DNA of 64,000 bases from Podospora anserina (lineage: Eukaryota), in contig CM030335.1 in assembly GCA_017654855.1 (NCBI GenBank), positions 1,178,001-1,242,000 on the forward strand, in the 5' to 3' direction. The position numbers and the translations under genes are program-made. Below the pieces are notes generated by a model. The model had not been told where the DNA came from. It searched no databases and worked only from the letters and a program-made list of their open reading frames with translations. This document shows, piece after piece, positions 1 through 64,000 of the stretch. The first letter of the stretch is position 1. Each line of letters starts with the position of its first letter.

Positions 1-2
1 GC

Positions 3-629
3 TCAAATGGCCATTCAAGCAGAACTGTCACTCCTGCTCATAGCCACACCCAGCAACACCAACGCTCGGCTCACGATCAACAGACAACCAGGCCTGGCAC
101 CCCAACCACGCAAGCATCAACACTTGTGCACTCTTCAAGTACGTCGACAATTCCAAAGAGTAAGCCGGTATCAACGTCTCTGAAATATCCAAATATGTCG
201 ACAATCTCAAAGAGAAAGCCAGTGGGAGCAAACCCAGTACCAAATGTCTCGGCAACATACACATCAAGCCACAGTAAACCAGAGTCCACATCGAAACCAT
301 CTTCATCCACAGCCTCAAGCTGGACCGAATTCGACCGCACGTCCCACTCCTCCAAAAGTGTCAAGCTCCCCAGCAAGAAAGCTGGTCCCACTGTCTATCA
401 TTATCTTGGCCGCGAACACCTCCCCTTACCACCTCACCACAAACTCCCAGCCCGCATCTCGAATGTAGAGATAATCAACTGGCGACCAATACACAGCACC
501 TCTCCGCCTGCGCCTCACCAACACCCGATAGAGTTCAGGGCGATTGAGATCGTAGATAATCCCGATACCTACCCAGAATCTGGTTTACGGCTGGCGGGGG
601 TTCAGAATGCACCGGATTGGCAGCCGTAG
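3..629 (+). CDS. 3' part of a Ser/Thr/Pro-rich hypothetical protein, truncated by the window start
   Basis: The frame of ORF 126..629 is open back to position 3 (SNGHSSRTVTPAH...) and ends in TAG at 627-629. It is low complexity with no recognisable domain. Confidence 0.5.
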   Translation, partial: SNGHSSRTVTPAHSHTQQHQRSAHDQQTTRPGTPTTQASTLVHSSSTSTIPKSKPVSTSLKYPNMSTISKRKPVGANPVPNVSATYTSSHSKPESTSKPSSSTASSWTEFDRTSHSSKSVKLPSKKAGPTVYHYLGREHLPLPPHHKLPARISNVEIINWRPIHSTSPPAPHQHPIEFRAIEIVDNPDTYPESGLRLAGVQNAPDWQP

Positions 630-2188
630 TTACGGATGGGATTGGTTTGGGCCTTGGAAGTACAAAGGTGGAGAGTTTTATCGGCCAGGGTATTATTTGA
701 TGGATGTTGAGCCTGACGAAAGGTGCAAGACGGTTTAGTTGTGTTATCATGAGTTTGAAGACGGAGATGTGAGGAGCTGAGATGGGTTGGGGAGATATGC
801 AGTGGTGGGAGAGGAGGTTGCATGGCTTTCGCCAGTATCTTAATAGAGGTGGGAACTACTCCATATATTCTGAAAGCTCTCTTGAGGATTTCGGATCCAG
901 TATAAGCCTTGTATCTAGACTTTTCCGTATGTTTCGTTTTGTTATTGGAGTGAGACTGTTGCGGGTTGACATTGTCTGAGAGAAAATCAGTGTCAGACCT
1001 CGAGCACACGTTCATGACATGCAGCAGATCACCGGTCTTGCCAGATATTCTGTGCATTGTCGATCGTGAGGAAAGTCAGAGCTGGAACCGCTGGTGTTTT
1101 CTCAGCCATGCTGTGGTACATCCGACACAAACAAGGCCGGGTGGGCCTGGTAGCTCGATACACAGACTCGGTGAGCACAAAGATGTTTATGTTTGTGTGG
1201 CGGTAGCATCTAATATCCAGAAACATCAAGCAAACCGTTTCAAAGAGAGATGTGATGGCAGATGCGGCTTATAAGCTTGGCAGAGAAGCTGGCGCTGCAG
1301 CTTCTCTTTGGCGGTGATGGTTCTGGGCTTGGGCGATCGGTTGAATTGGGTTTTACGAGTGATGACAGATGCACTCGAACCCCCCCCCTGCAAGGCCGAG
1401 GCCACCTGCTGGGGAGATTGGCCAATCAGGAGATGATGATTCTGACCCCCCTGTCAAACCCCCCTGATAACACGAGTGTCGAGCTCGTTGCCGATTGGTT
1501 CAGATCAAAATGCACGGCCGGCCGGGCCCGACGCGATCCAACCACCTGCACTTCCCGAAGCGTGAACACCACAGCACGACCACTTGTTCAGTCAACATTT
1601 TGATATTTCCCTTTTGGCGACAACCCACAGCAGCAACATGCAGCAGAACGCATTCCAGCCGGCCGACCACAACGACCCGCGCCATGCTGTGAGCACTGGC
1701 AGTTGAAAGGCTGGTTGAGGCCTGGATGGTGGGAACAACATCGATGTGGCGTCCCCAGCTCCCCATGTCGGCTTATAATTAAAGAGACTAGCGCCGTGCC
1801 ATCCCCCCTCCCCATGCCCCTTCTGGGAGCATCGCATCGCCCACATCCCTTCCATCCTCCTCCCTCGTCGCCTGTGATTCCACTCCTGATTCCCACAACC
1901 TCCTCACACACTCACTTGTTTCTTTCGGTTGCTCTGGTGCCGCTCCCCCGTTCATCGCGAGTATTTGACTCCATTCCCCAGGCCGTATCCATTCGTTACT
2001 CCGGATTCCTCCCCAGTCAGTCGTTCATTCACCATCTCATCCTGGTATAATCCCAGCCTTCCAGAGTTGTATGATACCACCCTCTCGTTCAAAACCACAT
2101 AAAAAAAAACTCTCATCCCGTCCGACCGCCATTCCTCTTCGCGACACGCTCGATTCTCCATCGTAATCCACCATAATCAATCGCCAAA

Positions 2189-2825
2189 ATGAAGTCCTTC
2201 TTCCTCCCCGTCGCCGTCCTCGTCTCGGCCGCCATGGCCCAGACCACCAGCGTCTGTGGTGCCGACTACATAGTCGAGGCCTGCCTCGGCTCCGAGAAGG
2301 CGAAGCTCGCCGCCTGCGGCCAGAGTGACTACGACTGCTCATGCGCCGCCTGGCAAGCTATCCTCACGTAAGTTTCGCTGTGTCACCCGCCATCTTGGTG
2401 ATATTCTAGACAGTATCTAACCTCCTTCCGCGCGTACAGCTGCTACAACAACTGCCCCAACGACTCTCGTCTCCGTAAGTTCTCAACCCGCCCACCTTGC
2501 CTCGAACGCGTAATCTCTGTATTTATACTGACTCTCCGTATTAGACTCTGACGTCGGCCAAAAGGACATCTTCTGCGGCTACGCCTCCCAGTTCCCTTCC
2601 AAGGCCACCGCTGCCCCTTCCGCCTCCAAAACCAATAACGTCACCCCGACCCAGACCCCACATCAGAACCAGGTTGAGGATGACGCGAGTAACACTGACG
2701 ACGAGTCCGGCACCTCCACCTCCACCAGCTCCCCAGCCACCAACACCAACAGCGCTGCGTATCTCGCCCTGAACGCTGGCGGTGTCCTCGCCGCCATCGC
2801 CGGTGTTGTTGCTGTCGTGCTCTAA
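2189..2825 (+). CDS. Small secreted GPI-anchored Cys-containing, Ser/Thr-rich cell-wall protein (3 exons: 2189-2367, 2440-2474, 2545-2825)
   Basis: Signal peptide MKSFFLPVAVLVSAAMA is followed by a Cys-rich domain (CGADYIVEACL..CGQSDYDCSC..CYNNCP..FC), an S/T-rich stalk and a hydrophobic GPI-signal tail (NSAAYLALNAGGVLAAIAGVVAVVL*). Both introns have GTAAGT donors with CTAAC/CTGAC branch sites, and splicing restores the frame. Confidence 0.9.
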
Positions 2826-3450
2826 GCGAGAGGAAAGTTTGGCAAGCTATTTGCCGGGTGTTGTGTGGTTCTTTTTGGGGAAAGCCTTCTTTGGAAAAGC
2901 GGAATCTGTGATCCGAGCTTCTTTTGGATAATCATCTGGCTTGGATTACGCAAAAGTTGAGACTGGCATTTATTTGCGATTTTCAGCTTTGGTTCTGACC
3001 GCCTCTTTGTGAGGGTCAGGTTCCCATTTTTCTTCTTTCTGGATTCAAGTAATGCTTAATTTTTTGTGTGTGGTGTTAGCGTTAATGGCTTTGAAGATAG
3101 TAATGAACTTGGGTTGTTATATCGGTCGAAGATTTGGTTCTTGTTTGCTGAGCGATGTTTTCATCATCGGATGGATGATGAGCTGTTCACTGACATTGAT
3201 TCTTGCAGTTGGGGAGAGAAAGACAGGTTTGCCCCGGTGATGGAGTTTGTCAGTTCCACCTGAGCCGAGCCATTGGAGCAACTTTAAGGTAAGATCAGAT
3301 GAAACAAGCTGTCACTGACAAGTCAAGGAGTAACAACAAGCCATTTTAAAAGGTTGGTGAAAGACAGAACTAACACTGACAACTATCAAGGCTAACTTTT
3401 CCTGACCCAAATCCAATCTCAGACCAACCACCCCAACCCCAACCTCACAT

Positions 3451-4148
3451 CTAAGCACTCTCCTCACCCCCCAACTGCGAAAACCCCTTCCTCCCCTCCG
3501 ACTCCTTCCACCCCTTCGCCACCCCGCTCCCAGCCGCGCTCGCCCCCGCCAGCTTCCTAAACGCCGACCGTCCCGGGTCATCCTCACTCCCGGGCTCAGG
3601 CAACGGGCCCTCCACCGTCCCGCTCCCCTCAAACCCACCCTCTGTCAGATTCTTCCCATGCGGCTTCCCGCCCCTCTCGGCACCGGTATGAATCAAATTC
3701 TCGACATAAGTCGGTGCCTTGCCCCCCTGCCCCTCGGGATTGCTCACAGTCTTTGACGACTCCGTCTTGGTCGACTTGGAGCGCATCCCCTTTTGTCCGC
3801 ACTCCGACTGGGACGATTTGGACATTTGGGCTGATTCCAAGGAGGCGGAATTGCTAGAGGGGCGGCCGGTGGTGCCGGAGAGGGAGGATTCGTACTCGGA
3901 TTGGGAGGCTGGCTGGCCGGGGGAGGAGCCGGAGGAGGTGGGGTTTTCGGAGAAGGCGCCGCCGTGACGGTGGGATTCGGCAGCTAGGGAGGAGGGGTTG
4001 ACGGGGCCGGCTGATTCTTGGGTTATGGGGGCTGAGGAGCCCAGAGTGACCTTGGGGGTGTTGTTAGGGGGGTGGTTGTGTTTGGGGGAAGAAGAGGGGG
4101 GAAGGGACTTGCCTTGGTGCCGGCGCTTGGTGCTTTGTTGGGGGACAT
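3451..4148 (-). CDS. Hydrophilic Gly/Ser-rich fungal hypothetical protein (2 exons: 4148-4113, 4050-3451)
   Basis: ATG at 4148 gives MSPNKAPSAGTK. A 62-nt GCAAGT...CCTAAC...AAG intron joins it in frame to VTLGSSAPITQESAGPVNPSSLAAES..GGAFSEN...GGKPHGKNLTEGGF...DDPGR. The unspliced frame hits TAA. Confidence 0.75.
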
Positions 4149-5344
4149 GATTAATGATTTGGTTTATTTGGACTTTGCAGAGGAGTTTGGTTACAGAGCT
4201 GGAGATGATTGCAGATAGGAATTGGGTTCAGGAGAGAGCACAATTCCTATTTAATCTTCTTTGGCATCTTCTTGAACTGTGGAAAGACACGGGTGATGTC
4301 ATTCGGTCCCCCTCTCTGATGTCATGTTGGCATTTTGTATCCCGTTTCTAATTGAGGTGAATATATGAGACGCGGGATTCAGATAGGTTCGGAGCTTGGC
4401 TGGGCGGGGAGCTCCTCCAGTCCATGACTTCATGATGAGCTCTTGTTTGCAGCCAATCTGTGTTATGTAAGGAGGCACAGGGAGCCTGGCAGCTTTTGTG
4501 AGAGGTGGAGGGGAGGAAAGGGCGGCTCTATGGAATGTAGCTTTGGTATCTCAATGAGATCTACCTTACCCTGCTGTTGCCCACTCTTCAGAGGTATTGT
4601 ATGGCGTCTGTTTCATCCTTTTCAGGGCATTCTGGAGCTGTCTTTCTTGAGAGTTTAAAAGTGTCTGGACTAACTCCTGGGCCACACGGATTGGAAGAGT
4701 CTTCTCTGGTCAGCAAATGAATCTTTCTGAATGAATTTATGTGTTTCTCAGTTAGATATAGGGACAACATGTCGTGTAAGCGAGTTCTAGGATCAAGGGT
4801 TAGGGTTGCCAGTGTCATGTGCTGGACGTGCGAAACAAGATCAAGAGCACTGGATACTCGGAGACTGCGATCATATAAGAAAGCAAGCCTAGACCTCGGA
4901 CACGATTGCATGTAGAGGAGAAACTACGGACCTATCCTGCTGCATCGCAAGACTGGCTCGGTACCCAAGAAACTCGCCGGTGAGTCAGCAGCTGGCCAGA
5001 GGCGTGATTCTGGAATCGGCGCCACCTTTGGTTGTTCCCGCCCGCCCAAAGCTCCGACCGACCATCAGCGCATTTGCCCCGCGATTCTTGCTGCTCTTTT
5101 TCCCTGTCGAAAACTCATGGGGTCCGACCTTGGGCCCCGAACTCACCTGTGTTATTGAAAAATTCATAGGGATTCAGGTTGTGGCCATCAAGCCGGTGTC
5201 TCCGTTAAGTTGATGCCGAATTTACAAACCGCCACATCGGTTTTATTCACTCTTGCCCGCCGCCCTCCACTCGATCGACGTTTTGCGAGGCCGACGCATT
5301 GACACCAGTCGACGATTTGACTACTCCCATCTACCTTCTCATGT

Positions 5345-7528
5345 ATGCACAGGGCCCACTCACCCTCATGCCACTCTCCTCTGCCAGCAATGGCAACTGA
5401 CATTTCGCCTCCAAGTCCCGATGAGCTTCGGTTTGCTTCAGAGCAAGCCTTAGCCAAACCACCCGACGAGCAGCAGCCGGTTGCTCCGGCCACGACATCA
5501 AACATGAACTCGACGTCATCAGCCCCAAGCAAGCCTCCGCCGGCGGCACCAGCGAACCACTCCCCCGCGCCTCCCCAGGCTCCCCCATCGGCGAGCTTTG
5601 ATACAAGCCGACGACAGACACAGAGTCCCTTACACGCTCCGGGACAGCCTCGGAAGAGCCAAGGGGCAAGAAAACAGCATAGAAACCAGAGAAGGGCTGG
5701 CCCGTCGTTTGGCGACTCTCATATGGACGACGAGGACGCCATGGCTGAGATTAGAGCCCTTCGCAATACCTCCAGCCGCCGCGGCCAAACATCCATCACA
5801 CATCTAATGAATTATGCGCTTCCACCACGACCATATGAGGGTTCGCACGCGCCTTACTCCCGATCCTACCGGAGAAACCCTGCGTGGGGCGTAGGCTCGG
5901 GATATCACGCCGTGGACAAGGCCCGGTACATCCATGCGAACTACCGCTTTGTTGTGACCCCCGAGGGCGACTACACCGTCCAAGCCTCCGACGCCGACCA
6001 GCACATCGAGTGGACCGACGTACTTCAAGTCATTGCATCTACTGAATCGCAACAGACTTCGTGCCCCATCTGCCTGTCTGAGCCGGTTGCGCCGCGCATG
6101 GCAAAGTGCGGGCACATCTTTTGCCTGCCTTGCTTGATGCGCTTCATGAACACGACCGTGGGTGATGGAACAGAAAAGAAGCAGCCCAAGTGGAGGAAAT
6201 GCCCAATCTGCGAGGACAGCATCCAGTTATCTGATGTGCGACCGGTGAGGTTCTATGCCGGGCAGGAAAGCCCTCTGCCTCGCCCGGGAGACGATGTGAT
6301 TTTGCGCCTGATGGCTCGGAACCCCAAAAGCACGCTTGCGCTCCCTCGAGAGAGCGGCGCAGAGGTGCTCGAGTCTGGCGAGGATATCCCCTGGCACTGG
6401 GCGGCCAACGTGCTGGATTATGCGAGAATCATGAGGGGTACGGGCGGTTACATGGCGGAGCAGTTTGACCGAGAAATCGAAGAGCTGCTCAAGCAGGAGA
6501 AGGAGGACGAGCTCTTGTATCAGGAAGACACAGAATGGACGCAAAAGGCCGTCAGGGCGATCAACAATGCAAAGGAAAAGATGATTGGGCTTGGGGAGTC
6601 ACAGTCGCGGACTTCGTCATCCAAGGCCCCTGAGCTGGTGGTGGTTGCGCCGGAGCAGAAGCCTCAGGATCAAGGATTTTACTTCTATACATCGCCACCA
6701 CACCTCTACTTGTCGCCGCTTGATATCCGGATTCTCAAGACAAAGTATGGTTCTTTCTCGTCGTTTCCGTCGACGTTGCTACCTCGAGTGGAGCACATTT
6801 CTACAGGGCACGTCGTCGACGACGCGCTTAGGAAAAGAGCAAAGTACCTGGGCCATCTCCCCCAGGGGTGCCTGATTAGCTTTTTGGAGTGCGACTGGAC
6901 GGATATTGTCCCCTCGGAGGACCTCGCCACTTTTGCAGAAGATATCGAGCGCCGGAGGAAGCGGAACCGCGACAAGGCCGCGCAGGAGGAGCGCGAGCGG
7001 ATCCAGGCCGAAAGGATCGAAGCCGCTCAGGTGCGCGGGGCTAGGCGGCAGCTGGGCGTGTTGGATGAGGACATCACGGCGGTTAGGTTTGGCAATGCGG
7101 GATTTGTGGACGAGGAGTCGCCGGTGAATATGGATGATTTCTTGCCGTTGGGGGTAACGGCAGCTACTTCGGGGACGTCACCGCCGAATCAGAGGAATGG
7201 GTTTGGCACGCTGGGGGAGATTAGCACGAGCCCGTCCGGGAGCAGGACGGTGTGGGGGACTCGTGCTGTTGCTGGTGAGCCTGTGTCGGCGGCGGTTCCT
7301 AGGCCGAGGGTGGATGATGGGTGGTTGAAGGATGATGCGGTCTTGGAGACGTTGGGGGCGGTGGATATGACTTTTCAGATGGAGGCCATGGGGATTGCCG
7401 AGGCCGGTGGCCCGTCGGGCAGTGCTACGGGTGCTCCTGGTGGTGGTGGTGGTGTTGGCGGCGGCGGGAAGAAGAAGAAGAAGCAAAAGATTACGTTGAT
7501 GAGCACGGGGGGCAAGAGAGGGCTGTAG
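5345..7528 (+). CDS. MAG2: RING-finger E3 ubiquitin ligase, Mag2/RNF10 family
   Basis: Contains a C3HC4 RING (CPICLSEPVAPRMAKCGHIFCLPCL...CPIC), the DKARYIHANYRFVV motif, YLSPLDIRILK and a KKKKQKITLMSTGG C-terminus, all typical of Mag2/RNF10. The true start may be 5390 or 5503. Confidence 0.9.
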   Translation: MHRAHSPSCHSPLPAMATDISPPSPDELRFASEQALAKPPDEQQPVAPATTSNMNSTSSAPSKPPPAAPANHSPAPPQAPPSASFDTSRRQTQSPLHAPGQPRKSQGARKQHRNQRRAGPSFGDSHMDDEDAMAEIRALRNTSSRRGQTSITHLMNYALPPRPYEGSHAPYSRSYRRNPAWGVGSGYHAVDKARYIHANYRFVVTPEGDYTVQASDADQHIEWTDVLQVIASTESQQTSCPICLSEPVAPRMAKCGHIFCLPCLMRFMNTTVGDGTEKKQPKWRKCPICEDSIQLSDVRPVRFYAGQESPLPRPGDDVILRLMARNPKSTLALPRESGAEVLESGEDIPWHWAANVLDYARIMRGTGGYMAEQFDREIEELLKQEKEDELLYQEDTEWTQKAVRAINNAKEKMIGLGESQSRTSSSKAPELVVVAPEQKPQDQGFYFYTSPPHLYLSPLDIRILKTKYGSFSSFPSTLLPRVEHISTGHVVDDALRKRAKYLGHLPQGCLISFLECDWTDIVPSEDLATFAEDIERRRKRNRDKAAQEERERIQAERIEAAQVRGARRQLGVLDEDITAVRFGNAGFVDEESPVNMDDFLPLGVTAATSGTSPPNQRNGFGTLGEISTSPSGSRTVWGTRAVAGEPVSAAVPRPRVDDGWLKDDAVLETLGAVDMTFQMEAMGIAEAGGPSGSATGAPGGGGGVGGGGKKKKKQKITLMSTGGKRGL

Positions 7529-8366
7529 GATGGTTTGGGCTTGCCTGCCCTTAAGTAGAACTAAAGTGATGATGAGGCAAGCTATATTACAAAACATCAA
7601 CATCCAGAGACCTGTGAGATTTGAAAGCATAGCCACTGGTGTTGTCTGGTTGGGTGGTTGGTCGGTCGGTGGGCGATATGACAGCGGACAACCTTTTCAT
7701 AAAATTCGCATTTATATAGCAAATAACGGGCAAAGAGTTACATCCCGATGACTTACTTGCTTTCTATCACCCTGGCTTAATCTCCACTCAAAATTGGTTT
7801 TAAAACGACAGTTTATTATAGGAACCTTGTAGGTAGCTACCAGCATACAACCAAACCAGACATTAACGGGGCATGACCTTGAAAACAGAAGAAAAGTCCC
7901 CATTGAACGACCCTGAGTAGAAACAACCGGGCCTTGGATATCGCGAACCACTCAAACAACCCACCACACTCAATCAAACTTCCTCCCACAATCGAAAACA
8001 AAAACATAACCCATCCCGTTCTTTCACCTTGTTGTATATGAAACAAGTCCCCCAAACTATAGACGAGTCTTTCGTTCCTTTATCCACCACACACTCCACC
8101 ACCAACGATGACACCGACGCAACACAGGCAAAGAGCCCCATCAGAAGACCTCGTTCCGGATAATAACAATCCCGACCAATGCTTTTCTGAAACAACGAAT
8201 GCCCTCAGCCTATGACATATGTGCGGAATATCCACCTTGCAAACCAGGGGGGGAATCATGAGAGAGAAAACAGGAAGATAGGAAAGTAGCAGCCCCGAGC
8301 AAGAAAACAAGCTGATTTAAACGCCCAAGTCCTGAATCAAAAGACACAACTCTGCTGAAAAGAGGC

Positions 8367-11300
8367 TTAATGCCCGGAGAACTTCTGCTTCAGCTTGGCG
8401 AAGAAGCCGCTAACTCTGTTCTTCTTCTTGTCGGCCGTGGTGGTCTTGGTGAGGGTGGCATCAGCACCCGTGGCCTCGGCAACGGCGGCATCCGTGGCCG
8501 CGGCATCAGCAGCAGGTGTGCTTCCATTGGTAGCGGGCTTGGCCTCCTCGGCGGTGGCCTCGGTGGCAGTGGTGGTGGTGGCTTCGGTGGTAGTAGCGGG
8601 AACGGCAGAAGTGGTAGCCTCACCCTCAGCAGCAACCTTGGCCTCCTCAGCCTTGGTCTCCTCAGCCTTGGGCTCCTCAACTTTGGGCTCCTCAACCTTG
8701 GGCTCTTCAACAGCTGGGGGGAGCTCAACAGCCCTGATGGACGCAGGCTCAGCAGCAACTGGCTCGGCAGCCGGGGCAGCGTCGACAGCCTTAACCTCCT
8801 CAGCGGCAGCAGGTGGCTCAACGACCACAGCAGTATCGGCAGCCGGGGCAGCGTCGACAGCCTTAACCTCCTCAGCGGCAGCAGGTGGCTCAACGACCAC
8901 AGCAGTATCGGCAGCCTTGGTCTCCTCGACGGGCTTTGGCGCATCAATCTTGAGGGGCTCTGGCTCGACAGCCTTGACCTCCTCCAAGAGTTCGGCCTCG
9001 ACCTCCCTCTTGTCCTCAACCGCAGCAGCATTGCTAGCAGCCTCTGGGCTCTCGCCAGCCTTCTCCAAAGACTCCTTGACCTCAACAGGAACAACATCGG
9101 CGACAACCTTGGTCTCTTCCTCAATCTTCGCGGCAGCAGCAGCCTTGGCCTCCTCTTCCGCCTTAGCTTCCTCGGCCTTGATGTACGCCTGGGCCTTGGC
9201 GGCAGACTCCTCAATGGAATCTGCGGGCTTCACCTCCTTCAAAAGCTCAGCCTCTACAGCAGCCTTCTCCTCCACAGCAGCAGTGTTGGCCGCAGCCTCG
9301 GGGCTCTCTAGAGCCTCCTTAAGGGACTCCTTCACAGGGGCAGGAACATCAGGGGCCAGGCTCTCCACAATCTCCTCTTGCTTGGCCTCAACCGCTTGTT
9401 GCTGGGCCTCGGTGATGGTCTGCTGAACAGACTCGGGAAGGATCTCCTTGACAGAATCGGGAAGGTTGGTAGCGGCATCGGTAGCGACTTCGGTCGCCTT
9501 CTGGGTAGCCTCGGTGGCAGTCTCGGTGGCCTGGGTAGTGACGTTGGCAGCAGCCTCGCTCGCCTTCTGGGCGGCGTCGCTAGCAACCTCGGTAGCCTTC
9601 TGGGCGACGTCACTGGCAACCTCGGGAGCCTTGGCGGCGTAGTCAGCAGCAACATCGCTGACCTTGTGGGCGACCTCGGTAGCAACCTCGCCGGCGTTCT
9701 GGGCAGCAACGACGGCAGCACCGAGGAGAGCAGTGCCGGCGGTGGCAGCAACAGCGGCGACAGTCTCAGCCACTGACTTGTCGTTCTCCGACTTGTCGGT
9801 GCCCACACCCGCAGTGCCCTCGGAAGTGGAAGGGACCTCGGGAACCTTCTGAAGAAGCTCCTCCTCGACGGCAGCCTTCTCCTTCACCTCCTCCTCGATG
9901 GCGCTGGCCTCAGGCTCAACATGGGCCTCTTCTTGGCTGTGCTTGACGATTTCGGGCACCTTGCCTTCCAGGGGAGCCTGGGCGGCAAGAGTGGCTGTGG
10001 TGGAGTCGGGACCAACGGTGTTAATGGTGACATCATTAGCGCCAGCGATTGGCAGGCTGGACTCAGGGATCATGGTGCTGGTGACTGGGGGAAGCTCGGT
10101 CTCAATGCCGGGAATACGATCAGACTTCTCGTACGACTCCTTGTCCAAGGTGACGTGGCTGTCGATGGCCTCAACTCTGGCAGCGCTGGGAACTGGCTCA
10201 CCAGCCGGCAACGAGATGGGGTTGACGGCGCCAATGGCGGCGGGGAGGGGGTCAACCTTGACCTGCTTGTCGAGCTCGGCAAGAGGAGTCTCGGGATAGG
10301 TGCCGGGAGGCGAAACCTCGGCGGACTTCTGCTCCTCAGCCAGAGCAACAACCTCCTCCTTCTTCTTCTCCCCCGCGGGAGCTGTGGGCTCCTTGTCGGC
10401 CGTCAAGGGGACGACAGCGGCCAATTGAGCGGTGGTGGATTCGGGGGTGACTGTGTTGATGGTGGCCGTGGCGGGGCCGGCCTCTTCTACCTTGTCCGCC
10501 ATTATTTGCTTGGGTAATAAAATGTTGTTTTCGTTGCCTTCGTGATCCTTCTCCTGAGGCGCCGTGTGGTCTGTAGTCCAAACTCCGTCGACGACAAACT
10601 GGACGAGGGAATAATGTCAGTAAAAGAACAGGTTGAGCTGGTAAATTGAGGCGCTTGGAACAAAAGTTAAGCTAACAGCGGGGATTCAATTCAACTTAAA
10701 AGCAGCACTGGGGAGAGGGGCAGTTCCAGCTGGAGACCTGGAATGCAAGCTGCAAGGCCCCGGCTCCTGGTCCTGGTCCTGCGTCACAACCTCGAAGCGG
10801 TATTGGATCATGGGACTCGCATTTGCGCTTATGGGTCCCACTGAAGATACCGCTAGTCTCGGTTGCAACGCTCGGTGCTCATCCTGCGTTGATGCTCCGG
10901 AGTAGGAGCCAGCTCACAGAGATGGCATCAGACACTGTCGGTATATGTCTGGCAGAAGCCCACCAGACACAGTCCAACAAACCCAGCCCGCGACCGCCAG
11001 CCAAATATTGTCATTGCCCCCGTCCTATACAGCATAACATGTGCCAATTGGAGTGGGGTGACATCTGCTGAGGTTTTGGAGCCCCCTCTTGGCGGGGCGA
11101 TGGAGCGGTTGCTTGGCTGTCGGTGGGTGCATCTCGGTGTGGGTGGAGATTCACAAGCACAACTTGATCTCCCTTCACCTGCCGTCCCCGCTCCGGCTGA
11201 TTGCGACCCCCGCCATGCCTTCGAGACCAATGCTGGTAAAGAAAAAAGCCGTTATGATATTGGGAGCAGCATGGCGTCTTGCAACGGTTTCTGAGAATGG

Positions 11301-11838
11301 AAAGAAAAAGAAATGCGCGGCTGGGGAGAGGAGGCAAGGGTGACGAGGATGATGATATGCTGGAGGGGGTAGACGAGGGATCGGAGCAAGCGGAAGGAAA
11401 CAGTCGTACACACCTTGTAGTAAATCTTTTCCGAGGTCTTCGGTAGCGTTACGGTCTTCTGGAAGATCTGTCCAACGCGGTCAAGCTGCTCGCTCTTGCT
11501 CCAGTCGTCAAAGGTGCCTGTCACGTAGACTTCCTCGGCATCATGGGGCCTAGCAATTGAGGAGGGGAAACAGTTAGCAAGCTGTCGAACATATAGGCGG
11601 CAGAATCGTCATGGTGGCGTCAACCGGGCGAAGCTTCGAGCGCGGCTGGATTTGCGAGTCAGAGAGTGCTCGCAAGGATGCAAGCTCTCTGAGCGCAATT
11701 CGATGCGACCGGTCGGCGAACCGCGACATGATGAGTTGCTCTCAATCTGTTGATGGAGACTGCCATTGCCCAGAGCAAAATAGAGGAGATGGATGATGCA
11801 TGCGATGCGACTAACCACTTGAAGGTGAAAGTGCCCAT
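8367..11838 (-). CDS. Crp1/Mdg1-like protein with an N-terminal CBM48 (AMPK beta-type glycogen-binding) domain and a long acidic Ala/Glu-rich tail (exons 11838-11816, 11549-11414, 10598-8367)
   Basis: The spliced N-terminus MGTFTFKWPHDAEEVYVTGTFDDWSKS...KIYYKFVVDGVWTTDHTAPQEKDHEGNENNIL is a classic AMPK1_CBM/CBM48 sequence. It joins the 711-aa ORF in frame, which ends KKKNRVSGFFAKLKQKF. Confidence 0.88.
8764..8916. repeat. Perfect 72-bp tandem duplication (2.1 copies) inside the Crp1-like CDS
   Basis: Identical units start at 8764, 8836 and, partially, 8908. They encode ADTAVVVEPPAAAEEVKAVDAAPA twice. Confidence 0.95.
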
Positions 11839-12151
11839 GGCTGCGGGATGCTGCTGATTGGTGAGAACAGAGAGTTCGCTTTGACGGTATCCGTGGGTAT
11901 AGATAGTATCAAGCAGCGGGCGGTGTGTCGAATAAAAGCAGGAAGCAAGTAATTGCTGGCTTTTTTCGCAAAGGGAGCAGGAGCAGGAGCAGGTGGAAGT
12001 TGAAGCTCGGAGCCGACGGGGGTGATGCTGTGTGGAAGGGGCTTGTTGAGGTGTGTCTCTCGAGCTCTCTCGGTCGAGAGAAATGCTTATGCGGCGATAC
12101 GGCACACAGACCTCCCGTCGCTCTAGCTGATAGGCAAGGGTAGCTCAGTTG

Positions 12152-12176
12152 ATTGGTGGGGGTCGCGCTGACGTCA
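12152..12176 (-). promoter_or_regulatory. CCAAT box and palindromic CRE (TGACGTCA) upstream of the Crp1/Mdg1-like gene
   Basis: ATTGG at 12152-12156 and TGACGTCA at 12169-12176 lie about 330 bp upstream of the ATG at 11838. Confidence 0.4.
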
Positions 12177-13469
12177 ATTAGATTTGAGAGAGGTGGAGAG
12201 AGAGAGAGAGAGACAAAGGGCCGCGCAACCAGGAAATGGAAAATCTGGGGATTTTAGAGACAAACGGGAGCTGAAGTCTATTTTGAGCTGCCACCAAATC
12301 GTTATCGCAAATCCTTGAACGATAGGGATAGGATAATCAGCGTCAATTTAGTTATTTTTGCAGACAGCGGCGCGCAATCACATCAAACAGTCAACAAATG
12401 GAAGAGGCTGGCTCACTCGGGTCAAAGGTGAAAGCTGCGAATGCGCTAGGGTCCAATTGCGCACGCCAAGGCAGGCCACCCGGCCACGTCCGTTGAGGAT
12501 CACGATTCTTGGCCTAGGTACTTTGTAACCCCCACCGCCGTCCCTTACCCATCCTTTCTCACACGTGGATGTTCACCGGCTCTAGGTCTCTCGTTGGGGA
12601 AAGAATTTTTCAGCCTTTTGTCTCAACCAACTTCAGCAGCCCGTCTTTGACATTTTGGTCATGCTGGTTCCTCTCGGCTCGTTGCTTGTTGAAGCCATCC
12701 TGTGCACAAAGATAACGCCACCACGACCTTGTACGGCACAGAACCATCACATTGGTGTGGAAGCTTCGAGCTCAAAACTGTCAAACCGAACCTCAAATTT
12801 GTTACGCACGTCATCCCACCAAAAGTGTTTGCAAGAGTGGCAGCCATGTCAGCCTATTTTAGCACACCGACCAGGTACCTGGCAGCCTGGCATGACATGC
12901 ACTCACTTACACACAACCGACCACATGTAACCCTAACCCAACCTGCCAACGTGGACAACAATACTCCCTAGACATACATATGCACTCCCAGTTCGCGACT
13001 TGGCAGACATTATTGATCGATCTGCATATCATCCCTCATTCACATTCCATCTCACTATCCCTATAAACACTATCCCGTGCCGAATAAGTTCGTTGTGTGT
13101 GGCTTCCATTTTTCATCGTCCACCTCCTTTCTACAGCAGTCCCTGCCGGTACCAAGGAGCCAGACCAACAAAAAAAAGTGGTGTTTGAGAACGCCAGTTC
13201 CATGCCAACCAAAAAGTAAACAATGAGATAAATGGTGCCAGAGAGAAACAAAGGTTGCAGCAATGAGGATAAACAATCCACCTGCAAGCTCTTGCTCTCG
13301 GACCAAAGAATAACACAAAACAAAAGCACCTATATATCCAAACTCCAGGAATTCGTTCATAAAAAGAACGTGATCATGACCCAATTTTTTTTTTAAAAAA
13401 AGAACAACCAATCCCTTCCAAGCACTTTTGTCAGTCAGAACAAAAGCTTCAGTTTTATGAACCCGTCTT

Positions 13470-15522
13470 TTACCACCCAAACTGCTCACAATGCAGTTCA
13501 ACCCCTGGCCCATCCCCCTGGATCAACCTCGCGGTAGTATCCCTGACCACTCTCATCAACCCATGTGGCCCGCATGCAGCCACCAGAACCCGTTGGTTAG
13601 CCGGTGTGCTGTTGACAGCGTCCCTGATCAACGAAGCCGCATCTGGACGACCCTCCTTGATTGGGTGCTCAAACCGGTGCGCTGACGCCGAAGTAACAAT
13701 CTCTTTGCCTGACGATCGGCTGCTCTGATGCTCGACATGGGTCTCGATGGCTTCGTGCATCTCCTTCTCGGGGTCCCTATCCCCCAGTGGCCGTCGGTGC
13801 GTGGGAACTGGAATACGTGGCTCGTTCTTCTCCGTATCGGTATCAATAGGTGACCGTGGCGGTGAGGCCACTTCATTATCAGAGGATGACGACCTGGATT
13901 GAAGGAGCGGGTTCTGCCCGTCGCTCGGAAGGTCGGAGGTCGAGATGGGGGATCGGGTCACGTAGAGGGTGACGTTGACTTTGGTTGAGTGAGCGTGGGT
14001 GCGCAAGAGGTCGAGCTGTTCCTTGAACCAAGAGAGGTTCTCTGTTGGGTGGTTGAGTCAGTCCAACTGCTCTGGCATAGAGGTAAACAGGACAAGCTTA
14101 CCGTGCTTTTGAACTGCCCAAATAAAAACAATATTCTTGTGAGTCTCCTCTGTCATCCGCTCCAGAACATTCACTGCCAAACCAAATGTGAAGGTAGCAC
14201 CGCCACCGCCAGCAATAAGCACAATCTTGTCGAACTCCATGGGGTCAGGGAAGGTGCCATAAGGACCATCAACCGATGCCTTTACTGAGACACCAGGGTT
14301 GGCAACGGCATAGTTGTGAAGATCTCGTGTGAAGCCATTCTGAGCCTTGACGGTGAACTCGACAGGCGATCCGCGGTGGATGGTAAAGGGGTGTGTCTCC
14401 AACTTCCGAATAGCGGGCAACCAGATAAAACAGTGCTTTCCTGGTTCAGCTCTTGCCGGAACCTTCTTGAGAACGACCTTGGTTCCCCCGTTGGGCAGAG
14501 GGTAAAGAGTGGCTTCGTTGTTGACACTGTTGTACAAGACTCGAGACATCCTGATGATGCGGTCGGCGACCCACATCAATGCGGCAAGGAGTGTGATGAT
14601 GTATGCTGGCTTGGTGAACTCGGGCTGGTGGAAGCCTGTTGCAACGATGCCCACAATCCAGCAGGTAATGTGAGTGACATAAAACAACTCATACCAGAAG
14701 CGCCGAAGAATGACCGCTGCGAATACGACACTGAGGAAAGCAAAGCCTGCAACGATGGCTGCGATCTCACCCGGTTCGGCATACTTGGTCAGCAGGCGGC
14801 CTTGGCTGTTGAAGAAGGCCGTGTACATGGCTCCGTGCAGAACCATCTGCGTAAACATGGTGTAGCCTGCGATTTGGTGAAGGCAGTTGAGTCGTTCATA
14901 TGAGTAAGCTGTGAGAAAAGCAAGGGGCGTGTTCTTGAGGGCTAGGAAGACGAGGAATGCGAGGTTGACCAGAGCCATCCTACCAGACTGTCAGCATACA
15001 TCACGGTACGTCATGGAGAAGGAAGCCATACCAGCCAAATCGTGCCGCAAAGTTGGACAATGAGTTGGTCTCGACGTGAATGAACATGGCCATCAGATTG
15101 AGTGCCAAGTAAACAATAACCAGAATTGCATGCCCGGCCGAGCTGAAGCCAGGAACCTTTCTGACCAGAAGGTTTCTGGTGAGTCTGAGTATAGTTTCTC
15201 GTCAGTCAACTAGTACTCAGCCTGCAGAAACTCTCCCTTCATACCTTGAGGTTGCCACGAAAGGACGGCCAAACATTCCCAGAGGCTTCTTGGATCTCTC
15301 CAGCTTTACCACCAGCAGACGTGTCCAGTGGAAAAGCACAAAGACGGCGATCAAGCCACAGATCCCTGCCGCATAGTATCTCATTGCCTGTTCTGACACC
15401 TTCTGCCTCGCGGCGAACATGGCATAGTAGGCAGGGTTGCTAGGCCCATGGCTAGCCTGGCCACCGGCGGCCGTGCCTCCATGCCCGCCTCCGGTCGCTG
15501 TACTTGGGGACGGTCCGGCCAT
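13470..15522 (-). CDS. Ferric/cupric reductase transmembrane component, FRE/NOX family (exons 15522-15245, ~15184-15032, 14979-14102, 14041-13470)
   Basis: Heme-ligating His pairs in TM helices (SYERLNCLHQIAG...LHG; YVTH...FHQ), FAD motif HPFT, NADPH motifs VDGPYG and LIAGGGG, and C-terminal AACGP and HCEQFGW. Introns are canonical. Confidence 0.92.
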
Positions 15523-15637
15523 CACGGAGCTGAGGTTATAGGAGCAAGTGGAGTTGCTGAGAAGGCAGCACTGGGTGAGGTTGCGGACGAGACAAAGATA
15601 GAAGCAGGGCTGGGCAGGATGGGCGGGCAGCAACTGC

Positions 15638-15643
15638 TTTATA
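15638..15643 (-). promoter_or_regulatory. Putative TATA box (TATAAA) of the ferric reductase gene
   Basis: TATAAA on the minus strand about 115 bp upstream of ATG 15522, followed by a pyrimidine-rich leader. Confidence 0.4.
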
Positions 15644-18600
15644 CAAGCTAGGGGTCTTCAGCAAAGCAACAAGGAGCCAGGGGCAAGGACGAGAGCAAGA
15701 ACCGAAACTTGAAAAGAAGGACCGTGGTCTAGACCTTCCTTGAGTAACCCATATTACTCTGGGAACCTGGTATATATCTAGTCTTCCCGCAAGCCATCGT
15801 GGCCAGCAGGGCTCCCCGCCAGCTTGTTGAAACGGGGGAGGTTGAGTGGAGCGTGTCAAGTCGGTACTCCCATATACGGAGCCGACTTGGATGAAAACAT
15901 GGCAGGGGGGCATTTAGACTACCAGAATGAAAAGTTGATTGCTTCAGCGTCACATGGAGGAGCTTGGTAGCTACAAGCCAGGCGTCCACGGCACTTCGAA
16001 CTCCACCATATCCCTGCCAGACTGGTGATGGCAAGTTCCGTCCGTCTTTGGTCACCATGGCTGCCAGCCGGCCTCCAGGACTGCCTGACGACCTCCACGA
16101 TGCTCTCACGCTGGGGAGTACGCGGCGCTTCACCGGCCGTGTCGTCAAGCCCCAAAGGGGTGGATTCTGCGGGCAGGCGATGCGGGTCCCGGGGCTGGCA
16201 TGCAGGGCCGGCGGGCGTGTGTTCTGTGACAACCTTTTCGGGGGGGTTGAGATATTGACGGTTTCCCATCTGGGAATTTGGTCAGACTGACAAAGCAGCA
16301 ACGCCTGTCCCCAGACAGATAGACGAGGCCCTAGAGGGCACAACGAATGTGGAACGCCAGCCATGGCCTGGCATAGATGGGCTACAACTGGAAGGGCCAT
16401 CGTCATTGGCGCAACGGTAGTATCAGCAATCTGGCTAAAAAGGGAGGATAATAACTGGCCCACTAGAGCAAATCCCGCCTGACCGTTGAAACTCGTGCAT
16501 CGAATGCGTAGCCGTGAGGGAGCGAGTCCCAGGAAAGGCCCCTGGCTGCCATCCAATATCTACCCCACAAACTCGCAAACGCACGCAATATCTGTCAATA
16601 TCAACGCCGACCCTCTATCAAGTTTTGGCAACCTCGTCCGGGCACCGGTCTGTGGGGCTCCGGGAGACGAGGCCTGTTGCTGGCTCTCTGGTTCTGCCGC
16701 ACTGCAGGCGACCATCACCGACCGCTGCACCACACTCCAGCTTGCAGGCCCTACCTCCACCAAGCAACATGGAGGTGACGGTTCGGTCTTTCGCCACGTG
16801 AGACGCGGTTGAGATAGGCGAGGACGTAGCCGAATTGACCGCGTCAGACGCGAGAAGCAGTAGCAACTGAAGCGAATATGACATATCTCTGTGTCTGTGT
16901 CTGTCCCGCCTCCCTGAGAAACAAAGGGCATAAGGGAAGGGAAGGGCAGAGATGAAAAGAGGGGCGTGTCCGTCTATCTGAATCTGAACCACAGGACTCG
17001 TCGAGGATCCCACGACGAAACAGGCATGCAGGATAATAGCAGTTGATGAACCAGCGCAAATCATAACGCGGCATAGTGAACAGGCGCGGCAGATTGACTT
17101 TTGGACTGCCCGGGGGCGGTGGTGGTGGTGAACAGGGGGGTGACTGATAATAAGAAATGGAATATGCAGAACAACGGGCAGATAGAAACAACCAAAAGCT
17201 TGGTTGCCACGCCCAATCCCATCCGTCTTGTCTCTCCCCAGGTTGGGTGTGCGGACCGTTTTTGTCTTGGGACGGCAGGAGGGTTTGCCAGAAAAGAAGG
17301 ATTTTATCCATGAGACGGAAAAGCTTCCATGAGGCGGTTGTGGCCCACTGTGTCATCACATGTCTTTTCGTCTCGGAGACAGCATCCGTTCAAAACTGTG
17401 GAAGCGAAGTCAGATGCAAGCACTCGGAGTGGTTCAAAAGCAGTAGGTAGCAAGCGCGGTACTTGGCAGTTGGGCAGCTCGTGGGCACGGACGGGGCGTG
17501 GGTAAGGACAGCTTCCATTGCCGATGTTGCAAGGAGCCATGGCTGTTGACATTGACAAGGTGGTGGTGATGGGATGAACGGCGGAGGGCCAATCAAGCTG
17601 AGGCCGGGCCACGATCACCGGCTTGCAGAGGTACAAGAATCGGGCCAATTTCAGGAACAAGAAAGGGCAAAAGAGAGAGAACAATCGGGAAATAGCTGGT
17701 GCAAGGAGAGACTACACAAAGATCGCCAGGCGGAAGGCCCTCCAGGCCCTCCCTCACCTGCCGTCAGTTTTAACTCGATCAGTCGCTCCCCCGCGCCGTG
17801 GGGAACTGGGGTTGCCTCCGTTGCGCTAAGCCCTATTGGGTAACCTCGCAGGCTTGAATGCCGAGACCTTGCCCAGATTGGCCTTGACCCATTGACTTTC
17901 TTTCCTTCCATTTCTTCTGCAGAGCAGCACCGCTACTTACTTTACATCAGGTTTTGCGCCCAGAGGCCGATGTCCTTATTGCAACAATACCTATGGCAGG
18001 CCTTCAGTCTCAACAGTCCGACGTCTTACGTGTTGTATGCTGTCGGCATTTGACGACATTTCCAAGGCGCCGAGGGCGTGGAAAATTGGTTTGAGGAAAC
18101 GGTCACCGACAGCGTGCATCACCGATGCAGCAAGTGGTTGCGACAGCCTCCGAAGATCAGGAGCAGCCGCTTTCTGTGCGTCTGGTCAAGGTGTGTGTGT
18201 GTGTGTGTTTCCTATCGGTGTATCTTGCCGGACCCCCCTCCGTGATGCCCGCAATGACGAGATGACCCACCAAGCCTGCAACCACCACAAAACAGGGGAC
18301 TAACCCTCACGCCAAAGGGAAGCAGCTGTCACGAATTACAATCAACAGGCGAGATGTAATTGTCAGAAAAGAGAGGCCGTGACCCTCTGGAGGATGCGAT
18401 CACTCCCATCTCGGTACATTTTTCTCCATGTCCCAGTTGGGCATATAGCTACTTACATACAGGTTACTACTCACACAGCACGGACCCTATCAACATGTTT
18501 GGTCGCTTCCATCAGAGCTGCAAGCGATCTCTTGTCTCCCTCCCCAGTCTGTGCGGGATTCTGCACCAGGACGGCTTTGTCAGATCTTACTTTCCACGTC

Positions 18601-19707
18601 TTCATTTGGACCCTCGATCCTACCGCCATTCACGTTCTAAGCGAGGGCCGTTTGCTGTCATGCTTGACTTACACGCAACCTCTGGATCCACCGCCAAGAA
18701 ATTACCCGCGTCCAGCTATGCTACCCTTCAAGCCTTACGCTGTGTTACTTATCGGTCCGGGGTGATGGTGCAAGTAAGATTGGGGCCGAGAGCAACGCCC
18801 CTAGTGCATTATAGCTTCTCTTCCTGGCTATGATCCGATATCTAGTTATGGACAGACTTCTGCTCTCGGCGGTAACCCGGCCACTGGTGTCCAACAACAA
18901 CCTCACCTTGTTTTTTTGGTGATGGGTTCACATCTCTTATCTTTTTGGGTGTGTGGTATCAGGACCTAACTCTGGGCCTGTTGGACGGGCAAGCATGCTG
19001 CAGGATCAAGTAGGTACCTATTCAGGATGGTGTTGCAGTTGCGGTTCTTTAACCACTAGAGCTATGGCTGGGTTTTCTATCCACGTTGCATCAACCATGT
19101 CGGTTGTTGCGTGCGGTGGAACTTCTCAACCAGGCCTTTGTTCGGGGCATATTCCGCCCATCAATGAGATCTTCAACCTGTCGCCCATCTATCTACTCGG
19201 CCAGATTGACCACGGCACATGAAAAGCCAGTCCAACCTTGGTGGGAAGCTCCGAGCAGCCAACAGGTTGGTGGAGATGGACAGTTGAATTTACCTCGCCA
19301 GCATGTCGAACCGCTCCCTGACTGCAACATCATTTGGGCGCTTCTACAAGGGCCCATCGCGGAACTGCTGACTGATGAGAAGGTGTTTCTTACATGATAT
19401 CACGGCACGTTCCAGGTTGGTGGGGAAAACAGTAAAGATGAGTGCAATAACAAAAACTTTTATTTCTAAAGCAGATTTCTAAGACAAGGCAGATGCTGAC
19501 AAGACACGGGCGACAGATCACATTCCAAATACAGACTCCTGGACTCCACGCGACTGTGACTCTAAGCAAAACCAAACCTCCTCCACCGTTTTACGCACTT
19601 ATCCTGACGGTAGACCAGCTACGGCGAAGACAAAGGATTGTTAGTATACGGACAATAATAAGCCATGGACGATGCAGAAACGACGGGATAGTGTTGGGTA
19701 GGGAGAG

Positions 19708-21552
19708 TTAGTCAAACCTGAAGCCGGCCAGTCGAGCCCCAAAGTAGATAGAGGGGAAGGTAGCGCACATAATGTGAAACCAGCTGACAAAGGTGAGGTA
19801 GGGCATGTTCCCAAAGCAGCCCCCGTTGATGTACCCACCATACCCGCCAACCATGATGAGGTTCCACTGGTAGGCGTACACGAGGGAGCCGAGGAGGAGG
19901 AGGAGAAGGATGAGATCTTGCCAGGAGAACCCGCTCCCCTTGTCAGCAGATTCCTTCTTGGCAGTAACAGTAGTAGTAGCAGCAGTAACTGTTGTTGGGA
20001 AAGGCCTAATAATTTTGGAGGGAGAGACAAAATCAGGGGTGCTCTTGCTTCTCTTGGGGGAACCGTTAGTTAAACTGCCACTCTTGGGGGTGGCTTTCTT
20101 GGGAGTGGTGGGAGGGGTCTTCTTTGGGGTCACAGGGGGGTCCGTGTTGAATACCTTGAGGGGCCTGCGTACCGTCTGCTGGAAGAGATATGGAGCGAGG
20201 GCGCTGGGGGAGATTTTGTCCCAGTCGACGTCGGTGGGGACCTTCCACACGTACTCACCGGGCTGTTCCCACGCCGAGGCGGAGTACTGGCCCGACCTGA
20301 CGGTGCCGGTGCTGTCCGAGTTGACTGTGCCTGACTTGCCGGTGGGGGTGGCGGGTTCCTCCTTGAAGGGGTTGCGGAGTTTATTTGTGGAGTGCCAGTC
20401 ATAGATCGACTCGATGACCTTGATCATCCAGTCCGGGAGGGACTCGCCCTCCTCGAGGTCGTGGTAGATCTCGAGGGCGCGGACGTCGCGCTTGAGGGCC
20501 TTTTCCCGGTCGGTGAGGGTGGGGTCGTCGGAGTATTGGAGGTAGTCGGGGTAACGGAGCGAGAGAGGGTTGGGGTGGGAGTAGTAGAGCTGGTCTACGG
20601 GGGTGTTTTCGACGAGCTTGGCCCGGGCGAGCTGCTGCTCTCGGGTTGGTCGCCAGTGGTAGTTGAAGGTGTCAACCGGTTCGGGCTTCTTGGTTTCAGG
20701 CAAGTGGCTTTCAGCGGGGATGGCTCCGTCGTCACCTCCGGACCAACTATCCTGAGATTTGTCCTCGGAGGAGGATGTGAGAGGCTCGGTGGAGGTGGAT
20801 CCGGTAGAGTCACTAGTAAAGTTGAATATAAACCTCCTGACGCCCGTTGTGGTACCAGCGTTGTTCCACGTGTTATCAACAGGTTCCGTGTTTTCCCATC
20901 TGGTATAAGTGGTCTCCTGTGGCTTACCAGCCTTCGGAGTCTCCTTATCAGATGGGGAGGGGATGATTGTGGAGGAGGTGGCCTTCTCAGAGACAGCGGG
21001 AGAGCTGCCCAACTGAGAGACAGTGGGAGAGTTGAGGGTATCCTCGTCCAACTTGTTACCGTTGTCCTTGAACTTGTCCGGAGTGACACTGCAGGTCTGG
21101 TCCTGGTCATACTTGGATGATGAAGAAGAGGTGCTGTTCACTTCCGTAGGGTCATGGATGACCGTCACAGGGTCGGAATTGGTAGATCCGGTAGAACGGC
21201 TGGGTTTGGCAGGGCTTTGATCAGTGTTCCCTCCGTTGGGGTAAAAAATGACCGTCACCGGGTCCGAATTGGTAGACCCGGCAGGGGAAGCGGACTTGGC
21301 AGATTTGGCAGAGGAAGCGGAGTCAACAGACTCGGCAACAGAGTTGGAATCGGGCTCAGCACCAGTCTCAGTCTCGGGCTCGGCATCAGTATCGGCCTCA
21401 GTATCTGTCTCGGTCTCGGACTGAGTATCAGGTTCGGAGTTCTGCTGGTGCTCTTTGAGGGCAGAGTATGTGGAGTCGGAATCAAAGTCGCTGATGGACC
21501 CGCGATGAGGTCGAAACACAGACCCAAAAGCGTTCTGAATGGCCTCAAACAT
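19708..21552 (-). CDS. Orphan 614-aa Ser/Thr/acidic low-complexity protein with C-terminal transmembrane segment(s)
   Basis: Long intronless ORF with a good start context (CACCATG). It has a hydrophobic segment LILLLLLLGSLVYAY near the C-terminus and no recognised domain. Confidence 0.7.
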   Translation of the reverse strand: MFEAIQNAFGSVFRPHRGSISDFDSDSTYSALKEHQQNSEPDTQSETETDTEADTDAEPETETGAEPDSNSVAESVDSASSAKSAKSASPAGSTNSDPVTVIFYPNGGNTDQSPAKPSRSTGSTNSDPVTVIHDPTEVNSTSSSSSKYDQDQTCSVTPDKFKDNGNKLDEDTLNSPTVSQLGSSPAVSEKATSSTIIPSPSDKETPKAGKPQETTYTRWENTEPVDNTWNNAGTTTGVRRFIFNFTSDSTGSTSTEPLTSSSEDKSQDSWSGGDDGAIPAESHLPETKKPEPVDTFNYHWRPTREQQLARAKLVENTPVDQLYYSHPNPLSLRYPDYLQYSDDPTLTDREKALKRDVRALEIYHDLEEGESLPDWMIKVIESIYDWHSTNKLRNPFKEEPATPTGKSGTVNSDSTGTVRSGQYSASAWEQPGEYVWKVPTDVDWDKISPSALAPYLFQQTVRRPLKVFNTDPPVTPKKTPPTTPKKATPKSGSLTNGSPKRSKSTPDFVSPSKIIRPFPTTVTAATTTVTAKKESADKGSGFSWQDLILLLLLLGSLVYAYQWNLIMVGGYGGYINGGCFGNMPYLTFVSWFHIMCATFPSIYFGARLAGFRFD

Positions 21553-22572
21553 GGTGAGTGGTGTTTGTGGTTGTGGTGTGATAGGTGTCTGGGGTATGGT
21601 CTAAGGCATACTGTCAAAGTATTATCACAGCAGGTGTCCTGTTGTTGAAGTAGTGTTTAATTAGTATGTCAGTATTGCCACACCAGGTGTTCTGTTGTTA
21701 ATGTAGTGGATGTTGGAGTGTCTGTTCCAGCTTTTTTTCAGGACTTGAGTTGGGAAGACAGCGTGCTTAATACCCAACCAAGAGACATCATAAAGATGTT
21801 TCACTTATGCTGCTTGAGAGAAGGGCTTGTTCTTTCCATAATGACTTGTTCTGTTGTATTATGACAAGCCATAATGGACAATGGGTGTGCTTATTTTAGG
21901 ATGTGTAAAAGTGATACAATGTCTATTGTCTTTCAAGTCTTTGTCCCTTCTGAGACCTCACAATGGAAGAATAGCATCAAGTGACTTTTGGGGTTGAGTT
22001 TCAGTCTTCTTACCCATTGCGCCTTGCTTTCCGATGAAGTTAAAACACAGTCTAGGTCATCATTGAGCAAGGGTCAAAAGTGGGTGGATGATGTGCTCGG
22101 GCGGGTATTTGGTCGTTTGGATTCTCTACCAACGGACTCCGTACAGACAGTGTTGAAGACGACCTTGTTGCAGATTTGAGGCTCGTGAGCATATCTTCCG
22201 CACCACTCGCACCTGGTGCAGCCGTACTAAATCTGAGCGCCAACGTGAGAAAACGTGGAGTATGACGGTCCAGAACATCGGCCGTTTCATGGACGCCTTC
22301 TTGTCTCGTTTCCTATACAACGAGAAAGAAAGAAAAAAAGCTGTGGATACTCGGACCTCGCAAAAAAAAAATACAAATGAGCAAAACTCCCGCTAAAACA
22401 AAACCAAAGCAAGCAGACCCCCCGTCCCCTAACTATAAACGAAAAACCACCCACTCCACACAAAACGAGACATGTAATATTCAAGAATAGACGTCACATC
22501 ACACCGGTTTTTGTGCCAATCAAATATGTAGAGTCGAAACAAAGCAAAGTGAATAGAAATTTGGACTGGTGA

Positions 22573-23909
22573 CTAATTCCACAGATCATTACTTCTCACC
22601 ATTTTGGATATTGGCTCCGGGCTTGTCGGCCCACGTGGCGAGCTCTTGGCTTTCTTCCAACTTCCGTCCTGATACTGCCCAGGTGATGCCGCTGTCATGA
22701 ACATCTTTGGGCTCTGCTCAGGAGAGATATACGGCACAGTGCCTGTCGGCGATTGCTCGTAGGGCGCGCGCTGATAGACGGGGTTGTTTCTCGGAGAAGC
22801 GAGAGAAGGCTCAAGCGGTGAGGGGCGGTGTCTTAACGGGCAAACAGACGATGGAAGCCCCGAGCCGGCATGGCTGGGTGTGTAAGGTGATGGTACCTCG
22901 GAGGCGTTATATGGCTGCAATAAATGGCGCTTGTGGAGGATCTGCCTTCGGGAATGGCGATGAAAGTGCCGTCGCAGAGGGAGGTCACTGAGGGCGTCGG
23001 GGGATGCCAATGGGGAGGTATCGGTCCACGAGGGTCCAAAGGCGCGCCCTACTGGCCAAAGTGTGAGGATAAGAATCGCTAGAAGAACGAGGGTGTCGTC
23101 GAGGAGGAAAGATACGACTTGGGAAACGGCAAGCGAACTGCCAAGACCGCCGGAAGACCCAGCGATTCGCAAGGCGGTTCGAAGTACAAGGAGACATCCA
23201 GCTGCTTGGACAACCAACATAAATTGTTTGAATCGGCGAGATGAGTATGTTGCAGAGAAGGTATTGTCCAAGACGTAGCGTCGATGGTCGATTTTGTACC
23301 AGAAATAGCGATAACCACCCAAGAAGGCGACCAGAGTCGTAGTTTGGAAGGCAAGTCCTGTCAGCAGAATGTTGACGGCCTGATCAACCTGCAAACACAT
23401 ACATTAGTATTCTAGTTTCGACAAAACAGCGGTTTTTCGATTGGAAAACAGGATCATACCTGTGACGCTGATGTTGCGCTGGCAGCATAAATAATGCCCA
23501 CGGATTGGAAGACCAAAGAAAAGATATCCATGATCGTAAAGAAGATGTTGATGTAGAGGGCGTTGGACACGAGCCGAAATTCCTGACCGTAGAGCACAGT
23601 GACATGAGGCAGAACAAGGTAGATGGCTGATCCGACAAAGGTAGCTCCCCAGTGCGTTCCGACCATATACACCGCAAAGTACGCTGGACTTGCAGACTCG
23701 GTGCTGAGAAATATCCTTGCAACATGGGCGACAACTTCGACGATGAGGGCCGCTGTGAGGAGAGAGGTGTATAATGGTGTCTTGTACCGTATTCCTGTGA
23801 AGATGTTGAGCGGAACCAAGGCAGCAAAGGCAGCAAGCATTACTGCATTTCCGGCAGGAGGAACCTGGTAGGAGAGATAGACAGCCTGACCGGGATCCAT
23901 CATAGTCAT
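22573..23909 (-). CDS. RTA1-like (lipid-translocating exporter family) 7-TM protein with a Pro/Ser-rich cytosolic tail (exons 23909-23460, 23388-22573)
   Basis: RTA1-type motifs: LIVEVVAHVARI, FVGSAIYLVL, IFFTIMDIFSLVFQSVG, ILLTGLAFQ, LRTALRI and FLLDDTLVLLA. The GTATGA...CAG intron at 23459-23389 joins the two ORFs in frame. Confidence 0.82.
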
Positions 23910-25334
23910 CGTCTGGTTTGTTTGCTGGCGAAGACTTAACTCAGACAATGGGATTCAGGAAGAGCCAACGCCATCAGTCGAAGTCAGGCCGAGAGTGAGC
24001 ATATGAATGCTAAGGCATAGCATCTACCCAGTCCAGAGACGGGTGAGAGTGCCAGAGGTCAGGGGGGGTTATATCAGGAGAGCTGTTGATGTGGGGGCAG
24101 TTTGTTGGCAGACCCGACCGTTTGGATCCTGGCTGCCCACGGCGCTTAACCTGCAGTCCGATGGTGACTCGGTTCTAGCCTTGGTTGTGTTGAACATCGC
24201 CAACTAGGGTACCTGAGTAGGCACCTTATGCTAATAGCTATATCGCACACATTCATATCATTCTGCTCTCCTGCGGAAGGTCTCATAGGAACATGTGTCC
24301 GTTATCACCACGCTAGCTGGTATCTGTCTGTCATTGACCCAGACCTCGATGGTTCCTCAACACCATACTCTGAGTTGTGTTGCTGTGTGGGCTGACTGAC
24401 TTGTGCTTGCATGAGAGCCGTGCCGATTGTGATCGGTCTTTCTTTGACCAGGGCCCCGGTTGAGTGGAAATCGCGTTGCAATGCAACATTCTCGGCTCTT
24501 CCGGCCAATCGACTGTGACAGTGGCGCAGAACATCCGGCTCTCTTTGGCGAGATGCCATTCGCGACGTGCATCCAGCCCAGTGCTATCTGCATGTTGGCT
24601 CCCAACAGCTCGATTTACCCTGGACGCCAATGAGAAATACCGAACGCTCAACGGTCCTGGTGCAGCCTAATGCTTTAGAACCTCGCAGGAGAGACCCCCA
24701 TACCTAGGCAGAGACGTGTCACATAATGAGAACTCGAGACTCGCAAATGGCTGGCAGGGAGTTACATAGTTGGCGTCTGTTGGTGGTTGATCTGCGCTAG
24801 AAGCTGCAGTGTAGAACCAACATCCATATCTAGCGTCGTCTCTATCGGGAATAAAGCCAACATTGAACAGGCAGCCCTGGCTGGACGTTGGGCGAAGATG
24901 GGTCACAAGGTGAAGATGGTTTTGATAACAAAGAAAGGCTGTTGTTGAAACAAGCGCACGTACCCCCACAGTGCCAAGATACGCTACACCTATTCGCGAC
25001 TCGCACTGTGCCAGCTATTGGTCATTGTAAGCGCCGGCTCTCAGTGTTACACCTATGACGTTGATTTGAAGAATTCCACGAGAAACAGCATCCTTCGCCT
25101 CCTGGGACATCACCAACAGCAACAGATACCCTTCTTCAGACGACACGTCTTCCCCTTTGTTCAGAGAAGTGCCAGACGCCGTGCATCTACTCCACCAGGT
25201 CGCACGTGGGATTGGACGTCAATTACACTCACATTACGACACCCACAATTTGAGGCATCACGGTTCAACGGTCACCACCACCACCACCGTGCCGCACAGT
25301 CTTTAAGCTTTGGGCTTGGCTTGGGCTTAAGCCA

Positions 25335-26556
25335 ATGTCTTCCCTCGTCTGCAGGTCCCCATCGGTCATCTCGACATCTTTGCTCACCCTCCCCTTGCTC
25401 AGACTAGCCGCGTCTGCCCGGTCAGTCCAGCCGTGCGCCCAAAGACAACCACAACCACAACAAGCACGGCAAGCCTCTGGCCCTGTCGCCGTTAGGCGCT
25501 TCTCCGCGTCTCTTACCCTTAGCCGCAAGGTTGCGCCAACGGAGGCTGCCCATATCAATGAGGTTCGGAAGACGATAGCCGATGAGTTCGCCCTCATCAA
25601 AGATGCTTACCGTATGTGGGGTTCCTTGGTGCTTTTTAAGACCAGTTCTGAGACACTGACACTTATCCAACAGAGTCACCCAAACACCCGGTAGTCCTAG
25701 CACATGGGCTGCTAGGGTTTGCCGAATTAAAACTCGCAGGGTCCTACTTGCCAAGCATTCATTACTGGAGAGGGATACAGGAGGCCCTAACGGCCCAAGG
25801 GGCTGAGGTTATCACTGCCTCCGTCCCTCCCAGCGGCTCTATCGAGAAGCGCGCCGCCAAGCTGGCTCAGGATATCGAGGCTCAGGCACAGGGCAAGAGT
25901 GTGAATGTGGTGGCGCACAGCATGGGAGGACTTGATGCCCGCTACATGATCTCGCAGCTCCGGCCAAAAGGGGTCGACGTCAAGTCTCTTGTCACAATCG
26001 GCACACCTCATCACGGGAGTGCCTTTGCTGATTACTTGATTGACGAACTTGGGCCCGACTACCTGCCTCAGGTTTACAAAGCCTGGGAGCGGGTTACCGG
26101 TTGGGAGCCAAGTGCTTTTTCCCAGCTGACGCAGAAGTATATGGCGGAGCACTTCAACCCAGCGACCCCTGATGACCCAAACGTCCAGTACTTTTCGTAC
26201 GGTGCCATGGTGAACGGAAAGCCTCCATTGCTGAGCATGTTCAGGATATCTCACAAGCTGATTGAGGAACGGGAAGGTCCAAACGATGGACTTGTCAGCG
26301 TAGAAAGCAGTCAGTGGGGTACCTACAAAGGAACGCTCACAGGCGTTAACCACCTGGACCTGATCAACTGGACCAACAGGATTCGGTCTAATCTTCAGAA
26401 GCTGATGGGTCACCCACCTTCGTAAGTCATATTGTTGTGTTTCAAGCATCGAATAATGATTTCAAAGCATGACAGAATCTGACTGAATTGTATAGGTTCA
26501 ACGCGGTGGCTTTCTATCTTGGCATTGGAGATATGCTGGCAAAGGAAGGGTTGTAA
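25335..26556 (+). CDS. TGL2: Triacylglycerol lipase 2 (Tgl2-like alpha/beta hydrolase), probably mitochondrial (exons 25335-25611, 25674-26421, 26496-26556)
   Basis: Oxyanion motif PVVLAHGLLGF, nucleophile elbow AHSMGGLDARY, NDGLVSVES, catalytic His in NHLDLINW and an FYLGIGDMLAKEGL end. The N-terminus is Arg/Ser-rich and presequence-like. Confidence 0.88.
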
Positions 26557-28679
26557 GTGCCAGAGGGCATGATGCAATGACGCTTGAATCACCAGCCTCT
26601 AGGTATAACGAGTTGGACACGTAATTTCGGTAAAGGCTTTGGGGCATACAATCACGAGCGAATGAAGAATTTATATCATGGGCAGTCTGTAGGTAAGCAC
26701 CTTATGGTATCCCTTGTTTACGATATCATGCTAATGATGAATGCATAGAAGCGATATCACCACGAATCTAATATCGTTCCACCATCTCAACTTTATTCAC
26801 AGTAAATAAGCGTGGCAAAACCGGATGTTTGGGGCGTTTTCCTGAACCAAGACCATTTGCCGAGGCAGTTCATGGATATCAAGGGAATCACTTTGTAGGT
26901 GCCGGTTCGGAGGGTGAGCTGGTTACAAGCTTCACATGCCTTACGACAACAGCGTTGGTTCCAGGTTTACCACGGCAACTGCTGTCAAGAAATCAGCGTG
27001 TGTAGCATGGCAAGTGATTATCCGGCTCCGTCTGCCCAAACGCTAGCACGTGTTCGCCGTCTTTTCTGTGGAAAGTTTGTACCATTGTACCACGTGAAAA
27101 ATATGCAAAGGAGTCCAGCTGACTTGGAAGACTGCTGAAACGTGCAAGTGTGCGTTGGCAGATGCTGTCTACCATATCGACGAGGCCGATGATAGTGGTC
27201 GACGATTATAGCGGTGGGTAGGTATGCTCTGATGTCTCTCAATCATGAAACGAGATAGGCATGTAGTAGGTCTTTTGACACTATCGGGGTCCCATTTGAG
27301 GACATCCTGATGTAGTCACCATGTGAGATACAGGTGTTGGTGATCCCCAGGAAAGACATTCAGTGTTTTTTTTTTTTGCCGATAGTACCACCACAAAACG
27401 CAGAAGAGCCTCGGGGTACAGTTTGGTCATGCGCCTGTGTAACAGCAGCTTACATTGGTTCTGTGTATCGTACATTTCTGGGGAAATAGCACGGAAAAAA
27501 GGGTCGATGAGGTGCAGTACCTAGCTGGCTTGCCCAGGAAACGCCAAGCTGGTGATCATCGTGGTCTAATCCTGATACGGACTAGAGGATCTGCCCCCAC
27601 AAGTCTTGTTTTGAAGCCTCGACCCTGCCGGCCGGAGCAGGCTTGCTGGTTGGAGCATCTCTGCTATCAGGCCTTCCTTTTTCGGATCTTTACTTCAGAA
27701 GTACCCCCCCTTCGCAGAGACACAAGACCATCTCAAATACAACCCGGCACAACAGGATGCATCATGTCATGAATTGCACCACCTCCTCTCTTGCCCATTT
27801 TGCCTCACTTTCTCGCCAATCCCGCACCATTCCACGAAGAGATTTCCTTACATCAACATAAGGTTCGACCGGTATCACCAAGACGGAAACTAGACCTCCC
27901 AGACCGTGAACTCTTTGCAGTAGTACCGTTGCGGCCCTGGGCCCTTCTAAAGATGGGCGCTATCCCAGCCGATATTTTCACATGCCCCATGACACCATGG
28001 CCCTCTTTGGAACACCGACTGTTACATCTCCTACACCTTCTCGACGCGCGCGTGCTCCCTCTTTTTGGTGGTCCTGGATCCTTCGCATGCGACCAACCCA
28101 AGCTCCGGGTATCACATTGTCCACTTTGCTGCACTCACACCACGGCTCAGATATGATGGAGACAAGAAGGAGACAAACCATGCGTCTGAGTCTTGGATGG
28201 AATACGGCTCGGCAATAGTCTCCGGACAGGCAGTCGTTATACAACGGCAGACCCACGTTTTACCCTCCGCTTCAGCATCTTGACCCCTTAAAAACGACCG
28301 GTCACCACCAAGCGGCCATCTGGTAGCGTCTGGCATGCGCCGTCTCGTGCAGCTAGTATATCTCCCCTGCATTCCCGTTCCTGTGTCTCTGCCTGCCTCC
28401 TAGGCACTAGCTCTGTATCCGCAAACTCTCCTGTCGCTTGCCCGACTCACCCGCTCGCCTCGGGGCATATTTCCGCTGCGTCTATCTACCGGTGTTTTGT
28501 AAAACCGCTTGTCCGTCGTCATCGTTCTGGTGTAAAGAGTTAAGTCCTCGTTCTCTCTTCCTCTGTCTACTTCGAGTGCCGGACCTTGTGTCCTGAATAC
28601 CTGACTCGGACCTGCTTGCTTTGCAAAAGCCTCCGGCCTGTTCCTACCCAACCCAGGCATCCACCCACCCACCCGAGCC

Positions 28680-31105
28680 ATGAGGTTCATCAAAACAATA
28701 GCCATGCTGGCTGCTATGGGTTCCGATATTGGAATCGGTGCTGCGTCGGTGTTTAGGCCTACCAAACCACCAGCCGTTCCACTGGCCGTCAGGTCGCCAT
28801 ATCTGAATGCCTGGCTACAGGGCGAATCAGGATGTGTGCTACCTGGCGAGTGGCCACGCTTCTGGACGTGAGGCTCCCATGACTCTACCTTGAAACCTCA
28901 CAGTGCTAAGACAAATCCCAGGGGAGATATCCAAGGATGGCAAGGATATGTGGCAGTCGACGGCGTTGCCTATAACTGGATGGGGGGCGCCCCTGGCCCA
29001 GGCCCAGTCAACCAGCTATCACTGGAGTACACCTCAACAAAAAGCATCTTCACCTTTGATGTGGCCCAAAAGATCACCCTGACTGTCACTTTCCTCTCGC
29101 CCGTATACCCTGACGACATACAGCGGCAGTCTCTGCAGTTCTCATACGTAACTGTCACGGCAAAATCCTCTGATGGGGCCTCGCACAAGGTCCAGGTTTA
29201 CATGGATGTGTCTGGCGGTGAGTAACACGCTGGATAGCTGTTTCCTTTACCTTGACTGATCGTTCTGATAGAATGGGCTAGTGGTGACAATTCCGAGAAG
29301 GTGCAGTGGGAATTTGGCACCGAGAGTAATCTTTACTATCTCAAGTTCTGGCGCGAGAACCAGCACGAGTTCAAAGAAGCCAACGAAATTGCAAGTTGGG
29401 GAAATTGGTATCTCAGTACCGGATTCCATGAAGGTGTAAGCTTTGGCCTGAGAGATGCTAAATCCTACAACGCAGACTAATCATTCGTTGGACAGTTGAC
29501 GTGGCAAATTGGTCAAGATACCACCGTGCGGAACCAGTTTGCTGGCAACCTGACTCTCAGCAACTCCCAGGAGTCTGAATTTCGCCCGGTCAGCGAGAAC
29601 TGGTATGCCTTCACATATATCTGCCTTTCTGTCCCGATACGCTGCTGCGGATAGTTGAGCTTACAATGTTTTAGGCCTGTGTTTGCGTTCTCTCATGATT
29701 TGGGCGACATCAAGGACGACGAGGTTGAAAGGATCTTCACCCTCGGTCTTATCCAGGATAACGTCATCCACTTTGCCAGACAAAACAACACCCTGGAGCC
29801 TGTCCGGGGACTGTGGATGTCCTTTTACAACAACAGTGACATGGAGGCTGTGGTCTCTTTCTACAACGACTACAGGCATGCTGTAGAGACAATGTCACTC
29901 CTAGACCAACGGATTGAGAAGGATTCGGTGGAGGCAGCTGGGCAGAACTACTCCCTTATCACTACACTTGCTCTTCGCCAGACTTTCGGTGCTTTCCAAT
30001 ACGCCGGAACGCCGGAGAAGCCATATATTTTCCTCAAAGAAATCAGCTCCAACAGTGACATTCAGACAGTCGATGTCATATTCCCGGCGTTCCCAATATT
30101 CGTTTACCTCAATGCCACCTTGAGCAGATATCTCCTGGACCCTTTGTTCGAACACCAAGAAAGTGGTTCATACCCCAACAAATATGCCGAGCATGACTTG
30201 GGTACCTTCCCTGTGGCCAAAGGCTACCCCAACGGAGACGACGAGGCCATGCCATTGGAGGAATGTGGTAACATGATCATCATGTCACTAGCATATGCTC
30301 AACGCACCGGCGATACGGGGTACCTAACAGCCCACTACCCAATTCTGGCACAGTGGGCTCAGTATTTGATCGAGGACTCGCTTGTTCCTGCCAACCAGTT
30401 GAGCACTGATGACTTTGCTGGAACATTAGCGTACGTATACCTTGCCTCAAAGTCCGGTCTGATACTGACAGTCCCCGTAGAAACCAGACCAACCTGGCCA
30501 TCAAGGGCATCATCGGCCTCAAGGCCATGTCCCAGATTGCCCAGCTCACCAATAACACGGACGACTTCAAAGACAAGGCCGAGGACTATCTTATGACTTG
30601 GAAAGCGTATGCCATCAACTATGACGCCAGTCCACCTCACACTACGCTAAGTTACGGAGACAAAGACAGCCATGGTTCGTGGTTCACGCACCCCTTGTTC
30701 ACCCACTTCCCTTCGCTAACTCTTTCTCTTCTCTTCTCCCAAGGAATCCTCTACAACATCTACGCAGACAGGCTGCTGGGCCTCCAGTTCGTCGACCAGT
30801 CTGTCTTTGACATGCAGAGCGACTTTTACCTGACCGTGGCGAACGAGTACGCTGTCCCGCTTGATACAAGACACACCTGGGCAAAGTCAGACTGGGAAAT
30901 GTTTGCGGCGGCGGTGGCTAAGAACGAGACCAAGGAGATGTTTATCGACAAGCTGGCGGAGTGGGTGGGGAAGACTACGACCAACAGGGCGATGACGGAC
31001 TTGTTTGATTCGATTACGGGTGATTACCCGTCGGGAGGGCCGACGTTTGTGGCGAGACCGGTGATGGGGGGGATGTTTGCTTTGTTGGCTTTGCCAAAGG
31101 AGTAG
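28680..31105 (+). CDS. gtaA: Secreted glutaminase A (GtaA-like), 7 exons: 28680-28867, 28922-29217, 29272-29435, 29496-29602, 29675-30430, 30481-30674, 30744-31105
   Basis: Signal-like N-terminus plus GtaA-family motifs PPAVPLAVRSPYLNAW, FLKEISSNSDIQTVDVIFP, AEHDLG, MPLEECGNM, QLSTDDFAG, TNLAIKGIIG, KSDWEMF and ARPVMGG. Six introns restore a single frame. Confidence 0.9.
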
Positions 31106-31542
31106 AATGAGATGGTGTGGGGTAGGGAAGGGAAGAGAAGGGGTGTGTGTTTTGCTCTGGAAAGAAACAAGGAGTGATGGCGAGGGGATTAGCTTGGCTA
31201 GTGTTGATTGAGTGGACCCTTAAACCATATAAGAGGTTGGGTGTTGGTGTTTCTTGTGTAGTGATGCGGTGATGTTTTATGTTATGAGCGATAGTAATGG
31301 GACAAGAGTTTATGAAATAGAGAGTGTAGTCTATTCAGAATTCATCAAAGCACGCTTACTTATGACATCTCTTTCATTCCAGCATAGAGGTGGATAGAGC
31401 AGGGCTTCGTTATGATATCTCTTTTATCACAACATTTTCAGCTTGGATGAGTATGGTCTACTACCATTCAATATTTAGATCAGCATCGTCTGTCACTATC
31501 ACTGTACTTGTATTACCTACTTAACTTCAAGAAAACAATGCT

Positions 31543-31617
31543 ACCATTGAACTGTGAGGGACCATTGAACTGTTAGGGTCACTGCCCATTAAACTGTGCC
31601 TACCTACCTATTAAACT
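31543..31617. repeat. Short degenerate direct repeats: 18-bp tandem ACCATTGAACTGT(G/T)AGGG plus two decayed copies
   Basis: Units at 31543-31560 and 31561-31578, with CCATTAAACTGT at 31586 and CTATTAAACT at 31608. Confidence 0.7.
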
Positions 31618-31964
31618 AAAACCAACGATTTTGACATCATGGCTGAGGTTTCAATTCTTCGAGTGCGAACTTCTAGAAAATGCAAGACAAGACCACTGAC
31701 ATTAGAAGACCATTCACCCACCCTGCGGCTAATTCCTGACCGATTTGTCAGGACAGTTAGACCACACCGCGCAAGATAAGTTAGGTCCTGCTCCAGAGCC
31801 AGACACTTGCGAATCTCCTTCATCTCAGCACATGACGAGCAGCGGTTACTTGCCATATTCCCTTCGTCCCAATAAGGAAACATCATGGCTAACACAATAA
31901 TATATTTAGTATGAGTAGCACTTCATTACGGATGTCCTTCATCCCAACATACATCGAGCAGCAC

Positions 31965-34900
31965 TTAATCACGGTATCTCCTTTGTCCCGGCACATTAAA
32001 GCAGTGCTTACTCACAATAACTCCGTTCTCACCGCCGTTCACGTTGTCAAAGTATCTCTTGATGGCCGGGTTATCGACCTGGTGCTCACGAAGAAGCCGG
32101 TCCTCGTCCGTGTGTGCCATCATGAAGTGGTACACATACACAGTCTTCATCTGTCCGTACCGGAGGCATCTGCCCTTGGCCTGGCGAACCGTGATGGCCT
32201 GGTGGTGCTTGTTGGGGTGGAAGTAGGGGTTGGCAAAGATTATGTGGTTGGCGACGGTGAGGTTGCTGCCGGCGCTGGTATCGTTGTCAATGTTGAGGAG
32301 CATCACATTGCCCCCGGTTCCTGACTTGAACTTCTCCAACATAGCAGACGTATCCCTCGAGCTGGTGACTAAAGCCAGGTTAGTGGCCTTGGGATCTATC
32401 TCCTTGATCCTGGACCACAGCTTCTCGAGGTAGGACTGGTACTGGCCGAATACCAAGACACGCTCATCTTTGGCGATGATGCTTTTGATCAGCTCCATCA
32501 TGTGGTCCACCTTGGACATCTTGACGTTGTCGTTGAGTTCGGTGCAGGGGATGACTGGGCGTTCCTTGATGAAGGACGAGCATTTCCTGGCAGGGCAGAG
32601 CCTTGCCGTCTGTGGATGGCGACAGGCAGAACACAAGATGTGTCCACAGGCAACCACGATGTAAGACTGGCTGGCGGAGGTCAGGGGTCTCCCGCAGCTC
32701 TCACCATCGCAGGTCCTTGATTGCAGCAGCTGGTCCCTGTCCGGAGAAGTCGAGAACTGGATAAACTTGGGCATGAATGCGAGTTCCTTCGTGGCGTTCT
32801 TGAAGTCGCCCATGGTCTTCATCAGCTCGGCCACCGTCGATTTGAACTCTAAAAGCATCGCGGACTTATTTTCTGGATTCTTGAAGATACCGTCTTTAAG
32901 GGACTGGGGTCTGCCGTCGCGGTAGGCACCTCCACGACCTATGTTCTTGCTATGTTCCCAGAGTGCTTGACGGAGCTTGGGTACGGCGCCGTGAGATTTC
33001 AGGTTCAACTCCACTGCTTTGGAGACTAGCTGGCTCCTGGTCGTACTGGCGCTGACGTGGAGACCTTCGACATCAAAAGGTAGGCATTTTTCGTCATCAT
33101 ACTCAGGTCTGTCCGGCATGAGGTCTCTGTGCGCATGGCAAAATTCAACCAGTTCCTTGACAGTCCAGTTGCCGAGGGTCGTTTTATCCTGGTCCAGACC
33201 ATTGCGAATATCAGGCAATGGCATATTAGGCCTGGGGTGAAATAGAGGCTCCGGATCAAAGCCGCCCGGGATAAGGGGGGCCTTTGCCAGGGGAGTGTTG
33301 ATGTGCAGTGTGCGGCGTAGAGCACAGAGGTCTTCAGCAAGCCGTACCGCGGTCTCGTTGCTGACTGTCTTGGGAATCTCGATCTCCGCTTTGTCGAAGA
33401 AGTGCAGCCAGGTAAAATGAGCCTTGGAATGATCGTATCCGTCCACCCAGGGGCCCTCGAATTCTTTCATGGGTTGAGCAATGATAGCGGCAGGATCGAC
33501 GGTAGGATCAGTCGGAAGACAGCCGTTGACCATGGCATGAGCCACACAGTTGAACACTTCTTCTCCCCCCCCGTAGTGCCTGAAGTCTCCTTCCCTTGCC
33601 ACATTCACCTCTTCACAGAGGTATTGGAATGAGCACATTGCTGCTTCTTTTTGCAGGTTCTCTTGTTCTTTTTTGACTTCATTGCGGTAGAGGTAAGTAA
33701 GCCATTTATTGAGCCACACAGCCTTATCCCAAAGAAACTTGACGGACGTTGCCAGTCGGCAATGGGATCTCGTGAGCGAGTTCTCGAATTCTGGAAGTGT
33801 CAAGGCGCGAGACACAGCCACCACATCATTGGCCAACAGACCCAACATCATGGTCGTAGACTTGGTTGAATCCCCCATATCTTCTTTCGAGTAGTCTGGC
33901 TGCTGGCGTACGTGACTGGATATGGCTGCAAAGTCCATGTCGGCATCGAGGGCTTCCTGGTGCGCCATGTAGTAGCGCGCTGCCGTCACTCCTTTCATGC
34001 GGACAGGAAGAACCACCTCCACCGAAGAGAGAGCCGTGCCACCATCATCGGTAACGCGGTTGGCGCGGAAGAATTGCCGCACGAAGGCCTGGGCCTGGGA
34101 GTGTCTCTCGTGGGCGAGAGATGCACTCTTGAGCGCGGAGGAGTAGGCGTGATACTCCTCGCTCTTGGAAGCAGGTTCCAAGACCGGACCACCAGTGATG
34201 GCCGGGAGACCGGGCATGATGCGCGGTTCGGGCCGCGCCAAATGAACGCCAAAAACCTTGGCCGTCTTGCAGACCTCGGAGAGGCCGAACACCTTGGGCG
34301 TACCCGAGAGGAGCCACTTCGCGTTCGCGACAAGGTTTTCAACAAAGAATGGGATGTTCTTGTTGTCCGCCTTGTGGTCGTATGAGCACTCGTCCCATAC
34401 GACACGCGCGAAGCTGCAGTTGTGCAGCCACGAAACGCACCAGGGCGCGCGAGCGCCCGGCACTTGCTCCCCCCCCCCTTCTTCCTTCTTCGCCGGCGAA
34501 GCTGGGACTTTATCCCTTGGGGTTCTCTGGTCCTTCCGCCGGCTATCGGGAACGATCTTGGCCAGGAAAGCCTCACGTTCCGACGCCTGCAGACCAAAGA
34601 AACGGTGCTCGGCTGCGGCGTTGTCCTTGCCGCCTGCAGCCGCGAGCTTACTGGCCGTCAGGATGCGCAGGTTGCGCAGAGCCTGACGGTACCAGCGCTC
34701 ACGCGCGCGTCCCGAGAGATCCTTGAATGGGGGATCAAGATCGCCCCATCCAAACCCCCACAGTTTCTCGAAGAACTTGTCACCGAGGATCTTGGAGCTC
34801 ATGATGATGAGCTCCGCCTTCCTCAGGACGTCCAACTTCCGGCCGAGGTAGAACTGGGCCACTGTTTTGATGACAATGACCTGGCTTCCGACCTTCAGAC

Positions 34901-37900
34901 CGAGGAAGTTTTTCGCTTCGAGAGACCACTGCTCCGTGAGGTGCTCAGGCACCACCACAAGAGTCGCCGAGAGATGGATGAAGAACTCATTCTTCTCATC
35001 TTCGGCGAGGGGAAGTCCCACTTCTTTGAGCTCTTCGTACTTGGACTTGAGCTCCTCATGCCAGCACTCATCAACCTGGCGACGCTCCTCGATAGAGGCC
35101 TCGCGGTCGAACCAGCGTCGGGAATCGATCAGCGCAAGTGTCACCACCGTCTTTCCGTATCCAATCTCGTGAGCCGCCACGCCACCTCGAGAGCTGTAGG
35201 GAAATCTGGTCGGCCAAGTCGCTTTTCCAACAACACGGACGGAGAGAGGGGTCACCACCTCCTCCTCAATCTCGGTTTCTAGGAATGGCTCGGGCTTTTC
35301 CTCGCGGAGAAGCATCCATAAAACAGCATTTCGTTGACTGTCGCGAAGCTTGTGACGACCGGCTTGGAATCGAGGTGGGTTGATCATCCTGTACTTGTCG
35401 GCTTCGTCGTACTGGATCCCGTGTCTGTTGCTGTCATTGCAGGGCTTGATGAGAGGATGGAAGCCCGGGAAGCTCATGTTTCGGGGCTTGGCATGATCGA
35501 TATAAACCTTGAAGTAGGTCTCTGCAGACTGGATTGCCCTGCTGCCACTTGGTACCGTTCTGTGTGCTTGTAAGAGGTATGCATAGGCTCTTGAGGCCAG
35601 AACTTGGGGCTGCAGTGTGGCTATGAGACACAATTCGGGATCTTGAAGCTGGGCAGCGATGGCAATGGCTCGTGGCATATTGAGGAGAGTCTCCTCAAAA
35701 TCTTTGGCTTCATCAGGGTCTTCAACAGCTAGACGCTTGCCTTTCGTCTTGCTGATGTGGATCTCAGGTGGTGGCCTTGACCATTGCTCAGACCGGTGGA
35801 TGCAAATCCAGTCAGTAAAATGTTTGACTTCTTCACGAGGTCCGCCGAGATTCTGGGCTCTGAAGGCATTTGCAGCGAATGCAAAGTCATGCAAGAAGTC
35901 TTCGGTGATGTTGGAGGGAACCATGATGAACTGTCCCGGAGTTCCATGAGCCTCGAGCATATGCCTTCGAGCGGCCGACAAGGGAAATTGGTCAACATTG
36001 GCAGTTATTTCAGCAAGGACAAAACGTGAGAAGTGTGGAGGGCTAGTAGCGTTATCCCCCAAAGACGACATAGGTGCAACATCTCTCGTTTGTCCCCAGT
36101 GAATTTCAGTAGCTTCGAGACGTTCCCATATACTGAGGGAGTAGTCTTGCTGAATCTCGGTCCAATATCCTGGACTGAAGAGTGTTGTTTCGCCAATGTG
36201 CCCAACGGGAAACGTGGTGAGCTTCAGATCCGGAAGAGCCTGGATGTAGGTATCCCTGATCTCGTGGTAATCAAGCTTGCGCATCTCACTTGACCAGACC
36301 AGAGAATCCTCTCTAGCAGGACCGGTCCGAGAGCATTGGCGGAGGATGAAAGTCGGCTCTGTCTGATGGAACTCGGGTAGGCTGACGTATAGCTCATTAC
36401 CGGCTGTCCCGCACTCGGGTGCATGCGCATATGTGCCCGAGACTTTGTCTCTTACTGTGGCGAACTAGGCCTCGGCAAGATGTGGTAGACCTTCTGGCTT
36501 ATGCGGAATGGAGATACGGACCGCAGTGCTGGAATCTCTCTCGAGGAGGGCGGTGATGTTGATTCTGTCTGGGATCCAAAACGACCACTTGATGTTGTGG
36601 ACTCCATTGACGCTCATGTGGAAGTCGCCGCGAGCAATGGGCGGACTCGGTTCAAACGTCCTAGGGAGGGTGGGCGGATTGTCGAGGTTGGAACCTGGGT
36701 TGTGATGAATGAACCAGGTAGACTTTCCATCTGGGTGGATAACCAGACGGGCGATGGTCCTTCTGGACTTGTATGTGGCGGTGACGACTTCGCTGACCTT
36801 GATCTCTCCAAAGAAATAGCGAGTTTTGCTGGCCAGGATCTCGCAAGCCGGGGGCTGTTTCATTCCTTGAAGCTCAGGCAGGTTATCGGGAAAGATTCCA
36901 AGCACGAAGGCTTGGGGAAGGTGGTTCTTGAGGGACGCCTTACCCCCATCAGAGGATACTTGAGCCGCTTCTTCATCTGAAGCTCCGGGGGAGTGGGTCC
37001 TCCAGGGTTCGAGCTGGTGAAGGGGATTCCCACTGCACTCCTCACAAACGGTTGTTTGGCATGTCCGGCAGATAAAATAGCTAGGAATCCCATCTTGATC
37101 CGAAATAACGGGTGGTGGGCAATGACACACGCGGATCATGTCACGAACAAGTCGATGCACAGTATCGGGCTCATACACGACTGATGTAGTCGAGGGCTGC
37201 TGGGTGCCGGGCTGAAGAAGCAACTTCTGCGATCTCGTGTAGTGCTTGAACCGTGAGGCGAGGGGACCGCTGACGGTGTCGAAGAGTGTAGGAAAATGCC
37301 GGTGAATTGCAAGGAGAGCTGCATGCGTGGCTGCGCCGACTACGGTGACTGTCATGGCATTGCCGGCCAGATCACGAAGCTGCTCTTGAGTTTCAGACGA
37401 AATCGCCATCTCGTTGACGGGCATGCCTTGAAGAGCCATGACCTCTGTGCCAGTGATCGGACGCATCAAATCTGTGACAATGGGGGCGCCGCTGGGGGTG
37501 ATGCAGCCAATGATGCCCAGAGATTGCTTGAAATTGCTGACGGAACCAGTACGGTTGAAGGGGGTGCATCTGTCGACGTTTTGGCTGACATCAATGACGC
37601 AGGTCTTGTGACCGAGATGGATTCCCGCCTTGTTGCCGGTGGCTTCGATGATGTCCATTGTGTCGATGGATCGGCATGTTTGTTGTAACCACCAGCGACG
37701 CCATGATTGCGGCGGAAGCTTGGGACCGATCACCTTGAGGTTTCGCATCATCTTTTGGCTGAAGGGGTTGTCGTCCATTTCAAGTTCGTGAAGGCTACGC
37801 TCAGCTGCATGGCGAAGACTGCTCGTGCCCCAATCCGAGTCTTTGGTCGTACGAGGCTTCTCCATATCAGCGCGGGCCGTGATCGTACCGATGTCGTCTG

Positions 37901-39051
37901 GCAGCTGGAGAAATGAGGCGACGGATGCCGAGGGGGCACGTTCAAGGCTCTTCATAGTTTCTCGCCAATGAGCTATGATCGACTCAGCCTCTTCCAACGT
38001 GGGACAGCCAGGAGAAGAGGCGGCGTCAGTGTCAATTGCCATGAGATACCCACGCTGGCGTGTTTGCGGCAGATAGTACCGCTTGCTATCGATCTGAAGG
38101 TATCCGGCCTTGTAACCGATAAGTGGGAAAATCCGTTTGGTGTACATGCACCAAGGAGCGCCGTCGACATTTTCAAGGATGACGATCTTGGGGCGTCTCT
38201 CTTTGATGAAAATGAGCGCCGAAAAGAACGTGCGCATCGATTCACCAAGCTTCGCGTCCTCCATGCCATCAAGGCATTCGTCGAGAACTTGGTCAAAATC
38301 TTTGTTTCGTCGCACTGGGTGCGTTTTCTTAATGTCTTTGTCCTTCTTCTTCTTGTTGTCATCATCAAGAAGCCATTTATCGAGATTTTGGAAAACGCCA
38401 AGCTTCTCTTCGGTCTCCTTTTTGTTTGCTTTGGTCATGTTGATATTCAGAGTAGAATAATCGACACATGAGCAACCGCAGAAGAAAATGTCGATCTTCT
38501 CCCGGGGAATCTCAACCTTGGAACCGCCTGCGGTGAGACTGTGGCGCTGGGTTAGCCGAGTGGCATCACAGCATCAGGTTATAAACTTACACTTTTCCAT
38601 CCAGCTTGCTGGCAGCCAAAGCCAAATCTGCAACATCGCGGTAGATAATTGTCGGGGCTGGCAGATTCCTTCGAATGAAGCCTTGTTTGAAGGCCTCGAT
38701 CTCACAACTGAACTGATGAACTAGCTGGAACGGTGTCGGATGCCCAAGAATCTCAACAGCCTTCATCAACGCCTCTAGAGCAATGATGGGGGCATCAGTG
38801 CCGGAGCAGACAGTCGCCACCCGCAAGATGACTGTTTTCTGGGAAGGCGGCGGAACCCGAGAGGCCATGTCGAAGAACATGTCTCCCACTTGGGTCAACG
38901 GGGCAACGCCGGTGAGAATGGCGGACTCTTTTGTGCTCGAAGCTTGAGCATCAGCAACTTCCTTGTCATCGTTCGAGGAGGCTGGCTTCTTCTTGGTCTT
39001 TATGGACGACTTGGTCGCATCCAAGTTGTCGGATTTGCGCTTGGGAGGCAT
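31965..39051 (-). CDS. DNMT5: DNMT5-family C5 cytosine DNA methyltransferase fused to a SNF2 ATPase and RING finger (exons 39051-38591, 38538-31965), with one internal in-frame TAG at 36467-36465
   Basis: MTase motifs: LRVATVCSGTDAP (I), FSCEIEAFKQGFIRRN, IDIFFCGCSCVDYSTLN (IV, the SC type seen in DNMT5), ILENV (VI), YYLPQTRQRGY (VIII) and DLAGNAMTVTVVG (X). These are followed by a Cys-rich CHC..CRTC..CEECSGNPLH segment and SNF2 motifs GGVAAHEIGYGKT, TLVVVP, RVVWDE, WLLSGTP, VLVFGQY, SAGSNLTVANHIIF and QAKGRCLRYGQ, with a RING CGHILCSAC. A 52-nt GTAAGT..CTAAC..CAG intron lies at 38590-38539. The two long ORFs share a frame and are separated only by the TAG. The extreme C-terminus could carry another intron. 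Confidence 0.9.
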
Positions 39052-40584
39052 GTTGTCGCTACCCTGAATTAGCTGTTATTCATATATCCGGATAAGTATG
39101 CTAAAATGCATCGGATGTCATACTCAAGATCAGGAACCTTGTTGTTGAATGTCTGAAAAAACACAAGTCGGAGTTGGAAAACTTGGAGGAGGACAAAGGT
39201 GCAAGTAAACGAAAGCAGCGCGGAGGGGTGGTTGTGAAAAGTCGCAAGGCTCCGAGGCTGACCCACTTCGGCCCGGGCGAGGAGGGCTGGCAATTAGGGC
39301 GCGGAGACCGGGATCGTGGAGACCGGGGCAGCCGTGGAAACGGGGGCAACGAGCCGGCGAGAACCGCAAGGGCGTAGTAGAAGACTTAGAGAAGACTTGG
39401 ACGTGGGCAGCATGCTTTGAGAGAATGATATGAACATGCCCAAATGGTCAAGTTGGATTGAGAGATTCAGGGGTAGGTAAACAATGTTGATGTTGATGAT
39501 GTCCCAGCCAGGCTACGGGGCTCTGGGGCAAGTAAACAACGTGGAAGCGCTGTGAAGTTAACGCACCATTCATGCTTCAGCACCTAACGTATAAAGAAAG
39601 AAGTTGATCTCCATAACAGAACAGCAACATCCTTGATATGTCCTGAGAAAGGGACAGCGCTAGCACATAGCTTGTATATGTTGCATCGAGGCCAACGACA
39701 TCTTGGCTATCACTCCGACAAGCGTCTCCATGTTCATGCTGAATTGGCGTTGAAGCAGAAGATGTGAAAAAACGCTGGGTTAGTGCCCGTCGAGAAAGAA
39801 ACAAGAAGCGTGAAAGCTGAGCCGCAATAAAGGACGGCAATGACTTTTGTGTCATGCTGCATCTGGCGGATGGGCTTCTGCAGTAACATGCCGCAAGAAA
39901 TGTGTCTACCCATAACCGCATCACTTGGCAAACCCCAAAACACAAGATCTCCAACCAAAGCTGACAAGAAGTTGGAAAGGGCCATGGGAATGGCTTACAC
40001 ACATTCTTGCCAATGAAGGAAGTGATGTACCACAAAGCTCGAGCCCAGGCGTTGAAGATCAGAGAGCCACGCCACGCCTATATAACGATAGGGAGGCCGG
40101 GCATACCATGATACCATTTCGAGAGAGGGGAGTCACCACCTAGCACTAAGTTGCCCTTGTGGAGATGTGGCGTATTAGAGCAAGAAGATGTCAGAAGCAG
40201 AAACTGGGGGATAGCCAGAGACTGACAAAAGATGAAGGCAGATTGTACCTATACGAAATAGTCCAGACAGTCCATGAGACTTCGACACGCTCCCAAAAGG
40301 ATCAGAAATCCACGGCTGAGAACTTGGGATTGATCTTGATTGGTGGACGACGACATGTCGTTGAAGGTGGGTTCCGCCAAGACACGTGGCTGGACGGCTG
40401 GGACATAATTATCAAATCCCTGTCTCACAATCAGATGTCCAACAGACACAACCGTCCAGAATTCGAAGCTGTGTAGTGATCCCTATATCAGCAAAACAAC
40501 GTTGAAAACGGTCCGGGATTGGAGAATTCACTGCTTTAACGACTGGGTTCTTGACGTGAGCGAAATCCTTGATTAGCTGCTCAG

Positions 40585-42259
40585 ATGGGTGAGATGGCGA
40601 AGCCCGAGCTGGAGTCGACAGACATTCGGAATAAGTTGGAAGATCTTTCTGGTGTCGAGATCAAGCCTGGAGACAACCCTTACAACGCTCTGATCAACGC
40701 TTGTCATGGTAATGCGGTACGTTCCTGAATACTGTGATTGCACTTTTGTTGTCTTGTAGTGGAGGGGAGCAGGTGGTTGCTGAAGACAGAGGGAGGAAAC
40801 TGAGGGAGCGAGAAGAGACATGGTGTTAGAAGAAGGAAGGAGAGGAAGAATTAGGAGGATTCCGAAGAAATAAGATAGGAAGATGGGAAATAGGCGAGGC
40901 AGAGGGAAGAGGGATATTGAGAGAGAACAGAACAAGACTGTCGGCAACGAGGGGAAGTTGCCGGCGCATGCACTAGAGCGGGGCCAGAGGTCCGCGGAAG
41001 GTTACGGAGGGCGAGCGGGAAGAAGCTTGGAAAGCATCGGCGGAAAACCCGAAGGGGCCGAGGCCCTATCCGGACTTGAGCCCTAACAGACTATCGGGGG
41101 GGAAGTGTATAAGCATCAAGTGCCGGCAGACGACGGGTTATCGGTCGGGATGTTGCCGGCAGCTTGTGGAAAAAGCGCTGGACAGAACACGGAATAAGGC
41201 AAAGGTACCGGAAGGGATGAGAAGCAAAATCGGAATCAGTGCCACCAGAGTAAATTTTCTTATTGTTCAAGACTCGAGGCATCGAAATGTAAACAAAAGA
41301 AACCTGCTAATGAGACATGGTCCCAGGCCGAGATTCAGTCATTATATGCAACCCATCGCATTGCCCGAAACTTGCAACAGAAAGAAAAGTTTCTATCTCA
41401 CGAGTTCAAAGAACTCATCATCGATCCGTTTTTACTCCGTTTAGAGAACCCCAAGCTTGAGCCCGGATTCAAGGACCCTCGCAACTGTCTTGTTTTCTGG
41501 GCCAGGCCTCCAGATCACATCATCCGGTTGGTTGTTCATCTTCAGCAAGCACTCAAACAGGCAGCACCCAGTAAGCACATTTTCCCCCTTCCGCGAGCAG
41601 AGCTGACCGACCGAACCTTCCCAGACCTTTGGCTTATGCCGACTCACCGGATGCACATGACCACGCTCGAGATTGCCCATTCACGATCACCGGCTGAAAT
41701 TGAAAGTATGGTGGCCCTCATGCGGCCGCAACTCGCCAGTCTGACAAACATGCCCTTCACCAAGCGCGCTCGTCTGGTGAAGCCTTTTATATCCTATGAC
41801 CTCTCGGCATTGGCTGTCTCGTTCTTGCCTGCGGCAGGCGAAGCGGTGCTCTCACCACCACCCGTGGCACCGCACCCAAAACACATCAACCATCCAGGTC
41901 TGCTGGGGAACGACACGGCGGAAAGTGACACCTACACCTACCACCATCTGCGTCGCGATGTCTTTGACGAAGCAAAGTCGACTGGCGTAGAGATCGGGTC
42001 ACGTTATGTTGTTCCCAGTGCCCACATCACGCTGGGTCGATATCTCACACAGACGGACCACGAGACGCCGGAACAGCGACAGAAATGGGTCCAAGCTATT
42101 GATGATTTGAACAAGTGGCTGGAAGGTGAGGTCTGGGATGTGCAAGATGGAGAATATGTTGGCGAGTGGATCGTGGGCCAGGAGAGGGGGTTGGATGCTC
42201 GGAATGGGGCCCTTTGGTATGGTGGTGGCCGTACCATCATGGTTGGAGAAGGCTTCTAA
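40585..42259 (+). CDS. 2H-phosphoesterase (LigT/cyclic phosphodiesterase-like) protein (exons 40585-40716, 41327-41570, 41625-42259)
   Basis: Two HxT motifs (RMHMTTLE and SAHITLGR). Exon 1, MGEMAK...GDNPYNALINACHGNA, joins AEIQSLYATHR... in frame via a GTACGT..GCTAAT..CAG intron. The protein ends WYGGGRTIMVGEGF. An additional 5' exon cannot be excluded. Confidence 0.78.
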
Positions 42260-43249
42260 GATGTGCTGCGTAGCATGATGTACCATATATGAAGGTTGGT
42301 GTTTTGGCCGTCGTTTTCCGCCGTTGTTGGTTGCGGGTGGCCGGTCACGGAAACGGACACAAAGAGGTGTTGCGGGGCTACTTTGGGCTGCTGAGCACCG
42401 CTGACCACTCAAAAGTTGACGTTCGCATGTCAGGGCCCCGCTGTCCCCGGCTGTCGTGTCCATAGGTAGTGGAGCAAGGGTCTGGCACGCTTGTCTTTCC
42501 GGACTGGACGGTCCTGAGCGGCCCTCTCGATCCGCATTCCCTAGCGGGCGTAGCCAGGCTAGCAAGCATCCATCCTCTCCATACAGAGTATAGTCGTTAG
42601 CAATGCTGTAGTGTTCATTGTACAAAGTATAGACCAACACCACTCCAGACCAGCATAGCAGTCTTCTTCACGCAAGCATATTCCCGTCTCCCCCAGCGCC
42701 GAGCTGTCGACCGATCGCGACAGGCGTTCTCCAAACAGCCCACCTTCGCCGATCCCCACGATCTTCGAACCCGTCCGCCACGACCCGTCCGCCCGTCCGC
42801 CATCCTCTCCGGCCGCCCCAGTCGCCGTTTTGTACAATCTTCAGCAGGGCTTGGTGACCGTCGCGTCTGCGGCTTCAATTAAGCCCATTGCGGTCGGCGT
42901 GTTCCTTGAAGATATCGTGAGCTCGATTGCCGTGCCAGCTTTGCTGTGATCGTGTGGTTTCTCCTTGCTATGGTGCTCTGGTGATGCTATGGTCGGTGGG
43001 CTTGAAAACTGGAAACAACGATAGGAGTACTGATTCGTCGGAGCAGACAAAGCAAGCTCCACCTCTCGGGTCGGGTCCTAGAAACAAAAAGACACAATAG
43101 TGGCGGCAGAGAGAGCAAGCACGCGATACGGACAAGAGAAGAGAAAAGAGAAAGAGAAAGAGAAAGGGCATGCTCTGAGTGGGCGTATGCGAATGCGCTG
43201 AGGCCGTATACCCCCGGAGCGAAGACTGACCAGCCCGCTGCCGGCCGCC

Positions 43250-46200
43250 ATGGACACCAGATCGTTTGGTAGCAGCGGCAGCAGTAACAGCAGCAGCAGC
43301 AGCGTCAGCGGGAATGGTGGCGCCCCTGCGCTCCCTGGGCGTCCAGCACAAAGCTCAGTGCTTGCTCCAGTGTCCGAGGTGCCGTCGTTACGAGGCATGG
43401 AGAGGCTGTCCACCAGTAACCTTCGCAGCACCTTCCGTCCCAGCCTGGTCGTGCAGCACCGTGGTGACACAGCCGTCACACCTGAGCCGGCCAACGTCGC
43501 ACTCGACAGCCGCGACAGAACTGGCCAGGCGTCCCGCGCTTTCGGTTCCGTGTCACCTCAGACCTCTCCCAGAACGATACCCGGTGTCCCGGCCAGCCTG
43601 CCTGTGAGGCGCCAGGGTGTGGTCTTTAACGATTCCTTTGCCGGGTCCTATGAGGCCAATTCGTCCAGTCCTCCGCTTCGACCGCCGCCTTCGTTTCGTC
43701 CCAGGACACACACGATGGACGGTGCTTTCCGCCAACAGCTTGCCCCGACCGTCGAGGCACGACACCGCGTCGGCTCCTTTTCCTCGTCTCTCCCCGTGGC
43801 TGATGAGCTCAGGCTGCCGCCTCTCCAGCCACCCCTTGACTCATACCGACTCCCAGATCTCCAGCAGACATCACTCAGCACGTCTGCTCAAAAGGACAAG
43901 AAGTCGGCAGGCACCCGCAGTCGTTTGACAAAACGGCCCTCGTCTCGGCCCAGCTCGCCCCTGCTTTCCCTCCCGCCATCAGTTGACTCGTTGCTGCTAC
44001 CCATACCAACAACTGATGCGAACAAGGTGCTGCTGCTGATGAAGAATCTCTGCGGCAGGATGCGAGGCGATATAGAGTACCAGCGAGAAAGCGGCGGGCC
44101 CTGGCACAGCGGTGTATGCTATATAGAAGAGGATAAAGGAAGCCTAATGTTTGACCCAGGGGACCGGGGCCCTTTTCACACCACACTGGTCCCTGACCTG
44201 CGTGGGTGCAGGGTGGTGCCAATGGAACAAATGGATGGAGAATACCAATGCCTGGAACTCATCGCTCCCCAGCTGACATCAACCCTTCTCTTGCGGCCGC
44301 TGGTGGCCGAAGAGCTCGATCTCTGGCTGGCGGCGCTTCTTTGCTGGCAACAACTGCGACCGCCCGCTTCAAAACAGACACCACCTCGCGCGACCACCAC
44401 AGCAGCTCCAGCACGACCCGAGGTCAAGCGCCGTGTGTCTTCTTCGGGCCTGCGCGACACCCCCGTAATCAAAGTTGGCAAGGTCATGCTGTGGGACAAG
44501 GGCATCGCCACTTCTCCTCGCGCCATCGTCAAACGACCCTCGACCCGTGATCTCAAGTCAGCGCAAACTGCATGGAGAAAGGTGTCTTGTATTCTTCATG
44601 ACAATGGTGAGCTCAAGCTCATGACGGAAAATGATGTAACGGTGCTCTCGGTCATTGAGCTGCCTCAGCTAGCCAGGTCAGCCATTCAGCAGCTGGACAG
44701 ATCTGTGTTGGACGAGGACTACTGCCTGGCCATTTTCCCCATATACTCGTCGACCTCCACCCAGCTTTCGATTTTCAGACCAATATATGTGTCATTAGAG
44801 TCGCGGGTGCTGTTTGAGGTCTGGTTTGTGCTTTTGCGCGCATTCACTGTTCCTGACGTCTACACTCTGGATCCCGCCAGCGGAGGACAGGTGTGCGAGG
44901 TGACAGATCTCCAAGCTGAGCCTCCTGGTGAGACCTTTAGGCTGGAGAAGACAATATCTGTGAGGGTTACTGAGGCCAAACTACGCGGGCGCACCCTTAT
45001 TGCAGACGGACAAGCTTCGGATCGCCATAACAAGAGCGCCGATCACGAAGGAATCACGGGCAATTATCTGGCCGAAGTCATCCTCGATGGAGAGGTCAGA
45101 GCTCGCACGACCACCAAGATGAACACCAAAAAGCCGTTCTGGCGGGAAGACTGCGAGTTTGTAGACCTCCCTGCGTCGCTGCCTTATCTGTCGGTCCTGC
45201 TGAAACGGATTGATGGAAACATGGAGAGCTTCACGCATCAACTACAAGCTACTTTGGGGTTGGCCAGGACAGGCAACCTGGTTGAAGTTCTCTGCGGTGC
45301 TGTTGATATACCACTGCATCAGCTCGACCGAGGAAAGGATCACGAGCAGTGGTTTCCGATCTGCGATGAGAGACACCAGTCTGTCGGCTCCATGCTGGTA
45401 CGGCTACATCACGAAGAGCTTGTGGTGCTCCTATCTAAACATTATCAGCCGCTTTCAGACCTCCTGCATCGCTTTAGCTCTGGACTAACGGCGCAAATTA
45501 CCGAGGCCCTCCCCGGAAACCTGCGGCGCGTCGCCGAGACGTTTCTCAACATATTCCAGGTTTCAGGCACCTCGAACGAGTGGCTGATGAACATGGTTGA
45601 GGAAGAGATTGACGGCATTGGAAGCCAGGCCACGCTGAAAAAGCCCAGGTTCAGCAGTCGGCTCAAGTCCAATGACTCCCTAGAATCCACGAGCGATAGG
45701 GAGCAAATCGTTCGCGATATGGGCAAGTCGCTTCAGGGTGAGGCCAATTTGCTGTTCAGGGGCAACTCCCTCTTGACGCAAGCACTCGAGTTTCACATGC
45801 GCCGCCTTGGAAAGGAATATTTACACGAAACACTGGCCGAGAAGATATTTGAAATCAACGAGCTCAACCCCAACTGCGAGGTCGATCCCAGCAAGTTGCA
45901 GCAGGGCGAGGATGCGCAGCATCATTGGAATCACCTCATCCAGCTGACAAACGAGCTTTGGGGCTGCATTGCTGTATCAGCGTCACGGCTACCACCCGAG
46001 CTCCGGCATATTCTCAAATACATTCGTGCTGTGGCCGAGGATCGATACGGAGATTTCCTCCGCACCGTAACCTACACCTCGGTGTCTGGCTTCCTCTTCC
46101 TTCGCTTCCTCTGCCCAGCTATTCTCAACCCGAAACTATTTGGCCTCCTGCGCGACCACCCTCAACCCCGAGCCCAGCGCACACTAACCCTCATAGCCAA

Positions 46201-47179
46201 GGGTCTCCAAGCCCTCGCAAACCTCTCCACCATCGGCAAGAAGGAAACCTGGATGGAACCCATGAACCGCTTCCTGACCGCACAGCGCCAGGCCTTCAAA
46301 GACTTTCTCGATGCCGTCTGCGCTATCCCCGCCGAACGCACCAAAATGACCCTCCAGGCCTCCTACTCAACCCCAGTCGCCATCATGGGCCGGCTATCAC
46401 CACTCGCTCGCGAAGGCTTCCCCTCGCTACCCTACCTCCTTGATCCCGGCCGCAACTTCGCCGCCCTCGTCAAGCTCTGGATGGACGCCCACTCCATCAC
46501 CGCCAGCGCTTCCAAGGTGTACACAGGGGACCTTTTGAAATTCCACACCATGTGTGTAGACCTCCACCGCCGAGCAACAGCCTGCTACTCCCAGATCGAA
46601 ACCCTCCGCAGCGCCGTCGACGCAGTCAGCCAGCTCCCCGACAATGACCGCATCAGCCTCACCGATGCCCTTGATCGGATCAGCCTGGGCGACACACTGC
46701 ACATCTCACCATACAGCAACAGCAGCCACACCGCCTTCTGGTTTGACGCCGAGGGCCGCCCGCCAGGCTCGGCGGGGAGTGATGTCGTGCTCGACCATAC
46801 ATCCCTGGCGCTTTCCCCGAGCAGTCACAGCAAATTTGACTCGAGGTTTGGTGGAGGGAACAGTGGGGGTGGCAACAACAGACAGGTCTCGAGAAGCAGT
46901 GAGATGTCTGGTGCCTATGGTGGCGGCAACCCTGGCGGTGGTGGTGCTGCTGGCACGGTGCGCAACCTGCCTCGGAAGCTCCTCAATGGCTTTATTCGTA
47001 AGACGAGGACGGTTTCACCTGATATGCCTGAGGGCGCGACGAGCTCCTCGTCTACCCCCAGCAGTGGCACGCCGTGGGATCGGGAGCAGCAGGCGCAAGA
47101 AAGGGGAAGAGACAAGGAATATGAGCGGGAACATAAGCGGAGGGAGAAGGATAGGGACCGGGGTAGAGATAGGGATTAG
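43250..47179 (+). CDS. BUD2: Ras-family GTPase-activating protein with C2 and RasGAP domains (Bud2/Cla2-like)
   Basis: C2 domain (AEVILDGEVRART..PFWREDCEF), RasGAP arginine finger LFRGNSLLT, and the signatures FLRFLCPAILNPKLFGL and RTLTLIAKGLQALAN. Confidence 0.88.
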   Translation: MDTRSFGSSGSSNSSSSSVSGNGGAPALPGRPAQSSVLAPVSEVPSLRGMERLSTSNLRSTFRPSLVVQHRGDTAVTPEPANVALDSRDRTGQASRAFGSVSPQTSPRTIPGVPASLPVRRQGVVFNDSFAGSYEANSSSPPLRPPPSFRPRTHTMDGAFRQQLAPTVEARHRVGSFSSSLPVADELRLPPLQPPLDSYRLPDLQQTSLSTSAQKDKKSAGTRSRLTKRPSSRPSSPLLSLPPSVDSLLLPIPTTDANKVLLLMKNLCGRMRGDIEYQRESGGPWHSGVCYIEEDKGSLMFDPGDRGPFHTTLVPDLRGCRVVPMEQMDGEYQCLELIAPQLTSTLLLRPLVAEELDLWLAALLCWQQLRPPASKQTPPRATTTAAPARPEVKRRVSSSGLRDTPVIKVGKVMLWDKGIATSPRAIVKRPSTRDLKSAQTAWRKVSCILHDNGELKLMTENDVTVLSVIELPQLARSAIQQLDRSVLDEDYCLAIFPIYSSTSTQLSIFRPIYVSLESRVLFEVWFVLLRAFTVPDVYTLDPASGGQVCEVTDLQAEPPGETFRLEKTISVRVTEAKLRGRTLIADGQASDRHNKSADHEGITGNYLAEVILDGEVRARTTTKMNTKKPFWREDCEFVDLPASLPYLSVLLKRIDGNMESFTHQLQATLGLARTGNLVEVLCGAVDIPLHQLDRGKDHEQWFPICDERHQSVGSMLVRLHHEELVVLLSKHYQPLSDLLHRFSSGLTAQITEALPGNLRRVAETFLNIFQVSGTSNEWLMNMVEEEIDGIGSQATLKKPRFSSRLKSNDSLESTSDREQIVRDMGKSLQGEANLLFRGNSLLTQALEFHMRRLGKEYLHETLAEKIFEINELNPNCEVDPSKLQQGEDAQHHWNHLIQLTNELWGCIAVSASRLPPELRHILKYIRAVAEDRYGDFLRTVTYTSVSGFLFLRFLCPAILNPKLFGLLRDHPQPRAQRTLTLIAKGLQALANLSTIGKKETWMEPMNRFLTAQRQAFKDFLDAVCAIPAERTKMTLQASYSTPVAIMGRLSPLAREGFPSLPYLLDPGRNFAALVKLWMDAHSITASASKVYTGDLLKFHTMCVDLHRRATACYSQIETLRSAVDAVSQLPDNDRISLTDALDRISLGDTLHISPYSNSSHTAFWFDAEGRPPGSAGSDVVLDHTSLALSPSSHSKFDSRFGGGNSGGGNNRQVSRSSEMSGAYGGGNPGGGGAAGTVRNLPRKLLNGFIRKTRTVSPDMPEGATSSSSTPSSGTPWDREQQAQERGRDKEYEREHKRREKDRDRGRDRD

Positions 47180-47754
47180 TATATGTGTATGTATGCGTTT
47201 GTGTATATGCGGCGTTGGGGGGCGAGGGAGGTGGGTTTGGTTAAAACCGCCAGAAATCAATGATAGCCGTTGGAGACGCTGAAAGGATTCATCATGGGGG
47301 GGAAGATGGCGGGTCGGAGTATAAAAGGATCACATACAGTCTTGTCACTGGATGAAGGTGGCATTTGCGAAATATAGTTGCACGACACAACCTACTAGCA
47401 TTGGGCGTTGCTATATTGGTTGTCACGAACGGTTGCTGCCAGAAGACAGCAACACAACATACTATGCAGGATAACACATGAACTCTCAATATTAGCTCTG
47501 GGGTCGGATGAACGAAAAGAGAAATCAATCCTAGTATTGATGAAAAGACCTAGTGTCCCTTCGCTTATCTTGGGTATGCGTGAACATTACTGCGAACCCC
47601 CCCCCCCTCCACTAGTTTTCTTCCCATTGCAGTTTGACGCCATGAAACCCCATCCAGGAAGAAAGAAACAATGTGTGAAAAAGGTACCTGGCTACCCTGT
47701 GTGTGTCAGAAATCACTTGCAAAGTCATAACTCAATCATCTTTCCATGCCCCGT

Positions 47755-48959
47755 TCAGCTAAAGAACTTCTTGTACGCCGCCTTCTCCTTGGCGCGTCTC
47801 GCAGCAGCCGCCTTCTTGACCTCGGCCAGCTCCTTCGCGACAGCCGCGTTCTCCGGGTCAACCATTTGAGCCTCTCCCAAACTCTCCAGAGCAGCATCCT
47901 CATCCTTGAGACGCAGCTGAGCACGTCCGCGGTGGTAGAGAGCCTTTGCCTTCTCCTTGCCTGAGATGCCAGCCACGGCAAGAGCACCGTTTGCAGAACG
48001 AACCGTGTCATCCCACGCCTCCAGCTTGAAATTCATGAGCGCCGCGTTGGTGTTGAGCGAGATGCGCAAAGTGCTGAGCTTGGACTTGGTCTCATCGGAT
48101 TCGTTGTCCAGATCGGGGTCCTCGTTCAGGTAGCGCAAGCCCTTTTGGTATTTGTCCAGAGCCACGCTCAAGTCGCCACCCTTGAAAGCCTTGTTGCCAA
48201 ACTCCTTGCAGTCGCTGGCGATTTTGAGGATTTGAGTGGCGGAAAGAGTTTCGTTGCCACTAACTTGGTCTTCGGGGAAATCTTCGTACTCATCACCATA
48301 GGCGTCGGCTGTCTTGGTGTCGGCGGTGATGGCTTCGGAGCCGGAGAGCTCGCCGCAGTCGGCGATGACGGCATCTTTCGTGGGCTTGTCGGCTTGAGTG
48401 GTGAGGTTTTCGAGTTGACGGACGACGGACTTGCCGCTGAGGACCTCTCCAAAAACGACATGCTTTCCATCGAGATGTGGTGTTTGCACAGTAGTAATGA
48501 AGAATTGGGAACCGTTTGTACCTGTGGTCACGCCAACACTAGTCAGTCAAACTGCGCAAGCAGCTATATGACGAGGACACCTAGCCGGTGTTACCTACCG
48601 GGACCAGCATTAGCCATGGACAGCAGGAAAGGACGGTCGTGCTTCAGCTCAAAGTTCTCATCCTCAAACTTGGCACCATAGATGGACTCGCCGCCTGTGC
48701 CATTGCCGGCCGTGAAGTCACCACCCTGGATCATGAACTGCTTGATGATGCGGTGGAATAGCGACCCCTTGTAGTGCAAAGGTTTGCCGGCCTTGCCGAT
48801 ACCCTTCTCGCCCGTGCAGAGAGCGCGGAAGTTCTCGGCCGTCTTGGGCACAATGTCATCGTAAAGCTCGAATGTGATGCGGCCGGCGGGCTTTCCTCCG
48901 ATGGTAACGTCGAAGAAGACGCGGCTGCGAGCCTTCTTTGTCTCCTCGGTGCTGCTCAT
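47755..48959 (-). CDS. CPR6: Peptidyl-prolyl cis-trans isomerase D (cyclophilin-40, TPR co-chaperone); exons 48959-48599, 48521-47755
   Basis: Cyclophilin domain [59 protein letters not shown], followed by three TPR repeats and an AAYKKFFS end. Confidence 0.95.
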
Positions 48960-49583
48960 GGTTGCTATAACTGGTGTCTTGGGTAGATGGAATGGGTTGT
49001 TTCTAGAAGGGGGAGAAAAATTAGAAGGAGAGTTCCCCTGGTGCGTTTACAAGCGCGCGCGTTCGTAAGGGGTGCTCAAGGGGGCACGTTGAAGAGAGGG
49101 CTAGTTTCGATGTTGTGGGTAGAATTGGGTGTTAGGAAATTAGCAGTGCAGTGTGGATGGAAGACTAGAGTGATCACAGACGAATTGGGGATGTCAATGG
49201 TCCTTTTCAATGGCAACTCGGCCTGTTGGATGCACTGGCAGACATCAATACAGGCATGGAGGGGAGCTTCCTGAACCTTCGAAATGGTGGGGCTGTCAAC
49301 AGTCAAGCACCGACAATGAATGAGGGGTTGGGGTCGCGGTGGGGCCTCTGGGCTAAAGAAGCCGCAAGCAACCTGGAACCTTACCTGTTTTTGGAAAGGT
49401 GCCATCTCGCCCACATGCCTGCCGGGACACTTCTCCAGACTTCAAACCACCACCGCATGCCTGGCAGGAACAACGCTGAGAATAGCATCACACGGTATGA
49501 GCTCACCAGTTGTCTTTATTTGGCTAATCGCGTGATGATCTGAAGAGACACCCGCCGGTGTAGCAGTACGGACGGATTAGTCC

Positions 49584-50288
49584 TTATTTGGGCGGTTCCG
49601 TGGTCTTTGGCTTCTTCTGGTCTTGTTCCTTGGGAGGGCTTGCTGAGACCTCAAGAGTGACCTTGTTTGATATAAGCAAAACACCCAAAGAAAAAAGGAA
49701 AGAGGTGGCGCTTTCTGGGGCTTACCGGTCCGTCATTTACGAGGGCAACCTGCATCATGGCTTGGAAGACGCCATCCTTCACCTTGTCGGCAGCATAGCC
49801 TTCCTGAACTCGGCGGTAGAAATACTGGTAGAGGCTCTTGGCCTCGTCCCCTCCCATGGCACCGTGGAAGTCCGGTTTGCTGCCCTTCTTGGTAGAAGCT
49901 AGGAGCGTGAATTGTGATACTGTGATCAGGGCCATTTTTAGCATACGGATCATTGCAACACCGACAACTCACAAACAGAGTATTGCTCACCACATAGTAC
50001 TTCGCCGTTGATATCTTGGACATTCTTCTTCCAACGGCCCCCTGTATCATCATCCCAAAGCCTCAACTTGAGGACCTTCGCTGCCAGGGCATCAGCTTCC
50101 TTCTCAGTGTCACCCGGCGCAACTGCAGCCAGGACCAAGATGCCTTTTCCTATCGATGAAACCAGCTCCTGGTCCACCGTGACCGAGGCTGAAAGCACTC
50201 GTTGAAGGATGGCTATTTATATATCGCTCAGATTCGGGTCTTGAAAGCATATCCCAAGGCATTTGGAGGACTGTGACATACCCTTCAT
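49584..50288 (-). CDS. DTD1: D-aminoacyl-tRNA deacylase (exons 50288-50282, 50212-49991, 49919-49726, 49661-49584)
   Basis: The spliced product is MKAILQRVLSASVTV...LCVSQFTL...KPDFHGAM...GVFQAMMQVALVNDGPVTL, carrying the SQFTL and Gly-Pro (NDGPVT) catalytic motifs. Confidence 0.93.
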
Positions 50289-51102
50289 GTTGCAGACTTC
50301 TTCGTGAAATGGTCAAGTTGCAGGGAGTTGGGCTTTGTCAGCCAGTGGCGGCCAGCTGAATGGCCTTGTTGGCTTATAAAAGTGGATTCAGGAAAAGCAT
50401 CCCTGTTTCTCCAAGCAAGACTGAGCCAAGTCCTGTGTAACAGAACAGATAGTTGGCCATGTGCAATTGCCCCCTTTACACGGAGAAACAAGCCGAGAGA
50501 AGAATACAAATGGCAAGGAGGGTGCTGTCAATTGCTCCGTCATTAATTAAAGATAGTAGCCAAGTGAATTGCTCCATGTGTAACTCAAGTGATAAGGCCC
50601 GAGAGCGAGGCTCTTTATCAAGGGCGATAGTGGATACTAGTGCGAGTCCCAGTCCCAGGTCTCACACAGAGCAGCAGCGGGCGGGCGAGGTGAGGGAGTC
50701 TGAGCTGGGCTTGCCATTCTTTGATTTGGCCGACAGCCTGCCATCTCTTGTTGCATCAGCAAACAGCCTGGTTTGTTTCAGCGACTTCGCATTCCCTTCC
50801 CTTCCCCCCCCTAAATACCAACCACGACCTGTTCCCCTTCTCGCATGTCGCCCTTTTTTACGCCGACAGAGCTGCAATCATCCCCACGGTAAATAACCTA
50901 CCTACCCGGCCGTGTGACGTTGTTGGACGGGTCGAAGCTAATTAACTTGCAGCTTTGGCAGTCATATTCCGACTACTCCAACCCTGGAGAGAAAGGCTGA
51001 TTGCCTGCCCCCGAGTTATTTGGTCGCGCGACGGCCAGCCACCAAACGAACCCCTCATCCTAAACCTTACGTTTCCTACAGCGCAGCACCACTACCAGCG
51101 AG

Positions 51103-53231
51103 ATGGCGGCACGAAAGCTGCAGCAGGAAGTCGACAAGTGCTTCAAGAAGGTGGCTGAAGGTGTCGCCGACTTCGAGGCCATTTACGAGAAGATTGAGCA
51201 GTCCACCAATCAGGCGCAAAAGGAGAAGCTAGAAGATCAGCTGAAGCGAGAAATCAAGAAGTTGCAGAGGCTGCGCGATCAGATCAAGACATGGGCTGCT
51301 AGCAATGATATCAAGGATAAGGGGCCGCTGCTGGAGCAGCGGAGGCTGATAGAGACGGTCGGTTGCCTACCTAGTTTGATGATAGAGGATGTGCTGTGTG
51401 CTTACTGGTGTGTTCCGTCTGTCTAGCAAATGGAGAAGTTCAAGGCTGTCGAAAAGGCGATGAAGACGAAGGCGTACTCTAAAGAGGGGTTATCAGCCGC
51501 CACCAAGCTGGACCCCAAGGAGCAAGCGAAGCTGGAGGCAAGCGAATTCCTGAGCAACATGGTTGACGAACTCGAGCAGCAAATCGAAACCCTCGAGGCC
51601 GAAGGCGAATCGATACAAGCCACCATGAAGAAGGGCAAGGGCCAGGCAACCAAGCTGGAGCGCATCGCCGAGATAGAGCGCATCATCGAACGGCATAAAT
51701 GGCACCAAGGGAAGCTGGAGCTGATTCGCCGCTCACTCGAAAATGGGGGCGTCGAGACCGAGCAAGTCACGGACCTAGAGGAGAGCATCAAGTACTACGT
51801 GTCCGACGGCATGAACGACGATTTCCCCGAGGACGAGGGTATGTACGACGATCTAAACCTGGAAGAAGAGGAGGATGCCTTTGGTATGAATCTGGAGAAC
51901 GACAAGGGCTCATCACAGGACACCCAGTCGGTTCAAGAGGAGCCAGCCCCTGAGCCCGAGATGACAAGACCGGCAGCTGCTGCTCCGGTCGGGAAGCAAC
52001 GCACGGTGGCCGATGCTGTGACAGGGTCGGCTACACGACGTCCCTCGGCCCAAAAGTCACCCCTCCCAACGCTCGCAACCGTCCACAACTCGCAAACAAC
52101 CAACAGCAATGGGGTCCAGGCCAATGTTGCCATGAAGCCGGCAGCGCTACCAACCCGGCCCGCCGAGGGTTTGAAGTATGCCAGCGCAGCAGCAGCCGCT
52201 GCCGCAAGCGATAAGAACAACGTGGGCATTGCGCCTTTACCCCCTCCGCCAGGTGCTCCTCCAGCATCCGCCGCCTCTCCGTTAGCACCAAGTCAGCCGA
52301 GGACAAGTACTACCAACTCTCCCAGCACAGCACCCATACAACCGGTGGTGCAGGACAGGGCACCCCTACAAACTGCCCAGCCGCCAGCCAAGGAAGCGCC
52401 CAAATCTGCAGCATCAAAGGGCAAGGCTCCTGTACAACCGCCAACCGTCACACCAGCAGCTCCAGATCACGGAGATGCCACCCCCGCGCGAGGTTTGTTT
52501 AGGCAGTCAAAAACTGGACTTGACGGGCAAGGAGCTAACAGATGTTTCAAAGCAGGTTCGGCGTCAACACAAGGGGCTCCAGTATCAGCACCAGTACCGG
52601 CTGCGAACGGCGTTTCTAATGGCATCAAGCCAATCGAGGAGGAAGAGGAAGATGAAGAGGAAGAGTCGATATATCATCTCCCCGCGGCCCTCCAAGACCT
52701 GGTGGAATCATACGAAGTGACCAAGAAGCGGACGGCGTCAATAAACTCACCATTGACCCAGAGGATGCATATCACATCGGAAGCGGCTAAGCCTGAAGCT
52801 GCGGATGCCGAACCACCCCGCGCGTATGTGCCGGAGACGAAGTACCTCGCGCACACACACTTCCCACAAGAGCCGCTAGATATCCTGGATGACCCACGAC
52901 TGTACGAACGAATCGAGCCAGACACACTCTTTTACGTTTTCTACTACAAGCAGGGGACATACCAGCAATATCTTGCCGCGAGGGCTTTGAAGGACCAGAG
53001 TTGGAGGTTCCATAAACAATACCAGACATGGTTCCAGAGACACGAAGAGCCAAAGTCGATTACCGAAGAGTTTGAACAGGGGACGTACCGCTTCTTCGAT
53101 TATGAGAGCACATGGTTGGTCTCCCTTCCGCAAAGATACCATGGACGAATCGCTGCTGACAGAGCCCCAGGATGAACCGCAGGAAGGCAGATTTTAAGTT
53201 TGCCTACAAGTTTCTCGAGGATGAGGTTTGA
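51103..53231 (+). CDS. NOT3: CCR4-NOT complex subunit Not3/Not5 (exons 51103-51357, 51427-52492, ~52553-53114, 53171-53231)
   Basis: N-terminal [20 protein letters not shown]...[13 protein letters not shown] and a C-terminal NOT box [31 protein letters not shown]...[26 protein letters not shown]. Confidence 0.95.
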
Positions 53232-55884
53232 ACTTTGTTGTGTGCCGGCAAGATGGTCGTGTGTGGTGTAGCGATGTAACCTTAACGTTGGGGCTTTCTT
53301 TAGTGAGACATTGGGCTCACGGACACTGCAGAGTGTCGATAGCGTTTGGAGGAAACAACATAATTGCAATGTTTTGACTCGGTGCACTGAAGCATCAGTG
53401 TATTGTTGTAGGCATATCTCGTGACCTGGGCAGATATGCATAAGACCGTTGGTGGGTATCGGCATACACGCAGAAAAAAGTACGGCCCACAGCAAAAGGT
53501 GAACCATGGATGCCCATCCTGAGGAAGGGGAGTGGGCATCCTTAATGGCAGCCCTCGAGCTGACAACGAGATCACAAAGAATCAGTTATATACCTTCCAT
53601 CCAAGTGCCACGGGTTCGTACCTCAGTGGCCTGCCCGTTTTATCTGTACCGTTCCCCAGCCATCAGCTGAACAATCGCGCGACAAATCCGGGAACAACGG
53701 ACCAGATGATGACGGTGAGCCTGGTGGCAAACAGGCTGGAAGAAGGCCAAAAAGGGCCCTGCTACTACCCGTCTCACCATCAGGAAGTGGAAGTCGCTAA
53801 CCCCCAACTACACAGCCTCTCTAGTCTGCCTTGTGAGTTGATATCATTGCTGGCCTCACCTTGCTGGCACAAGGCGTAGAAAATGCGCAAGGCAGCCATT
53901 TCCCCACAGCAGCCCATGGCAGCACGACGGGCTGCCATTGGACCTCTACTTACACCCAGATATTACCCAGAGGCCCGCAGAAGGCAACCTCCAGGAGGCT
54001 CCGGGGCGCGTACCACATTCAAACTTGCATGAGCCGCAGCCTCTCAACCATCTGCACGATAATGATAACGTAGGCGTCCTAGTCACGTTCACACCCACCA
54101 TCCGCAGAGACAGCAAACGTGGGGCTGCAACAAGGTGTGCGTGCGGTGTGGCACCAATGACTGAATCTCGAATCAGAAGCCATGCTGCTAACACGAACGG
54201 TGCAAATAAATGCAACATCTTGTCACCGAATTCCTTGAGGACTCTCCCATCGCACCACTCTCTGTCAAGTGGCTTTCCAGTCCATCGAGACTGCAGAAGC
54301 AACAGTCCCCAACTATGCGGACTGCTCAGCCGCACTCGAATTTCCAGATTCAATGAGCTCTTGGCTCATCACCAACTGTACATGACACTGCACATATATC
54401 CTGCGAGGCTGTAGGTACCTTTTGATCTTGCCTGCTTACCGACCGGCCAGAGCGTTTGGACCTATCACGGGCTGCCAGGTCTGGCAATTTTTTGCGATTA
54501 GTCACTGAACGAATCCTCAGACTTGCCTGCATAACAGCACTGCACCGCCGGGCAAGAGATACAATGGCCGATGTCAGTTGGCTGATTTCCATTTTGACGC
54601 TCCACTCTCTTCGCGGAGACAGCCGCTGAAGACGTATGTCCGGTTTTACAAACAATCCGGGCGCTCCATCTCCAATACCTCCCTTACGGAGGAGCTTGTT
54701 ATCATACATTCGGCTATCTCTCATCCGCCTCTCTCACGTCGCAAAGCCGCCACCCCCCCTTCCGCCGTTACTGGATCAAATCGAACAAAGCCTTCGATCG
54801 CCTTACTTGCTTCGACCAGGTCTCACATATGGGGAGAGCTCACTGTTTGTGGATGCCTTCTGGTAAGCCCTGCCAAGGCAATATGCCCTCGTCCAGGAAA
54901 GGCATGCAAGTGTCAAGCCAAAGGTGGTTCTTTTGTTGCCGGCTCGGAGCCATCCGCTATTGCATTAACAAACACGCATGTTGGATGGGTGCTGCGAGCT
55001 TTGGTTCCTCGCCGACTTCCTGGAAGAGTTAGCTCTCCATCATCATTGGAAGATCATGTTGGGCACTTCCAAACGCTCACCGAAGGTCGATCTGACCCTG
55101 TGAGCTTGTTGCGGGACATCTAAGCCTTTAAGCGATACTCAACACAGAAAGGTGTTACGCTATCGTCTTGTTCCCACATTCCTTCCACTGTTAGTCTCGC
55201 TGTTCTCCCACATGGCTGGGCAATTTCCCTTTCTTTTTCAAGATTGCTCCGTCATCGGCGTGGCTGCAGTCAATAAACGTCCCCTTGAAGCTTGAAACTG
55301 GGCTATGGTGACACTGAGGGGACAATGAGGCTCGCGAACAGCCCCCGCCCAGTATCTTGGGGAGGCAGGGGTTGGGTAGAGACGCAGGGAAACGGGCTGC
55401 GGGCAACTTTCTACGTCTTTGATGGTGTGTGTCTCTCAGCCTGCTTGCACCATAGCTCTGCCGCGGTATCAGAGATGTCCGCGATAGGAAACCACGCTTG
55501 ACATTACTTCCTGCTGCATACATTCCCGCCTTACCGCGGTGTAGAAGGTGCCCATTGTCGCTTCTCTGGGTGAATGGTCCGTGATCAATGTATTCGTGGC
55601 TCAAGATATATGGTCGGCACATTTCCAGATAGCCACCCACAGGTCTCATCCCCAACTGACTACAGCACGACTACTTTCCCATTCATATACCCTTCCTTAC
55701 GAAAGAAAGTGGCAAAGGTGGTTCGAGTCTTCGAGTCCGTCAATATCTATCACTCAGCTATTGGTGGGCTTTCCCTTTTCCTGAATTCTTCTTGACCACA
55801 GGGCAGCAGATCGTGCTAATAAACATCAACAGGTTTCTTCAGGGGTGGTTACCGGTGAACAGGACGGTTCAATCACTATACCAC

Positions 55885-56872
55885 ATGGACTACCCTTCTT
55901 CCTATCTTCAAAGCCCAGTCTTTGATGGCCCTGCCTACCAAGATGGCCCTTGGCCTGTCCCAACAAGTGCGAGCATGCAGAGGAGCAGCTCGCAGTCGAC
56001 AGCCAACACAAACCTCACTTATGCCTCCAGCCAGTACTCGACCGAGTTATCGTCACTCGGTTCGCCAATAGTCGAGCACAAGGTGTACAGTGAGGGCTGG
56101 TCCTCATATCCTCCTCAGCCACAAGACTCGGGTCCACTTGTCGCCAATGCTGGTGGTCATTTGCACGACGATAATGTCCCAGCACCATCAGACATGCAAA
56201 TGCTCGCCCCTCCCTACCTGCTATCAGAACCCTACCCTGTTGCCAACTATTACGACTACGACACCACTGATCCCTACGACCCCGCGTATGCCGGCGTCCC
56301 GTTTGACCCAGACAATTATGGTCAACAACAGCTGCCCGCTCAGTCCGTCCAAGATGTCGACACATCATATTCAGTCTCGTAGGTTACTATACCTACCACA
56401 CACCACCAGACCAGACACCCTCTTGCTAACTTTGTTTCTCTGCAGCACCGTCTCGGAAAAGCAAACCTACCCTTGCCTCTCACCTGGCTGCAGCCAGAAA
56501 GCCTTCTCCCGCTCGGCCGACCTTGACCGGCACTACAAACAGGTTCACATAGACGAGGACCAAAGGATCAAGTATCACTGCGACTACAAGAAGTGTCCCC
56601 GACACGAGGCGCCTTTTGGCAGGCAGGACCACTTCCGAGACCACCTCCGGGATTTCCACAAGGAGGATCTCCTGCGGAGGAGCAAAAAGGAGGAATGGGA
56701 ATGGTGGGAATCTAGGGCGCCTCGCGCGGTGTTCAACGGGTGGTGGAGATGCAACAAGTGCCTGGTGGTGAGAGTGGACGTTGAGACGGACGGGTATACC
56801 TGTCCTGCGTGTGGGAGCTCGTGCGAGAGCGACAGGATGAGGGTGAGGGAGGCTGCTGCCGGGAGAGGGTAG
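55885..56872 (+). CDS. C2H2 zinc-finger transcription factor (exons 55885-56378, 56446-56872; may have upstream exons)
   Basis: Two C2H2 fingers (CLSPGC..FSRSADLDRHYKQVH; CDYKKC..FGRQDHFRDHLRDFH) plus a C-terminal WWRCNKC..CPAC zinc ribbon. The intron reads GTAGGT..GCTAAC..CAG. Confidence 0.82.
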
Positions 56873-59190
56873 TGTGATGGGTGATGATTAGGAGGAGAGG
56901 GCTCGGTCCTGTTGATGGCCGATAGTCTCTGATGTTTTCCCTCCCTCTTATACGACTGGGCCGCATTATTGTCTGGGCCGGGGAGGTTGGTTGCTTTTTA
57001 TGGTGTCTTGTTTCTTTTGCATTATTTGCGGGTGGCTTCTGCGACACATTCTTTTCGTGACGACCGGAGCACGGAGTTGGGGAGCTTTTTGTTTTGTTCT
57101 GTTCTGTTTTTCTGTTCATTCTTTTTCCTATATCGATGACGGTCATGATGATGATCAGCAGCAAGAGGCCAGCCGTTCGTTACCTTCCTTTTCGGGATGT
57201 GGGGTCTTTTTTTTTTTGTTTTTTTTTTGTGTTTGGCGTTTTCAGGGGCGTCCTTGCTTTTACACGGATCATCGTCAGAGATGGCCGCCACTGGTCTCTT
57301 TCAGGCTGAATTGTCGAGGTGGACAATGAGGATCCTGAGGGTTTGGAGACAAGGAGGCGATGAGCGGCTTCCAGCTCGAGTGAGGAGGCTCACAGGGAGA
57401 GAGCCTTTTTTCTACACGTTTTCAACCACGAGGAGAGACGCACATGTTGCTGTCCCCTATTGGTGGCCTCACGGCCGTTTCAGCCCATCTGCAATTGTTT
57501 TTGCAGATGGGCTGTGTACATTGTATTTTGTACCAACGTTTATACGTTATGGGAAACCATACATGGGGAGTTTAAAGAGGATAGATCGAGATCTGGCATT
57601 GGGATTGGATGAAATGGCATGGCATGGGTGGTGGTCGATTTTGGGGTTGAGGAAGATAAGTACTTCCCCGTTGTTTGTATAGGCACATATTTGTCGTCTT
57701 TCTTTTCGAGACATGTCGTCGAAAGTGGATCATGCCGCTGGTTCTTATACTGGGCCTGAGCAAGGGGTGATCTCTTTACCTACCTAGGTAGCCATTGGGC
57801 TTCTGCCCTTTGTTTGGTAGAGAACACAGAAGAGACTTCCTTTGCAATAATGCATTCGAGTTGGAAATAAGGCTCCGCGCGGCATCTGAAGAACTCGATA
57901 TCTTTTTTAAAACAGAGCGAGTCGTTGCATTGGTGGTGGAGTGTTGCGCATGGGGTGTCTCAAACGGACCGAGAATATGGAAACAATGACGATTCATTGA
58001 TCCAAGGCGTTATCGATATGTAAGATTTGTGGATCTGCATGGTTGAACATCCCGAATTCGGTGCAGAAAAAGATTTCTGTCCAGAATCGGAGATGAATGA
58101 AGGCTCACCATCATTCCTGGCGCCGGCAGCAGTCAGTTACTGAAAGCATATATAAGATCTGCCTGTCATCCCCCACCACAGCGCACTTTCTCACTTGGCT
58201 GTTCAGTGGTGCTTTTTGTCGCTCCATCTCCTATATCCGGCGATATCCGTGACTTATCGCCGTTTTCCTGTGCGTGCTTTTTGGCCAGGCGACGACCCCA
58301 CAATTCACGTTGCTGGACAAGGGTTCATCGGCGTGTGGGGGGATCGGTCCCCTGTACCGGCGTCTCTCAACCCCGCTTGCCCCGCTCTCTAAGGGTAACA
58401 TGCGGGAAGAGTTTTATCCTTTTGGTCAACAAACTCGCGAGCTTGAAGCGCAACCGGTCTCCCGTGTGTCCCGTCCATCCGCCCAAAGTCCACGGCCGAC
58501 ATTCTGCATTGCTGGCTGCTGCTGCTGCTGCTGAAGATATCTTGCGTGCCTTACTGTATGTACAGGCCTGCCAGACACGGGATGATCAACGGGCGTGCCA
58601 CTGCCAAATTAAAAAACATCAGGCTCTAGGCAGGGTCCCTGCAGCTGGCAGAGCACAAAGGTGTTATCGCTCCCATCCATCCCAGAATATACATATATCG
58701 TCGATCCGGCAGCTACTGTTCGGTGACAGGGCCGTTTTTCGCTTCCCTCACCGTTCTCGCCGCCGTCATCGCTCTCGCGGGCCCTCCCATCCACCACCTT
58801 TTAAACCGCAGTGCCTCTCGTGCCTATCGCTCAGTGCCGCTCCATCTGTCCAGGACCGACCTTGTGCTACCTTGCCCTACATATCCATCCCGCTGAATAC
58901 CGGGCGCTCCCAGTCTCGCCGATCTCCTCTTGTTCCCCTCTGCCGGGCGTCATTGCCGCGGCCCACTCGCGACAGCTCGAAACACCCAATCAAGCCCTCA
59001 GCGGCGGCTTCATCCTCGGCTTTCGTCGCCATTCTGATTTGAAGTGCAGCTCCGACAATCCGACAAGCTGCCACCGCGGGTCGGTCCGGGCGCGAACAAA
59101 CCCCCCCTTCCTGACTAAACCTACCTTTTTGATACATCGCCCATTTTGCCCCTCTCGACCCCCCTCCCTTCCCCTCCCCTTCTTCTCGCC

Positions 59191-60846
59191 ATGTCTTCCA
59201 TCGTCTCCTCGGCCCTCCGTGCCTCTTTAACTCGTCCCTCCTGCTCGCGTACTGTCTTCACCCTGGTCTCCAACACCGTCCGCATCACTTCGAGAGCCAC
59301 TCCCGTAACCCTCATCCAGCACTACAGACGCACAATGGCTTCCGCCGCTAAGATCAAGGTCAAGAACCCCGTCGTCGAGCTCGACGGCGACGAGATGACC
59401 CGTGTCATCTGGCAGGACATCAAGGACAAGTTCATCACCCCCTACCTCGACATCGACCTCAAGTACTACGATCTCGGCCTCGAGTACCGCGACCAGACCA
59501 ACGACCAGGTCACCATCGATGCCGCCGAGGCCATCAAGAAGTACTCGGTTGGTGTCAAGTGTGCCACCATCACCCCCGATGAAGCCCGCGTGGAGGAGTT
59601 CAAGCTGAAGCAGAGTATGTGTTTTTCTTTTTCGAGAGCCCCCTTGAGATGATGTGCCTTATATATCTGTCATGCCCTGGGGGGCCGGTGGGAAACTCTA
59701 TATCACAATAGAGTTTGCCTCGGCCCGCGGGATCCATGCCAAACAACATGCCTCCAGAAAACAAGATTTCGGTTCGGCTGACGGTAACCCTTTTTTTTTT
59801 TGCTTCTGATAGTGTGGCTCTCCCCCAACGGCACCATCCGCAACGCCCTCGGCGGTACCGTCTTCCGTGAGCCTATTGTCATTCCCCGTGTCCCCCGTCT
59901 GGTTCCCGGATGGAAGAAACCCATCATCATTGGCCGCCACGCCTTTGGCGACCAGTACCGGGCCAAGGACTTCGTCGCCCCCGGCCCCGGCAAGCTCAGC
60001 ATGGTCTACACCCCCGAGGGTGGTGAGCCCCAGGAGATCGAGGTGTACAAGTTCCAGGGTGGCGGCGGTGTCGCCCAGACCCAGTACAACACTGACGAGT
60101 CCATCACCGGTTTCGCCCACGCCTCTTTCAAGCTCGCCATTGACAAAGGCCTCCCCCTATACATGAGCACCAAGAACACCATTCTCAAGAAGTACGATGG
60201 TCGCTTCAAGGACATCTTCCAGGAGCTCTACGACACCCAGTACAAGGAGGCTTTCGAGGCCAAGGGTATCTGGTATGAGCACCGTCTCATCGACGACATG
60301 GTCGCTCAGATGATCAAGAGCAGCGGTGGTTACATCATGGCTCTCAAGAGTGAGTTTTGGCAGCCATTGGGACCCTGAAAAGGCCGCCAACCGAACAAAG
60401 AAAACTGACATGATTTTCTAGACTACGATGGTGACGTCCAGTCCGACATTGTCGCTCAGGGCTTCGGCTCCCTCGGTCTCATGACCTCCGTTCTCATCAC
60501 CCCCGATGGCAAGACCTTCGAGTCTGAGGCTGCCCACGGCACCGTCACCCGCCACTACCGTGAGCACCAAAAGGGCCGTGAGACCTCCACCAACCCCATC
60601 GCCTCCATCTTTGCCTGGACCCGCGGTCTCATCCAGCGTGGCAAGCTCGACGACACCCCCGAGGTCGTTGCCTTTGCCGAGGCTCTCGAGAAGGCCTGCA
60701 TTGACACCGTCGACGTTGATGGCATCATGACTAAGGATCTTGCCCTTGCCTGCGGCAAGACTGGCCGTGAGGACTACGTCACCACCTCCGAGTACATGGT
60801 CGCCGTTGAGAGAAGACTCAAGCAGAGCCTGAAGGAGAAGCTCTAA
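59191..60846 (+). CDS. IDP1: NADP-dependent isocitrate dehydrogenase with a mitochondrial presequence (exons 59191-59614, 59813-60349, 60422-60846)
   Basis: [57 protein letters not shown] and [10 protein letters not shown]. Codon usage is strongly biased. Confidence 0.97.
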
Positions 60847-61713
60847 GCAATCACGATAACCAAACAAATAGAAGAAGCCCGATGGTCAAAAAGTGGCGCA
60901 AACGTTACGAGGAAGGCTGTCCCAAGCCCGCCGCGGAGGAAGACGAGAGCAGGGTTGCATCCACGTTGTCACCAGTAAGCCGTAACTGGGCTGGCTGAAC
61001 AACAACCATAGAGGATAGAAAACATGAGATTTTCGCCTCGATAAACTGGGGGGAAAAAAGAGAAGGGTCATCATGACATGTCTTTTGAGTTTGATGCTAC
61101 AGCACAAACAGGCACATGTTGTTTTCCTTGTTTGGGAGTTGGTAACCAGATTTATCACCAAATCGGGACGCCAACTTCAGATGTATATTGCCGAGTTGGG
61201 ATCTACAGTACACTACAGGCTCCCTGTATATAAATGAGCACTTGAAGACAACAATCTGCACATATGTGATGTATTGCCGGTACTCTGACCCTGATCCACG
61301 CATTGAAATTGAACACAGAGAAAGACACCCATCGTTTCTAAGCCTTTTATTAACTTTGCGCATACGTTGCCACGATCTCTATTTTCCCCAACTCCCGCAA
61401 TGCACTGTCGCGTTTCCCAGTGAAAAAAATTCCAGGAGCAAAATAGCATAGTTTACATGATACGCCCTCCCACCCCATACGCCCCGACGACTGATTATCA
61501 TCCTGTCTCCCCCCCTTGCCCGATGAATCAAGCTGATTCTAATAGAGTCTGAGTGTCAAAAGTCACAATGAGATACGTATGCTTGGTGATTTCCTGCTGA
61601 TGATAGCGGTAAGATCACTGCAAAGAAACAGTGAAGAAAAGAGGTCAAGTTTTTCCCTGAGAATGAACTCCTTTAAGAAAAAAAGACAAGGTAAGAACAA
61701 TCCGATGCCCTCC

Positions 61714-63257
61714 TCAGTCATCAACCTCTTTCCTATACACCACCGACTCCCCATCGCCCGATCCACCACTCTTCCTTGACCTCTTCGTTGACTCGCTGGG
61801 CGTCGCCGCACCGGCATCTGTCCCACCGCCCTCGCTCTTACGCTTCTTCTTGGTCGGCCGGCTGGACCCCCCCTTAGGTCTATACCCCGGATCATCATCC
61901 GCCACCCTCTTCCTCTTGCCGGCAGCACCGCCAGTGCCCTTCCCACCACCGGAAGCAAGAGTAGGCGAAGCAAGAATGCTCGCCGCCTCGCTCATCTCCA
62001 AATCATCACCGCTGAGCTCATCTTCGATAGCAGCAAGCCTATCCGCCGTGGCCCTCCTGGCGGACGCGCCCTGGCGCTTGGTGCGAGCTGCTGCCGGGTC
62101 GCTCTTGCTCGCGGTACCGCCCCCAGAACCCTTCGCACCGCCAGAAGCAAGACTAGCCTGCAAGGCATCATAGCGTTTCAACGCCTCTTTCGGGCCCCAG
62201 ATTTCACCACCACCGTGCTCGTATTCGTAAGCGGCGAGCTTCTCGGCCGCGGCCTTCCTCGCAGCTTGGGCCTGGCGCTTAGCGCGAGCGGCTGGGTCGT
62301 TCCGGACTTTACCACCGCGGGAGCCGGGGCCGCCTCTCGAACCTGGACCTCCGCCGCGGCCGCCTCGGGTAGAGGAGGCGGAGCTCGGGACGGCAATGAC
62401 GGAGTCGTCGGCGCCGTTTCTGGAGTGGTCGTCCTTGTCCTTGGTGCTGTCCTTGTCGGCGCCAGCATGGTGCTCTGTGTCTTGGAGGAAGGTGTTGGGC
62501 GCGTTTTTACGCAGCCAGTTGTGCACGGATACGGGGTTTCGAAGGGCGTAGTCGCGGGAGGTCTTCTCGCGGGAAGCGGCCGTCTCATCGGGGTGGGCTA
62601 GGGGAGCGAGGGTGGGGAGCTGGTCGGTGTCGTCGAAGAGGCGGAGGTCGAGCTCGTAGAGGTAGTTATCTACATCGTCTGCGGTGAGGAAGGAGGGGGG
62701 ATGGGGGGCGCCCTGGAGGGGGTCGACAGGGGAATCTCGGCCTGCTTGGAGATCGGAGACGAGGTCTGGGAAGTTTTCTGCAGCGGCAGCGTAAGGGATG
62801 TGTGGGACCTCGCGGAGGAGCTTCTGGAAGGATTTGGTGGGTTTGGGGCATCGGTTTGGCGTTGATGGTCTGTCCATGTCAAGGCGGAGAGCGTCGTCAT
62901 CGACTGGGGAGTCCACGCTAAGGTCAAATCGCTTCTCGGGCGGAATCTGGGCCGAGTTGTTGACATCTAGAAGGGTATCGAGCAGCCGACTTTTGAATGA
63001 TGATATTAGCAGGTGTGTACCAAATGGAGATGGACCAGCCATGTTGCTTACTCGTTTTGGATCGCGAGCCTCTTGGCCGTCGCCAGCGCCTTCTGCTCCA
63101 TCATGTGAAGATCCTCGTTGGCCTTCATCTTGTCATCGAAAACGATGCGCATCTTGCGATACTTCTTCTTCCATGACCGATATGATGGCTTTTCGCTGGT
63201 GGTTCTGACATTGTGGCCATCGTCCTCGTCCTTGATCCTGCGCGCATCGGCCTCCAT
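61714..63257 (-). CDS. IEC3: INO80 chromatin-remodelling complex subunit Iec3 (exons 63257-63052, 62989-61714)
   Basis: KPSYRSWKKKYRKMRIVFD...AKRLAIQNDRLLDTLLDVNNSAQIP and LRNPVSVHNWLRKNAP match the fungal Iec3 family. The C-terminus is basic (YRPKGGSSRPTKKKR). Confidence 0.85.
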
Positions 63258-63751
63258 CGCTGCTTCTGGAGGCGTGTCCCGCCGGCAATCGTGGTGTTGC
63301 TAATTCGTGTAGAATGAAGTTCACGGAAGAAGACCGATTGAGAATATAGGTGCAAGGCAACCGGGTTGTGCGCCTGGCGTGTGGATCCGCGAAAGTCAAA
63401 AAAGCAGCAAGGCAGGTGAGCTTGTTGTCGTTTTTGGTGATGTGCTCTCTGGGCCTGGAGTTTGGACGCTTCGCAGTTGGAACTTGGATGGCGCGTTTTG
63501 CCCTTTGACAGCCAAACCCCTGAAGGTATAGTGACTTGAAATGGCGGGCGCAAACCGTTCAATGGGGCGTGCGTTTGAAGTACCGGTACTTGCAAGGCGG
63601 CACAGCTCCAGCCCAATCAGATCTTAATCAATCCCTGGTAGCATTTTCGAAATCTCAAAACCTCGCTCAAGACACCACCCGTCCCTCACATATTCACTTC
63701 TTCGCTCAGCCGCCTCGAGACCGAAACCTAGAGAGCCACTGGCAGTAGTAT

Positions 63752-64000
63752 ATGCTTCGCAACTTCATTCTAAAAATGACCGAGAACGCAGCGAAACGCC
63801 TCAAGACGGACAGTGGAGTGGTTGCCATTGGCACTCACAACGGTCACTTCCACGCTGATGAGGCCCTCGCAGTTTACATGCTGCGCAAGCACATCCCAAC
63901 CTACGCCAACGCCAAGCTGGTCCGCACCCGTGATCCCAAGCTTCTCGACGAGTGTGACATCGTCGTCGACGTCGGCGGCGAGTATGAGCCCGCCCGCCAC
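63752..64000 (+). CDS. MYG1: MYG1 family (UPF0160) metal-dependent exonuclease, 5' part (runs off the window)
   Basis: [19 protein letters not shown]...[22 protein letters not shown] is the MYG1 N-terminal signature. In-frame ATGs lie at 63752 and 63776. Confidence 0.92.

Follow-up and report, generated by a model that had tools for sequence, protein, structure and literature searches.

Dnmt5 of Cryptococcus neoformans is an ATP-dependent maintenance methylase that acts on hemimethylated CG. Its gene encodes one uninterrupted protein, in which the methyltransferase comes first and the RING-bearing SNF2 ATPase second (structures 7R76, 7R77, 7R78 and 7T02, which were deposited as 'DNA repair protein Rad8'). 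The second system that is close to the present one comes from Fusarium graminearum, in which 71 premature-stop-codon (PSC) genes are reported to be restored by editing, including PSC49/FgRID1 (Qi et al. 2024). The latter is described as a DNA-methyltransferase-like gene in need of sexual-stage A-to-I editing, so that one editing-dependent gene of this kind, the RID of F. graminearum, is already known. The TAG stops in PSC genes are reported to derive mainly from TGG. Fungal mRNA editing is reported to prefer U at −1 and hairpin loops and, according to the abstract of a review, has its preferences for sequence and structure in common with the editing of tRNA A34. Sexual-stage A-to-I editing is stated for the class Sordariomycetes in general; for Podospora itself, the part of the literature that was covered held such class-level statements only, with no demonstration of editing and no published site.

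The gene described here was found in a stretch of 64,000 nucleotides of Podospora anserina DNA (contig CM030335.1, positions 1,178,001 to 1,242,000; hereafter the window). By its sequence it is PaDnmt5, the published name of Pa_4_2960: outside the 36 residues that the PODANS_4_2960 model skips, the protein read from the window was 100% identical to that model. Two stop-to-stop open reading frames lie in one frame on the minus strand, at 36465–38573 (702 aa) and 31965–36464 (1499 aa), and the only thing that separates them is a TAG at 36467–36465. The initial annotation had claimed a DNMT5 gene whose frame is open save for this one codon. This description held: the joined coding sequence is 7,035 nt long, with the internal stop at codon 845, and the ATG-started frame downstream of it measures 1439 aa. 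Sequencing runs gave contigs over the locus, of which those of X1 and X5 were taken as RNA and that of X15 as DNA. The features are as follows.

39059–39123, minus strand: 5′ UTR intron of 65 nt that ends 7 nt before the ATG; the X1 contig joins 39058 to 39124, whereas the stretch is present in X15 (DNA)
38591–39051, minus strand: coding exon 1, which encodes the N-terminus with the first of the methyltransferase motifs; ATG at 39051–39049; 153 codons plus 2 nt
38539–38590, minus strand: intron of 52 nt; GTAAGT donor, CTAAC branch, CAG acceptor; skipped by the X1 and X5 contigs, kept in X15
36468–38538, minus strand: rest of the upstream frame, the methyltransferase half to codon 844; DNA_methylase match at about 37332–38234
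36414–36521, minus strand: stretch annotated as 'intron', in variants of 108 nt (36414–36521), 57 nt (36465–36521) and 36 nt (36455–36490); most likely coding
36450–36480, minus strand: predicted RNA hairpin; 10-bp stem with two 1x1 mismatches and a 7-nt loop at 36468–36462 (41-nt and 101-nt folds)
36465–36467, minus strand: in-frame TAG, codon 845; candidate edited adenosine 36466 (T on the plus strand)
31968–36464, minus strand: downstream frame of 1499 codons; SNF2-related match at about 34785–35336, RING at about 32580–32699, Helicase_C at about 32154–32510; first ATG at 36284
31965–31967, minus strand: normal stop codon of PaDnmt5 (from the open reading frame)

The assignment to DNMT5 was borne out by Pfam domains and by a phmmer match to the Cryptococcus protein, as well as by the published name. 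The part upstream of the TAG matched DNA_methylase (E 1.3e-12; 48.2 bits against a cut-off of 22), and the part downstream matched SNF2-rel_dom (E 1.7e-12), Helicase_C (E 3.3e-05) and zf-RING_5, the last at 21.7 bits, which is under the Pfam cut-off of 27.9. Methyltransferase, SNF2, RING and Helicase_C thus all lie in one frame, a single TAG apart, in the order of methyltransferase and then ATPase with RING that Cryptococcus Dnmt5 has. The match to 7r76_A had an E-value of 2.4e-86, and six matched stretches ran from the methyltransferase to the C-terminal part of the helicase. In the alignment of homologues (A1), the conserved methyltransferase blocks were common to all, and exon 1 was colinear with the N-termini of the orthologues. 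PaDnmt5 differs from the uninterrupted Cryptococcus gene by its stop, and also in that a Pfam search found no chromodomain in its N-terminus. The 65-nt intron in the 5′ UTR was absent from the initial annotation.

The stop was examined in DNA and in RNA. The independent DNA contig of X15 was identical to the window over 31800–39250, TAG included. Open reading frames from public assemblies, which fall into two sequence variants (P0024 and P0030; P0025 and P0029), stopped right before the TAG, and others began again after it. An assembly error as the source of the TAG is ruled out by the X15 contig and by the frames that end at the site. The runs X1 and X5 are RNA-like: GT-AG introns that are present in the DNA run X15 are missing from their contigs. 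The X1 contig (5,585 nt) skips both the 52-nt and the 65-nt intron and was unbroken over 34456–38538, where no letter differed from the window; that of X5, which also skips the 38539–38590 intron, was unbroken across 31800–36930, and that of X6 covered 36412–36693 with no gap. No splice joint was found at the TAG site in any of these three RNA-like runs, which come from three studies, and the stop is therefore retained in RNA and not constitutively spliced out. The X6 contig differed from the window by two letters, which are unplaced; none was listed away from the contig ends. At 36466 the X1 and X5 contigs read A, with no other letter, so that no A>G was seen at this position in contigs that drop minority variants and come from runs without a stage label.

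Gene models skip the TAG in all annotated members of the P. anserina complex, but by three different introns in the six species (108, 57 and 36 nt), as gene callers invent when they are forced over a stop. The stretch 36414–36521 is most likely coding, because the RNA contigs cross it unbroken and because two outgroup loci from metagenomes, L001 and L002, have continuous open reading frames there. None of the 15 proteins in the cluster came from a read-through frame with a residue at the stop site; a search for shorter proteins that are split or read through around the site gave 395 candidates, none of which was scored. Outside the complex, the state of the site was taken from gene models and not from the DNA of the relatives. 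All four of the deeper Podosporaceae models also delete the segment around the stop. In the models of Cercophora samala and Apiosordaria backusii an exon starts exactly one codon after the site, at the junction of the 57-nt intron, which would require AG at codon positions 2–3 in these two species. The model of Triangularia setosa has Ala at the site, so that outside the complex the stop is not uniformly conserved.

For the ancestral residue, the stop was anchored on the CGTAGN motif, from which it lies at −18. All 11 motif-bearing homologues from outside the Podosporaceae had W at the aligned position, and P0013 also had W. In tblastn, L001 and L002 aligned to the region without a gap, inside their continuous frames, again with W. 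A gap that MAFFT placed at the site is an artefact, because both the CGTAGN anchoring and tblastn align the stretch with outgroup coding sequence. L001 and L002 were the only loci, both distant, that a metagenome scan with A1 returned, with no Podosporaceae DNA; a scan with the single protein gave 27 pattern matches, none of them a relative. P0064, which appeared to be a relative with Gln at the site, was rejected: it is a copy of the PaDnmt5 locus in which every C reads as T (bisulfite-like), with the TAG translated as Gln. The nearest outgroup clade has Trp, and the change is therefore TGG to TAG, by one G>A. It is not a C>T change private to the strain, since the whole species complex shares the stop and the outgroup residue is Trp, not Gln. 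In the wider family, Trp was present at the site in 4 of the 55 DNMT5 representatives covered and is conserved only in the nearest clade, while Cryptococcus Dnmt5 has Asp there, so that it is not obvious that the enzyme needs Trp to be restored. Taken together, the TAG is real, is kept in the mature mRNA, is common to the species complex and is aligned with an outgroup Trp; a premature UAG at codon 845 is fixed in the complex.

The surroundings of the stop were compared with those of known editing sites. The site reads C U A G U U C. Relative to the editing preferences of F. graminearum, C at −2, U at −1 and G at +1 are preferred and U at +2 is neutral, while U at +3 and C at +4 are depleted. 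In predicted folds, the adenosine of the UAG sits at position 3 of a hairpin loop, directly after U. The hairpin appeared at nine of ten flank sizes, with a closing-pair probability of 0.85–0.98, and disappeared with flanks of ±30 nt, the span on which published analyses are based. Of 23 UAG triplets in the transcript, only the stop had such a geometry. The predicted 7-nt loop, with U just before the A at loop position 3, resembles the tRNA anticodon loop, in which A34 is the substrate of Tad2-Tad3; the stem, as far as a thermodynamic prediction goes, is unlike it, having 10 bp with two mismatches and not 5 bp. On such modelling, the cis context of A36466 fits the preferences of fungal A-to-I editing. 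Expression has been described in a preprint (10.1101/2024.12.09.627484), which reports a growing up-regulation of PaDnmt5 between T12 and T42 of a sexual-development time course after fertilisation. No mention of a stop codon or of editing in PaDnmt5 was found in the part of the literature covered.

PaDnmt5 resembles the PSC genes of F. graminearum (PUK1, PSC49/FgRID1) in that its frame is intact but for one UAG, of TGG origin by G>A, with U at −1, G at +1 and a predicted hairpin loop, and in that its expression is reported to rise in the sexual phase; with FgRID1 it also shares a place in the DNA-methyltransferase and genome-defence toolkit. It differs from them in that its editing is a candidate only, in that Podospora belongs to the Sordariales, in being a DNMT5 and not a RID, and in its depleted nucleotides at +3 and +4. 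We consider it probable that PaDnmt5 is a premature-stop pseudogene, of the type known from Fusarium and Neurospora, that is repaired by sexual-stage A-to-I editing, and the gene is a strong candidate for such repair. In this mechanism, G>A would have turned an ancestral Trp codon TGG into TAG. In the sexual phase, A36466 would be converted to inosine by the tRNA deaminase Tad2-Tad3 and its sexual-stage cofactors, within a target UAG that is presented in an anticodon-loop-like hairpin. Edited transcripts would read UIG as Trp and give the full methyltransferase-ATPase of 2,344 aa; unedited ones would give at most a methyltransferase-only fragment of 844 aa. The occurrence of editing, its timing and its effect on methylation are what we infer from these observations.

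The alternative that survives best is that PaDnmt5 is a young pseudogene, in which a G>A nonsense mutation was fixed in the ancestor of the complex with no rescue, and whose frame is intact only because little time has passed. The RNA contigs, which show TAG alone, agree with it. Moreover, the species of the complex are only about 1–2% apart in protein, so that an open frame is not very surprising. Within the complex, 65 amino-acid substitution events fell in the 1,464 columns of the downstream half and 47 in the 826 columns of the upstream half, so that the part behind the stop does not evolve faster than the part before it. The downstream half diverged from P. anserina by 0.8–2.1%, against 3.9–5.9% for the fast-evolving neighbour Pa_4_2920; both halves diverged less than half as much as this neighbour. 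Nor was PaDnmt5 accelerated relative to its divergence from Cercophora samala, when compared with the neighbouring RasGAP gene. A count of nonsense mutations was marginal for the downstream half, where about three extra stops would be expected under neutrality and the probability of none is 0.03–0.05, which makes this a weak test; for the whole gene, the probability of no extra stop was 0.004–0.008. An 18-aa gap in the model of P. bellae-mahoneyi could hide one extra stop, and thus a defect.

Judged by this divergence, both halves of PaDnmt5 are still under constraint, and the earlier argument that the gene is not a decayed pseudogene is supported by the low divergence of both halves and by the lack of acceleration. 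Three further points stand against a recent loss. All four deeper Podosporaceae models delete the segment, two of them restarting one codon past the site, although the stop outside the complex is deduced from gene models and not from DNA; the gene is reported to be up-regulated in the sexual phase; and the type of stop, together with the ancestral residue, is the one combination that editing repairs exactly. On balance, we consider a young pseudogene unlikely.

A bypass of the stop by splicing is still less probable. Here a cryptic in-frame intron of 36, 57 or 108 nt would be removed in a minority of transcripts or at a particular stage, leaving an otherwise complete product without 12–36 residues, the form that the public models imply. 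All three annotated introns do have GT...AG ends and lengths that are multiples of 3, the 57-nt one finishing exactly with the TAG, and the models of C. samala and A. backusii share the 57-nt junction. These two models, which in A1 begin an exon right after the TAG, had suggested a constitutive phase-0 intron of 57 nt (36521–36465) with the TAG as its AG acceptor; this candidate is ruled out, since the RNA contigs cross the site unbroken. A minor isoform could escape notice in contigs, but no joint was present in the three RNA-like runs, even though X1 has a contig that lacks both true introns, and the annotations conflict, with three solutions in six species. The fungal branch-motif consensus is CTRAY. 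Donor and branch are GTAAGT/CTAAC in one true intron and GTATGA/CTAAT in the other, unlike the 57-nt candidate, whose donor is GTCCGT and in whose 57 nt no CTRAY motif was visible. The removed segment is colinear with the continuous coding sequence of L001 and L002, and the 108-nt version would lose 17 residues that align with conserved residues of distant homologues.

That the mRNA is not recoded at all is very improbable. In this case the UAG would be read through, or a separate SNF2/RING protein would start at the ATG of 36284, after reinitiation or on an internal transcript, and act in trans with the methyltransferase fragment. The 1439-aa ATG-started frame after the stop and the depth of the X6 contig (27.3 downstream of 36439 but about 6 on the upstream side, contig depth being a poor measure) would agree with it, but the steps in depth lie in different places in X1 (about 34479), X5 (about 36930) and X6 (about 36439), so that the runs give no sign of a common internal start. 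The first ATG lies 61 codons past the stop, so that the conserved CGTAGN block would be lost, and we know of no read-through context made by UAG followed by U.

Repair by sexual-stage editing is thus the reading that we prefer. A wider version of it, which we put forward tentatively and would place somewhat below an even chance, is that the stop is older than the complex, being shared with Cercophora, Apiosordaria and Triangularia verruculosa, that it has been kept across the Podosporaceae while the 1,499 downstream codons stayed intact, and that the full enzyme, and with it DNMT5 methylation, would exist only where Tad2-Tad3 edits, that is, in sexual tissue. Such a stop, if editing-gated, could explain the elusive role of PaDnmt5 and of 5mC in the mycelium of Podospora.

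If editing does occur, PaDnmt5 would be the second, independent gene of the DNA-methyltransferase family, after the RID of Fusarium, that is kept as a pseudogene and switched on by sexual-phase editing. It would be a new case in a different fungal order and in the DNMT5 family, the biology of which is largely unknown in ascomycetes. A pair of alleles, TGG (pre-edited) and TAA (uneditable), would then make a clean test of the role of DNMT5 in Podospora. The public protein models of PaDnmt5 would be artefacts across the complex; three invented introns in six species mean that phylogenies and structure models built on them lack 12–36 residues. If editing is absent, the locus would hold a recently disabled DNMT5, which is relevant to how methylation is read in the P. 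anserina complex. If it is present, the question would become why DNMT5 activity is kept out of vegetative cells.

The gene, which lies on the minus strand and encodes a DNMT5 protein, is already named in the literature as PaDnmt5 (Pa_4_2960). Its features are as follows.

Minus strand, one shared frame: two stop-to-stop ORFs of 702 and 1499 codons
39059-39123, minus strand: 65-nt GT-AG intron in the 5′ UTR, skipped by one RNA contig of run X1
39051, minus strand: start ATG
38590-38539, minus strand: 52-nt intron with textbook signals
36467-36465, minus strand: in-frame TAG, the single separator of the 702- and 1499-codon ORFs

The coding sequence is 7,035 nt long, and codon 845 is its sole internal stop. 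The initial annotation had described one in-frame TAG, a 52-nt intron and a 7,035-nt frame; ORF search and reading of the sequence bore this out in every detail. The 5′ UTR intron, which ends 7 nt upstream of the ATG, was absent from it. Pfam placed a C5 DNA methylase domain before the stop, and an SNF2-related domain, a helicase C-terminal domain and a RING finger after it, the RING match being below the Pfam cut-off. The closest solved relative of the product was Cryptococcus Dnmt5 (7R76; E 2.4e-86). Outside 36 residues that are missing from the model PODANS_4_2960 (Podospora anserina S mat+), the protein from the window showed 100% identity with it. The RasGAP-like ORF at 43250-47176 (plus strand) differed from the P. 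anserina S mat+ protein at 1 of 1309 residues, and the window may represent another strain or another assembly version.

Four coded public sequencing runs were compared with 31800-39250; the contigs represent the dominant form only, and the runs are of unstated developmental stage. X15 behaved as DNA, with a single contig identical across 31800-39250, and may itself be the source of the assembly. Among the proteins that cluster with the P. comata orthologue, ORFs from public assemblies ended directly before the stop, in two sequence variants, and further ORFs restarted behind it. The stop was thus upheld when checked, as the initial annotation had proposed, for an assembly error.

The ancestral codon was sought in an alignment anchored on the conserved CGTAGN block, where the stop takes position -18. 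Trp occupied this position in all 11 block-bearing homologues outside Podosporaceae, and also in the database protein P0013. In two distant loci from metagenomes, L001 and L002, the ORFs were continuous here, and tblastn aligned their Trp gap-free with the stop. Since Trp has a single codon, the change was from TGG to TAG. The large gap seen at the site in our MAFFT alignment of homologues was dismissed as an artefact of truncated Podosporaceae models. Trp was present in 4 of the 55 representatives covering the site (56 in the wider family), and Cryptococcus Dnmt5 had Asp at the aligned site; as judged from these sequences, Trp is a trait of the nearest clade only.

The segment was missing from all four deeper Podosporaceae models. 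Two of them began an exon at position -17, which needs AG at the final two positions of the site codon, and one jumped directly to CGTAGN. From these gene models we infer that the stop may be common to species beyond the P. anserina species complex. The Triangularia setosa protein (P0003) conflicts with a simple shared-TAG picture: against 36465-36467 it had Leu-Ala just before the Phe that follows the Podospora stop, giving an apparent Ala codon, and it also lacked about 20 residues upstream of the site. A TAG private to this strain, with Gln in orthologues, had been named as a way for the claim to fail; the stop was removed in the models of six species of the complex, and the outgroups carried Trp, not Gln.

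One further database entry, P0064 (175 aa), matched approximately 36250-36770 and was rejected as a protein. It was a copy of the locus with every sense-strand C read as T (Pro to Leu or Phe, Thr to Ile, Ala to Val, His to Tyr), and every TAG appeared in it as Gln. The entry looks as if bisulfite-converted reads had been assembled into a contig and then translated under a reassigned code. It suggests the existence of a conversion data set for Podospora anserina in which the matched strand was unmethylated.

Fungal A-to-I editing in the sexual stage, by Tad2-Tad3, is reported to prefer strongly U at -1 and hairpin loops, like tRNA A34. The preferences described for F. graminearum are C/U at -2, U at -1, A/G at +1, +3 and +4, and G at +2, with the hairpin loop among the top-ranked features, behind positions -1 and +1 (PMC9600606). 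The site in PaDnmt5 reads C, U, [A], G, U, U, C. Preferred nucleotides thereby occupy -2, -1 and +1, a neutral one +2, and depleted ones +3 and +4. In the predicted fold, the A is position 3 of a 7-nt loop whose 10-bp stem contains two mismatches. This hairpin was predicted in nine of ten window sizes, with a closing-pair probability of 0.85-0.98, and was lost at ±30 nt. When approximately 7.2 kb of the sense transcript was scanned (31800-39250, minus strand), 23 UAG triplets were found in all frames; five of these lay in hairpin loops in each of the three windows tried, and the 7-nt/position-3 geometry occurred only at the stop.

F. graminearum is reported to have 71 known premature stop codon (PSC) pseudogenes, with TAGs mainly from TGG, and these include PSC49/FgRID1, the RID orthologue (PMC10776026). 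In a time course of sexual development, PaDnmt5 is reported to be increasingly up-regulated from T12 to T42, and N. crassa is described as lacking the gene (10.1101/2024.12.09.627484). In the accessible text of the literature on Podospora, PaDnmt5/Pa_4_2960 and A-to-I editing, no mention of the stop or of editing in PaDnmt5 was found. The most likely reading places PaDnmt5 among the PSC genes whose frame A-to-I editing restores. We hold this with only somewhat more confidence than doubt, because such a gene would be defined by A>G in sexual RNA, and the contigs of X1 and X5, which give the dominant form only, read A at 36466.

A young pseudogene, in which nothing rescues the stop, is unlikely. 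Within the complex, at least 47 amino-acid substitution events were counted in 826 upstream columns and at least 65 in 1,464 downstream columns; behind the stop, evolution was no faster than ahead of it. If the gene were neutral, about two further nonsense mutations would be expected upstream and about three downstream, and none was visible; the probability of finding none is 0.03-0.05 when only the downstream half is counted and 0.004-0.008 over the entire gene. This count is weakened by the P. bellae-mahoneyi model, which lacks 18 otherwise invariant residues (34416-34469, minus strand) by a nine-G run, just ahead of the ATPase DExx box; the gap could mask a defect in that species, namely a frameshift or another stop codon, or may stem from a homopolymer error in the assembly or from an intron that is not real. 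PaDnmt5 diverged by 0.8-2.4% within the complex and by 21-26% from Cercophora samala, the RasGAP gene by 0.8-1.2% and 6.6%, respectively, and Pa_4_2920 by 3.9-5.9% within the complex. These figures, calibrated on three neighbour genes by amino acids without synonymous sites, and with the Not5 comparison distorted by differing models, are suggestive, not decisive, that PaDnmt5 is not accelerated within the complex, its rate being less than half that of the fast neighbour Pa_4_2920. For the Not5-like gene (51430-53172, plus strand), the models conflict across the complex (a 581-aa ORF; 647, 676 and 710 aa), which inflates its apparent divergence to 4.5-4.8%.

Annotated models come from six species of the complex, and they remove the stop in three different ways.

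P. anserina and P. comata models: 108 nt removed at the stop
P. bellae-mahoneyi and P. pseudocomata models: 57 nt removed at the stop
P. pseudoanserina and P. pseudopauciseta models: 36 nt removed at the stop

The 57-nt stretch was first read as an intron, because the TAG ends it and the models of C. samala and Apiosordaria backusii share its 3′ junction. Its donor is GTCCGT and no branch-site motif is visible, in contrast to the two verified introns. X1 behaved as RNA: one 5,585-nt contig lacked 38539-38590 and 39059-39123, and ran unbroken across 34456-38538 with no differing letters. In X5, from a second study, one contig lacked the 52-nt intron and another covered 31800-36930 unbroken. In X6, from a third study, a gap-free contig crossed 36412-36693 with two differing letters, unplaced, none being listed away from the contig ends. 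No joint at the stop was reported in any of the four runs, whose contigs give the dominant form only. Constitutive splicing at the stop, by which the initial annotation had allowed its claim to be refuted, is thus ruled out, and the 57-nt stretch was rejected as a true constitutive intron. A minor or stage-specific splice bypass is improbable. At 36439/36412 the X6 assembly is interrupted: two contigs overlap there by 28 nt, depth steps from 27.3 to about 6, and the short contig (36412-36693) has an 8-letter loose end at 36693. This may reflect a variant, the end of a transcript or low coverage. That ribosomes read through the UAG, or that the ATPase half is translated on its own, is very improbable.

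A system of the type favoured here, restoration of a PSC gene by A-to-I editing, is already known, with a precedent in the methyltransferase family. If true for PaDnmt5, what would be new is DNMT5 as the gene and Podospora as the organism, and every public PaDnmt5 model would be shown to be wrong.
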